NCBI GenBank assembly: GCA_965240325.2
Contig: OZ251229.1
Location: 1,922,001 to 1,986,000, forward strand
DNA: 64,000 bases
Reading direction: 5' to 3'
Source: Rebecca billardiae RCC1528
Lineage: Eukaryota > Protista > Haptophyta
In this document: one piece after another, positions 1 through 64,000 of the stretch
Position numbering within the stretch: the first letter of the stretch is position 1
How the letters are laid out: each line of letters starts with the position of its first letter
Translations under genes and position numbers: made by a program
The notes under the pieces: model-generated
The model's input: only the letters and a program-made list of their open reading frames with translations
What the model was told of the DNA's origin: nothing
Database searches by the model: none

Positions 1-338
1 GGACGCGGCTGGGCTGGGCCATCCGCGGGCGTGGTCGGCCAGGCGTCGTCCGTCTCCGTGTCGTCGTCGGCTGGTCCACGCCGCGCCGCCCAGGCGGCGC
101 CCTCCGCCCCGAGGCCCGGACTCTGCTCTGCGGCCGAGCTCGGCTCGGCCGCAGGTGAGTCTGGCAGCGTGCGCGCCGGGCCGTCTGCCGCAGCGGCCTC
201 CGCGCCGACCCTGTCGGTGCCACGGCCGCGCCCGGCGGAGATCCCAGCGCCCTCGCGCGCGCGGCCACGCCCACGACCGCTCGGCGGAACCGACGAAAGG
301 CGCCGCACGGCGCGCGCGCCGGCGAGACGCATCATCAT
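1..338 (-). CDS. 5' part of a hypothetical protein running off the window; Arg-rich N-terminus resembles a mitochondrial transit peptide
   Basis: ATG at 338 opens a stop-free frame to base 1 (MMMRLAGARAVRRLSSVPPSGRGRG...). It is divergent from the J-domain gene and absent from the ORF track because the window edge truncates it. Confidence 0.5.
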   Translation of the reverse strand, partial: MMMRLAGARAVRRLSSVPPSGRGRGRAREGAGISAGRGRGTDRVGAEAAAADGPARTLPDSPAAEPSSAAEQSPGLGAEGAAWAARRGPADDDTETDDAWPTTPADGPAQPR

Positions 339-560
339 GGCGACCGACGACCTGACGCAGCGCGGGAGATGATCAAGAACGCGGCTTTCGGCCTCTCCCC
401 CGGCTGCGGAGCCACCAGTCCGGAGTTCCGGGAAGCACTGGAGAGCGCACAGCAGTCCTGCCGCTGGAGCACTGCAGTCCTGCACGTCTCGTTCCGGAAG
501 CCTGGTCAGGACTCAGGAGCGAAGTCGTCCGGGCTGGGGAGCACGCCGCGCTGAGCGGCC

Positions 561-2283
561 ATGGCGTCACGCGCGCTGGGCGTGCTGGCGCTCCTCGTAG
601 GGGCCGCGGCCGACGAGGACTTTAGCGCGTACCGCGCGGCGATGGAGAACGTCGTGCTCGGTGCCGATGCGGCCGATGCCGTCGCCGCCGACGATTCGCC
701 GGGCGGTACCCGCAGCGCGCCCGCGGACGCGCGTGCGCACCCGGCGTTGCAGTGCCTCGACGAGTTGCGCCGCGCGGTGCGCGAGCTGTCGGTGGCGGAC
801 CCGGACAGCGCGGGCGCCGACGGTGACTTAGATGCAGACGCGGACGATCCGCCCGACGGGCGGTGGCAGCCGTGCGCGGACGCCGTGCACGGCGGCTTTG
901 CGCTCGTGGCACACACGCTGCTCAGCCTGATCACGCTCACGCGCACGGTACTCTGGCGCGCGCTCCGCGCGCTCTCGTCGGCGCTGAGCCGGCCGCGCGC
1001 CGTGCGCTCGGCGCGCGGCGCGGCGGCTGCGCTGCTCCGCGCATGCGCGCGCTCGATCGAGACCCTCGCGCGGCTCGTCGACGTCCGCAGCGACGTGCCC
1101 CCGCGAAGGCCGGCCCCGGCCGCTGCTGCAAGCGCGAGGCGACCGCCACCGCCGCCACCGCCGCCGCCACCGACGCCGCCACCGACGCCGCCACCGACGC
1201 CGATGCCGACGCCGCCGGGCTCCTCGCGCGCGCCTCGGAGCAACCCGCCCGCCCAGCGCACGGGCGCGTCGGCGCGGCCGGACGGCGTGCCGCCACCTCT
1301 CAAACCGCCGCCGCCTTCGCCCCGCCCTCGCGTGCCTACGCCGGAGCGTCCCAATGGCGCGGCGCGGCGCGCGGCGGCGCCCTCCGAGTCTGGCGCTCCC
1401 CAACGGTCGGCGACTGCCTCGGAGCCCAGCTCTGCCTCGCCCGGCGTGGCTGCTGCCAGCTCCGCGCCCGACAGTCCGGACGCCGCGGCCGAGGAGGCGC
1501 GCCGGATCCTCGAGCTGCACGCGCGTGCGCGCGAACAGCAGGGCGTGGGCACGGAGCCTGATGCCTATCAAGTGAGCGCGCGCGCGCGCGCGCGCGCGCG
1601 GGGCGCGAGCGCGCGCGTGGGGCGCGCATGCGCGGCACCGCGGCGGCCCTCACCGCCCGCCGCCCCGCCCTCCCCGCCCCGCCCGCCACCGCCACCGCGT
1701 GTGCCCACGCGCGGCGCCGGTGCTGAACGTGCCGAGCGATGCCAGTCGTGATGCTGTGAAGCGCGCGTTCCGCCGGCTCTCGCTCGCGCTGCATCCGGAC
1801 AAGACGGGCGCGGGGTCGGCCGATGACGAGCGCACGCGCGCATTCCTGCTGGCGCAGAGCGCGCACTCGATCCTCTCGGACGCGGCCGCGCGCGCGGAGT
1901 ACGACCAGGAACGGCGCGGCGCGGGCGGGCGGCGTAGGGGAGCGCGCGCACACGGTTCGGGCGGCGTCGACCCGCGCGAGTATGGCTCGCCCTGGGCCGC
2001 CGGCCACGCTGCCTGGCACGCCCCACGCTGGGAGAGCCCGTATTACGGCGACCCCTGGGAGGACCTGTGGGATGCAGCCTTCCTCGCGCGGCGGCGCACG
2101 GCCGGCTGGTACGGCGTGGACGAGAGCTTCTTCGGCGTGCATGGGGCCCGGCACGCAGCCGCGGCCGGCGCGGGGTGGTACTCGATGGACGATGCCGACG
2201 ATGCCGACTACGCCGCTGCTGCGGCCGCTGCTGCGGGAGCCTACGAACAGCGCTTCGCCGGGGCAGGCGGAGAGTACTATTGA
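561..2283 (+). CDS. Signal-peptide, Pro-rich J-domain (DnaJ type III) protein; exons 561-1571 and ~1720-2283
   Basis: Hydrophobic N-terminus. Splicing gives DAYQ|VLNVPSDASRDAVKRAFRRLSLALHPDK...AHSILSDAAARAEYD, a J-domain with HPD. GTGAGC donor at 1572; the acceptor is non-canonical (see findings). Confidence 0.8.
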
Positions 2284-3596
2284 AACTACGATGACGGTGC
2301 GTCTATTGATGATGTCTGAGTATCAGTGAGTGTCTGACGGTAGCTAACTAGATATATAGATATCTGCTGCTACTATTTAAGATAGATGGATATTAATTAA
2401 ATAATATATATATATAGTTATTGGGACGCGGCCCAGACTTGATTCAACTGTCTTGATAGTTGATCATCTGCTAGTTGGCTGACTATCACTTATCCAGTCA
2501 GCTAAGCAGGGTCATCCGAGACATCTAACCCGTGCGGAGTATTTAAAAACGCAAGTCGTACTGACACTTACAGTAGTCAGACTCGTCACGCGGGCCTCCA
2601 GCTAAGGAGCTCGGCGGAGTTCGTGGCACCTGACAGTCGTCATGATGATCAAGTGATGATGCTTCGTCATCTGTAGATTGATATAAGAGATTGGCGTCGA
2701 GTGCATTGCGTGACGCCGCGTGTGCCCCCGCAAGTACTGGTACGCCCCCCCCCCCCCCCCCCCAGGTGAGTCTTCTCGCCGCCATGCTGATGGACTCGAG
2801 CTGGGAGACGAGCGATATTATGATCTGAGAGCGCATGCATATTCAATAAATAATAATAATATGTACTAGCTATTCGGCACGGCACCGCCCCACTTAATGG
2901 GAGTGGCTTCAAGTGCCAAGTGCACGCCCGCCGCCATCATGCAGTTTGTCCTATATCGATCGACCGGGCGCTTAGAAACGCTGCTTTTCACGACCCCACC
3001 GCTCGAAATTGCCTATTACTACCCGCATATTCGGCTCATCGTAGCGGGTAACTGTCCGTTCTGGGTCAGTCGTCCTCGGTCGGTCGGTCCTGGGAAGCTG
3101 TAACATCGACAGCCTTCCATGCACTTTGCAATGAGCGGCTGAGCGCCGTCGAATACCCGCCTCACCGCCTGCCCCCTCCGCGCGCCCCGCAGAAGCAGGG
3201 CCGCTTACTATTAGACCGACCGCCCTTGCTATTGGACTGGCCAAGCTCGACTATTGACTGGGCGCCTGGGCGGGCGCCGAGCTTCGAGCTCCGCCCGCGC
3301 TCACATTTGAAGTACTTCCAAGCCCAGTTCCAAATAGGCCGGCGCTGCCAGCGCGACCCGCCGAGGTACTCGACTACTTTCCCGCCGATTAAGTATTTGG
3401 GCCCGCCACTGCTGCACCCCCCCTGCAGCCCAATATTGGTGTCGGCGCGCCTCTACTATTTGGGCCGCGCGCTCGAGGACGGCTCGAGCGGGAGCGCTTG
3501 CACCGGCGCCCCTCTTCAGTGGCCAGCGCCGGTGTGTTGAGGAGTCGAGCTCACGTAGCAGGCGTGTCAACGCGGGTGTCGCGGGCCTCGCTGAGC

Positions 3597-5874
3597 ATGC
3601 TGCGGGTCGCGTGCATCGCGGCGCTTGCGGGCCTCGCGGCGCCGAGTGCGCCATTCGCGTCGGCGGAGACCGGCGTGGATGCGAGCGAACACAAGGAGCG
3701 CGACAGGTGCGCACGCTCGCTCGCCCGACACTCGGAGCCCGCGCGGCTACGGTCAGCCCCGGCTACATCGGGCGACGCTCGTGCGGGCAGGCGGGCGCGC
3801 GACGGTTGGCACACGGTGGTGCTGGGCGCTCGGGAACGGGACAAGGGGCTCACGCGAGCGTTCCCACCCGCGCACCGCGCGCGCGCGCCGCGCGCCGTGG
3901 ACACGATCGCAGCCGTCAGCTGCAGGCAGACTTCACGAACCGGCAGGGGAATGAGATGATCTTCAATGATCCGACGTACCTCAAGGGGACTGAGGGCGAT
4001 GACTACTACGTCGGTACGTACGCTGGGAAAGTGCTGCAGGGGGATACCTTGGACCCGCAGTACAACAAGCTCCAGGGTGGCAAGGACGGTGACGACAAGC
4101 TCGTCGGTGGCGACGGTGGCTACGGCGGCAAGGGCTTTGTCGGCAACCCGGTCTGGAACCACCTGAAGGCTGGCGTCGGTGACGACGAACTGGTCGCTGG
4201 CGACGGCGGGCGCGGTGGCGACAATGTCTTCCAGCCGGGCGGCGCTGCTTTCAACGTGCTGAACGCCGGGCATGGCGACGACTACATCAAGGGTGGCGAC
4301 GGCGGCGACGGTCGGCTCTTCGCGGCAGGCGGCGAGACGCGCAACTACGTCCTCGGCGACAAGGGCGACGACTACTTCGTGGGCGGCGATGCTGGCGGCA
4401 CGGCACTCTACGGCAACGGCGGCGAGGCGCTCAACAAGTTCGACGCGGGCTCGGGCGACGACTACTTCCACGGCGGCGACGGCGGCAAGGTGTACGGCCC
4501 GGGCAACGGCGGCGACGCCCTCAACCTTTTCGACGGCGGCACCGGCCACGATCACGCGCTCGGCGGCAGTGCGGGCACCACCTACCACTACGTGCGCCCA
4601 TTTAAGAACACGTACTACAAAGACGCCACGGGCGGCAACGTGCAGAACGACCTGAGCGGCGGCCTCGACAGCGACATCCTCGTCGGCGGCCACGCCGGTG
4701 ACGCCAAGGGCAAGGAGGACAAGCTCGACGAGAAGTCGATGTACTCGCAGGGCGGTGACGTGACCAACACGCTCGACGGCGGCAGCGACGACGACGTGCT
4801 CATCGGCGGCAATGCCGGCGAGGCCAACGAGGCGGGCGGCAAGTACGACGACGTGTTTGGCGGTGACGCAACGAACGTGCTGCACGGCGGCGCCGGCCGC
4901 GACTACATCGTCGGCGGCGACGGCGGCGACGGCGACGGCGCGTACGACTACGGAGGCTACGCGTTCAACTACGGGTACGGCGGCACGGGCGACGATCTGA
5001 TTGTCGGCGGCCACGCCGGCAACAGCGAGGACGGCGGCTACGGTGGTAAGGCGTACAACACGCTGCGCGGTGGCGCTGGCACGGACATCATCGTCGGCGG
5101 CAACAACGGCGTGGACGACGGCAAGCTCGGCACGCCCGGGCAGGTCCGGAACTACCTCTACGGTGCGTGCGCGCGTACGCCGCGCATGGCCCGAGTGCTG
5201 CCGTATGCGCGTGCTCGGTGCGGACGCGCCAGACTCACCGCGCATGCTGCGCCCCCGTCCCGATTGTTCCGCGCAGGTGGCGAGGGTGATGACTTCATCT
5301 ACGGCGGTGTCGGCTACGACAAGATTGTCGGTGCGTCTCTCACGCGAGCGCGTATCGTGCGTCGGTGCTCGCTCGGCGGCTGATCCGATCACCGTGCGCG
5401 CGCGCGCGCGCGCCCTCCGCAGGTGGCAAGGGCGCGGACACCATCTACGCGATTGACGGTGCGTACGATAAGATCTACACGGACGGCCACGACAACATCT
5501 TCTACGACAAGGGCCTCGACAAGATCATCTATGTCACGCCCACGCCATCTCCAACGCCCACGCCCGCACCAGGACGCGAGACACCGATGCCGCACCACCC
5601 GCACATGCCGCCGGGCCGCGAGCCGCCATCCATGCCCGGGATGCCCGGCGGCATGCCAGAGGATGACGTCGCCGTCGAGTGCCCGAAGTTCTGTGTTCCC
5701 GAGGACGAGATGCCGCTCGACGAGGGCATGGATGGCAGCCTGGGCCACCACGCGAAGGGCTACTCGCACCGCTCGCTGCTCTTTGGCCACTTCCACCTGT
5801 GCCCGAAGGGCTGCGTCTTCGACTACGTCAACTACCCGCAAAAGAGCATGAAGAAGCTCCGTCGGCGCCACTAA
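3597..5874 (+). CDS. Secreted protein with RTX/hemolysin-type Ca2+-binding GGxGxD repeats, a Pro/Thr linker and a Cys-bracketed C-terminal motif; exons 3597-3706, 3913-5162, 5277-5330, 5423-5874
   Basis: Signal peptide MLRVACIAALAGLAA. About 14 GGxGxDx(L/I/F)x nonapeptides. Three GT-AG introns with matching phases join the ORF-track pieces. Confidence 0.85.
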
Positions 5875-6204
5875 TCCCCATGCGCTGCCTCCGCGCATCG
5901 CCCGTGGCTGTTGACGGCGAACGTGCGGTGAGCGGTTCAACTCGAAGCCGCTGGCGCCGCGCGTCTCTGCAGCTTCAGCAGTAATGCGGAGGCATTATCT
6001 GGATCAGCCCCGCAGTCAGCGGCGCGCGACTCCACGCAGACGTACGACGAAGATGACACGGATACTCATTATCATACTCGTCATCTAGCTAGGCGCTAGC
6101 GCTACTGATAGGTACATACTCTGACGCCTGCCCGTTGCATGCCACGTCCGTTAAATATATATCGTTAATAGAGAGAGAGAGAGAGAGAGACAGTAACGTC
6201 TTAA

Positions 6205-7560
6205 CCCCTATTGTGGAACGATTTTCGGGTTTTCCGCCCCTAGGGCGAGGTAGTGCGGCTCGGCGAGCGATCTTAAGGTGTCAGGTGCTGGCCATGGGTC
6301 CTACCGAAGGGACCATACACCTCTGAGGGTGCGGAACTCGGAACTCGCCCGCGTGCGCGCGCGCGCGCGCGCGCGCCCGCGGGGTGCGTCGACGGGTCGA
6401 CTGACCCCTATTGTGGAACGATTTTGGTTCCTCGCTCAGGACGGTGCCACTGCTGGCTCCTGAGCGTTCGCAGTCGGCCCACTGGCGCTCGCCGGCGCGC
6501 TGGTGGTGTGGGCACCCGCCCTCGACCCCGCAGCCGCCGGGGGGCACGTCTTGCCCGCGCGAACCCTCTCCACGATGAGTGGCGGTCGACGAGTGTGTCC
6601 GTCATCGACACTCGCTCGCCTTCGCGTGGCGCCTGAGCCGCCGCCGACACCACCGCTTCCAGGGCATGCTGGAGAGCGTCGAGAAGGGCGCGCCGCTACG
6701 CAGGAAGAGAAGCGCCGCATCGATGCCGACCTGCCGCGTGGTCGGCGCGAAGCCGAGTAGCGCTATCTCCGCGACCCAGTTGGTGTGCATCTGCTCGACC
6801 GTCACAGCCGCTCAGCCGCGGCTTCAGCCTCAGCGGCCTCGACGGGCTGGTCGGGTCCTTCACCATCCGACAGAGCGTGGCCCGTTGTCACGGCATATGA
6901 GCCGAAGTCGGCGACAGCTGTGCCCTCACGCCAGCTCCCCGCTCTACACACAGTCCCTGATGGCTGCATCCGCCGGGTCGTAGTCCACTCGCGCCCAGCC
7001 GCTTCGCGCGGCGCGGCTCTCGCGCGGTCGGCAGGCGATGAAGCTGCTTTGCGGGGTTGGGCGTCACCTGACGGTCCGGCGCCTTCGGCTACGCGTTCAT
7101 CATCGCCACCAGTCAGCTCGCGCCGCCGCACCGCCCCCCGCCGCGGCGGGGCGTCCTCAACCCTCCAACCCAGGAATCAGCCATGCTGACCTGACCCAAT
7201 TCGTGTCACTCGCGCTCCATCCACGAGTGCGCGGCAGCGGCAAGCCGGCTTGATTCCCTGCCCGGGCTGCTTTCGGGGAGCTCCCAAAAATACCGTGCGC
7301 CCCTCCCGACCGGCAGAAGCTTCGGCCTACAGGAGCCGAAAACCATTTTTTCACACCAGATTCTCAGCTCTGACTCCAGCAAACGATCAGCAGCGGACGG
7401 CGCTGGGGTGGGGCTATGGCGACGTTCTTGGGCTCGTTGGACGCGCCTTGGCCAGGCGCACACGGCGGTAGCCGCCGATCTCATCGCCTCCGCGACATCC
7501 GAGCTCTACATAGGGAAAACTGGCGCCGTTCCACAATAGGGGTCCGTTCCACAATAGGGG
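6205..7560. mobile_element. Non-autonomous piggyBac-like DNA transposon (1356 bp)
   Basis: Perfect 16-bp TIRs CCCCTATTGTGGAACG (6205-6220 and 7545-7560) flanked by TTAA (6201-6204, 7561-7564). Internal copies of the motif at 6405-6420 and 7527-7542. No transposase ORF. Confidence 0.88.
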
Positions 7561-8426
7561 TTAAGACGCTATGCTGGCCGCGTCCGTCGCTGCGATCGCA
7601 GCTGTCGTCTCTACGGTGCCATCGTCGCGGGTGCTCCGGGTAATCCTTGAAGTTGAAGGGCTCCGCCGTTCGCCTGCCTCGTCACGCCCATGGATGGGCA
7701 GATTCGTCGAATGGCCTCAGCGTTCATCGCGAAGAATAGTCGTCGCAGAAATCGCTTGGGTCTGACCATTGCGCGCCGCGGCCGCACGGGCCCGGGGCGC
7801 ACGCGCGAGGTGTGACCAGGGCTCACTCACACTGCCTCGGACGCCAGCTTCCTCAGCCGATTGCCCAATTGCCGTCGCTAAGATGGTGGCGTGTCTCACC
7901 GCAAGCGTGTCAGGAAGCAATTTGCTCGAGTCTGCCGCGCCGCCTGGTGAATGCCACCCTCGCCGACCACGGCGCGCAGGCTGTCCGTTGGCCTGAGTTC
8001 GGCTGCTCGGCAGGCCGCCTTGTGCGGGTGCTCGCAACGCTGCCCGCGCCAGAAGTCGTCGCGCCGCTCGCGTTAGGCCTCGTCAACGCGCGCGTCGCTA
8101 CGCTCGTAGTTGAGATGCGCTACGTCACCCTCAAGGCCGAGCTGCTCGCGGCCGCATACTACAACGAAGCGGCGCCGAGCCGTGCGGTTGCACCGTCAGA
8201 CACGCCCTCTCCGCGCTGGACGAGTGGCTGCTGCCGCCGCTGTGGAGGCATGCAACGCCGAGCGCATCATAATTATTCGGCAGCCCGCTTGGCGAGTTCG
8301 TGCCGTACGCCGCACACCTCGGCGCGGCGGGCGCGCCGCGGCGGCGCGAGGGGTGGCGCACCGATCGATGATGACCGATGACGATGCGCCGAATCGGGCC
8401 GACGTTGATGACCGCTGACGAGGCTT

Positions 8427-10212
8427 GTGATGCAGATGCTGCATCTCGTCGTGCTGTCGGTCATGGCGTGCGGCACTGCGCTTCCTCCCAACTCGGTCAG
8501 CGCCCAGCCGAAGAGCTTGTACTTGCACCAGAGGCATGCGCTCAAGCTCGCGCTCAAGTGCCCGGGCAACTGTCGGTGTGTGTGGAACAGCGAAAGCGCA
8601 CAGCACGGAGCGCGCGAGCCGTGCGCGCCAGCGACAAGCATCACGCCGCCGTCGGAAGCGTCAGAGGCACTGCCGCAATGCCTCCTTCTTGTCGATCGGC
8701 ATGTGCAGAAGACAGCCGGCTCGACCGTCCGGACCGCCTTCCAGCTGGCCGAAGCGCAAGGCTGGTGCCGGTACTGGGGCTACACCCTCTCCTCCGCTGC
8801 CGTTGAGCGGGTCCTCGCGCACATGCGCGGCAGGCGCGCGGGCGAGCGCTTCCGCGTGTGCGCGGAGGTACACGTCATGAATCGGCTATCGGAGCGTGCG
8901 TCGGCACGCACCGGGCTCAACTCAACGGCGCCACACCCGCAACGCGGCACGGCACCCGAGCTCGCGCGTCTGCTCGGCCCGCTGCACGCGTTGCGCGACA
9001 GCGGCCGCGCCAACTGCACGCTCGTCACGTCGCTGCGGCTGCGACGGCCCGTCGACTTCTACCGCTCGTACTACGAGTGGACGGTAGCGGGCCACGCCTT
9101 TCGGACTGAGCGCCCGTGCGCAGAGGAGGGAGCCCAGGGTGCCGTTGCCGCCGACGCGCCGGGGCGAGCCACCGGCGCTCACTCGCCCGGCTGCTCAGCG
9201 ACCGACTTTTTCGTCCGGTGGGTGCGGCTGGCGCCCAACCTGCAGGCGCTCTCGCTGGCGCACGGCGTGGGCGCAGATCACTGGCGGGAGTGCGCCGACG
9301 AGCCTGGGCGCGCCTGCCCGTGGTCGGTGGAGCTCGGCACTCCGGGCCTCGCCACGGCGCGCGCACTCAGCGATTCTGAGCTGGCCGCAGTCACGAAGGC
9401 AGTGCGAGGTGCGAGCGGCGCGCGCGCACCGCACCCAGCCCTCCACGGCGTGGGCGAGCGCGCGCGCGCGCGGCCCACGCTGAGCCGCGCGCGCCATGTG
9501 CCCCGTGCGCCCCGCAGAGGCTGACGTCGCCCTGCCCACCGAGCACATGCCCATCTTCATGGCAGCGCTCCAGCGAGCAAGCGGGCTGCCCGCGCTCCCG
9601 AGCGCGCGCATCCATCCACCTTCGCACATGGAGATGATCCAAGATGGCTGCCGGCGTCACCCGAAGCGCAACTCGCGCGACGGCGGCGTGCGCGTGGACT
9701 GCCGGGCGGACGTGCAGCACGCGCCGTCCGGTGCGTGCCGCTCAGCCGCTGATCGCGCGCGCTGCGCCGCCGTCGTGCGCGAGCACGCGCCGCAGGACGC
9801 CGCCCTGCACCAGCTGGTGCTGCAGCGTCTCCGCGCACTGCTGGCAGCAGACGGGAGCGGCGAGCTGCGCGCGAGCGCGGCGCGTCACGCGCGGCCAGCG
9901 ACGAATGGCAGCGTGTTCATGGGCAGCCTACCTCGCCCAGCCCGCTGCTGCACACGGCGGACACGGAGACTGCCGGGGATGGCTACACAGGCTGCAGCGC
10001 TGCGGACTGGGCCGCCATCAGTGGCCCAAGATGCAACCGGTGCTGAGAGCGAGGCAGCACGTGCGCGACGGTGGATGGCGGACGGCGAGTGTTTGACCGT
10101 GCCACCGGCCGTGGACCATCTGATGCTCAGGGAATCCACGGGTAGTCCACTCAAGGGCACAAAGGTGAGCGTCCCGTGTCGACCCATCAGGCAGCAGCTG
10201 AGGACGAGGTGA
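8427..10212 (+). CDS. Sulfotransferase-family protein with N-terminal signal/anchor; exons 8427-9408, 9518-10212
   Basis: 5'-PSB-like HVQKTAGSTVR and 3'-PB-like LRRPVDFYRSYYEW motifs. A phase-1 GT-AG intron (9409-9517) joins two ORFs. Confidence 0.7.
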
Positions 10213-10582
10213 GCCCGACTCCGAGTCCGACGCGCTGCTGAGTAGTGCTGGCAACACAACGGCGGACTGACACTGCGCGACTACAGTATACTGTAGTTAG
10301 CTACTGCGTGATGCCACTATATAGCGGGCTGATTTTATATATATAGGCTCTTAGCAGTCATCAGAGTCATCATGATCAGCGCATGATGATCAGTCTCGCG
10401 TCAGCAGATCGGCGACGGAGTCGTCCCGCGCAGGAAAGTGAGTGAGGAACCCTGCGCGGACTCCTGATGATGACTGCTGTCGTCGTGTACGTCGTATAGT
10501 AACTCGCTAGAATAGCAGCTTGAAAGTTCGTCCCGTCAGCAGTACGACGACGTCTGCTTCAATGCATGCTGACGCATATAGA

Positions 10583-13500
10583 TTATTCGCTGTCATCGCG
10601 CGACGCCAACGGCGGGCCCGTGGGCGCGTCGTCGTCTCGTCGATCCGCCATCGTCATCAAATCATTATCATCAGCTGGCGGTGCTGCGCTCACCATCTGC
10701 TCCACCGACTGCTCCGCCGAGAACGAGGATGGGCAGGATGGCCCGCAAACAGTAGCCGACGATGACATCGACGAGTGGCGGGTCGAGGAGCAGCTGCTCT
10801 GCACGCACGTCGTCGATGCCTTCTGCTGTGGCGACCGGGCTGCCCTGCTCTCGGCGCAGCTCGTGATCAGCGCCTGCACGGTCCTCATGGCCGCGGTGTC
10901 TTTGTCCAGCACGTGGTCCGTGCCGCACCGGTTGAACTCGCTGCGGTCATCGCAGCCCTCGGGGTCGCCCGTCATGCCGATGATCATGCCGTTGAATCCG
11001 TGCGCGCGCAGCATGCGGGTTGCCAGCGTGCCAGTCATCACAGGCATCTGCGGGCGGCGCGCGCGGCGCAGCGCGCATGGTGAGCATCGCCGTCCGCCTG
11101 GCGAGGGAGCCCGCCCGGCTGGGCGCACGCGCGCACGCGCACGCGCCACGCGCGCCGTTCGCTATCCGACTGGCGAGAGCCCGCCCCGCTGGGCGCGCGC
11201 GCTCGCGCACATGCACGCGCCACGCGCGCCGCGCCACGCGCCACGCGCGCCGGTCGCACCTGGTTGTCCATGATCACCACGTCGAAATCGCGGCCCTCCT
11301 CGGCCACGAGCTGCACCGCCTGCTTGCCGTCCGTCACGTGCGTGATCGAGAACTCACCGAGCGCCTTCTTCAGCCGCAGGTGCAGCATGCGGTGCAGCAG
11401 CCGCTCGTCCTGCGCCCGGCGCGGCCAGCGGGAGAGGGGCAGGCAGAGCGCGTGTGAGCACGGCGGCGCGCGCGCGCGACGCGCGCCCGCGCCCGCGCTC
11501 GCTCACGCCGCACCTCGACGTGCAGCACGTGGAAGTCTGCCGGCAGCGCGCGCGCCGGCTTGGACGGCGCCGATGGCGGGGGCGGCCGGCTGTCGACGTG
11601 CTCGGCGGCGCGCGAGTGGGGCATGTCGGTATCGGTGGCGATCGGCTCTGCCGGCTCGAGTGACGTGCGGCCGCTGCGCCTGGGCTTGTGCTCGGCACAC
11701 GCCGCGTCACCGCCGCTGCTCGAGGCGAAGGCGGCGGGGCTCGGCGCGGCGCACGCTGCGCCGTCCTGCTCGGCCGGCACGCAGAGCGACGCGCTGTCGG
11801 TGTGCGGCGGCTGAGCGCCCGGAGACTCGGCGGGCGGAGGCTGCAGCTCCGCTGCCGGTGGCACGTCGTCCGAGCGCGCGCCGCTCTGCTCCTCGTCCAG
11901 CTCGCGCTCGTTCGTGAGCGGCGCGTCCTCCGCGCAGCGCACGCGCAGCAGGAAGCGCGTGCCATGCCCCAGCCCCTCCGAGCTCAGCTCCACCTCCGAG
12001 CCGTGGTGCAGCTCAGCCAGCTGGCGCGCGATCGAGAGGCCGAGCCCAGAGCCGCCCGAGCCCTGCAGCTGCCCCAGGCCGACCTGCGCGAACACGTCGC
12101 CCGAGTTGAGCAACTCGAGCTCGGTGGGGCTCAGGCCGCACCCCTCGTCCACCACCTCCACGCCAAAGGCGAACGACGCGCCGACGCTCGGCGTGGAAGA
12201 TCTCGCCGAGCGAGACGACGCGCTCGTTGGGTACTTTGGAGCGAGCGTAAACCCCGGCGGCGCCGACAAGGCAGACGCGGGCGAACGCGAGGCGCTGACG
12301 TCCGAGTCGGCCTCGGAGGCGGCGTAGGGCGGCGGAGCGCGTCCTCCCCTCGCGCGGCCGGGCAGGCGAGCTCGCGTGCGCGGCGAGATGGACTGGAGCA
12401 TGCGCGACACCATATTCCCAACTGACTGCACGCGCCGCACGCCGTCGTCATCACCCTCGCACCGCGCGCCGCCGCGCGAGCCCTCCGCGCCCTCGTCTCC
12501 GTGTCGTGCGCCCTGCGTCAGCTGCGCCGAGCTGAGGACGCGCACGGTCACCGCGTGGCCTGCGGGCGTGAACTTGAGCGCGTTGCTGAGCGCGTTGTAC
12601 ACGCACTGCTGCAGCCGATGCACGTCGCCGCGCCAGCGAGCGCCCTTGAGCCAGCTCGGCAGCGGCTCGATCTGAAGCGATATGCCCTGCTGTGCCGCCA
12701 GCGCGGCAAAGGCGGCGCGCGTGGAATCGAGCAGCTCCTCGACGGCGAATGGCCTGTTCACGATGATCAGCCGGCCCGAGTCGATGCGCTCGAAGTCCAG
12801 CATGTCGCGCACGATGTTGCCGCAGATGTGGGAGCACGTCGAGAGCGCGTGCGTGCAACTGCGCATCGCGGCGAGCTGCTGATCCGGCAGCGCACGCTCG
12901 GCCGCCAAAGCGCTCAGCTCGTCGTCGAGGTTGTGCGCCGCGTTCGAGATCGTGAGCATCGGCGAGCGCAGATCGTGCATGACCACGCGGATCAGCCGAG
13001 AGCGCGCCTGCGTGAGCTTCATTGCCGACTCCGCCTGTAGCTTGTGCGTCAGCTCGCGCGCGTCCGCCTCGCGCACCAGCATCACCATCGCGTGGACGTT
13101 CGCGCGGAAGTGGTAGTTCTGCCGCTCACTCCCACGCATCTCTCCGCGGAAGTAGATCGCCATGAGGCCGATGGCGAGGAGGAGGGCGATCTCGGCGATC
13201 TGAGCGTGCCGAGTGATCCCGTTCAGCGTCTCGAGCGTGGCGAACCAGCCAATCATCGTGAAGACGTGCACCGCCAGTGGGACCATGTCGAGCGGTGCGA
13301 AGCACGCTGATGCCACGAGGCTCGACGCAACCTTGAGCGCGTAGTCGGTGGCGGTGGTGGCGAACTGCTCGGGCGGCATCGGAAGGGAGGTGATGCCAAG
13401 CGCATGCAGCCTGCTGGGCACGAAGACGAGCGGGCCCACGAGGCACGAGCAGTTGAGCAGTGTGACCATCAGCACCTGCAGCATCCACTTGCGCACCCAC

Positions 13501-13832
13501 AGCACGCGCGCCGCTTGGATCCGACCGAGCACCAGCGAGACGCTGAAATACAGGGCGGACGTCGCGAGGAGCGTGACGATGCTCCATCTCGGCCAACCCT
13601 CGAAGATCTGCTGCATCACGACCACCAGATACAGCATCGAGATCGTCCAGCACGTCCGCGCGGTGAGCGGGAGGAGCGACGCTCGGGCCTCCCGCTCGCT
13701 GAAGATGCTCTCCAGATCGGGATCAACGAACGTGCGCCTCCACGTGAGGGCGGCGGGTTTCTCGTGGATGCTGGTGGGCGTCGACTCGCGGGCGGGCCCG
13801 CACGTCGCGGGCGCGCTCAGCTCGGCTGGCAT
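10583..13832 (-). CDS. Membrane-bound hybrid sensor histidine kinase (multi-TM, HisKA, HATPase, receiver); exons 13832-11514, 11409-11260, 11047-10583
   Basis: H-box MHDLRSPM, N-box NALSNALKFT, G1 DEGCG, G2 GGSGLGLSIA. Spliced receiver VLHVE|DE...DVVIMDNQ|MPVMTG...IIGMTG...VLDK. About six hydrophobic helices at the N-terminus. Start codon uncertain. Confidence 0.9.
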
Positions 13833-15806
13833 GCCGCAGGACGCGTAGAGCCTCGGCCTGGGACTTTGGATCGACGAGCGCGGAGCGCCCCTCGCAGAGG
13901 GTCCAGTGACTCCAGAAGGCGCAGTGCGAATGTTGTGTGCGAAGTGCGAACGGAACAGAGCGGGTTGGGTGCGAACGTCTTCCAAGGTCCTTTCGGTTGG
14001 TGTCGGCTTGTGAGTGAACGGCTTTCAATAACATAAGCAAAGTTTAGGGCGGGGTGAATCAATACACGTACTGAGTGTCGTCAATGATTGTAGCCGGAAA
14101 CGTGTGACGACGTTTTCCGCGCTACGGCAGAGCCGTGGGGACGACGACAGAATCGCTGCGAGTATGATAATAATGCGACGGATGCCCGTGTCCGAGACAG
14201 ACTGATGAACAGGTATGATACCTTTATCTTACCTTGAACTTCAGTAGTACCTTTCCTACCCAGTAGTTAACCCGGATATCATGTGGAGGTACGTGCTAAC
14301 GCCCACCGCCGCCAGGCCGGTTCCGGAGAGGCGGAGACAAGCACCTCTCTGGAGAGGTCCACGTCCGCGCCGGCGAACACGCGCGGATAGGCTAGGCAGT
14401 GGGCACACACTACTCCTCGGATGCCATGCGATGCTGCGGTTGCATGTTGCGCGGGATACTCGCTAACTTATCGCCCCACCAGGCGCCGTGCAGTGCACCT
14501 TCACACCACTCAGTTGTTGATTACGCTAGCAGGTCAGGTGCCTGTCGTGTAAGCAGCCCGTTTTCTAGCTGCCCGCGATGCAGCCCGCCCGCCTGCTGAC
14601 GTGCATGAGAAACGTGTGGGTGACAGGGTAAGGCAACACACGTGTAGGCGCTGCGGCAAGAGAGTGTCATCATGGACCTCGTCTACATGACGCGCTGGGT
14701 CGAGTCCGGCAGCTTCGTCTGGCCGTCCACACGCCGAGTAGCTTTTTAAAGTAATCACTCATCAGTCTCAGTGAGTACGTGTCACTGTCAGGCGAACTGT
14801 GGGGCTGGACGCACAGCATGGTCAATGGTGCTGCTACGTACGCGTAGATTCCGTGTTCGCAAGGTGACGATGATGAACACGCGCGCCATGACCGCCACAA
14901 GCAGCACAGTAGGCCGTTGGCAGCCCCCCCGGGGACTGTCGGACTCTATCTATGACTATGTCGGATGACACCGTGCGGCATCCGCGCATCCCGATCCCGC
15001 AGCTCGGCGGGACTTCAGGCATCAGCAGTACCCGGGCTCCGAATATATATATTCTGACTGCTAGCTCATACGTGCAGCCGTACAAGGACTGCTGCGGCTG
15101 CCGGCGGTCGGGTCTGCCAGTACCCGGGCCCCGATTCGGCGGGACCGCTGGGTCACTCGACACTCGGACGGCATGTTGAGTGATGTTCAGCAGTGTCCGA
15201 GCATGATTTGAAGCTCAGCATGTCGTCTGCATGACTGACGATGCGGCGAATGCCGGACGCGCCGCGTGGCCCGCTGCTAAGTACCACTGGCACCCTGAGT
15301 AGTCGATCCGGCCTGCTGATTCCGGGGCTCGGAGCACGGCTGCACGTGGCGGCGCGATCACCGACCGTCGGCGTCATCATCCAAACATCGACCAATGGCA
15401 CTTGCTGCCACTTGGGCGGCAATGTCGCCATTATGGCATTATCGGGCTGACGATCACTGCTGATTGTCGTCTCACTGGTCATCTAATCGGATCATCATCA
15501 GCACTATTATAAGTGCTCTTCATCAAACTACAGCGTCGTAGCAAATATGGGGGTAATGAAATCAACTACCGCAGCGTATCGGGCCGTATCGCGACTCGCG
15601 TGATGAACGGATCGACGATGTCGATGAGTATGACGCGCGATGTTATTATTATAATGACTCGAAGTCGCGAGTCATCTGTCGAGTCGTCTCGTCTCTCGAC
15701 TTCGAGTGCTGCCCCGTCATTCTCACAGTCACAGTCACGACTACGTCGACTAGTGGCCCGATCGGACCAGGCAGCGGGCGGCACAAAATTATTTGCATGA
15801 CGCGCA

Positions 15807-16315
<509 letters not shown>

Positions 16316-16531
16316 TGACCGCGTTCCGCGGTCCTTTTCCGTAGAACGAACGTAGTTCGGGGCCCGCGGTGGCGGTGCACCCTCCGTCGCACCCTCCGTC
16401 GCGATCGAGAGTGGGCCCGCCCGGCCGCGAGCCCGGCAGCGAGTAGACTCCAGCGGCGCGCCGCCGCCCGCCGCGCGGCCGGGCGGGCCCATCGCAGCCG
16501 CCGGCGAGGCGCCGATTGTGTACAGTCGAAG

Positions 16532-18681
16532 TCATGGCCGACTGACCGTATCGTCGGCACGCGCTGCTGCTGCGAGATCGTCGGCGTCGGCACGCGCTGC
16601 TGCTGCGAGGGCTGCTCGCTCGCCAGCTGACCGAGGCACTCGAGCAAGCCAAGGTATGAGTGAGCACGCCTCGGATATCCCACTGCTGTCCTGTGCCATA
16701 GGACTGGGTCCTATGCCACAGGACAGCCACAGGGACGACTCAGTAGACGACATTTTCTCATATTGCCGAATGGTACGACTGCACCTAGGGGTCGGTAGCA
16801 GTGTCGCCACCATCCGCCAGAGCGAGCTTGTTGTGATTTTCGACCACCACCGCATGTTTTGGGCTCCACGGATGGAGCGCGTGAAGCCGTTGCGGTCGTT
16901 GCCGCCTTGCAACTCCACGGCGGCAACGCCGACCGCCATGTGGCACTTGTAGATGACACCCAGCTTGATGCTCACACATCGTGGTTCACTGTGTTCGACC
17001 AGAGCCGTATGAGGTTCATCCCCAATGCGTTTTGGTCCTCGCCAAGCATGGCATTGTACGTCACGCCGGGGCTGCGCGCGCAAGCCGCTGCGGTCTCTCG
17101 CGTCGTCAGGTGGTTGCGATCGAGCATCCGCGCGCATGTAGAGCAAGCCTCGGAGGTAGCCGGAACATCTTGCCATGTCGCGTGCGTGAAAGGTATCGCA
17201 CCTGTAGACACGCCATGCGTGTGCCGCAGTCGATTTACGCGACGCTCGACCCGCACGCTCTTGGATTCGTGGGCTCGTGGTCCACAAGGACGGCCGCCAC
17301 CATCGTGGGAGGTCCGTGGCCGCACGCACGATGGCGGTTGCCCTCTCTTCGCCCCGCCCCAGAATCGGTGTGCTACGGGCAGCAACGCGCCTGGCGGCGT
17401 GGGCGGCGGTGCGGGCGGCGGCACGGGCATCCGGCGCGAGCACTCGCCTGCGCTGTCCGTGCCCAGGGTCGCCGCTCGGCTGCCAGGGGCGAGCAACTGA
17501 CGCTGTCATGTGCTGGTTGTGGGGCCGTCCCTGGCGGGCCGGTTGTCTGCGCCACAACCGAGCGCGCGCGCGCGCGCGTACGCGCGCGCGCGCCCGATCG
17601 CTGTAGCAGTGGCGGCAGGCGGAGACGGTGTGTGCCAATAGCTGGTTGAGTTGTGTGTACGATATAGCCACGCCGATGATCGTACGCGCAGAACTGAGGC
17701 GCTGGCGCTCTGGTGATCTTGTCCTATGGCATCTGAGGACTGAGTCCTATCTGTTGCAGGGGGATATCCGGCCTCGTCGCAGCCAGCCAGGGCCTCCATG
17801 ATTTTGTACAGCACCTCGCACGCGTCCTGCTGCTGCTGCCCAAACGCCGTTGTCCACCGACAGACCTCCGCGATCGCGTCGTGGAGCGGCTTGAGCAAGC
17901 TACGCGTCGGCCCCACCTCGCTGGGCCACTTGCAGTTGACATGCGCGAGCGCCAGCGAGCGCATGCTGGACACGATGGGGTTGGTGCACTGCTCCGCCGC
18001 GGCAGATGTGGCGAGCGAGACGATGGAAGGGCACGCGAGCAGCGCGGCCAGCAGCGAGCCGAGGTAGCACGTGACGCCTAGGTTGAGCGTGCCCAGCAGG
18101 CTGAGCGAGCCGGCCGGGCGCCCCCGCTGTGGTTGTGCTTGCTCTGCAGCGGGCATTTCCCCGCCGAGCGCGGCGAGTGCCTCGAAGCGGCTGCCAGCTG
18201 TTGGGCCGGATGAGGAGGAGGGAGGGAGCTGGCCTGCTGGGCGCGTGGTGAAGTCGGTGATCAACCGCGCAGCGCCACCGCTGCCGAGTGCGCCCTCCGC
18301 CGCCAGCACCTTGCGGACCTGGCCAAGGAGCTGCTTGATCGCTTTTGTTGACACGCCGTACTCGCTCGCGGCGCCGGGGATGGTCTGCTTGTGCCTGGCG
18401 ACGGAGATGGCGGCAGCGGTGCTCTGGAACGTGGTGTTGTTCACCCGCGTCACCGTCCTCGAGTCGAGCAGCGCGTTCAATACGCGGCGAACGTAGTCCT
18501 GGTCGGCGTCGCCGGTCGAGGTGCTGTTTGCCATCGCCCCCCACGTGCGATCGGGCCCACCTCTGTTGTTTTGCGTCGGTGACGGGGCCGCGACGGCCGA
18601 CGACTCGACGCTCGCGAGCATCTTCAATAATCTATGATCATCATCAGGGTTACTACGTGAAGCGGTAGAATAGAATTTCAT
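16532..18681 (-). pseudogene. Interrupted/truncated ORF with a psq-like HTH and the N-terminal half of a USP (C19) ubiquitin-specific protease
   Basis: HTH-like AAAISVARHKQTIPGAASEYGVSTKAI. Cys-box GTLNLGVTCYLGSLLAAL and Q-box QQQDACEVL. Interrupted by the 16672-17770 insertion; no His-box even after removing the insertion. Confidence 0.6.
16672..17770. mobile_element. Unclassified non-autonomous TIR element with 4-bp TSD, nested in the USP-like ORF
   Basis: TIRs CGGATATCCC(A/C)CTGC (14/15 identical), TSD GCCT (16668-16671 and 17771-17774), and subterminal (TGCC)ATAGGAC motifs at both ends. Confidence 0.75.
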
Positions 18682-18859
18682 TTACGAGCATTGATACGAC
18701 GCGGTGCAACGTGAAGCGGTTTTTTTTTTAGATACGACGCGGTCTAATGACCCATTGTTCATACATGTACATGAATGGGTCGTCATAAACGGCGGGCGGC
18801 TCATTTATGACCAGACCGGGCCCTGGGTGATTGATGATCAGAACCCGCAAAAGCTAGCG

Positions 18860-18919
18860 GCAGTCCAGCACACAAGTAATGAATTAATAACAAGCGCAGT
18901 CCAGCACACAAGTAATGAA
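18860..18919. repeat. Short direct duplication of GCAGTCCAGCACACAAGTAATGAA next to the MITE
   Basis: Two 24-bp copies separated by about 12 bp. Confidence 0.8.
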
Positions 18920-18923
18920 CTAA

Positions 18924-19274
18924 TGGCCCGCGGTGCCGGCTGGCTATCTAGATACGTCGTCATCGCTCCTTGATGACCTTGCGGCAATCTCATTGGCTGG
19001 AAAAATCGCTTGTAACGGTTCGTTACGTTATGGATCCTAAAGGGCGTGAAGTTTTTTGGACCGGGGCGTCACTCCAATATGAACTTGTCGTGGGCGCGAC
19101 CTTTGTCGCCGGATGGATACCTCTAGTGCGGTCTCAAAATTCGAAACTCGGTCTCCTCCAGCCCTGAAAATCGTCCCCCGTCCCTTTTTTCTTGATCAAA
19201 GATCTTTTTGAAACGTGGTTCGGGCCCGCTGGTGCGGGCTCCACGCTGCGCGCTCCGCCCTGCACCGCGGGCCA
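18924..19274. mobile_element. PIF/Harbinger-type (Tourist-like) MITE, 351 bp
   Basis: 13-bp TIRs TGGCCCGCGGTGC with TAA TSDs (18921-18923, 19275-19277). A related copy lies in inverted orientation from 63143. Confidence 0.85.
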
Positions 19275-19392
19275 TAAGCAGCTAGCTATATATTGATGAA
19301 TAATAGTATATACGTATATATTCATCAGCAGTATATAGACTACGACTGTAATACTACTATACAACTTATTAACTCAGATGCGCAGTTATACA

Positions 19393-21426
19393 CACAGTGA
19401 ACAAAAACGGGATTATCGTTACCGTAACCCGTCCGACACGAGCCGATTTTCGGGGAAATTCTCGCGCGGGCCGCACGAGCGCACAGAAGACGCTACGGTG
19501 GCCGCGCAGGCGCCTGACGAGTGCCCCGGGCATGGGACTGCAACATCCCACCCAGCCTCCCCATCTCTCCGCCCCTCTCTGCCTCGCCGGGTTGCACGCG
19601 GCTGGCCGGTCACGTAGCTCGTGGTGAGCCATTCGTGAGCGTGGAGCCCTGCTGCTCAGTGCGGCGATGCAGCGAGGCGAAGCGGCGCGTAAGATGGCGC
19701 ATCTTACTCCGAATGCAGTCTGCTACCAGCACAGCCGCCCTCGCCGGAGTGCCTGGTCGTCACCTTCGTCGTGTGCACGTGTCGCGCGCTGCCCATCAAC
19801 GAGCGATCGTAAGCCTTCTCCGGAGCCATTCAAACACGCTCGTCCTCGACGAGGCGTGCGCGAGGCACCGCGCGAGCGCGGGAGCGGCCCTTCCTAGCGT
19901 AGACCTGCACGGCAATCCACCTCGCCACAGCCTGCCATGTCACACTCCTCCCCGCACGCAGTGCTCGCATGCCGCGTGCAAGTCGGTCGACTGACCTGGT
20001 AGGAGGGTGCACAGAAATATTCGACTGCGAGGAGACGGCAGCGAGCCCACGCGCGCGGCGCCGTCCCGCGCTTCATTGTGCTGTTCTAGACCAGTCGCGC
20101 GCCCGCGGCACCGCGCCCGCCATCTCCGCGTCGCGTGCCAGTCCACGCCGCGCGCGTGACTCTCGACGTGTGCGTCGAGGGCGTCGTACGTCCGATTCGT
20201 ACCCGCATGTATTCAACAACTACGACAAATCGCCGCGCTGGACGGCACTTGGTCGCGCGATGGCATGGTCGCGCTGTGTGACGTCGCTCGCCGCAGGAAA
20301 TTCGGTACGCGACGAGAGCACGGCGCACGCGCACGGCGCGGCGTGGGAGGCGGGGCGGTGGTGTCCTCGAGCCATCCCGCCCGCGCCGCGGTGCGCCAGC
20401 CGCCACCTCGCCGCGCCGTGGCCCATGCCGCGCGGCAAGGTGTCGACCAGATCGACCTTGCCGCCCAACAGAGGGCCGCACCGGAAATTCTGTATTTGTT
20501 GAATACAGACTTACCCACGTGCCCGCGATGCGGCGGCGCCCGTGGCGGCGGCGAGGCGCGGCGGCGGCGGCGCGGGCAGCCTGACGGGCCAGATAGGGCG
20601 CGCCAGGTCGGGGCGATCGTGATGGGATGGTTCCATACGCATCAGTGCGTGCTCCTGTGCATCTCAAGAGCGCGCTGGGCGCCCTCTCTCGCGCCTATGC
20701 CCATCCCACGCGGTCTGAGAAGCCTCTGTTTGGACACCGTTGGCTGCGCGCTCGGTCGTGGCTGCCCGGCGGGTCGGAGAGGTCGAGGCGAGCCGGGTCG
20801 TTCGCGACGGACGATGACTATGGGTCATGGCGAGTGGCAGCACGCAGCTCGGGCGCGCGCCCGGCGCCTCCTCGCCGCGCTACATCCACACCAAGATCTG
20901 GCCCAAAAACAGGCTTCAAGAGCGAAAGTCAGTCTGGGAGCTGCTCAGGCCGCTGTGTGCGGTTTGGCGGCGTACAAACGTGTGGAGCGGGTGCCCACAT
21001 GGGTTGAGCACAATGCTATAGAACGTTTTTCCGCGAAACACCACTTCCTCGCCTCTCCGCGCGCGTGCCGCGCGGCTCCCGTGAAGTCATCTTAACAGGT
21101 CACGTGTGGCCGCCCGTGGGGCGAGGGTGGGCGAGGAGGGGCGGGCGAGGGTGACGCCGCCCCGGGGAACCGCCTTGGCAAGCCGGCCGACGCCTCGCAG
21201 CCCCCCTCGCGGCACACATGCGCGCACGCCCGCCGCTCGGAGCGCGCCATCGATTCGAATGGGCGTGCGCACAAGCGACCATGCTCAAACGGCTTCGGCC
21301 CGATCTTTCTCCACTGTGGCGGCGCGAAGTGCCGCGAACGCGGCATGAAAAAAAATCCCCCGCATCCCCACTGGGCGGAAGTGCGGACGGGTTACGGTAA
21401 CGCCGAAAATCGATTTCTTTACTGTG
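19393..21426. mobile_element. Non-autonomous CMC-group (CACTA/Mirage/Chapaev/Transib-like) DNA transposon, 2034 bp
   Basis: Termini CACAGT...ACTGTG. Imperfect TIRs of about 45 bp share CGTTACCGTAACCCGTCCG. Apparent 2-bp TSD CA. No convincing transposase ORF. Confidence 0.75.
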
Positions 21427-21816
21427 CAGTATTAACAGTACGGTATATTGGCGGCTTATTATTAGTCTGCTACTAAGTACTAGACTCGACGGTTCTGAGA
21501 CTTCAGGCACCGCTACTGAATACTGATCCGTGATCAGAGTAGTACTCTTTGTCGAGTAATAACCGTCGCCGCAGGCGCCGAGGCGGCGCGACACCGACTC
21601 AGTTCCTCCGTGCCCGTGGCGCAGCTCACATCCCTGCGAGCAGAGGGTCAGGCTACTCCGCCTGGCATCTGGTCCTGGCAGCCAGGCTGGCAGGAGGCCG
21701 ATGCCACCGAGTCTGAGCGCAGCGCAGCGTGCACGCCCGACGCCGCACGCGGCACCAGCCGACCCGGCGAGCCTACACCATCCGAAACAAATGAGCGATC
21801 GGCACGCTTCAGGTGA

Positions 21817-24800
21817 TCAGTCGATGTCCATGCCGTCTGCGGCGGCCGCCGGGGCGTCTGCGGCCGCGGCTGGCGCCGCATCGCCGTCCGCCGCCGAAGC
21901 CGCCGGCGCGCCCGCCGATGCGGCCGGCTCGGCCGGCTTGGGCGCGGGCTTGGGCGCTTTGAGCACCGCGCACGACGCCTCGAGCGCCGTGCACTTGGCG
22001 CGGAGCTGCGCGACGAGCAGCGTGGGGTCGGCAGACTTGGGCAGCGCGTCCTGCTTCGCCTGCTCCGCGTCGAGCCAGCTCTTCGCGGCCGCGAGCTCCT
22101 CCGTCGCCTTGCTTTTGTCCGCCGCGGCGATGTGCTCGGTGTCCGCCGACGCCGCGAGCGCCTCCATTTTGCTGATCAGCGCGAGCAGCTCCTGCGCACG
22201 GAGGCGCGCGCGCGGCGGCAGGGGTGGCGCCGCCAGGCGTGAGCGCGCGTGCTGCGAGCGCCCTCAGGCGCGCGCTCCCCGCGCGGCGCGGCGCGGCGCG
22301 GCGCGGCGGCGCGGCGGCGCGGGCCGGCGCCACGGCGCGCGCGCGCGCGTGCCTTCACAGCCGCTGGCCTCTCCTCAGCCTCCTGCGAGCGCGCGGTGAT
22401 CGGTCCGCACAGCTCGAGCAGCAGCTTGTGCTTGCCCTCGTACGCGGCCTTCTCGGCCTCCGCGCCTGCGCGGGCGCAGCGTGCGCGGCGCAGCGCGAGG
22501 TCGGCGTCAGGGGGCCGCGCGCACGGCTGCGGGTGTGCGCGCGGCGCGGGCGAGTGCGCGCGCGCGGCGGGGGAGTGCGCGACCCAGGCGGCGCGCCCCG
22601 CGGCCCGGCGGCGCGCGTCGGCCGCGTCGGCCGTCGGCGCGCGCGCGCGACACACACCGTCCTCGTACAGCCAGTTCTCCGTCTCCTCGAGCTGCGCCAT
22701 GATGCTCCCCCGCTCCGCCTCCGACGAGAACGCCCCCAGCGCCTCGCTCAGGTCGGCGCGCATCTTGTAGACGTAAGCCTCGAGCGCATTCATCTTCTCC
22801 GCGGTCTCGATCAGGATGCGGTCCTGGATAGCCATCTTGCCCTCCTCCTCCTTCGCGTCGAGGACCTCGCGGCCCATCATCGCGCCCCACCGGCTCGCCT
22901 GGGGGCGGGGGGGGGGTGCGCACAGCAGCGCGAGTGAGCGGCTGAGCGGCGTGCCGCGCGCAACAGCTCACGTGCGCTCGCGCTCGACTGTCTGGCCGCG
23001 CCCGCGCCGCCTGCGCGGCCCGCGCGGGCGCGCCTGCGCTATGCAGCAGCGCGGGCTGCGTGGCCCATGCCCTCCCCTCGGCGCGTAGGCGAGCGCCTCG
23101 CATCGCCCGCCGCGCCACCCGCTCGCCCGGCCGCGCCGGCGCCAGGCCCGAGCCCCTCGCGCGCCACCCCCGCCGCGCCGCGCCCGGCGCCGCGCGGTGC
23201 GTCCGCCCTCGCCTCAGCCCGACCCGTCTAGAAATTGTTGGAGCAGTGAGATCACGATGGGTGTGCCCATCGCTCAGATCCGTTGCCAATCGTCACCGGC
23301 GAGACACCACGACGCACGGCCGAGCCCCAGCTCGGCCCCGCCTCCCCTCACGCACACGCCCGCCCCTCCCCTCACCCTGCACCCCGCACCCTCGCACCCC
23401 ACGGCGACACGCGCGGTGCGCGCTGATGCCCTGGCCTGGCCCGCCCGCCCTCTGCGCGCCCGGCTTGACCTCGCGCGCGCGCGAGATCGCGCGAGATCGC
23501 GCGGCACTGACGCGTGCGCACCTCCACTGGCAGGTTGTGGCGCTCGGTCTTCTTCTTGACCTTCTTGACCTTCTGCGGCTCCGCTGGCGTCGCGCCCTCC
23601 GCCGCCGCCGGCGCCGCCGTCGGCGCCCCCTCCGCCGCCGGCGCCGCCTCGGCAGCCGCCGCGGCGGGCGCGGCCGCGGGCGTGGGCGCGTCCTCCCAAA
23701 CCTCGACTTCCTTCTCGTCGATGGCCTGCGCGGACTCGACGACGAGCATGCCGTTGCCGTCGAGGCGGAGCTTGACCTTGACCTTCGACTTGGCCTCGCC
23801 GTTCTCCTTCCCCGCCTTCGACGCCAGCGGCAGCCCGGTCACCGTGAAGTCGGCGATCTTGGAGGGCGTGCCCGGCGGCACGCCCGCGCCCTCTGCGTAT
23901 GACGCGGCGAGCGCAAACGTCGTCGAGCGCCACAGCGTGAGCATCTTGGTGCACGGCATCGAGTTCATCTTGGTGAAGACCTCGGAGCCGCCGGCGCCGG
24001 CGCCGCTGCTCACGCCGCCCTCCGGCGCGTCGTCCGTCTCCATCGACACCGCCTCCGCCCCCGCCGCCTCCCCCGCCGAGTTGGCCCACGAGACCGTGAT
24101 CGGGTACAGGTTGACCTCGTTGATCGAGAAGTCGCGCACGCGGAACGCGGGCGAGAGCATCGCGCCCTGCAGCGCGAGGCCGCGCGCGACGGCCTCGTCG
24201 GCGTTGAGCGTGCGCGAGAGCTCGCGGCCGAGCCAGTTCTTCAGCGCGCCCGCCACGCACGGGATCCGCGAGCCGCCGCCGATCACCTCGCACGAGAAGA
24301 GCTTCTCCTTGGGCACCCCCGACTCCTGCATGCACCGGTCGACGCACGCCATGATCCGGTTCAGCCACGGCTCCGCCCACTCCTCGAACTCGGCGCGCTC
24401 GACCTTGGCCTGCACGTCGATGTCCTCCATGAAGCACTCGATCGCGAGCGTCGAGTGCGAGATCGTCGAGAGCGTCTTGCGCAGCTTCTCGCACGCGGTG
24501 AGCAGGCGGAACGTGGCCTTGGGCGAGGTGAACGCATCGATCTTGTGCTTCTCCTTCCACTGCGCGGCGCAGTGCCGCGCGACGAGCATGTCGAGGTCGC
24601 GCGCGCCGACGGTCTCGGAGGCGACGGCCTTCACGACGAGCTTGCCCTTCGAGAACGCGCAGATCGACACCGTCGTGTCGCCGTGCCCCAGGTCGAAGAT
24701 CATCACGTGGTTCGCGTTGGCCTCGTCCGGCAGCTCGGTCTTGTAGATGCCGTACGCGAGCGCGGCCGCGCTCGTGTCGTGCATCAGCTTGAGCACGTTG

Positions 24801-25458
24801 AGCCCGACGATCTCGGCGGCCTGCATCATGGCCTGCCGCTCGCAGTCCGTCCAGTACGGCGGGATCGAGATCACGCAGTCCGTCACCGGCTTGCCCTCGT
24901 TGTTCGCCTCCGCGATCTGCCGCATGTGGTTGAGCATCATACCCATCACGCGCTCGACGCGCCACGTGTGCTGCTGGTCGGCGTACTGGAACTGCACCTG
25001 CGCGTCGCCCGCCACGTCGCGGATCGAGTACGTCGCGTACTGCAGCTCCGTCTGGATCGCCTCCGACGCGTACCGCTTGCCGATGATCTTCTTCAGCGCG
25101 GTGAACGTGTTCTTGATGTTCGAGGTGATCTGCGACTTGGCGGCCTCGCCCATCCTGCGCTCCTTGCCGGAGAACGCCACCATGCACCTGCGCGCGACGG
25201 CAGGTGGGTGCGCGCCGAGGGGCCCGGCGTGAGCGTGCTCGAGCCGCGGGAGCACCGCGTGGCGTGCACAGGCGCGGCGGTGCCGCGCGCGCGGCAGGCT
25301 GCCGCGCCCAGCGCGAGCGCGCGACCGCGACCGCGACCGCGCGGCGCTCACGGTGTGCTGCGGCTCGACGTCTCGTTTGCCAGCACATCGACACCGCCGC
25401 GGCGAGCAATGCTCACCACGCACGTGTCCGTGCCAATGTCAATTCCGATCACGCTCAT
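21817..25458 (-). CDS. HSP110: Hsp110/Sse-type Hsp70-superfamily chaperone; exons 25458-25352, 25187-23522, 22898-22658, 22465-22353, 22191-21817
   Basis: MSVIGIDIG...NETSSRSTP, ISIPPYWTDCER, YGIYKTELP, TLNADEAVARG, LSPAFRVRDF, NALEAYVY, ENWLYEDG and C-terminal MDID are typical of Hsp110. All introns are phase-consistent. Confidence 0.95.
23208..23303 (-). ncRNA. Putative intronic box C/D snoRNA in the 623-nt Hsp110 intron
   Basis: 6-bp terminal stem CTCGCC/GGCGAG, box C GTGACGA, D' CTGA, a 7-bp internal hairpin and box D CTGA. The guide is antisense to the conserved LSU rRNA sequence CCCGACCCGUCUUGAAA as recalled. Confidence 0.75.
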
Positions 25459-25835
25459 GTGGCGTGCGTTGTGGGAAGAGTCGGCGCGGGCGTTGGTGAG
25501 CTGCCACCAGCGTGCGTGCCAAGCCTAGACGCGGTCGAGATGCAGCGCTGGCGAGTCCTGCGCCCCCGGAAGAGGGCCAGAAGGGTAAAAACCGGACTCC
25601 CTTGGCAGGCGCCACCGCGCCAGCCGCCAGGCAGCCGAGGGGTCCGGGAGCGAACGCTCAGTCGCTCACCAGCAAGGCGAGGCGTCGACCTGGCGCGGGC
25701 GGCTGCGGCGCCGCTCGCCAGCTTGCCCGATGCGCTCGCCCGCAGTCGAGGACTGCAGCTGCCGTGGGTCCAAGGCTGCCCAGGTACACCGGCGGGCGAG
25801 GGGGCACGAGCGCCGCGGGCAGCGCGCGGCGCGAC

Positions 25836-26606
25836 ATGGAGTACGATGGCAGCATCGGTGAGGGCAACGGCGGCCCTGCCCAGCCGACCGCCCCAGCGGC
25901 AGTCGACCTCTCCCTTGGCCTGGAGCAGATGCGCGTCTCGGACGGCTCCGGGGCGGGCAGCGACAAAACAAAACAGCTCGACGACAAGCAGCTGCAGCTG
26001 AAGCAGCTGCTCGAGCCGCTGGACAAGGACAAGCTGAAGAGCATCGTGCTCCAGCTCGCCGCCAACGACAGCGCGCTCGCCGAGCAGTGCATCACCATGG
26101 CCGCCGAGGACCTCTCCAACCGGAAGCTCTTCGTGCGCGGCCTCGCGTGGGCGACGACAGACGAGGGCCTCAAGCAGGCGTTCAGCGAGTACGGCGAGAT
26201 CGCGGAGGGGGGCATCGCGGTGGATCGCATGACCGGCAAGTCGCGCGGCTTCGGCTTCGTCACCTTCCAGACCGCGAGCGCCGCGCAGGCGGCGCTGCGC
26301 GAGCCGAACAAGGTGATCGACGGTAGGCAGACAACCTGCAACCTCGCGAGCGCGGGTGTGCAGCAGCGCGGCGCGGGGGGCGGCGGGCGCGGGCACGCGA
26401 TGGGCTCGTACGGCGGGGGCCGCGGCGGGGGCGGCTACGGCCGCGGCGGCGGCGTGCCCATCTCGCCGCGCATGCCGAACAACATGCCGAACGTGGCGGT
26501 GAGCGCCATGCCCACGTCATACGAGCGCTACCTGAGCTCAATCTACTCAAACTATGCGCCGCCCATGATGCCGCCGCCGTCGGGGTACGAGAACATGGGG
26601 CGCTGA
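25836..26606 (+). CDS. RRM RNA-binding protein, UBP1-associated protein 2 (UBA2)-like, with RGG tail
   Basis: RNP2 KLFVRGL, RNP1 RGFGFVTF, an upstream LLEPLDKDKL helix, and Gly/RGG and Pro-rich tails. Confidence 0.88.
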   Translation: MEYDGSIGEGNGGPAQPTAPAAVDLSLGLEQMRVSDGSGAGSDKTKQLDDKQLQLKQLLEPLDKDKLKSIVLQLAANDSALAEQCITMAAEDLSNRKLFVRGLAWATTDEGLKQAFSEYGEIAEGGIAVDRMTGKSRGFGFVTFQTASAAQAALREPNKVIDGRQTTCNLASAGVQQRGAGGGGRGHAMGSYGGGRGGGGYGRGGGVPISPRMPNNMPNVAVSAMPTSYERYLSSIYSNYAPPMMPPPSGYENMGR

Positions 26607-27568
26607 GAGCGCGGGGCCGCGCGCGCGCTGGCGAGGGCGCGGCCGGTGTGCGAGGACGCGGCGCCGGGCTCGCCGGGCGAGCGCGCACGCTGGCGTTGCC
26701 GCTCGGACGCGTGTCGGCGGCTCATGGCGGCTGCTGGCGCGCGCATGGCTGGCGAGAGTGGACGGGTGAGAGTGTGCGTGTTGGTTGGTGTGAGGCGCGG
26801 CATGGGCGTGCATGGACGCATGTGGGAGGAGGCTGTGGCGTGGAGTGGAATGAGGGGCAATGGCGGGGCATGTGGCGGGACGGGCCACGCACCCAGTCGG
26901 CACTCGGTCCGGCATGGTACCGCCACCCGCGCTCGGGATAACGGCGGGCGACGCTCCTGAGTAAGACGCTGTGGCCGGCTGACGCGCTGCGACGCCGACC
27001 GCCGGTCACGGTGCGCTTGCCCGCGACGGTCCCCGGGGCCAGGGCTACCGGCGGGACCCGAGTTGCAACGAGTCATCGCCACGCGGACAGACTGAGATGG
27101 CGCCAGTCCGCCGGCCACGCCGCACGCGTGCGGACACGGGACCGCCGAGTCTTACTTATATGACATTACTTAGTCAGACTGAGTAAATAAGAGTATTCAC
27201 TGTCATTTGTAACTATGTAGTCTGTACTACTCTCCGCCAGTAGTTACGAATGCGAGTACGGTCCGTGCTGCGTGCGCGAGCCTTACTAATATTTACTAAT
27301 CAGTAGTAAGTACTAATACTCGGACCGTACGGGTAGCCACACACACACTACACAGCCAGCCACGGCCCGTACAGGGATGGTGGGCCGGCGGCTCACTTAG
27401 TCTCTGAGTCTGACAGTCGATTCCAGACCCGTGCCCGTCCGGCGTGGGCTGCGTAGTGCGTCCCGGCGTGGCGGGAGTGCAGCCAGTATACGTGCGGATT
27501 CCCGCCCGGAATCCGGATGGGATCGAGACGGAGAAATCGCGGACTCGGACGCATCGCCGCCGTCGTCG

Positions 27569-29784
27569 TCACGCGCTCACGGCCTTCGACGCGTCGTCCT
27601 CCGACGCGCCGCTGCCGGCGTGAGACTGCCCCGGGGCGGCCGCCGCTCCGCCGCCCGCAGCCGCGGCGACCACGTGTGCCTGTGCGGCCGCGTGGATGCT
27701 GGCCAGGTGCGCCTCCCGCCGCGGCGCGCCGTCGCGCAGCTGCTCGCGCAGCTGGAGCATCGTCACGTGCCGCGGCTGCCCCGAGGCATCGCGCACGCGC
27801 ACGGCGCCCTTCGTCCCGTTCCTCACAGAGCGTGGCGGCACGCGTGCCGGGCACTGCTGCGGCGTGGGCAAGTCGGCCGCGGGCAGCTCCGCGCGCGCCG
27901 CGTGCTTGCCGTCCGCGGGCTCAGCGGCGCCGTCGCCCTCAGCCGCCGCGCCGCCCGCGCCGCCCGGCCTCGCCGCCGCCGCCTCCGGCTTGTCAGCAAG
28001 CAGCGCCAGCACAGGCCGCAGCCGCATGTCCACGTGCTGCCCAGTCCACCTGCAGACTGACCGAGTCACCTCTGCCGTTGCCTCGTGCAGCTTCTGCGCG
28101 CGTGCGGACGCGAGCGAAGCGGCGCGGCGGGGCGCGGGCGGCGCGGGCGCGCGGCGTCAGGTGGCGCCTGCGGGCGGCGTGCGCCACGGCCGCCCTGCGC
28201 CGAGCCCGCGAGGCTCGGTGCAGCGCGCGCGCGCGCGGGTGCGCGGCCGCGCACGCACCTCGTCCACGCCCTTGTGCGCACGCAGCTGCCGCTCGATCAG
28301 CGAGCGGAGCGCGCGCAGCTCCGTGTCGCGTGCTCCGTCGCGCTCGGCCTCAGACGCAACGTGCTGAGCTAACCGCTCTCGCAGTGAGTCGAGCGCGGCC
28401 TCGTGCAGCGCGCGCCACTCCGCCTCGGCCGCGGCGGCCGTGCTCTCGTCCTCCGCGCGCGCGCGCCGCGCGCCGCGCTTGCGCACGCTCCCGCCGGCGC
28501 TCGAGCTGCCCGCAGCGCTGCCGCCCGCGCCGCCGCCGCCGACGGTGCTTGCTGAGGTGCCGTCGTCCGCGACGGAAGCGCCACTGCCCAGGCTGCCCGC
28601 ACTGGTCCGGCCGCCGCCCCGCCCGCCGCCCATGCAGATCGAGCTCGAGTCGTCGAGGACGGACGCCGCGGAGCCGAGCGAGATGAAGTCGCCGCCGCAC
28701 GAGGACGGCGGCGCCGCGCCGACGGGCGGCGAGCGCACGCTCGAGCTGTCCCCGCCGCAGTCTGAGGCCGCGTCGTCAGGCGCGCCGACGGTCGCGGCGG
28801 CAGCGTCGGCGCCCTCCTCTGGCCGTCCGCCGCGCCGGAGTAGGCTGCCGTCGTGCTGCGGCGGCATCAGCGCGGAGAGCGCCGCGGCGGCCGGCGACGC
28901 GCAGCCCCCGTCCGCGTTCCCCTGCGCCTCCACCTCCGGGAAGCTCGCGGGCAACTCGGCAGATGATGCGAGCTGCGCGGCAGTGGGCGCGGCCACAGCC
29001 GCGGCCGCGTGCACGGACCGCGCGCCGCTGTCGTGGGCAGCCGGCTGCTGCGCCAGCGCGGCGGTGGCGGCGGGCGCGGCCGGCGCCTGCGTGCCCGCCT
29101 GCGCGGGCACGGGCACGAGCGCGCGGAGGGGCGGCTGCTGCGGCGGCGGCGGCGGCCCGCGTGGCGGCGGCGGCGGCATCGGCGGCATCGGCGGCTGCAG
29201 CAGCACACCGCAGCCCGCGCCCGAGCCCAGCCTCAGGAGTCTGTAGAGGGACGCCGGCGCGGCGGAGGGCTCGCACTCGCACAGCTCGTCGCGCGCGCGC
29301 GCGAAGGCGGAGGAGACCGCGCCGATCGCGAAGCACTTCGCGCCCACGTTGATCGCCCGGCTGCGCACACCCTCGATGGCGAGGGGCGGCGGAGGATAGC
29401 CGCGCGCCGCGGCGAGCGGCGGGCGCGGCACAAAGACGGGTCGCTCATCCGCCGCCTCCCGCCACGCCACCTGCGTGTGCGCGAAGTCGAAGGCCGCGTA
29501 GTGCCGAAGCAGCCCGAGCAGCGCCGCGCCGAGGTCGGGCTGCTCCGCGCTCGGCAGCCGCGCGAGGAACGGCTCCAAACCGCCTGGCTCGGACCCGTCG
29601 ACGCTCCAGCCCGCGGGCGCACCCAGATAGTCACCATCCCATTGGGTGCCATGCCCGCCTACCGAGCCGAAGCCAACGCCGCCCTCCGCGCCGCCCTGCG
29701 GCACGAAGTCGGCCTCGTAGCCACCGCCACCGCCGCGCCACTCCTCGCTCTGGCCGCGCCACCCCTCGCCCTCGCCCTCGTCCT

Positions 29785-29846
<62 letters not shown>

Positions 29847-31072
29847 CCGGCGGGGCGCTGACTCCCGTGCCGCGCGGCCGCGGCCTCGTGCCGGAGGTAG
29901 GCGATGACGAGGAGCACGACGGCGTGCGCGCAAAGCCCGCCCGTGTACGTCTGGTTGAGCCCGAGCGCCGCCAGGTAGTGCTTGAGGCACAGCGTCAGCG
30001 GCCGCACGGCGGGCAGCTCCGCCATCGCCGCGCGGATTGGCCCGACCGCGAGCAGGCCTGCGTGCGATTCCACGCCCGTGCCGTCCGCGGCGAGCGAGAC
30101 GTCGACGTCGAAGAGCGAGGAGAGCGAGGGCACCCCGCAGCGCAGCTTGAGCACGGGCACCTGCGCGTTCGCGAGCAGCTGCGAGCCCACCACGTGCGGC
30201 CGCGCCTGCATGAACGCGTGCAGCGCGAGCAGCAGCTGCCCTGCGGGCGCAGCCGGCGCGTTCAGCACAACGAGATCGATATCTGAAATCGGCGTGCAGA
30301 GCCCGGTGGCGAGGGAGCCGTACACGCGCGCGTCGGCGTGCGGCCAGAAGGCGCGCACGTCGCACGCGACGAGCTCGACCACGCGCTGCCGCAGCGCCGC
30401 CTGCCGGTGCACCGTCTCGTCATTCGCCTCGACGAAACGCAGCAGCTCGCGGTGCAGAGGGGAGAAGGCGGAGGCGGAGGCGGCGGCCGAGGCGGCGGCC
30501 GCCGCGGCCGAGACCGCGGCGGTCGCGGCGGCGGGCGGCGTGGCGGGGGCGAGGGGCGGCGGCGCGTGCGGCTGGGCGGCGGAGGGCGCGATCGATGGCT
30601 GGCGCGGCGGCGTGCTCGGCAGCGCGCCCGCGCAAGGCACGAGCGCGGCCGCGTGCTCGCGCGCGCCGGGTGGCGTCGGCGCAGCCAGCGCTCTCGGCGG
30701 CGACGCGAGGAGCTCGGGCGGCAGCAGCCCGGCGTGTGAGGTGAGGGGTACACCTGTCACGCCTGGGCGTGCGGGAGCGGCGCCCACCAGCGCACTCAGC
30801 GGCGCCGCGCTTCCCCTGTCCGTGGGATGGGTGAGTGCGTGTGTGACACACGGCGATGCCGCGGCGGCCGCCGCCGCGGCCGGTGGGAAGGTGGGCGGCA
30901 CAGCCGCGGCTGCGCGGGCGGCGGTGGTCGCCTTGTGCATGGCGGCCTCGGCGAGCACCGTGACGCGCTCGAGCGCCTCCTCCAGGCTGCGCACTCTTGC
31001 GGTGAGCGCGTGCAGCGAATCAGTCGGTTCCAGCGCCGGGGCGCTCGCGTCTGGCTGCAGCGATGGCGCCAT
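27569..31072 (-). CDS. TRF4/PAPD5-like non-canonical poly(A) polymerase / terminal nucleotidyltransferase; exons ~31072-28259, 28093-27569
   Basis: Pol-beta motif VYGSLATGLCTPISDIDLVV, a third Asp in DVDVS, GLNQTYTGGL, and PAP-associated DLGAALLGLLRHYA...NVG. The start could instead be 31165. Confidence 0.85.
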
Positions 31073-31428
31073 CTCGACGTGGTGGCCGTGCACGACCACC
31101 TTGTGCGTGCCTCTCAGCGAGCCGCGCACGGGCCCTCGCCCGCGCCCGATGCGGAGGGCGCCCATGGCGCCCGAGCAATCAGCCGTCGTCCAGCAGCCCC
31201 AGCCAGGGCCAACCGAGGCGGCCGCGTGCTCTTGGCCGGAAGCCACATCAATGATCAAAGGACACGATGGCTTGCTTGCTGCTTGATCGTCAACAGCCGT
31301 GAAGCGCAAGATGCCCAGTCCGGGCGCTCCCGACCGGCCCGGATTGTCTCCTGCACAGGGCGGGGCGGCTCCCGCCGAAAGCGCAGTGGCGGTGGGAGTC
31401 CCAGTAGGACCCGGGGCGCGGATCTTCC

Positions 31429-33961
31429 ATGCTCGGCGAGTCGGGCGCGCCGGCCGGCGCCGGCGAGGCACTCGACCTCGCGAGCGTGCCCGGCGCCGAG
31501 GGCCCGCCTCCCGAGGAAGGCGACCGCCTCATCGACGAGGCGGCGGACGACGTCGAGGTGCGATGCCACGCGCGCGCGACCGCGGGCAAGATGCCACCGT
31601 CGCGCTGCCTCCACTCGGCGACATGCGTGGACGACAAGCTGTACGTGTTCGGCGGCAAGGGTGCGTCCGGGCCCCTGGGCGATCTGCATGTGCTCGACAT
31701 GAAGACGAGCACCTGGACGGCCGCCAAGCCCGGCGGCGCCCAGCCCGCCGCGCGCTTTGGCCACGCGGCCGTCTCACCGAGCGCCGAGTGCATACTCATG
31801 TTCGGAGGCATGGCGTCGGGGCACTCGACGTTCAACTTTGGCGGCGGCGGCGGGCGCGGCGGCGGCGGAGGCGGCGCTGACGGCGGCGGCGCGCCCGCGA
31901 GCGGCGAGGCCCCCGCCGTGGGCGGCGCCGCGGCGCACGGCGCCGGCCAGCTCGAGCGGCAGCAGGAGTGCGTCGACGAGCTGTACGAGTTAGCGCTGCC
32001 CGGGCTCGAGTGGTCGCTCGTCGCGCCGAGCAAGGGGTCTGCGCCGAGCCCGCGGTACAAGCACACCGCGACGTGCATCCCGGGGCGGAAAGGCAGGGCG
32101 AGCGTCTTCGTCTTCGGCGGCTGCACGGACGAGGGCGACCCGCTGAGTGACCAGCACATGCTGGACTGCGACACCAAGGCGTGGACTATTGTCGACTCGC
32201 ACGGCGAGCCGCCCTCGCCCCGCTTCGGGCATTCGGCGACGTACCTGCCCTCGCGCAAGATCATCGTGCTCGGCGGGACGGACGGCGTCAAGCCCGACGA
32301 GGCCACCGCGCCGCTCGACCCCGAGCTGCCGCCGCACAGGACGACGAAGTCGCTGCACCCGATGTGCGTGCGCGCGCGCGGTCGCGTGCGCCCGGCGCTC
32401 CGCACGTGCGCGCGTGCGCGCGTGCGCGCGTGCGCGCGTGCGCGCGGCGCGCGGCGCGCGGTGCGCGGCGGAGGGGTGGCGCGTGCTGAGACCGCGCGCG
32501 GGCGCGCCCCCGCCCGATCCACGCGCGCCGCGCAGGACGCTGCACGTCCTCGACCTCGACACGCTCACGTGGTCGCAGCCGGTCGCGAAGGGAGCGAACA
32601 CGGGCGCGGAGCCGTCGGCGCGCTGCTACCACTCGGCTGCGCTGTGCGGCAAGAACCTCTTCGTGCTGGGCGGGCAGGTGCACGCGTGGCTGCTCGCGAA
32701 CCACCACTACGTGCACGGCACGTACATCCTCGAGACGAGCAAGCTCGAGTGGGAGCACAACACCATCAAAGGCGACTCATTCATCCCGTACCCAGGGGCG
32801 TCCCTGCTCGGGCACACGGCGACGGCGGCCGACGCGTCTTCGCTGTATCTGGCGTTCGGCACGGTGGAGTCGACCTCGGCGTTCGAGTACTCGCGGATCT
32901 TCTGGGACATCGCGACGGACGCGAAGCAGAAGCTCAACCCGTCCGTGCTGCCCAAGCCCACCGACGGCGGCGCGTACAACACCACCTTCAAGCTGCTCTG
33001 CGTCGGCGATGCGGGCGTGGGCAAAACCTGCCTGGTGACGCGTTTCGTGGAGGACATGTACTCAGAGTCGAACAAGTCGACGATCGGCGTGGACTTCAAG
33101 ACGATGAGCCTGGAGATGGACGGGCGGTCGGTGGGGCTGCAGCTGTGGGACACGGCGGGGCAGGAGCGCTTTCGCTCGCTCACCTCCGCCTACTACCGCG
33201 GGGTGCGCGCGGCGCGTCCGTGGCCGCGCCCCGCGGCGCGCCGCCGACGCGCCGGGCGGCCGGCAGGCCTCAGGGGGGGGCGCATGGCTCGGTGGGGGCT
33301 CCCGGCACGGCCGAGCGGCCGCGCACTCGTCTGCGCGCCCGCGCGCGCACCGCGCGCCTCACTCCCTTCGCCCTCCCCGGTCCGCCCGCGCCGCGCCGCG
33401 CCCGCCGCGCCGCGCCCGCCGGCACACACCGCACGCCCGCCCGCGCGGCTCCGCCCGCGCGCCCGCCTCTCCGCCCCTCAGGCGCACGGCGTCGTCCTAG
33501 TGTACGACTGCACGGACGCGCACACGTTTGAGAACCTTCTCGGCTGGATGAAGGACCTGAACGCGTACTGCGGCGAGGAGGCGGTGAAGCTGCTGATCTC
33601 GAACAAGACGGACGCGTCGGAGCGCCGCGTCGTCACCGCCGAGCAGGGGCAGGACTTCGCCAACGAGCACGGCCTTCTGTTCATGGAGGCGAGCGCTAAG
33701 ACAGCCACCAACGTCAAGGCGGCGTTCCGCCTGCTGGTCGCGGAGGTGATGCACAAGGCGGACACGCTCGCGAGCCAGCCGCCCGCCTTCCAGGAGAAGG
33801 TGCGCCGCGCGCGCGCGCGCGCGCGCCTCTCGCCAAGCCGCGCGGCGCTGATCACCGCGCGCGCCCGTGGCTACGCGCGCGCGCGGTGTGCGCAGGTGAA
33901 GCTCCACGCCGAGCGCAGCAGCCGATACAGGAAGCAGGGCGGCGTGCAGTGCTGTCAATAA
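31429..33961 (+). CDS. Kelch-repeat beta-propeller fused to a C-terminal Rab GTPase; exons 31429-32363, 32536-33202, 33482-33799, 33896-33961
   Basis: Five to six R-x-x-H-S/T-A...FGG kelch repeats. GDAGVGKT, TIGVDF, LQLWDTAGQERFRSLTSAYYRG, NKTD, EASAK and C-terminal CCQ. Confidence 0.9.
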
Positions 33962-34350
33962 TGGCATGGCCCGGGGCCGCACCGCGGCCGGCTTCGGTGG
34001 CCAGTGATGAGCGACAATCGCCAGTGACCCCCCCTATCGTACTCCGTAGTCTGATCCCGCCTCAGCATCAGCAGTGTCACCAGTGCCAGCATGGGCATCG
34101 CGAGCGCGCGCGCGCTGTGACCGCGGACGCCGGTCGGCCACACCTAGCCTCGGCGCTTGATGCCATCGCGCGCTTGCTTGCCGTCGATACGAAGCGGCGG
34201 GAAGGCGCTGTGATTTCAGTCTTCGGAAGGTGGGCGGCTCGCGAGTTTCGGCAATTCAGCGCGCTGATGACGAGCAGAGGCGGAGCACACACGTTCGGCC
34301 GAGACGCGTGACAGGCGCGCTCGAGCGCACGGCATTAGCGACGGTCGTCC

Positions 34351-35571
34351 ATGCCTGTGCCGCTCGCGGCGCGGGCGGGCGCGCAATGGATGACCGTCAC
34401 GCTCGGCATGTCGACCTACACCAACACGGCATTCCTTCGCGCCGGTGGGACCTCCACAGGCCACACGATCGCACGCGTGCTGGGCGCGAGCGTGTTTGGC
34501 ACGTCGATCAAGCTGTTCGAGCGGCACGCGGCCGACATCTTCGGGCAGCTGCACACGCACGCCCCGCTGTTTGCGATTCCGGCCATTGCTCTGTTCCTGT
34601 CGAATTACTTCAACTCGATCGCGCTCGCACGATGCGGTACGCGCCGCGCGCGCGCGACCGCGTGCGCTCGAAAGCGCACACATCGGCCGTGCTGAGTGGG
34701 CGCAGTGCATGCCGGGCGCACGGGCTGACGGCGGGCGCACCACGTGCTGCGCGCCCCGGCTCGCGCCGCAGGCATCACGGTGACCTACGTGACCAAGTCC
34801 GCCTCGCCTGTGGCGACGATCCTGCTCTGCGTCCTGGGCGGGTGGGGCGCACTGCCGCCCGCGCGCGCGCTGCTCGCCGTCCCTGTGGTGGTGCTGGGCG
34901 TGGCGATGTCGGTCTGGTCGAACGCGGAGTTTGACCGGCTGGGCTTCGCCGCGGCGTGCGCCTCGACGATCTGCCAGTCGCTCACCGGCATCACCGGCCG
35001 CGCGGCGATGCTGTCGTCCGGGCTCAACGGCGAGGAGGCGCACTGGCTGATGTGCTGCCTGCTGGTCGCGGGGCTGGGCGGAGCCAAAGGCGTGAGCACG
35101 CTCGCGCAGGGCGCGGCGGCGGTGGTGACGGGGCGGTCGAGCCCGCGGTTGCGCGCGTCGACGGCGTTGGGCGCCAAGGACGAGCGGCGCCCTCTCCCGA
35201 CCATCAAGCTCGGCAGTCTCGCGCGCGCGATCAGGCTGCGCAGACAGCCAGTGCAGCTGCCACCTGTGGGCAGTGCCGACACTCCGACCATCGGACACGC
35301 GCCGTTCGCGAGCCCGCACCCGCGAGTACGGCGCGAGCTGCTGCGCATACTGACGGCGGCGTCGTACCACATGGAGTACTCGCTGATGTTCACCTTCTCC
35401 GCGCTCGTCGACTCGGTCACTCTCGCTGTGAGCGACACCGTGCGGCGCTCCGGCATCGTGTACGTGGGCCGGCTCATGTTCGGAGGCAGCAGGCTGGTCC
35501 CGATTAATATCATCGGCGTGGTCACCGCGCTGCTGGGCGCACTGCTCTACTCCGCGCTGGCGAGGCACTAG
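34351..35571 (+). CDS. Triose-phosphate/nucleotide-sugar transporter (TPT/SLC35E)-family membrane protein; exons 34351-34636, 34772-35571
   Basis: Multiple TM helices and TPT-like motifs TYVTKSASP and VTLAVSDTVRR. Phase-1 GT-AG intron. Confidence 0.72.
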
Positions 35572-36294
35572 GCACGCGGCTCGGTGGCGCGCGAGCGGGC
35601 GGTGCTCCGCCCGAGCCGCGAGGCGAGCGAGCCCCGCGCTGCCGTGGGCTCCGTCCCTTCGTGACGGACTCGCAGGAGCGCGAGAGCGGCCGCCTGGGCC
35701 GTGCACGCGCGCATGCTGCCGACCGCTGCGAGCCGGGCGCGCCGCGAGGGCCCGCGCTGCCGCGGCGCGCGCAGAGGCGCATGCGCACGCTGTGCGCGGT
35801 TATGGTCTGGGCTGCAAGTGAGCGGCACGCCTTCGCTTGCCTGCGTCGCAGCCTTCATCTTGCCTCCGACTCGCGTGACGGTTGCGTGACGTCGTCTCAC
35901 GTCTGCTCCGGCTGAGGCCATGCAGTGAGTGTGTGCCGCATGGCGCATCCCCCCGCGCCCCGGCTGGCCAGACCGCACCTCGTTGTGCCTGATAAGTCGA
36001 TCGCGCTGTCGCGGCTGAGTGATCGACTGATCCGGCCTCGGGCTGATGAGACCTAGGAGACCCGCGCTGCGAGTGGGGGCACCCGAGTCGCTCCCCTGGC
36101 GGTGCCGGCGGTGGGGCGGCCGAAGCCCTGTCTCATCAGACGGGTGGACCGGTCGGAGTGGTCTCCGTCTTGGTCTGTCAGACGAATGTCCAGCCAAAAA
36201 TTGAAATGTTTCGCGTTGGCTACGTACGTGTTGTTGTAACCGCGGCGCGGGAATGGCGGCCCGCCGTCCAACAGCACGCACATCATCAGCGGCG

Positions 36295-39057
36295 ATGCGC
36301 ACTGCGGCCATCGTGGGTTGGTCACTCCTGAGCGTTGCGGTCGTCACCGGGCGAGTCGTGGCTCCGCATTCGCTCTCATCTCTCGAGACGGGGCTGCTTG
36401 AGAAGCACTTCAGCGGGCCGGATGTTGGCCTGACGGCGGCCATGCACGAGGTGACGCTTAGCGACGCGGAGCTCGCGACGTTTGTGCCACTCGCACTCAG
36501 CATGCTGTCAGCCGAGTCGAAGCTCGAGGAGCTCGTGCTGCGCGAACGACAGAGCGATCTCTCCGTCGAGGTGGTCGAGTGGCTCGTCGGCGTGCACGAG
36601 TTCCTCGCCTCGGGCGGCCTCCACCGCTGGTGTGACACTCGGCCACAGCTGGGCGACGCAGGGCTGACGCGCGCGCAGCTCGAGCAGGCGTGCGAGTCGA
36701 TGCCTGTTGACGCGCCGCGCGGGGAGCCTGGAGGCACCCCCGTGCAGCCGGATGGCACGACCACCGCAGTCGTCGTGCCCGTCGTGATCAGCGCCTTCTT
36801 GCCGACGGCCGCGCCGATCGGCGCGCCGACACGCGAGCAGCTGGAGTCGCTGATGGTGTCTGTCAACGAGCTGTGGGCGGGGATGCAGTGGCGGACGGGG
36901 TTCCCCGGGACCCGCACGCCGCCCAAGGACGGGCCCCGACCCGACACGCGCATACGCTTCGCCCTCGCAGACGTGCAGTACGTCGACGACGCGGCGCTCG
37001 CCGCCTGCCCGGATGGCGCCGCCACGGCTTCGGCGAGCGGCGCCTATGATCGCACATGGGGCTTCGCTCGGAGCGACGTGCTCAACCTGTACGTGTGCGA
37101 CATGGGCGAGACGGCGGGCGCGTGTGCGCGCTTCGGGGGCTCTGTGTTCGTGAACACGCGGCTCGTGGCCGCGCTGGCCGGCGCCGAGGCCGCGGGCGGC
37201 GGGAGCCCGAGCGCGCAGGCGCACGCCGCGCGCATGTCGGTGGCGCACGCGCTCGGCCACGCCCTCGGCCTGCACCACACTTTCCAGGGCGGCTGTGGCC
37301 TGCAGGGCGACGGCGTGCGGGACACGCCCGCGATGCAGCTCTCGCGCCAAGGATTCACCGACTGCCCCGAGCTCTACGAGCTGATAGTCGACGAGATGAT
37401 GGCGATGCTCCCCACTCTCAAGGAGCGCACCCTCCAGAGGTGAGCCAGTGAGAGAGTGAGAGGCAGGGGGAGGGCTGGCTGGGCTGAGGGGCACTCGCGG
37501 CTGTGCAGGGCTGGCTGGCCGCTGTGCTGCGCGCGCGCCGGCCGGAGACCTAATGGCCAGCTTGCGCGTGGCGATGGGCATGGTCGCGCGGCAGACGGTC
37601 CTTTGCTACCCGGCCACCAAAGCCTGCGACGCGCCAGCGAGGTGCCTCCAGCTGTGCGCCCACTGCGGCGCCGGAGCTGATGAGCTGCGCCCTCGCCGCC
37701 CTCTCGCCCCACTGTGCCAACCCCGCACCGCACCGCACCGCTCGCAGCTATGTGGACGCAGGCTGGTCTCGCGAGCGCGCGCAGCGCGAGTGGCGGAAGA
37801 GCGAGCCGCCGCAGGGCTGGCGGCCGTACTACGAAGCGCACATGCGCACCGAGCAGGGCGCGGCGGACGACACGTGTCCGGACGCAGCCGGCTTGGACGC
37901 TGTGTACAATATCATGAGTGCGCGCACGCTGCACGCGCACGCTGCGGGTGGTTGGCGCGGGCGCGTCTCGCGCGCCGTGCGCACGTCCGCGCGCGATGCA
38001 GCGCGCGCTGCGTGACACCTCCGTCCCGCCGCGCCCGCGGCCGTCCCCAGGCTACTCGTACTGCGGCGTGCGCTTCTCCGCTGGGCAAGTGGCGCGCATG
38101 CACGCGCTCGCGCTGAGCGACGCGGCTCCGTGGCGCGCGCTCACGAATCGAGCGAGCATCTTCCGCCCGTCCGAGGAGCGGCGGCGGTGGCGGCTCGTCG
38201 GCGTTGGCCGCTGTGCCGAGCGTGCGACTGTGGAGACGCGCGTCGCTCAGCTGGACGAGTGTCTCGCGCACGGCGCCGCGCCGCAGCTGGATGACGGCAG
38301 CCCGCGGCTCGTCTCCGCGGCGGCGGACGGGAGCTGCCAAGTGTTCGCAGCGCCAGCTGCGGACTGCCTGCACCCGGAGGCCCTGAGCGACCGCCCGGGC
38401 CGATGGCTCACCTACGCGCGGCGCGCCGAGAGCGCGCCCGAGCGCAACGACGCGTGGGTGGCGGAGAGCGGCTCGAGTGCGAGCGTCGAGCTCTCGGCGC
38501 GGGCCATCGAGCCAGGCACAGTCCTTGTCGCTCGCATCCGCGACGACCCGTTCCTAAGCAGTGCCGACAACTGGGCCGCGGTGTACCCTGCAGGCGCGAG
38601 CGCGACGACGGCCGAGGACGTGCCCGTGGACGGGCGGGTGTACTCACTGGGGACACTGCCCACAGTGGCGGCGGACGAGGCAGGCCGGCGCAAGACGCGC
38701 GAGCTGCGGCTGGACGCGCCGCCCGCGCACGGCGTGTACGCAGTGCGCGTGCACTGCTGTGCCGGCTTTGCCCCACTCCTCGGCGGCCAAGCGAGCCAGC
38801 GCGCCACGTTCCTCGTGAGCGAGGACCCGACCGAGCGGCAGCGCTTCGTGGAGTATATCGAGCGCGGCGAGGATCCGGCGGGGTGGAAGGGCGGGCACCA
38901 AGGGGGGCTGATCACGGCGCTCGTCTTTTGCGTCGTCGCGCTCGTCTGCGTGCTCGCAGGCGCGGTGTGGACGGTCCTCGCGCGGCACACGGGCGCTGGC
39001 AGCGGGCTGTCCTGCTGCTGCGAACCGGACGAGGCGGCCGGGGCGGAGCAGTACTAA
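36295..39057 (+). CDS. M43 (pappalysin/ulilysin-like) metalloprotease homologue lacking the catalytic Glu, type I membrane protein; exons 36295-37439, 37748-37917, 38051-39057
   Basis: Signal peptide, DTRIRF, LNLYVC, HALGHALGLHHTFQGGC, GDGVRDTP, Met-turn NIMSYS across an intron, and a C-terminal TM helix. Confidence 0.82.
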
Positions 39058-39959
39058 CGGGCGAGCCGCCACAACTCATCGTCTGCAATTGTCGTGCCGA
39101 ACAGGGATCGGTCACGGCGGATGGAAACGACACTCGCGACAGGCGTCGGACGTATCGTCCGTGAATGCTGCGCTATCAGTCAGTCATTCTCGAGGCCTAA
39201 TATGACACGTCGACAGTGACCTGCCGGTGACTAGTCGTAAGTCGGACTCACGAGTCCCGGCGGACGGTCGACGGCGTCACAGCAGCCATCACACGCACTA
39301 CTGGCATCTTACAGCGATCGAGGACCGTGTCATCTGCACTGTCTACTAGCGCAGTCTTAGCACGCGGCGCAATACTACCGCCGCAATATAATAATAGCAG
39401 TACTGATGAGCCGCCCTCGGACCAGCCAGACGGATACTGCTACTGATTACTGATCGCCGACCGGACTACTCGCACTAGTCGCAGGCTTCACACCGCGATC
39501 TCAGAGTGAGTAGTGACGAGAGAGTGAGTGGGCCCACCGGGCCAGCCGGCCAGCTAGAGCTTATTTGTCTGTTGTCAGCTCGTCCGGCCCGCCTCAGTCT
39601 AGTCGGAGCCTCTCAGAGACAGAGTCAGTAGACGGCTCGCTCGGCCGAGCGGCGCTGCCAGCGACGGCAGATCAAGCCATCACAAGGCCGAAGGCGGTCG
39701 ACCGGACACCGGTCGCGGGACGGCGCAGGCTTCGCGGGGCGGACGGTTGAAACTAACTGATGGCACCATCACTTGCGGGGCCAAATAGGCCGACGGTTGG
39801 CGCCAGCCGCGCCAGCAGACGTTGCGTGTTTATTGTCCGCTTCGGCGCCCTGAGCCCGTGGGGCGTGGCCGTGTTACTCACTGCGTTCACTGCCGTGCTG
39901 CGCAGTCATCGCGCTCGGTCGGTGGCGACGTCGCGCGCCGCCCGAATCAAAGCGCCAGA

Positions 39960-42308
39960 TCAAAGCATCCTCCCCAGCGGCGGCGCCGGCTCACCCGCCT
40001 GCCGCGGCACTGCTGCCGATGCCGCTGGCTCAGCAGGGCGCCGTGCCCAGCCGCGGCGCGCCCCTGCCACGACTCGGAGCGCTGCGGCCACCGCCGCCAC
40101 AAGCACGGCCAGCAAAGCGGCAGCGTTTGTGACGGCGCGCGCCGTCGCGCCGTCGCCGCCGTCGTCCGCGCGCGCCGCCCCCTCGTCGCGGCGGAGCCAC
40201 CAGCCCCCGGACCCGCCCCCGGACGCCGTCACGTGGATGTGCGCGAGTGGCGCCAGGTCGGTGTAGCCGTTGCAGCACAGCAGCTTGACAACGTAGTCGC
40301 CCGGGTGCGCGGGCGCTGTGAGCGTCGCGACGCGGACGGTGCGCCCGTCAGCGAGCACGTCGGCGACGCCGGCCGCGCTGATCGGGAGCTCGCTCAGCGG
40401 CTCGGCGGTGCGGCCGTACAGGGCCGCCAGCCCGTCCTCCATCCTGAACACGCCCAGCCAGTTGTCCGCCGACACGAGGTACGGGTCATCCACCACGAGC
40501 GCCTGGAAGGCCTGGCCCGCGCCCACGGTGCGGGAGGAGAGAAGCGCGGACCCGTCTGCGGAGAGGAGGTGGAGCTCGGCGGCGCTGCCGAGCGGCGAGA
40601 GCGGGCGGCGCGAGGCCGCGCCGGGCACGCTCACGTACGTCGTGAACGTGCGCCCGGGCTGCAGCGGGGCGAGCCCCCCCGGCTGCACGCACGCGGCCGC
40701 GGCCGCTGCCCCGAACGCGAGGCACTGTCCAGTCTGCCACTCATGGGAGACGGCCGCGCCCGCGCCGTGCACGCCGAGCGCCCACGCAAGACAGTCGTCG
40801 AGGGCGACGCCGGCCCCGGCGTCGACCGCGCCGCCCGCGGCGCACACGCCCGCCCCCGCCACGCCGAACCGCGCGCGCGCCGCAGACTGCCCCCAGATCT
40901 TCGGGCGCGCGAACGCCATCACGGTGTGCACGCGCGCCACCTGCCCGGCCGTGAGCGAGTTTCGGCACTCGTCGAAGTTGTAGCCCATCAGGTTGTAGGG
41001 CTGGGGCGGCGCGCGCGCGGCGCGGCGGGTGGGCGGGCGGGGCGGGGCCGGCGCAGCGCGCGGGTGAGGCGCCGTGCGCACACGCTCCGCGCGGTGCAGG
41101 CAGGCGTCGTCGCCCCTGCCTGAGCGCACGGCGCGCGCTTGCGCGCGCGCGCGCCGCGCTGGCCGCGCGCGCCGCGCGCGCCGCGCGCTCACGTCATCCT
41201 TGCCAGGCATGCCCGGACACGTGTCGTCCGGGTCGATGGTCGGCTTCGCGGCGAAGGCGGGGCAGCCCTGCCACGCGGACGCGCTCGACATCGCCGGCGT
41301 GTCCTCCACCTCGTCCCCCTCGCGCGAGCACCCGCCGTTGAACACGTGCCTCAGCCCGAGGGCATGGCCGGCCTCGTGTGCCAACACCACGCCGCGCTGG
41401 CTCGCGTCGGCGAGCGTGTCAGGGTCGAGCCAGATCGAGGCGTCGCGCTGGTGCGCGGGGTAGGTGGGCGGGTTGGCGTACCCGCCGCCATGGCTCGTGC
41501 CCGGCGGGTTGATGTCGCACACGAACACATTGACTACCTGCTCCGGGTCGAGGCCGAACGCAGACACGTGCTCGCGCGCGCGCGCGAGGTCGGCCGTCGT
41601 GTGGTCACACGCCGCGCGCGCGCCGTCGGGCGCACGCGTGAGGGCGACGAAGCGGAAGCGGACGCGCGCGTCGACGCGCTCGCCACCGAGGATCCCCCGC
41701 GCGTACGTCCCCGCCGGCCGCGCGTGCATCCCTGCCAGCAGCTCGTTGAGCCGCGCGAGCGTCGGCAGAACGTCGGCCTCCCGCGCCTTTGGGCTGAGCA
41801 GATGGAAGGCGACCGGCACCTCGACGAAGGTGGAGGCGTCGTCCGAGGCGAGCGCCGCGTCCTTCTCGAGCGCACGCGCAGTCGCGCCCGCCGCCGCCGA
41901 CGACGACGCGCCGCCGCCCGCCTTCGCCGCCGAGCACAGCGCGCCGAGCTGCGCGGCGCTCAGGCCCACCTCGTCGTCGCCGCTCGCCGGGTCGGCCGCG
42001 TACGCGGCGCACCAGCCGGCGAAGTGGCCGGTGTCGTGGAAGTCCTGCGCGCTGCCGAGAAGCTCGAGCATCGGCTCGTTCAGCCAGTCGTGCGCCGTCA
42101 TCAGCGCATCCAGCGTCGTCTCGCCAGTCAAAATGCGCGGCAGCAGCGGGCTGACGCGCGCGCGCTCGGCGGCGGTGAGGGGCTCCTCTTCGTCCGGCAG
42201 CTCGGGCTGGAGGGAGCGGCCCCGCGACGGCGCGCGCGGCGGAGCCGTCCGCGTGCCCGAGCACAGCGCGGCCCCCGCGAGCAGCAGCAGCAGCGGGACG
42301 CGCGGCAT
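39960..42308 (-). CDS. M43 (pappalysin/ulilysin-like) zinc metalloprotease, type I membrane protein; exons 42308-41193, 41000-39960
   Basis: Signal peptide MPRVPLLLLLAGAALCSG, HEAGHALGLRHVFNGGC, GDEVEDTP, Met-turn NLMGY, GQVARV and a C-terminal TM helix. Confidence 0.88.
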   Translation of the reverse strand: MPRVPLLLLLAGAALCSGTRTAPPRAPSRGRSLQPELPDEEEPLTAAERARVSPLLPRILTGETTLDALMTAHDWLNEPMLELLGSAQDFHDTGHFAGWCAAYAADPASGDDEVGLSAAQLGALCSAAKAGGGASSSAAAGATARALEKDAALASDDASTFVEVPVAFHLLSPKAREADVLPTLARLNELLAGMHARPAGTYARGILGGERVDARVRFRFVALTRAPDGARAACDHTTADLARAREHVSAFGLDPEQVVNVFVCDINPPGTSHGGGYANPPTYPAHQRDASIWLDPDTLADASQRGVVLAHEAGHALGLRHVFNGGCSREGDEVEDTPAMSSASAWQGCPAFAAKPTIDPDDTCPGMPGKDDVSARRARRARPARRARAQARAVRSGRGDDACLHRAERVRTAPHPRAAPAPPRPPTRRAARAPPQPYNLMGYNFDECRNSLTAGQVARVHTVMAFARPKIWGQSAARARFGVAGAGVCAAGGAVDAGAGVALDDCLAWALGVHGAGAAVSHEWQTGQCLAFGAAAAAACVQPGGLAPLQPGRTFTTYVSVPGAASRRPLSPLGSAAELHLLSADGSALLSSRTVGAGQAFQALVVDDPYLVSADNWLGVFRMEDGLAALYGRTAEPLSELPISAAGVADVLADGRTVRVATLTAPAHPGDYVVKLLCCNGYTDLAPLAHIHVTASGGGSGGWWLRRDEGAARADDGGDGATARAVTNAAALLAVLVAAVAAALRVVAGARRGWARRPAEPAASAAVPRQAGEPAPPLGRML

Positions 42309-42539
42309 GCCCGTTCCTTCCGTCCGCGATGTACCCGTTTTACGAGGCTCGTCAATCAATTGATCCGGTCAATCCGGTCGCACCGGTGACCGGGTTCCAC
42401 CGTACCACAGCATGGTGCACGACGGTCCGATGGGCGCGCGAGTCGCGCGCCCGTGATTCCTTTGGTGGCTTGCGCTCGTCTTGGTGGCTCGCGCTCGTCC
42501 ACCACGTGACCCAAGCATCAGTCACGCGCTGGGGGCGCG

Positions 42540-44078
42540 ATGCCTCTAGTCCTCCCGCCGCCGTACGGCCACTCCGACTTTGCGATCGCGGTGCAGCTCG
42601 CGCTGCGCGCCTTCCTCTTCTACACGTTCGTGCAGATCATCAAGATGTGCGCGTTCGGGACATCGTGGGCGGGGGAGACGTTTGGCTCGATGGACATGAA
42701 GGCCGCGCTCGGGATCGCGCAGACCATCGGCTATTTCGTCGGCCACTGGGTTGAGATGCTCATCGTGCCAAAGCTGGTCCGCCGGCAGCTCGCGCCGGCA
42801 GCCGCCGCGCTCGTGTTGGGCTCGGGCGGCGTGCTCGCCGTGGGCTGTGCGCTCCCAGTGCCTGCGTTACCCGTGTGTATGTTCTTCAGCTGCGTCATCC
42901 TCGCCAATGCGTGGGGCCTGATGGTGCGCTTCACGGAGGGGCGCGCGCGCACGGACGCCATCGTGTCGATGCTCAACTTCACGTACATCGGAATGAACGG
43001 CGTGGTGAAGGCGACGGCGCAGTGGCTGGTGATGCACGGCCTCTCGCCGCGTGCGATGGTGGCGGGCTTCTGCCTCTTCGCCATGGCTGGCGGCTCGGTC
43101 ATGGCCGCCGCCCTGGCGAGGGTGCCGCCGCCCTCCTCAGCCGACCTCGCGCTGCGCTGCGCTCGCGATGAGATGCGCTCGGTGCGCGCGGACGGCTGCG
43201 CGCTGCTGGCGCGCCACGGCGTGGGGTTGAGCCTGGTCCTGCTCACGTACATGGTGGTGGGCGTGCTGCGCACCGTCCGCGACTACTACGAGAAGGAGCT
43301 CTTCGACGCCGTCGGCATGGACGACCGCCCCACCGCGACGGCGGTGGCGGAGCTGATCTGCGGCATGGCGGTGCTGTGCATGACCGGTCTGCTCGCCTTC
43401 ATCGCAGACAGCTGGCGCGCGCTCAACGTCATCCTGGTGTGCAGCGCGATGGGCGGCGCGATGACCGCCGTGGTCACCCTCGCGTGGCGCGCGGGCATGG
43501 TCGGCGGGTTCGTGTGGGTGCTTGGCGTGGGCATGGCCATCTTCGTGCCCTACGTGTCGCTGGGCACCGTGCTGTTTGACCGGCTGCTCGCCGCTGCGCA
43601 CGAGCACCTCACGTCCTCCCTTATCATCATCGTGGGCGACGTGTTGGTCATGTTCGCGACCGTGGGCGCGCTCGCCAGGCTGAGGGCGCGCGGGCAGAGC
43701 GGCGAGGCCGACGCGGGCTCGGGTCGGGACGGCGGCATCGCCGCCTTCTTTGCAGACCGCTGCGTCGAGTCTGGCGTGGCCACGGCGACGATGACCGTCC
43801 TCGCCGTGGGCGCGTTCGCGACATCGATTACGCGGGCACTGCGCGCGCATGGCAGCGGCAACGCCAACGAGCTGGGCAAAACGTCACCGCCGCAGGTGTC
43901 CGATGCGACCGATGGCCACGTCCCTCGCGTGCTGGGCGGGGCCACCGTCGTCCCTGCTCAGGCGGACGACGAGCCAGAGGCTCTGATGGTCTCAGCACCG
44001 TCGAGCCCTACCCAGCTGCCAGCCAGCAGCAGCCGCAGGCATCATTTCATCGTCTCATCATCGTCGTCATTATTCTGA
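42540..44078 (+). CDS. Intronless multi-pass MFS-like membrane protein, DUF5690-like
   Basis: About 11-12 TM helices. Segments DMKAALGIAQTIGY, WGLMVRFTEGR, R.VRDYY and PYV...VLFDRLLA recall bacterial DUF5690. Confidence 0.7.
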   Translation: MPLVLPPPYGHSDFAIAVQLALRAFLFYTFVQIIKMCAFGTSWAGETFGSMDMKAALGIAQTIGYFVGHWVEMLIVPKLVRRQLAPAAAALVLGSGGVLAVGCALPVPALPVCMFFSCVILANAWGLMVRFTEGRARTDAIVSMLNFTYIGMNGVVKATAQWLVMHGLSPRAMVAGFCLFAMAGGSVMAAALARVPPPSSADLALRCARDEMRSVRADGCALLARHGVGLSLVLLTYMVVGVLRTVRDYYEKELFDAVGMDDRPTATAVAELICGMAVLCMTGLLAFIADSWRALNVILVCSAMGGAMTAVVTLAWRAGMVGGFVWVLGVGMAIFVPYVSLGTVLFDRLLAAAHEHLTSSLIIIVGDVLVMFATVGALARLRARGQSGEADAGSGRDGGIAAFFADRCVESGVATATMTVLAVGAFATSITRALRAHGSGNANELGKTSPPQVSDATDGHVPRVLGGATVVPAQADDEPEALMVSAPSSPTQLPASSSRRHHFIVSSSSSLF

Positions 44079-44189
44079 TGACGGCGACTGAGATGATATA
44101 CGAGGCGTACGTCTGCATGACTGGTGGCCTGCTCATCAGTAACGACTCATCAGAGATCGGACATCGGTGACGAGTTGGACTCACGTGCG

Positions 44190-46715
44190 TCACTGCACGC
44201 GCTGGCGCTTGGCCGACGAGAGCTGCGTGGCCATGTCCACGGCCAGTGCCTCCATCAGCTCGAACGCCTCCGCCGGGTCGTCGCGCTTGAACACCGACCA
44301 CTGCTCCTGCTTCACGATCACGGCGATCTGCTCCTTCGCCAGCTTGCGCACGCCCTCCACCACACGCGCGCACCCGCCCGCCGCCTTGGCGTGCCGCAGC
44401 AGGTCGAGGCAGTTGTCCACGTCCAGCCCGGCGAGCAGCACGTCCTCGCACCGCTGCACGACGCCGAGCAGCACGTCGCCCTCAGCAAAGGCGCGCGTGC
44501 CCGCCGAGGCTGCAGCGGGTGGCGGCTGCAGCTTGCTCGCCAGCCGCAGCAGCTCGAGCAGCACCGACGGCTCGGTCGGCAGCGGCGCCACGCCCGCCGA
44601 GTGCAGCTGGCGCAGCAGCGCCTCGTGCGCCGCCGAGCTGAAGTCCGGGTCGGCGTCCACCTCGCGCTGGCTGCCCTCAGACAGGCTGCCATGCAGCTGG
44701 CGCGCGTAGTACTGCGAGTGCTCCGCCAGCAGCAGCCGGCTCGCGCCCAGCTCGGTGCCGTCCGCGCACCGCAGCACCACGTCGTGCTGCCGCGAGGGCG
44801 CGCCCACCGCGTCGCCCAGCGAGCGCAGCCGCGCGTGCGCGCCGCGCAGCTCCGCATCGCAGTCGGACAGTCGCACGTGCGTCTCGCCCGCAGAGGCTAG
44901 CGCACGCCGACGTACATCCACGCTGCCGCACAGCAGAATCTCGAGGGCATCCAGCGCGTGCTGCCGAGCCTCGCGAGCGCGAGCGCCGCCGTCGGCATCG
45001 CCCTCCACAGTAGCGCAGCTGTGCACCAGGCCTAGCAGCGCGCTGACCAGACCTGGAGTGCAGGCGATGGCAGCGCGCTGCGCGGTGCAGTAGGTGACCA
45101 AGCTGAGCAGGGTGACAGCGGCATGCGCTGCGATCTCGCGTGATGCAGCCGAGCCGTCACGCACGTGCAGCAGCGGCACGAGAGCGTCGCACCCGCCGTC
45201 AGCAATGAGCGAGGCGCGGCACTGCTGAGTCGCTTTCGTGCAGAGGCGGATGACGTTGGCTGCGCTACGGACCACGTCGACGTTGGCCGAGCGCAGCAGC
45301 GCCACGAGCGCCGGTATGGCGCCAGCATCGGCGATCGGCGGGCACAGCGTGCCAGTGTGGGCGAGCCAGTAGAGCGCCACTGCCGCCTGGTACTGCATGT
45401 CCTCATTGGCCGAGCTCAGCAGCGGCACGAATGCCGGGATGGCGCCAGCATCGGCGATCGGCGCGCGTAGCGAGTCGGCAACGCCGAGGCAGCCGAGCGC
45501 AGCTGCCACCTGGCACTGCAGGTCCTCATTGGCCGATCGCAGCAGCGGTATGAGCGCCGGTATGGCGCCGGCCTCAGCGATCTGTGTGCGCAGCGCGTCG
45601 GTCTGGCCGAGCCAGCTGAGCGCCACTGCCGCCTGGCGCTGCACGTCCTCATTGGCCGAGCTCAGCAGCGGCACGAGTGCCGGGATGGCGCCAGCATCGG
45701 CGATCGGCGGGCGCAGCGTGTCCGTAAGGCAGAGCAACTTGAGAGCAATCGCCGCCTGGCGCTGCACGCCCTCATTGGCCGAGCTCAGCAGCTGCACGAG
45801 TGCCGGGATGGCGCCAGCATCGGCGATCGGCGGGCGCAGCGTGTCCGTAAGGCAGAGCAACTTGAGAGCAATCGCCGCCTCACGCTGCACGCCCTCATTG
45901 GCCGAGCTCAGCAGCGGCACGAGTGCCGGGATGGCGCCAGCATCGGCGATCGGCGGGCGCAGCGTGTCCGTAAGGCAGAGCAACTTGAGAGCAATCGCCG
46001 CCTCACGCTGCACGCCCTCATTGGCCGAGCTCAGCAGCGGTATGAGCGCCGGTATGGCGCCGGCCTCAGCGATCGGTGCGCGCAACGCGTCCGTCTGGCC
46101 GAGCCAGCCGAATGCCACTGCCGCCTGGCGCTGCACGCCCTCATTGGCCGAGCCGAGCAGTGACACGAGCGCCGGTATGGCGTCGGCCTCGGCGATCGGC
46201 GGGTGCAGCGTGCCAGTGTGGGCGAGCCAGATGAGCGCGATTGCCGCCTCGCGCTGCACGCCCTCATTGGCCGATCGCAGCAGCGGCACGAGTGCCGGGA
46301 TGGCGCCGGCCTCGGCCATCTGTGCGCGCGTCGCGTCGCTTTGGCCGAGAGCGCCCAGAGCAGCTGCAGCCTCGTGCTGCACGCGCTCGTGGTCGGACCC
46401 CAGCAGCAGCACGAGCGGTGGAATGGCCCCGGCGTCCACGAGCGCACTGCGCACGTCCCGATGCACGCCGAGGCCCGCCACGGCACGCGCCGCGGCGGCC
46501 TGCACGCCGGCAGCGCGATCGGGCGCGAGGAGCTGCACCAGCTCCGGCAGAGCCCGCGAGCCAATGATCACTGCCGCGTCAACGTCCTTCTCGCCATACT
46601 TGGCGCCAAACGGCTCGAGCGCGACGATCAGAGTCTGTGCTCTCGGCTTCTTGGGGCGCATGGCCTTGACCAGCTTGGCAATCGCCTCCTGCCCGACCGG
46701 CGTGATGGTGGCCAT
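44190..46715 (-). CDS. Armadillo-repeat protein with C-terminal BTB/POZ domain (ARIA-like architecture)
   Basis: Repeated 41-aa IADAGAIPALVPLLSSANEGVQREAA units. BTB motif HDVVLRCADGTELGASRLLLAEHSQYY...LDVDNCLDLL. Confidence 0.9.
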   Translation of the reverse strand: MATITPVGQEAIAKLVKAMRPKKPRAQTLIVALEPFGAKYGEKDVDAAVIIGSRALPELVQLLAPDRAAGVQAAAARAVAGLGVHRDVRSALVDAGAIPPLVLLLGSDHERVQHEAAAALGALGQSDATRAQMAEAGAIPALVPLLRSANEGVQREAAIALIWLAHTGTLHPPIAEADAIPALVSLLGSANEGVQRQAAVAFGWLGQTDALRAPIAEAGAIPALIPLLSSANEGVQREAAIALKLLCLTDTLRPPIADAGAIPALVPLLSSANEGVQREAAIALKLLCLTDTLRPPIADAGAIPALVQLLSSANEGVQRQAAIALKLLCLTDTLRPPIADAGAIPALVPLLSSANEDVQRQAAVALSWLGQTDALRTQIAEAGAIPALIPLLRSANEDLQCQVAAALGCLGVADSLRAPIADAGAIPAFVPLLSSANEDMQYQAAVALYWLAHTGTLCPPIADAGAIPALVALLRSANVDVVRSAANVIRLCTKATQQCRASLIADGGCDALVPLLHVRDGSAASREIAAHAAVTLLSLVTYCTAQRAAIACTPGLVSALLGLVHSCATVEGDADGGARAREARQHALDALEILLCGSVDVRRRALASAGETHVRLSDCDAELRGAHARLRSLGDAVGAPSRQHDVVLRCADGTELGASRLLLAEHSQYYARQLHGSLSEGSQREVDADPDFSSAAHEALLRQLHSAGVAPLPTEPSVLLELLRLASKLQPPPAAASAGTRAFAEGDVLLGVVQRCEDVLLAGLDVDNCLDLLRHAKAAGGCARVVEGVRKLAKEQIAVIVKQEQWSVFKRDDPAEAFELMEALAVDMATQLSSAKRQRVQ
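45295..46330. repeat. Coding tandem repeat with 123-bp period, about 8 units
   Basis: The identical marker TCCGTAAGG occurs at 45721, 45844 and 45967. Units are nearly identical at nucleotide level. Confidence 0.93.
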
Positions 46716-46950
46716 CGCAGCCGCGGTGGCGTGCAAGTCTTCTGGCGCGCAGGTTGCGAGGCTCCGTCGTCCGGTGCGTTCAGTTGGCGAGCGCTCCGGA
46801 CTCCGGAGGCAAAATTGACCTGCTTGCTGGTACCAGTATTTGTAAATAGGGACCGATAGGGTGCTGCTGCTCAGCACTGACAGCAGACAGGCACTGCGGG
46901 CCGTCCTGCGGGCCCTGGCAACTACGTTCACGCGTTCGGGTACAGGTACA

Positions 46951-48913
46951 TCACCGTCCATTGGCCCCGCTGCCAAGGCCACCAGAAGCGCTCGCCGATG
47001 CTGGGCGTCCATTCCCGCCACCCGCGCCACCCGTCGCCGCCGTGGGCGCGCCTCCACCGCCTGTCACGCTCACAGCCTGGCGCGCGCGACCACCGCCGGC
47101 CGGCTGCGGGCCGGCGCCGTCCGCCCACACGGCGTGGCTCACGAGCAGCTCCTGCATCAGCGGCACGATCTTGACGTTGGACACGTCCTCGAGCACGTCG
47201 GCGACCTCGTGCTCGCTCGCCGCCGCCATCAGCGCGTCGCGTCGGAAGCGGAGCAGCGCCGCGGCCGCGAGCGCGAGCACGTCCAACGAATCGTATCCGA
47301 TCACCCGGTCCCAGAGCAGGAGCACCTGGTCGACCTCGAGGTAGCCGACGAAGGCGAAGACGAGCCAGTCGAAGGCGAGCTCGGTGGGGTGCGCGCCGAT
47401 CTGCGCGAGGTGGTGGAACAGCCGCGGCTCCGCCTCGTGCAGCAGCCCCTCGAACAGCTTGAGCAGCGGGAGCAGCGTGCCGCCTGCGGCAGAGAAGGTG
47501 TGTAAGTAACACCAGTACCGCGCCCACATGGCCCGCAGCAGCGGGTACAGCTCGGCTGCGGAGCCGCACAGGTAGCACAGCGGGCAGGCGAAGGAGGCGA
47601 GGCCGCGGAACGGGATGATACCGGACGGCGGGAAGTGGTACGCCGCCGCGCCGCCGCTCGTCGGCGGCTCGTGCTGCTCAGAGCCGGCCGCGAGCGCGCG
47701 GATCGGCGGGACCGTAGTGTGGGCCGCGCGCTGCGCCACCCAAGGATCTCGCACGAGGGCGAGGGTGACCTCCTCGAGCAGGTCGGCGAAGACGAAGAAG
47801 GCCTCGTCGTCGAGCGCGGCGCGCACGTCCGCGCGGACCGACGCGTCGGTGAGCAGCTCGACACGCCGCACCTCCGCCTGCAGCGCGGCATACTCGCGAT
47901 CGGTGCGCGCAGTCCGCGTCGCGTCGAGCGCGGCCTGCCACACGCGCGCGCGCAGGTTGCTCGGCACGCCGGTGCGCGCGTAGTGGCTGACGAGCGGCAC
48001 GTGGCCGCCGCTGAGCACGTGCGTGCCGACGCGCTGCCGCTCCTCGTGGAACCACGAGCGCAGCTCGTCGTCCACGCCCACCTGCCGCGCCGTGGCCAGC
48101 TCGCGCAGCGCATCCGCCAGCTCGGACACGCTCGGGTGCGCGAGCTCGAGCGCAATCGCTCCGGGCCGGCGCAGGCCTGTGTACCGTGAGGAGTGGTTCG
48201 GGTGGTTGATGGCGAGGATGCGCTCGAGCAGCTCCGCGGGATCGTACACGTGCGCGGCGGCGGCTGAGCCGTCGGCTCCCTGCTCGGTCGCACCACCGCT
48301 CGCCGCCGCGGCCGGTGCGGCCGCGAGCGCGCCGTTCACGCCGACGTCCAAACTGCCGCCCGGAGCGTCGGCGAGCCACACAAAGGGGCGGCCGAGCTGC
48401 TGCGAGAGCGAGCGCAGGCGCTCGAGGACGTGGGCGGCCCACTCGTCCTGCAGCGCGCGCAGCACGTCAAGCCGCTCGCCCGTCCGCGCGGCGGGCGGGA
48501 GCGGTGGTCGCGGACGGTCGTCGCGCGCGTGCCCGCGCCGCCCCCTTCCGCGTCCGCCGGCCATGCCGCGCCCCCTGCCGTGCCTGCGCGGGTGGCCATT
48601 CGCGGCGCGAGGGGCGCAGCGCGGTGAGAGACACGCTGCCCGCCGGGTTCGCGCGCGCTCGCTGTGCAGCCGCGGACTTGGGACGGAGCACGCACCGCGC
48701 GCGGCCGGAGCTGTTGAGGCCAGCGCTCTCGGCGTAGAAGCGGAACGCGGCGGCGCGGAGGTCCTTGCCCAGGCCGCGCCGCTCGAGCACGTTGTCGATG
48801 GCCGGTGAGATGTCACTGCCTTTGTACGACGGCTTCACCATCTCCTCCTTCACCGCGCGCTTCAGCATCCAATACTCGGAGAGCGCGCCAAGCGGCGGTT
48901 TGTTCGCCGCCAT
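46951..48913 (-). CDS. TBC1D19: TBC-domain (RabGAP-family) protein, TBC1D19-like; exons 48913-48696, 48583-46951
   Basis: GVPSNLRARVW, DDEAFFVFAD, PPSGIIPFRGLASFACPLCYL and AFVGYLEVDQVLLLWDRVIGYDSL match recalled TBC1D19 blocks. Confidence 0.82.
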
Positions 48914-49022
48914 GGCCTTGGTCAGCGGGCACGCGGATGCAAGGAGTCGACCGGCCGGGGCGATCGAAACTGGAAAGGATGGCGGCCTCCGCACGGGCAG
49001 GGTGAGGTGTGTCACTGAGACG

Positions 49023-49946
49023 ATGCGGAGTGAAGCGGCGGCTCTTTTCGCGCTCCTCGTCTTGGGTGTGTGCGACGCGCGAGAGGAGTGCGCCGCGCGC
49101 GAGGGCAGTGATGCTTGCGATCAACCTAGTGCCGGAATGCCGCGACGCGTCTCGTCCTCGCCGCGCGTGTACGTGATCGACGACCTCTTCAGCACCGCCG
49201 AGTGTGAGAAGCTGATCGTCACAGCCCAAGCCAACGGCATGCGCGATGCAGGCATCATGTCGGGCAAAGGCGAGCAGAAAGCCAAGGGCGACACGCGCGT
49301 CTCTCTGACGACGACGCTTGGCGTGCACGGACGGCATGGCGCCAAGGGCGACGCCACGCTTGCAATGTGGCGCGAGCGGATGGCGGATGCGGCCATGATG
49401 CCTGTGGCGAACGCCGAGGCGCTGGCGGTGACGCAGTACGTGGGCGGGAAGGGGCACAAGTACGAGCTCCACTTCGACTCGGCGCTCAAGGTCGGCCGCG
49501 TGGCAACTGTCCTCGTCTTCCTCACCGATGTGCAGCAAGGTGGCGAGCTCATGTTTCCATGGGCGGAGGCTGCGGGCGCTCGCACGGGTCGCGCAGCCGA
49601 ATCGCTTGACGGCGTGACCGGACGAGGGCGGCCTCTGTCCGAGCTGGAGGGCGTCAGCAAGGAGCCGCCAATCGCTCCGATGTGCACCAGCCCGGCCGAC
49701 CCCGCACTCAAGATCGCCCCGAGGCGCGGTCGCGCCGTGGTGTTCTTCACTCACGCCCCGGACCTCCGGCGGCACGGGTACGACGCCATGCACGCCGGGT
49801 GCCCTCCGCTCCGTGCGGGGGAGGACAAGTGGATCGCGCAGCTCTTCATCAAGTGGCACGAGATCGATGAGCCCAACCTGGTGGCTCGCGCGATGGATGT
49901 GCTCAACGACAACTGGCAGATGCCGCTGCTCGGCGGGCCGCCGTGA
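49023..49946 (+). CDS. P4H: Prolyl 4-hydroxylase (2OG-Fe(II) dioxygenase), secretory pathway
   Basis: Signal peptide, SPRVYVIDDLFSTAEC, YELHFD, RVATVLVFLTDVQQGGE, HAGCP, KW. Confidence 0.9.
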   Translation: MRSEAAALFALLVLGVCDAREECAAREGSDACDQPSAGMPRRVSSSPRVYVIDDLFSTAECEKLIVTAQANGMRDAGIMSGKGEQKAKGDTRVSLTTTLGVHGRHGAKGDATLAMWRERMADAAMMPVANAEALAVTQYVGGKGHKYELHFDSALKVGRVATVLVFLTDVQQGGELMFPWAEAAGARTGRAAESLDGVTGRGRPLSELEGVSKEPPIAPMCTSPADPALKIAPRRGRAVVFFTHAPDLRRHGYDAMHAGCPPLRAGEDKWIAQLFIKWHEIDEPNLVARAMDVLNDNWQMPLLGGPP

Positions 49947-50307
49947 CGACGGGCCCGGCAAGGGCCGTAGCGGCGTAGCGGGCCCAGGGGCGGGGACGGG
50001 CCAGCGCCCAGCAGGCGGCTTATTTTAAATAAGTTAGCGCTATTAGTTAGTAAAGTACTCGTAGTTAGTAGAGCGCAGTAATGACCTGAGCTGATCGGCT
50101 GATGCGGCTTGACTAGTAGCAGCCGGTCGTCTGGTCGTCATTCGGAAATTTGAATTACTACTGTGTAATTATTTGTAATTTGTTCGTCAATAAATAATTA
50201 TTGAGTCAGTCTGCTTACTCAGTAGCTTAGTTCACCTCGAAAACTGTACACATACATAAAATGTCGCCGGTCGTCGTTTTTGAATATGCCGGCCATGCGG
50301 CATGCCA

Positions 50308-50340
<33 letters not shown>

Positions 50341-50931
50341 GAATAAATCAGTTTCGTCGTCATGGCATCAATAAGCTATCTGGCAGCATTGCCATTGCGC
50401 TTTTTTTTACAGTAGTTACTGATGATGAAATATGAAGTCGTCGGTTATTGCAGGCCCATTTGCACTTGCACTTGCAGCAGGGTCATCCGAGCACCATTGC
50501 CACCGCCTGCGCCACCGGTGACCGGAATCACGCTGTGAGTCGCGGGCTGATGAGTACTCTATCTAGTCGACTGGCTAGTCGCACCGGGAATTTGCAGGCG
50601 CCGGGGCAGGCCGCCCGTAATATGCCGCCCGTGACTCGTCAACGTAACTGCCGCAGTGCCACGCGGTGGCTCTCTCTTGGCAATAAGTCACTTTGGCAAG
50701 TGCGGCTGTGAGCAGGCAGCATTCAGCAATCGGCAGTAGTGGCCACTCCTGCCCGGATCGCGGCGGGCCGGCGCAACTCGGTCCGCGCGACGACAGACCG
50801 TAGTACTCTCATCAGCAGCAGCTCAGTAGAGCCGTGCGGGGGCCCGCCCGTGCTGACAGTTATTAACTACAGACAGATGCGCGGTGAGTCGTACCGCTAA
50901 ATCGGTCGCAATGATGAGTCTGCAGTCTTAA

Positions 50932-52007
50932 TCACACGTAGTTCTTGACAATGCACACGTTCGTGTCTGAAAACTTGGCGCAGGCCATCGCCACCGACCC
51001 CAGGTACATGCCCTTTGTCGGATTTGCCAGCTCAATCGAGCCGAGGCACAGCAGGTCGATCTCCTCCCGATCGACAATGGCCGAGATGTGCTGCTCGTTG
51101 CTCTCGCCGCCGCGGCGGTAAATGCCCTCGAAGCGCGAGTCCTTCACGCGTCGGAGCGAGAGGGCCTTGGCGCACTCCGCCTCGTACAGCGGCTTGATGT
51201 TCTTGTACTGATGGCTCGGCTCCGCATGGTTGCTGCCGTCGTACACGTGGAAGGCGATCAGCCGGTCGTGCGGGTGGGCCATCGCCACGGCTTTGTCAAA
51301 GGCGCGCTTTGCAATCGTCGAGCCGTCCACCTGCGTCGCGGTGCGAGCGGCGGCAGGTCAGCGGGGCAGCGGGCGCGGTGTGCGCGCGGCGGCGCGCCAG
51401 TCGAGTCACACATAGCCGACGCTCATGCTCACGGGGCCTCGCGCGCGTGGCGGTAGCGGCTCGCGGGCGCCGCGCGCACCGCGACGCCGATGGTGAGCGG
51501 CGGCCTCGGCTGCATCGGGTTGACCTCATCGGACTGCTTGAAGTCCAGCTTCCCGCCGTGCGTGCCACGCACGAGGATGACGGGCACCTTGACGTGCATC
51601 AGGCACTGTTCGGCCACGGATCCCAACGGCCGCGCCGTCGAGCCGGCCAATCGGTTCGCCTCGGCGCCGCGGCCGCTCGCGCCGACAACCAGCGCCTTTG
51701 ACCTCCGGTTCGCAACGCCAACAATCAGATTCGCGATGTTGCCGTCCTGCTTGAGCGCGACCGTCTCCCCGTGCACTTGCTCGGGACGCAGCCGTAGCTT
51801 CAGCGCCTCGATCTGCGCGTTCTTTTCCAGCGTTTCTGCCTCAATCGCCTTGTGATCCTTGCCCGCAGTGGACGCCTCGCCATCGACCACGTGCACGACG
51901 AGCAGGGTGTCCTTGTCCTGCATGCACATCAGGGCCATGCGCATGGCCTTGTACCCGAGGTCACTGCCATCGAGAGCCACACAGTAGCTGTACACCCGGT
52001 TCGACAT
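50932..52007 (-). CDS. Tandem universal stress protein (two UspA domains); exons 52007-51480, 51330-50932
   Basis: VALDGS...VVGASGRG...LGSVAEQC...VPVILVR, plus a second copy VAVDGS...LGSVA...VCIVK. Confidence 0.88.
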
Positions 52008-52426
52008 CCCGCCTGAGGGGCCGCTGGGCCACGGAGCCGCACGACGGCGCAGCGCAGCAGCACGTCCTCCCCGCTGCAGGAGCTCGAGCAGAGCAGCCCT
52101 GGCGCGCGCAGCCCTGGCCGGGCGGCACTCTGCTGTAACGAAATCTCGTAACAGTCGTGTCAGTCGTCCTGCTTGCCGTTTGTCACTCGTCAGAGGTCAC
52201 GGTCACGATCACGATGCCGCCCGGCCGATATCACCGCTCTCTCATTGCAGCCTGAAACGGCCGAGCGGGCCACTCGACGCGAGCGGCGAGGGCCACTCGG
52301 CCATTTCAGGCTGATTAGATGTGGCTGGGCCGATAGATCATATCTGCATCGAACATATCGAGTCATGAGTCGAGCGGCTGAAGCTGACGAGACGCGCGCT
52401 GAAGCCTGCGCGCCTGGCGAGTCGTT

Positions 52427-54697
52427 CTAAGCCTGCTTGAAGCTCGGAATGATCATGCGCTGGCGCAGTGCTTCTCGGCGCGCGCTCTTACGCCTGTCCA
52501 GCTCATCGCGGCGGGTGGCGACGAGCTCCACGATCGACTCGATCGCCGTGTCCTCGAGCTGCTGCGGGTCCGGTGGGGTCGCGCCGACAGTGCCACCGCC
52601 CTCCACGTAGCAGCCGTCCACCTCGTACAGGTGCACGATGAGGTGGCACAGCGCGTCCGTCACGGCAAGCACGTTCATTAGGAATTGGATCTGCATGTTG
52701 AGCACAAACTGGACAGCCAGGCCCCAGTTCGCACGCGCATACGCGAGGAGCTCGATCTCCACGCGGCGGTCCACCTCCTCCTCGATCTCGGCACGCTGCG
52801 CCTCGCTCAGCCCGGCGTACGCGCTGAGCGCCCGCCGCACCGCCAAGCGCCAGGCCCAGATGGCGAGGCACGCGACTGCAAAGGCGGTGATGACCATCTT
52901 GGACACCTGCGCCTTCTTGATCGCCGGCATCGCGCCGGAGAAGTCGAGCTCGTTGCGGCGCTTGACGCGCGAGCCCGCGATGGCGTACCCGGCGGTGGCG
53001 CACGACATGCCCAGCGCGAACCCCGCAAACCACCAGTCGCCCACAAGGTGCAGTGGGAGCAGGAAGGTGCCGAACGAGAGGAAGAAAATAATCATTGGGA
53101 TGAATTGCATCATGAAGCCCCAGATCGAGCTCTCGGGCACGAGCGACTTCCACAGCGAGAGCGCGCGGACGAGGGCGGGCGCGATGGAGAGCAGCACCGG
53201 CGCCACCTTGGCGTACACGAGCAGGGACACCTGCGCACGCGCTGCGGCGACCAGCGCTGGCTTGGTCGGTGACGCGCCCACGTCTGCAGAGATCAGCCTG
53301 TCCATGTCGAAGGTCGCGTACCACGGCACGCAGGTCACGACGATCGGTGGCAGGATGTTGAAGAAGAAGCCGATGCGCGCGCGCCGCTGCGACTCGAGGA
53401 ACGCGCGAGCGATGCCGTCTTGCGCCGGGCCGACGAACCCAGCGGTGCGCGCGTCTGCAGAGCCATCCTCGCCGCTCGCGCCGCCAGCGGCCGCAGGTCG
53501 CGACGAGCCGTCAGCGGCGTCGGCCGGCCGTGTGCGACACCCACAGCAGCGGCATCCGCAGCAGCCGCAGCAGCGGCGGAGGGTGACGGTGTACGCGAGC
53601 ACGTAGCAGACCATCGCCACCAGCTGGCCGAGGATCGGGATGCCCTGCATCCCAGTGCTGAGCGCCCAGACGTGGCACTGGGTCTGCACCGACTCCAGGT
53701 ACAGGTCGACGCGCCCGCAGAGCGCGTCCAGCGCCTGCGAGCTGAAGCTGCTCACCACGGAGTCGAGCAGATCGCTCGCCAGCTGCGACTGCGCCGCGTT
53801 GATGGAGCCCAGGAGCTCCTCCTGCCGCGCCTGCGTGCCCGCGCTCGCAGAGGCCGAGCACAGCGAATCGCGGATCCGGCGCGTTTGCGCGCCGCACGCC
53901 GCGACGCACTCGTTGCGCACCGCGCTGCCGACTTCCCAACCAGTCGCACTGAGGACATTCTCCCCGGCCCAGCCCAGAGCGTCGAGCGCCTCTGCCGCCG
54001 TCTCGCGGGACGGCGCCACCCGGTCGGCCAGCTCGGAGATGCTCCTGCTGCAGCGCGCAAGCAACGAGCTGCGTGTGTATGCGCTGCTGTTGCGGGCCAC
54101 GTCTGCGGAGGCGTTCGCGGCGAGGAGAGCGGTCTCCACCTCGAACGCGGCGGCATCTGCAGCGTCCATACACTCACGCCCAACCCCGTCCTCGAGGTAC
54201 CCGAGCTGCTCGTCGCACACGCGCGCGCACTGCTCGAAGGAGACCGCCTCAAGCCGATCGAGGAAGCCGACAACGTCCACCGTGGACTGGCGGTCGGGTG
54301 CTGGGCTGCACGCACTCTGGTCGCCCGCGCCCGTCGAGTCCGTCGAAGGCACGACAATGCCGGTGACGAGGCTGACGAAGAGCAAGAGGATGATGGTGAT
54401 GAACGATGACCTGCGCCATGCAACGTAGTTCACGGCTGCCGAAGGCTGCGACTCCTCCTCGGCCTTCTCGTCATAGAACCGAAGATCGCGCGCGCCGTGC
54501 GCGTTCAGATTGCCCGCATACGCGCGAGGGACGTGACGGATGAACCACGCGCGCTCTATCTTGCCGCGAGGGACGTGACGGATGACCACTCGTGCTACTC
54601 CCGCGTCCTTTCGCCCGCCAAACGAACGGGCGGATCGGCGTGCGTCCGCTTGCGGCGACGCTTTCACGTCGTGGCAAAGCCACGTTCCATCCAGCAT
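52427..54697 (-). CDS. Multi-pass membrane protein with a Cys-rich luminal domain; function unknown, start uncertain
   Basis: Long ORF with an N-terminal TM helix after YVAWRRS, a Cys-rich loop, and about eight further TM helices. Confidence 0.7.
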   Translation of the reverse strand: MLDGTWLCHDVKASPQADARRSARSFGGRKDAGVARVVIRHVPRGKIERAWFIRHVPRAYAGNLNAHGARDLRFYDEKAEEESQPSAAVNYVAWRRSSFITIILLLFVSLVTGIVVPSTDSTGAGDQSACSPAPDRQSTVDVVGFLDRLEAVSFEQCARVCDEQLGYLEDGVGRECMDAADAAAFEVETALLAANASADVARNSSAYTRSSLLARCSRSISELADRVAPSRETAAEALDALGWAGENVLSATGWEVGSAVRNECVAACGAQTRRIRDSLCSASASAGTQARQEELLGSINAAQSQLASDLLDSVVSSFSSQALDALCGRVDLYLESVQTQCHVWALSTGMQGIPILGQLVAMVCYVLAYTVTLRRCCGCCGCRCCGCRTRPADAADGSSRPAAAGGASGEDGSADARTAGFVGPAQDGIARAFLESQRRARIGFFFNILPPIVVTCVPWYATFDMDRLISADVGASPTKPALVAAARAQVSLLVYAKVAPVLLSIAPALVRALSLWKSLVPESSIWGFMMQFIPMIIFFLSFGTFLLPLHLVGDWWFAGFALGMSCATAGYAIAGSRVKRRNELDFSGAMPAIKKAQVSKMVITAFAVACLAIWAWRLAVRRALSAYAGLSEAQRAEIEEEVDRRVEIELLAYARANWGLAVQFVLNMQIQFLMNVLAVTDALCHLIVHLYEVDGCYVEGGGTVGATPPDPQQLEDTAIESIVELVATRRDELDRRKSARREALRQRMIIPSFKQA
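54523..54585. repeat. 21-bp perfect direct repeat CGCGAGGGACGTGACGGATGA between divergent genes, possibly a cis-element
   Basis: Copies at 54523-54543 and 54565-54585; contains an ACGT core. Confidence 0.6.
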
Positions 54698-55685
54698 GGA
54701 GGCGGCCCTTCTCGGCGCGCTGGACGCCCTGTCCATCGAGCATGAAATCTACCGCCACGCGGCGGTGAAGGACGTGAAGGAGGCTCTTGAGGTGGAGAAG
54801 TCGTGCGGGCTTGACGCGGTCGTCGCGGCCCGCACGAAGAACCTCTTCTTGACGGACAAGAGGAAGACGCGCCGCTGGCTCGTCTCGGCATCGATTGAGA
54901 GCAAGGTCGATCTGAAGCAGCTCACCAGCGCGCTGCAGACGACGGACCTCAAGTTCGCCTCCGACCTAACCGAGACGATCGGTCTCGCCGCGGGCTCGGT
55001 GACCCCTTTTGGCGTGCTCAACGACAGCGCGCACAAGGTGATCTCGGTCGTCGATCAGTCGCTGCTCGACGGCTCGCGCGGTGCACGCGTCCTCGCGCAC
55101 CCGATGCACAACGAGGCGACGGTGAGCATCTCGGCGGATGGTCTCCTCAGCTTCCTCCGCTCGCGGCAGCACGATCCGATCATCGTGCGCTTCGCCGCCG
55201 ACGGCGCGTGCGAGGTGCTCGCATCGCCCGAGCAGCCCCCCGTCGCTCAGCCCGCTGCCGCAGCTGCGGCGGACGGCGCAGCTGCGGCGGACGGCGACGC
55301 GAGCCAGGGCGGCACGGCGGGCGATACGTTGGAGCTGTCAAAGAAGGCGCAGAAGAAGCTGGCGAAGGGGCGCGTGAAGCTCTCCACCATCGAGCAGAAG
55401 GAGGCGGCGAAGAAGCAGGAGAAGCCGCGCGCCGCGCAGCAGGGCGCGACCGCGGCGAGCGTGTATGGCAAGGTGGAGGCTGCGATGGTCGATGAGCTGC
55501 TTGGCCGGATCCGGGAGGGCGCGCTGGCGCTGGGCGAGGGCGAGGGCGCCGAGCTCGAGCTTCGCGAGCAGCTCGAGCGCATGATCGCGCCGCACATCGC
55601 CGCCGTGCGAAATGCGGGTTACGTCGAGGGCCACAGCGCGCGGCAGACGCAGCCGGCAGTCAAGAATCCGGTCCTCAAGTTCTGA
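54696..55685 (+). CDS. prdX: PrdX/ProXp-ala (YbaK family) aminoacyl-tRNA deacylase with Lys-rich C-terminal extension
   Basis: TKNLFLTDK, GSVTPFGVLND, HPMHNEATVSI. Confidence 0.85.
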   Translation: MEAALLGALDALSIEHEIYRHAAVKDVKEALEVEKSCGLDAVVAARTKNLFLTDKRKTRRWLVSASIESKVDLKQLTSALQTTDLKFASDLTETIGLAAGSVTPFGVLNDSAHKVISVVDQSLLDGSRGARVLAHPMHNEATVSISADGLLSFLRSRQHDPIIVRFAADGACEVLASPEQPPVAQPAAAAAADGAAAADGDASQGGTAGDTLELSKKAQKKLAKGRVKLSTIEQKEAAKKQEKPRAAQQGATAASVYGKVEAAMVDELLGRIREGALALGEGEGAELELREQLERMIAPHIAAVRNAGYVEGHSARQTQPAVKNPVLKF

Positions 55686-56912
55686 GCCAGCAGCAGGCGC
55701 GGTTGGCCGCGATGCCCGAGCAGACGGGTGGCTGCGCGCACCGCAGATTCTGGCCGACGGCTGCGGCGAGGCGCCGATGCGCTCGACAGCACGCGATCGG
55801 GCCTTAACACTCTCGCCGCACCAGCAGCCACCACGCTTGCCCCGGGGCAGAGCAGATGCCGATGCGGCGACGCGACTCTGACGCTTAGCTATGATACGTC
55901 CACGACATCGTCAGGCGGCAGTCTCCGACTCCGCCCGGGGACGTCTCAACCCAGCGGTGAACGGAGTGCGACGGACCATTGAACGGTATAGTCACAGTAG
56001 TCAGCATCACTGAGCAGGCACGGCCGCTCTACTGCTCTGATAAACTTCTAGCTTCCGAGATAGTACTACTAACTACGCTCTACAGTACGACAGCACGGTC
56101 GTGATCTCAGACGAAGCAGAACTCCGACGATGCCGATCGGTATGACGGAGAATCATATCCATGACGATCACCGGGTTACCAGTCGGACCGCCCACTACAG
56201 TAGTGGCGGGCCCGGGCACTACTTACTCTCTCGGCGCCGTGATCCGCGTGCGCGGATCGGACTCCAGCGCTAGCAGTCCACTGCTAATTCAGATATTACT
56301 ATACTCTGAAGTCGCTCAGAGTTAGTCGCTAGCTGTACGAGTATAACGACGGAGTACGGTCCGCTAGTCGTCGTCCAGTGCCGTCGGCGTTACACAGTGG
56401 CAGTCAGTCACTGATTGCGCCGCATCTGGCGGGCCCCAGCCCGCCGGTGGCGCTGATGGCACCAGTGACTCTGACGAGTTGTGACGACGAACTAAGTCTA
56501 ATAATAGCGCAGCTGCTAGTCGTTAGTAATGTACTACGACGACGATCGACTGATTCTGTCGATCGTCACGCACTTCTAAGTAAATGAACGGGTCACGATG
56601 ATATTCGAATTCGTTACTCAGAACGGCGGCCATGGCGCCGGTACCCGCGGGTACGCGGCGGGACCGCGTTGCCCGCCGCCGCCCAGTAGTTATCGAGACG
56701 ATGCCGAGTCGCCGATGCCGGCCCCGATGGTACGGGTCGGAGCTTATCATTAACTGCTGCTACTCGGCGCGCGCGGACGATGTCTCTGGCTAGTGGCTCT
56801 GAGCTACGCGCGCCGCCTACGCGCATGGCCGATGCCCGATCGGCGGGATCGGCGCACCGTGGACTCGAGGCAGCTCCGCCAACTGCTGTTCGTCGGCCTT
56901 GCTCGATGATCA

Positions 56913-58200
56913 TCACGCAACGAGTGGCTCGCCGGCGCTCGTGCAATCCTTCTCGGCAACCAGCGAAGCCAGCATCACCCGGGCGCCAGGAGAGCCGTCC
57001 CACCAGCGCCGCGCGTGCATCATCTGGTAGTTGCAGATGAGCGCGACGTCGCCAGCCTGTGCCGGGTGGGTCGGGGGCGGCGCGTGTGCGTTGGGCAGGC
57101 ACGCAGGTCAGGGAGCGCGCGCGAGCGGGCACGGCGACCGGAGCACCGCACCGCGCACCGCCCCCTCGCCCCACCGGCGCCGGTGCGCGCACCTGCCACT
57201 GCAGATCGACGGCGTTCTCCTCGCACAGCCGCTTGGCGTCGAGCAGCACTTGCAGGTCAACCGAGGAGCCGTCCGCAAAGCGCACGCACTCGTCGATGGC
57301 CTCCTGGGTGGGCACGTCGTGGAGCGGGTCGAAGCCGCCGCCATCCTCGCCCACCTTGGTGAACTCGAGCGCGTTAGCCGTCGTCGCGATCAGCTGGTTG
57401 AAGAAGCACAGCCGGTCGGTGCCGGGCGCCGCCTTGATCGCGTCCAGCCGAGGCGTCACGCAGCGCAGGCAGTCGTCGCTCAGCTTCGCGCCGCCCGGCC
57501 CGACGCCCCACTGCCACTCCCAGCCGCCGGCGGCCATGCGCGCCTCGCACTCCTCGCGCGTCTCGACGTGGAAGAACGAGCGCCACGACCGCCCCGCCCC
57601 CTTCGACGTGTCCTGCGCGGGCCCCGCGAACACGGTGTACCGCACGCCCACGCTCTCGCACTTGGCCACAAACTCCGGGTGCGCCTCGCGCAGCTGGCTC
57701 AGCACGACGTGCGAGGGGGTGAGGCCGGTGGCGCCGCCCGTGCCGGGCGGCGCGGGCGTCTCGCAGCAGAAGCACACCTTGCTCGGCCACAGCGGCGTCT
57801 GCGCCTGCTCGTGGTGGAAGACGAGCCCGCCGCTCTTGCCTTCGTTGGTCGTGCAGATGCGGTTCGCGCGGCGCTTGCGCACCGCAAACGACATGGAGCG
57901 CTCGTACGAGAGGTCGTCCCAGCCCTTGAAGGCGCAGACGAACGCGTCAAAGTCCTCCGCGCCGCGCAGCGGGAAGCCGCGGAACAGCACGGCGCCGTGC
58001 TGCGTGAGGAGGGACTCAAGTGCCCCTTGCTCCTGCTCCACCCAGCGCGCGACTGCCGGCACGTCCGCGCTCGGGTTGGCGCACTCGACGATGAAGGGAA
58101 GGGTGACGCCGCCGTCGAAGGCACGCTGCTCCTTCATGGCGCCCACGCGCCCGAGCGCACCCACAGCGGTGCCGACACTGAATGCGGGCGGCGCGACCAT
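56913..58200 (-). CDS. TauD/TfdA (clavaminate synthase-like) 2OG-Fe(II) dioxygenase; exons 58200-57193, 57056-56913
   Basis: HGAVLFRGF, FHHEQAQ (HxE), FFNQL, and spliced WQ|AGDVALICNYQMMHARR...RVMLASL. Confidence 0.9.
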
Positions 58201-58585
58201 CGCGGCTGCCGAGACGTTGGACGTCGTCACGTCCACAGGAAGCCTCGCGGAAAGTTGCGTTGTGACGGTTGAGCCGAAACCCGGCAGGGCAGAGGCTGCG
58301 CAGGTAGCTCTGCAGCGCAGCCACCGATTTCGGCGCACGAGTCGAGTTTACTCCGTTTACCCGCGTCCGACCTTGCATGGCGTCGACGGTGACCAATGCG
58401 ACGGAAGCGCAGCGCCAACGGCGTACGACGCGCAGCGGACGCACCTCCCGGGTCTGTCGCCGTGGCAGCAACCGCGTCTTCGCGAGTTGGCGACCCTCGC
58501 CGCAGCGCGACACAGACAAGCCCGTGATGCCATCCGCAGAGAGATGAATCGTCGAGCATGCAACATCGACGCGCCATCCTCGTCC

Positions 58586-59200
58586 ATGGCGCAGGCGCTG
58601 CGGGACGAGGCAGAAGTCGTCACGCCGGTGACGGATGCGCTGCGATTCGTGTGCCTGCGTGAGCAGCTCGTGCCCACTCTCGATCGCGAGTGGCACACGC
58701 TGTCGCTGTGCGCGCGCGCGCGCACAACCAACAGCTCCTCGTGCCGCCAAACACACGGGCGCCAGACCTGTCGAAGAGGCGAAGAGCGACGACCGCGTGA
58801 ACGTCAACGCGCTCGTGCTCAGCCTGGCGGCCGTGTACGATGTCAACGCGACCTGCGCCGAGCCCATCATGCCCGGAGCGGACATCGGCAAGCGTCCTCG
58901 CGACGACCGCTCTCGGCCGGCGGCAGGAGGACATGCACACGATCTACTCTGGCGGCTTCGTCGGTGGCGAGGCGCTCGATTACGCCATACGCGGTCGAGA
59001 TGCGGCACATACAGCGCGTACCCGCGCTCGCGCGGAGCAACGGGCTACCCGCCCCGCCCCGCGTGCTGCACATTCCCTCGTGGGTGTGGGCCTCGCTGAT
59101 GCGCACGAACGCGTACCGCACCGCGCCTGGGAGAACTTCACACAGGTGTCACTGGTCCGACTGTCCGTCACCCGGCCACGAGCGAATGCTGTGGAAAGAC
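58586..59200 (+). pseudogene. Possible frameshifted Ulp1/C48 protease-like fragment
   Basis: DMHTIYSGGFVGGEALDY in one frame and RVLHIPSWVWASL in another loosely resemble the start of a Ulp1 catalytic domain. No catalytic residues are seen. Confidence 0.2.
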
Positions 59201-60079
59201 GCGAACCCGCAGAGGAAACATTGCGACAGCACTGGCACGGCCCGCCGACCCCCCCGCCCGCCAGGGCACAGTTTGTATCGAAGTGTACCAGTTCGCACCC
59301 AGATATGTACCAGCAGGTGTACCAAATCCGACCAAGATGTACAAAGGCCGTGCGTGGGTGCGCGCACACAGTCACGCGCAGTGGCGCGGGCGCAGCGCAT
59401 TCGAGCGATCGCGCACGCGTGCGCGTTCCGCTCGCCCACCGCGCGCGGCCTGCCGAGCGCGCACGCGCGCGCATGACGGCATCCGCCGGCCGGCGACCGC
59501 TGCGGCCGGTGGCGCATCAGGCCGGCGCGGCCGACCTCGGCCTGCGCGTCGTCCGCCGGCGGCCGCGCCACATCTGCCGTTAGGCCGGGCGCAGCAGCGG
59601 GCACGCCACCTGCCGTGTGCGGCATGCTGGTGGCTGGCTGCTGCAGCAGCCAAGCCGCCGCGTGCCTCGCGCTGCCGTAGTCAGCTTGCCGGGTGGCCAG
59701 GCGCGAGTAGAGAGGGGTGAGCACGGCATCGCCTTTCCCACCCTCCTTTGCCGTCCCCAAGCTTGCGAAGACGGGGTTGATTCGGCGGATGTCCGAAGTC
59801 ATCATGACGGCCTCGACATCGGTGTCGCGCTGTTCGAGGGATTGCTCGAGCTCTGATACTGATAGCGCCCGCTCGGCACCCACTCGGCCTCCCGCAGGGG
59901 CTCGTCGTGCTTGAGCTCGGGGTCAAAGTGGTCCGTCCCGCGTAACGTCGTCGAATAAGGCGGGCGTCGATGTCGAGCATGCCCACCATGTCGATGATGG
60001 GCGCACTCGTGCCCCGCACGACTCGTCTAGTACATTGGGAAGCAGCCGAGTCAGCCGCGATCGCGGTCCGGCACCCTGA

Positions 60080-60415
60080 TCGGTACCATCAGCGATTCTG
60101 GTACATCTTGGGGATGAGTTGGTATGTACGACATTTGGTAGAGTTGGTACATTCAAAAAGGTACCAAAATGTACTGAAAATGTCGTCGTACCAAAGTGTA
60201 CCATGATGGTACACCCAATGATGATGACGACATTTGGTACATTGTCAGGATGCTTTGGTACACCGATTGGTATGTGACACACAGTTGGTACACTATGAGT
60301 CTATTGTAATTGGTACATTTGGTAGCTACATCTCTGATGACTACTGTACATGCATGTACCAATCCGCAATCGTGTACCAATTCTGTATCAAAGTGTACTG
60401 TACCTGCATGGTACA
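60080..60415. repeat. Dense bidirectional array of TGTACCA/TGGTACA motifs (smaller cluster at 59281-59345)
   Basis: Many GTAC-cored motifs in both orientations in an AT-richer tract. Confidence 0.7.
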
Positions 60416-60771
60416 TCCGCTGACCGGCTGAGCTCGGTAAGCTACACTCGTCACTCCTCATTCTGAGCTCGGTTTGGTCCGCCCATCATTCTAGACTCCG
60501 CAGTCTGTATATTATTTGGCTTAAAGTTCCAATAATAACTGATTGAATCTAACTGAGACTACGCAGAGTACGGGCCGAGCTCCAGTCTAAAACGTCGCCG
60601 TACTGTGACACTGATGATTCATCATGATGGCGCAGCAGCAGCGCCGGCTGAACACCCAGTGCCCAGCGCACTGTGGCCATGGCTGACGCTGGGCACGGGT
60701 AACTTTGCTGCGTGCGCTCAGCTCGGGCCCGCGGACTGACTCGGCGCTACAGTAGCGCAAGCGTGCCAGAG

Positions 60772-61326
60772 TCAGCTGCGAATGATCTTGTTGAGCGTGA
60801 TGTCGAAGAGGAGCGTCGCGTCCGGGGGAATCTCCGGTGGGGCGCCCTTCTTGCCATACCCCAGGCTCGGCGGGACCTCGAGGCGCGCCTTCTCCCCGAC
60901 GCGCATCCCCAGTACGCCCGAGTCCCACCCTTTGATCACGTCGCCGGCTCCGAGCGTGAAGTTGAAGTTCGCCGCGCTGTCAAATTTGGAGCCGTCCGAA
61001 GCGAGCGTGCCAACGTAGCGCACGACCACGTCATCGCCTCGCACAGCCGCGTCGCCGGAGCCTTCCTTCAGGACGGTCTTCTTGACTGTCGTGCCCTCGC
61101 GTGGCGCAATGTGCACGCCAGGCAACGAGAAGCGCTGGCCAGTCTGGACGAGCTTGCCGTTCTTGGCCCCCGTCGCCAGCGCTTTCTTGATCAGTGTCGC
61201 CGATACTTCCCCATAGGTCTCCTTCACACACTTGGCGATGGCAGGACGTGAGGCACCACCAGGCTCCGCGAGTACTCCGATTGAGCCAATGACCTTGTCC
61301 AGCACCGTGCGCGCCGGCGGCGCCAT
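60772..61326 (-). CDS. Linker histone H1 globular (H15) domain fused to an FKBP-type peptidyl-prolyl isomerase
   Basis: N-terminal IGVLAEPGGASRPAIAK...LIKKALATGAKNGKLVQTGQRFSL. C-terminal VRYVGTLASDGSKFDS, FTLGAGDVIKGWD, GMRVGE, LGYG, IPPDATLLFDI. Confidence 0.9.
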   Translation of the reverse strand: MAPPARTVLDKVIGSIGVLAEPGGASRPAIAKCVKETYGEVSATLIKKALATGAKNGKLVQTGQRFSLPGVHIAPREGTTVKKTVLKEGSGDAAVRGDDVVVRYVGTLASDGSKFDSAANFNFTLGAGDVIKGWDSGVLGMRVGEKARLEVPPSLGYGKKGAPPEIPPDATLLFDITLNKIIRS

Positions 61327-61524
61327 CGTGCGGAAATGATGAGTACAGTTTACTAAGAATAAGAGACGCACACAGCTCAGGCAGGCGAGATTGTATCGTA
61401 AAGACTCTTCGCCCGTGGAAGTCGGAAACGTCTGCTGGCCTGGGCGCCTAGCTCACCAGCACGGCGTTCTGCGTGCACGCCGCCGGACCAACGCCCGCAC
61501 GTCTCGCCGGCAGCAGCGACGACG

Positions 61525-61872
61525 ATGGCGCCCACGCTGCTTTGGCTGTTTGGTGTCGTGAGTGCCATTAGAAGCATCCCAACGCACACGAAGCTGTCGA
61601 GTCGCGTGTGCGTGCGCACTGCATCGCCCTCTTCGCCCGACGATTTGCCTGCCAACGACCCGCGTGGGGTGACCGGCCGCTTCTCTGTCTTTGCGCCCAA
61701 CGCGACCGAGACTGTCACCGTGTGCGAATTTCGCGCTGGCTTGAAGCAGAATTTGGAGGAATTCCGCACGCGTGGCACAGTGGAGGAGCGGCACGAGCGC
61801 TACCAAGCATCGAGCACGTACCTGGATGCGCTGGCCCATACGCCCCCCGAAGATCTTGAAGGTGAAGATTAA
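61525..61872 (+). CDS. Small hypothetical protein with signal peptide (possible bipartite plastid targeting)
   Basis: MAPTLLWLFGVVSA followed by a Ser/Thr/Arg-rich segment. Divergent from the H1-FKBP gene. Confidence 0.5.
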   Translation: MAPTLLWLFGVVSAIRSIPTHTKLSSRVCVRTASPSSPDDLPANDPRGVTGRFSVFAPNATETVTVCEFRAGLKQNLEEFRTRGTVEERHERYQASSTYLDALAHTPPEDLEGED

Positions 61873-62266
61873 CATCAGTAGTATACATTCACCAGATCGC
61901 TTGGAGACATATTTAGTACTGGCAGACTTCCCCCCGATAGACGACTACATCCGAATGACGCCAAGAAAGTTCAACCGGCGTGCACCGGCTTACTCACGGT
62001 GCCAGCAACAAACAATCACATGAATGGGAGCGGACGCCTACGACTCGGAGGTACCGTACGACGCGGCCAGCCATCATGATCAATCACTGCTGGCAGCAGG
62101 CGCCGGCTGGCCGAGCTGTGCAGCTGCGTGGCGCCTGATGAGTGATGCGGGCTTATTGTTCAATCGTTACGAGAGTCCGGAGCCACGGCCACGAGCACGT
62201 CAGGCCGCGCGTCCGGCAGTCCGAGTGAGTATCGGTTCGGGTTACTCACTTACCGGCGTCAGTAAG

Positions 62267-62267
<1 letters not shown>

Positions 62268-62336
<69 letters not shown>
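62268..62336. repeat. (TA)n microsatellite
   Basis: Directly visible. Confidence 0.97.
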
Positions 62337-62338
<2 letters not shown>

Positions 62339-62927
62339 CATATGTATACATATTCCGATCTGCTGAGCTACTCCGTCTCCGCGTGCCGAGTTCAGAGGCG
62401 ACCAGCCGTCCACCTGTGCGCTGGCCCGGGGCCGGTGGCTAATGATGAGCCTCATAATGAACTCGGCAGCGGGTACTTATAGAATGATGGCAATAATAAC
62501 CGTTATACTTAATAACTTAAACTAGGCTGCGCCTATGACGACTGTAGTGACGAACAATACTCTCAGGCCGCGGCCGTTCTGCTCAGCTAGGCCGTCTCAG
62601 CGATTCGTTGATTTCGGGCCGAGTCACTGCTAGCGACGAGACACTGACACAGTGACACTGACGAGTCGAAATTACTATACATGAGCAGTCGTAATATGTT
62701 TCGCATGCCTCGAGTCGTAGTCGATACGATGATCTCACGGAGTCTGCCGTGTCGGCTATACGGTACTCGGTACCGGGCGCAGCCTACGGCCACGTGGCAC
62801 TGGCACGCTGGGCATTAACGCCCACGTCTCGCGGACCGCCGCGCGTATAATTTAATATGCGCCACGCGCGCGCCGTAACTAGTTACGTATAGTGATGATA
62901 TTTTTCAATATATATATATTAACTAGC

Positions 62928-62929
<2 letters not shown>

Positions 62930-62986
<57 letters not shown>
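62930..62986. repeat. (AT)n microsatellite
   Basis: Directly visible. Confidence 0.97.
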
Positions 62987-62988
<2 letters not shown>

Positions 62989-63142
62989 GCTGTCGTCGTA
63001 ATCCCGTGACGACTTAGTCTGCATAGACTTAGTAGTGAGACTTTCGTTTATTAACATGGCATCGTCATTCGTCACTAGACACTCCGTACTGTGTCTCTGT
63101 GGCTCCGACAGACTTGGGCAGTCTCCTAGCCTACGACTCTTA

Positions 63143-63426
63143 TGGCCCGCGGTGCAGGGCGGAGCGCGCAGCGTGGAGCCCGCACCAGCGGGCCCGAACC
63201 ACGTTTCAAAAAGATCTTTGATCAAGAAAAAAGGGACGGGGGGCGGCGGGAAAAAAGGGACGGGGGGCGATTTTTAGGGCTGGCGGAGACCGAGTTTCGA
63301 GTTTTTGAGATCGCATAGAGAGGTCTATTAGGCCGAAAAAGAGCGCGCCCACGATATTCCCTAAGTAAAGTGCGATCTGGACGTCAGCCGGACGTGACTT
63401 TAGCGTAACGGTTCGTTACGAGCGAA
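63143..63426. mobile_element. One end of a second member of the Harbinger-like family; the other end is not in the window
   Basis: TTA|TGGCCCGCGGTGC terminus. About 100 bp are essentially identical to the reverse complement of 19175-19274, then similarity diverges out to about 63426. Confidence 0.8.
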
Positions 63427-64000
63427 TCGTATTCGTCGTCCCGGATCGCGTGACGTCCGGACTGGGCCACATCCGGATCGTCGGAGGTGACGTGCCCCGG
63501 CACGATGGCGTCGGATGCGGGACGGCGCCTGCACGTGCCTCCGGACCCGCCTCCCGCTTGCTGCTCACGCAGTCAGCTGCGACCGTGGCGCATGATCGCA
63601 GAAGCAGTGCCGGCAGTACGGCCTGCATCAGCTAGTGCCGCGCCGTCGTGGCGCGCGCGGTACGGTTGCGCGTTTGCAGCGCTCGCCGCTCGGCGACGGC
63701 ACGCGCGTGCGGCTCAGGTGTGTCAAATGCGGTCTCGTCGGCGCGCTTTCGCCTGCCACCTCGTGCACCCGTGCCGCCAGTTTCATCGTCTTCATGAGGA
63801 CTGCTGCTGCTGTCGCCATCCGCTCTCCATCACCCCGAGTCGCGCGCGGCGCGCGCGGTAGGCACTAGGGCAGGGCGTACGGTCACTCACCCGTGCAACG
63901 GGTCAAGTGGCCAGAGTACGTCTGGTCGTTGGCTGGCACGGGCCGCAGCGCTGAAGCACCCTGCTGTCACACCCGACTCCTTCAGTACTCCGAGCTCCGC

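Follow-up and report, generated by a model that had tools for sequence, protein, structure and literature searches.

We analysed a 64,000-nucleotide stretch of contig OZ251229.1 from the haptophyte Rebecca billardiae RCC1528, hereafter the window, and found on its minus strand a complete gene encoding a linker-histone-type (H15) winged helix followed by an FKBP-type peptidyl-prolyl isomerase domain (Table 1). The reading frame opens with an ATG at 61326, closes with a stop codon at 60772-60774 and comprises 184 codons, giving a protein of 184 aa and ~20 kDa. Upstream of this ATG only a GTG at 61371 is in frame, and the assigned start agrees with the N-termini of relatives (MP/MAP...TVLDK).

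Two Logan contigs derived from ERR14847148 and ERR14847151, L001 (1318 nt) and L002 (1142 nt), encode the identical protein. Both start at window position 61368, have the ATG at 61326 as their first ATG, and are colinear with the window to 60051 and 60229, respectively, indicating that no intron is removed from the gene. They likely represent a transcript with a 42-nt 5' UTR, the library type of both contigs being unverified, and these two short public sequences suggest that the window's copy is expressed. The single intronless 184-aa ORF described in an earlier sequence-only reading of this DNA was thus confirmed, by the ORF list and its translation and by two public contigs (1.1–1.3 kb) colinear with the window.

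The GC content of the window is high (56–77%). An antisense ORF at 60712-61251 overlaps the well-supported CDS on the opposite strand in this GC-rich DNA; it was rejected as a gene and taken for a by-product. An organelle-targeted product was also rejected: the protein has no N-terminal extension, and helix 1 begins at residue 8, which leaves no space for a targeting peptide. No classical NLS is visible in the window's protein.

Two other ORFs in the window matched known families, one the TauD/TfdA dioxygenases and one the YbaK-like/tRNA_edit (aminoacyl-tRNA editing) proteins, and neither shows an evident link to the H15-FKBP gene. Just 3' of the CDS, within the putative 3' UTR, lies a cluster of GTAC-core motifs in both orientations. 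It holds 11 of the 14 exact TGGTACA matches in the window, for which 1.95 would be expected over the whole window, and 17 of the 94 GGTAC matches, within 333 bp. The spacing is irregular and does not form a clean tandem repeat; the cluster could consist of sites for a GTAC-recognising factor or be a decayed repeat. Upstream of the gene are two (TA)n microsatellites.

Table 1 Features of the H15-FKBP gene and its surroundings, with positions in the window.
Feature	Position	Strand	Basis or remark
H15-FKBP CDS, complete, single exon	60772..61326	-	ORF list and translation, both Pfam domains, start shared with relatives
Putative 5' UTR, 42 nt	61327..61368	-	Shared start of two independent Logan contigs (L001, L002)
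H15/GH1 winged helix, residues 5-68	61123..61314	-	PF00538, profile against PDB, AlphaFold2 models, Foldseek
Flexible inter-domain linker, residues 69-81	61084..61122	-	Mean pLDDT ~60 over residues 71-80
FKBP-type peptidyl-prolyl isomerase domain, residues 82-182	60781..61083	-	PF00254, PDB matches, invariant pocket
Putative 3' UTR or downstream region	60051..60771	-	L001 colinear to 60051; holds the GTAC-core cluster
GTAC-core motif cluster	60082-60415	both	
Further GTAC-core motifs	59284-59324		
TauD/TfdA-family dioxygenase ORF	56617-58338	-	E 1e-16
YbaK-like/tRNA_edit ORF	54582-55682	+	E 1.5e-16
(TA)n microsatellite	62268-62353		42.5 copies
(TA)n microsatellite	62931-62986		28 copies

A winged helix and an FKBP domain separated by a short linker

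A Pfam scan identified Linker_histone (PF00538) at residues 11-62 (E 9e-9, 35.9 bits; curated cut-off 22.4) and FKBP_C (PF00254) at residues 94-178 (E 7e-31, 106.8 bits; curated cut-off 21.1), and no other family. The HMMER check proposed for the query therefore placed both domains above their curated cut-offs.

For the N-terminal domain, a single-sequence search with residues 1-80 against PDB sequences returned only marginal matches to yeast Hho1p (E 0.08). A profile built from 30 N-domains of the family (alignment A2) and run against the PDB matched the globular domain of human H1.0 (E 1.3e-9) and chicken H5 (4qlc and 1hst, ~1e-7), as well as Hho1p GI/GII and the H15-like winged helices of KAT6B (E 5.5e-5) and HP1BP3 (8e-5). 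The AlphaFold2 secondary structure comprises helices at residues 8-19, 27-38 and 43-55 and a short beta-hairpin wing (60-62 and 65-67). In the full-length model (mean pLDDT 87.8), an FKBP barrel follows the low-confidence linker, and the orientation of the two domains is undefined because the pTM is 0.57. Modelled by itself, the N-domain gave a pLDDT of 81.8, and its top Foldseek matches were globular domains of linker histones, including Hho1p, nucleosome-bound H1 (5nl0_Z; TM 0.77, rmsd 1.6 Å) and nucleosome-bound H5 (7xvm; TM 0.78). The winged-helix (WH) domains of MORF and KAT6A, including a KAT6A WH-DNA complex, were also found. Generic bacterial winged-helix regulators mostly ranked lower, with YlaN-Fur at rank 10 and an IclR-type protein at rank 16 as exceptions. 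Foldseek E-values are weak (~1e-2), as can be expected of a domain of only 74 aa, and the matches were judged by TM and rmsd and by how consistently the top matches were of one kind. The Pfam match above cut-off, the family profile and the predicted fold together support the earlier assignment of the N-terminus to the H15-like winged helices. No PDB chain was common to the match lists of the H15 and FKBP parts.

The FKBP half matched wheat FKBP73 FK1, FKBP52 FK1, AtFKBP53 and FKBP12, among others, in the PDB, with domain E-values of ~1e-25. Compared with wheat FKBP73 FK1, its 40s loop is four residues shorter. FKBP positions that are invariant in the 63 aligned sequences include Y104, F115, D116, F121, F123, V130, I131, W134, Y157, I166 and F174, which we take to be the pocket positions Y26, F36, D37, F46, F48, V55, I56, W59, Y82, I91 and F99 in FKBP12 numbering. 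The FKBP domain is thus complete, as the sequence-only reading had it, and the invariance of its pocket positions indicates that the pocket is likely active or at least ligand-binding.

The two domains are not joined directly, as had been supposed. They are separated by a conserved low-confidence linker of 13 aa here and of 12–14 aa in 63/63 members. The protein ends two residues past the FKBP domain. It has no Lys-rich tail of the H1 type, as noted before, since the 13-aa linker is followed only by the FKBP domain and these two residues; C-terminal extensions are just 0–5 aa in the 63 members. The charge is divided between the domains. The H15 domain has a pI of ~10 in the window's protein and of 9.1–10.7 across all 63 members; its net charge lies between +3 and +6 for the haptophyte group and between +5 and +10 for the green-algal/stramenopile group. 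The FKBP domain is near-neutral, with a pI of 6.4 here and a family median of 6.4 (range 4.8–9.6). No acidic tract was found in the H15-FKBP sequence.

A family shared by haptophytes, green algae and stramenopiles

The first protein search returned 976 matches. Pavlovales sp. CCMP2436 (76%) and Diacronema lutheri (71%) gave the best ones, which points to a pavlovophyte-like haptophyte as the host. Checking the best 120 of the 976, together with two later proteins, against the HMMs gave 90 with both domains. Sixty-three relatives were aligned (alignment A1), and 63/63 match both Pfam families, which excludes a chance fusion. A gene-model or assembly chimera was likewise rejected, the architecture being common to ~90 independent relatives.

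Among the named sources, haptophyte members come from Pavlovales sp., Diacronema and Haptolina, and green-algal members from Micromonas pusilla, Tetraselmis striata and T. astigmatica; diatoms are represented by Epithemia and Seminavis robusta, and a pelagophyte (MMETSP1329) is also included. Many members stem from marine metagenomes, metatranscriptomes and MMETSP transcriptomes, indicating that members of the family are expressed. In the ESM Atlas, clusters of 73–100 members have the H15-FKBP architecture; among the taxa labelled there, Chlorophyta and Bacillariophyta are the most frequent. Sizes concentrate at 176–193 aa. N-terminal extensions are mostly 2–6 aa, with short Lys-rich ones in a few green-algal or diatom members. 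Searches with the H15 part alone gave 44 and 8 candidates, which say little on the full phyletic range; the only additions were Seminavis robusta and some models that read through introns. In four haptophyte orthologues (P0182, P0183, P0184 and P0186), the FKBP domain reads through after TLG-G-G into out-of-frame sequence, which indicates that in those genomes an intron interrupts the FKBP domain; the window's copy has none.

Of 149 FKBP domains placed in a tree, the 87 fusion domains lie on one side of a branch with an SH-aLRT support of 98, and the 62 non-fusion domains lie on the other. The comparison domains come mostly from tandem-FKBP matches, within a set limited to the proteins retrieved. 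This topology is compatible with a single origin of the fusion, as far as the sequences indicate. Close kinship with the tandem-FKBP proteins was rejected, as these fall on the other side of the tree.

Members appear in public records only as "peptidylprolyl isomerase", "FK506-binding" or "hypothetical protein". A literature search whose coverage lacks most subscription journals, and from which absence is not proven, found no description of an H15-FKBP fusion. The fusion is conserved and automatically tagged with both domains in public databases, yet apparently uncharacterised. The earlier suggestion of a possibly uncharacterised module holds as far as its description in the literature goes; the fusion is, however, not confined to this genome, the family being widespread and both of its domains already tagged.

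Residues at the DNA-contact positions of H1 and H5

Residue equivalences were taken from the HMMER alignment to H1.0 (numbering as in GH5), and the DNA-binding residues from the literature. In GH5, site I consists of K69 and R73 with R47, R74 and K85, and site II of R42, R94 and K97 (PMC2685081, PMC3130272); K69 is reported to contribute most to binding (PMC3130272). In the window's protein, R47 and K52 correspond to R27 and K32, both invariant in the family, and K69 corresponds to K47, which is basic in every member. At the other positions, K40 is replaced by A20 (basic in 0% of the haptophyte group and 13% of the other group), R42 by P22 (basic in no member), R/K73 by A51 (0% of the haptophyte group and 87% of the green-algal/stramenopile group), R74 by T52 (3% and 32%) and R94 by S67 (0% and 52%). 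In haptophyte members, an arginine (R65) is invariant two residues ahead of the R94 equivalent.

The wing also differs. The Pfam Linker_histone match ends at model position 62 of 74 and the predicted turn between the wing strands is two residues long, indicating that the GH5 beta-turn with K85 and V87 is missing. Four wing residues, Q61, G63, Q64 and F66, are invariant and specific to the family (motif Q-x-G-Q-x-F). A separate 301-aa protein from Logan, P0189, is Lys-rich and H1-like with two H15 domains, and its second domain has the same short wing (T-G-Q-R-F). Judged by sequence, the fused H15 domain may have come from a donor of the P0189 type, and the wing shared with P0189 suggests that a short wing may serve real linker histones in some protists.

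In our reading, a DNA-binding surface equivalent to site I appears to be kept, whereas the multi-duplex contact geometry of the chromatosome is not evidently preserved, and least so in the haptophyte clade, where this gene belongs. This bears on the idea that the H15 domain docks at the dyad in the manner of the H1/H5 globular domain, with contacts to the dyad DNA and to both linker arms. Strict docking of this kind, a sub-case of a tethered FKBP, would put the FKBP domain at the exit of the H3 tail, in competition with canonical H1. The predicted fold is nearly superposable on H1 of chromatosome structures, the R47, K52 and K69 equivalents are invariant, green-algal/stramenopile members are often basic at the K73 and R94 equivalents, and the wing of P0189 may mean that a short wing suits linker-histone function. 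However, the R42 equivalent is never and the K40 equivalent rarely basic, the haptophyte clade has lost the basic residues at the R73, R74 and R94 positions, and the protein lacks a C-terminal tail that could stabilise binding. Moreover, docking work assigns the choice between on- and off-dyad binding to V80, K82, K85 and V87 around the beta-turn (PMC6129471), and these residues are absent or changed here. With R42 non-basic, the arginines lost in haptophytes and the K85/V87 turn cut to two residues, docking like that of H1 cannot be assumed. The prolyl isomerase placed at the nucleosome dyad in the sequence-only reading is thus not upheld in that form, and we regard dyad docking as doubtful.

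A probable tethered prolyl isomerase compared with known nuclear FKBPs

The H15-FKBP protein was compared with the nucleoplasmin-like (NPL) FKBPs, namely S. cerevisiae Fpr3/Fpr4, S. pombe Fkbp39, Drosophila FKBP39 and Arabidopsis FKBP53. As in these proteins, a C-terminal FKBP domain is combined with an N-terminal module, chromatin-directed in the NPL-FKBPs and probably so in the algal protein. This module is a monomeric H15 winged helix in the algal protein, in contrast to the pentameric nucleoplasmin-like domain with acidic tracts in the NPL-FKBPs. The FKBP domain of Fpr4 acts at nucleosome entry/exit and linker DNA and isomerises prolines of the H3 tail (PMC5476585, PMC7026663). That domain is Lys-rich, with a pI of 10.2 compared with 5.7 for the cytosolic Fpr1, and its own four basic patches bind linker-bearing nucleosomes at entry/exit (PMC5476585). 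The algal FKBP domain, with its pI of 6.4, is not strongly basic, and the protein is much smaller (184 aa). With a near-neutral FKBP domain and all the basic character in the H15 domain, a basic, DNA-binding function would reside in a separate domain. By analogy, the algal protein may also bring an FKBP to linker or entry/exit DNA, but in a modular way.

With the linker histones H1, H5 and Hho1p, the protein shares the winged-helix fold, the G-S-S-R...K residues at helix 2 and the K69 equivalent in helix 3. It differs from them in the absence of a Lys-rich C-terminal tail and of the basic residues of site II, in the short wing turn, and in having an enzyme at the C-terminus. It carries an H15 domain but, without tail or site II, is not a linker histone. 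KAT6A/KAT6B WH1 and HP1BP3 offer a parallel in the use of an H15-type winged helix as a targeting module on another activity, but there the partner is another kind of domain, such as an acetyltransferase, and never an FKBP, and the proteins are not close in sequence. Plant GH1-HMGA and GH1-Myb/TRB proteins also use an H15-type domain for targeting, with AT-hooks and a Myb domain as partners. We found no described case of an FKBP as the partner of a targeting H15 domain. FKBP25 (FKBP3) has a basic tilted helix bundle in place of the winged helix at its N-terminus, and no sequence match to the H15-FKBP protein was seen. The best reading is that the protein works like the nuclear FKBPs (NPL-FKBPs and FKBP25); it is, however, a member of neither group.

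The invariant FKBP pocket and the basic H15 domain make a nuclear, DNA- or chromatin-tethered, active prolyl isomerase the best reading of the protein, to which we assign a probability of about 0.6. Its nuclear location, its binding to DNA or nucleosomes, its enzymatic activity and its substrate are what we infer from these features. In such a protein, the basic winged helix would bind DNA, most likely nucleosomal or linker DNA, through a surface formed by the start of helix 2 (G-x-S-R...K), helix 3 (K47) and the short wing. The binding mode, be it on-dyad, off-dyad or to plain duplex, probably differs from that of canonical H1. The linker of fixed length (12–14 aa, ≤ ~45 Å) would keep the FKBP domain near the bound site, where it may isomerise or bind prolines of chromatin proteins. 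The obvious candidate substrate would be the N-terminal tail of H3, which exits the nucleosome near DNA entry/exit; the Fpr4 FKBP domain provides a precedent (PMC5476585).

A narrower form of this proposal, closer to the earlier one, is an "H1-guided" histone prolyl isomerase, in which an H1 fold brings an otherwise plain FKBP to the place where linker histones bind the nucleosome, a design that would have arisen independently of the NPL-FKBPs. We regard it as less likely than not. The part of the earlier claim that concerns a chromatin route independent of nucleoplasmin-type FKBPs is in keeping with an architecture different from that of Fpr3/Fpr4, but dyad docking, as stated there, does not stand.

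Other readings fare worse. The H15-like domain may serve as a protein-protein or dimerisation module and not as a DNA binder, with the FKBP acting as chaperone for a specific, perhaps non-chromatin, partner. Some H15-like domains, for example in plant GH1-Myb proteins, mainly mediate protein-protein contacts, and the GH1 domains of plant TRB/SMH proteins mediate oligomerisation. In the algal family several canonical DNA-contact residues are missing, and the invariant wing motif and K11 are atypical as H1 DNA contacts. Against this, the H15 domain is uniformly basic (pI 9.1–10.7) and the FKBP domain is not, and the best-kept basic residues are DNA contacts of GH5 (PMC3130272), which makes a pure interaction module improbable. 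A tail-less, mainly structural mimic of H1, filling linker-histone sites without compaction and with the FKBP domain as a bulky cap or scaffold, would fit the conserved absence of a Lys-rich tail and the finding that the Fpr4 FKBP domain alters array behaviour independently of catalysis (PMC5476585), but it is very improbable, since a pocket that does not vary across three algal phyla speaks for selection to bind a ligand or substrate.

What histone proline isomerisation does in vivo is still poorly understood, partly because the known nuclear FKBPs (Fpr3/Fpr4 and FKBP53) are pentameric histone chaperones with several functions, whose chaperoning, DNA binding and catalysis are difficult to tell apart. 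If the algal protein is indeed a tethered isomerase, it would be far easier to interpret, as a 20-kDa monomer in which targeting and catalysis fall to different domains. That the fusion and its linker length are preserved in three major lineages of phytoplankton argues for a functional pairing. The fusion also hints at a functional link between FKBP activity and the linker-histone site, in agreement with the position of the Fpr4 FKBP domain on entry/exit DNA (PMC5476585). If the H1-guided reading is true, such an isomerase might take the place of the NPL-FKBPs, or act against H1, in haptophytes, prasinophyte green algae and ochrophytes, and would offer a simple monomeric system in which to ask whether isomerisation of H3-tail prolines at DNA entry/exit regulates chromatin.
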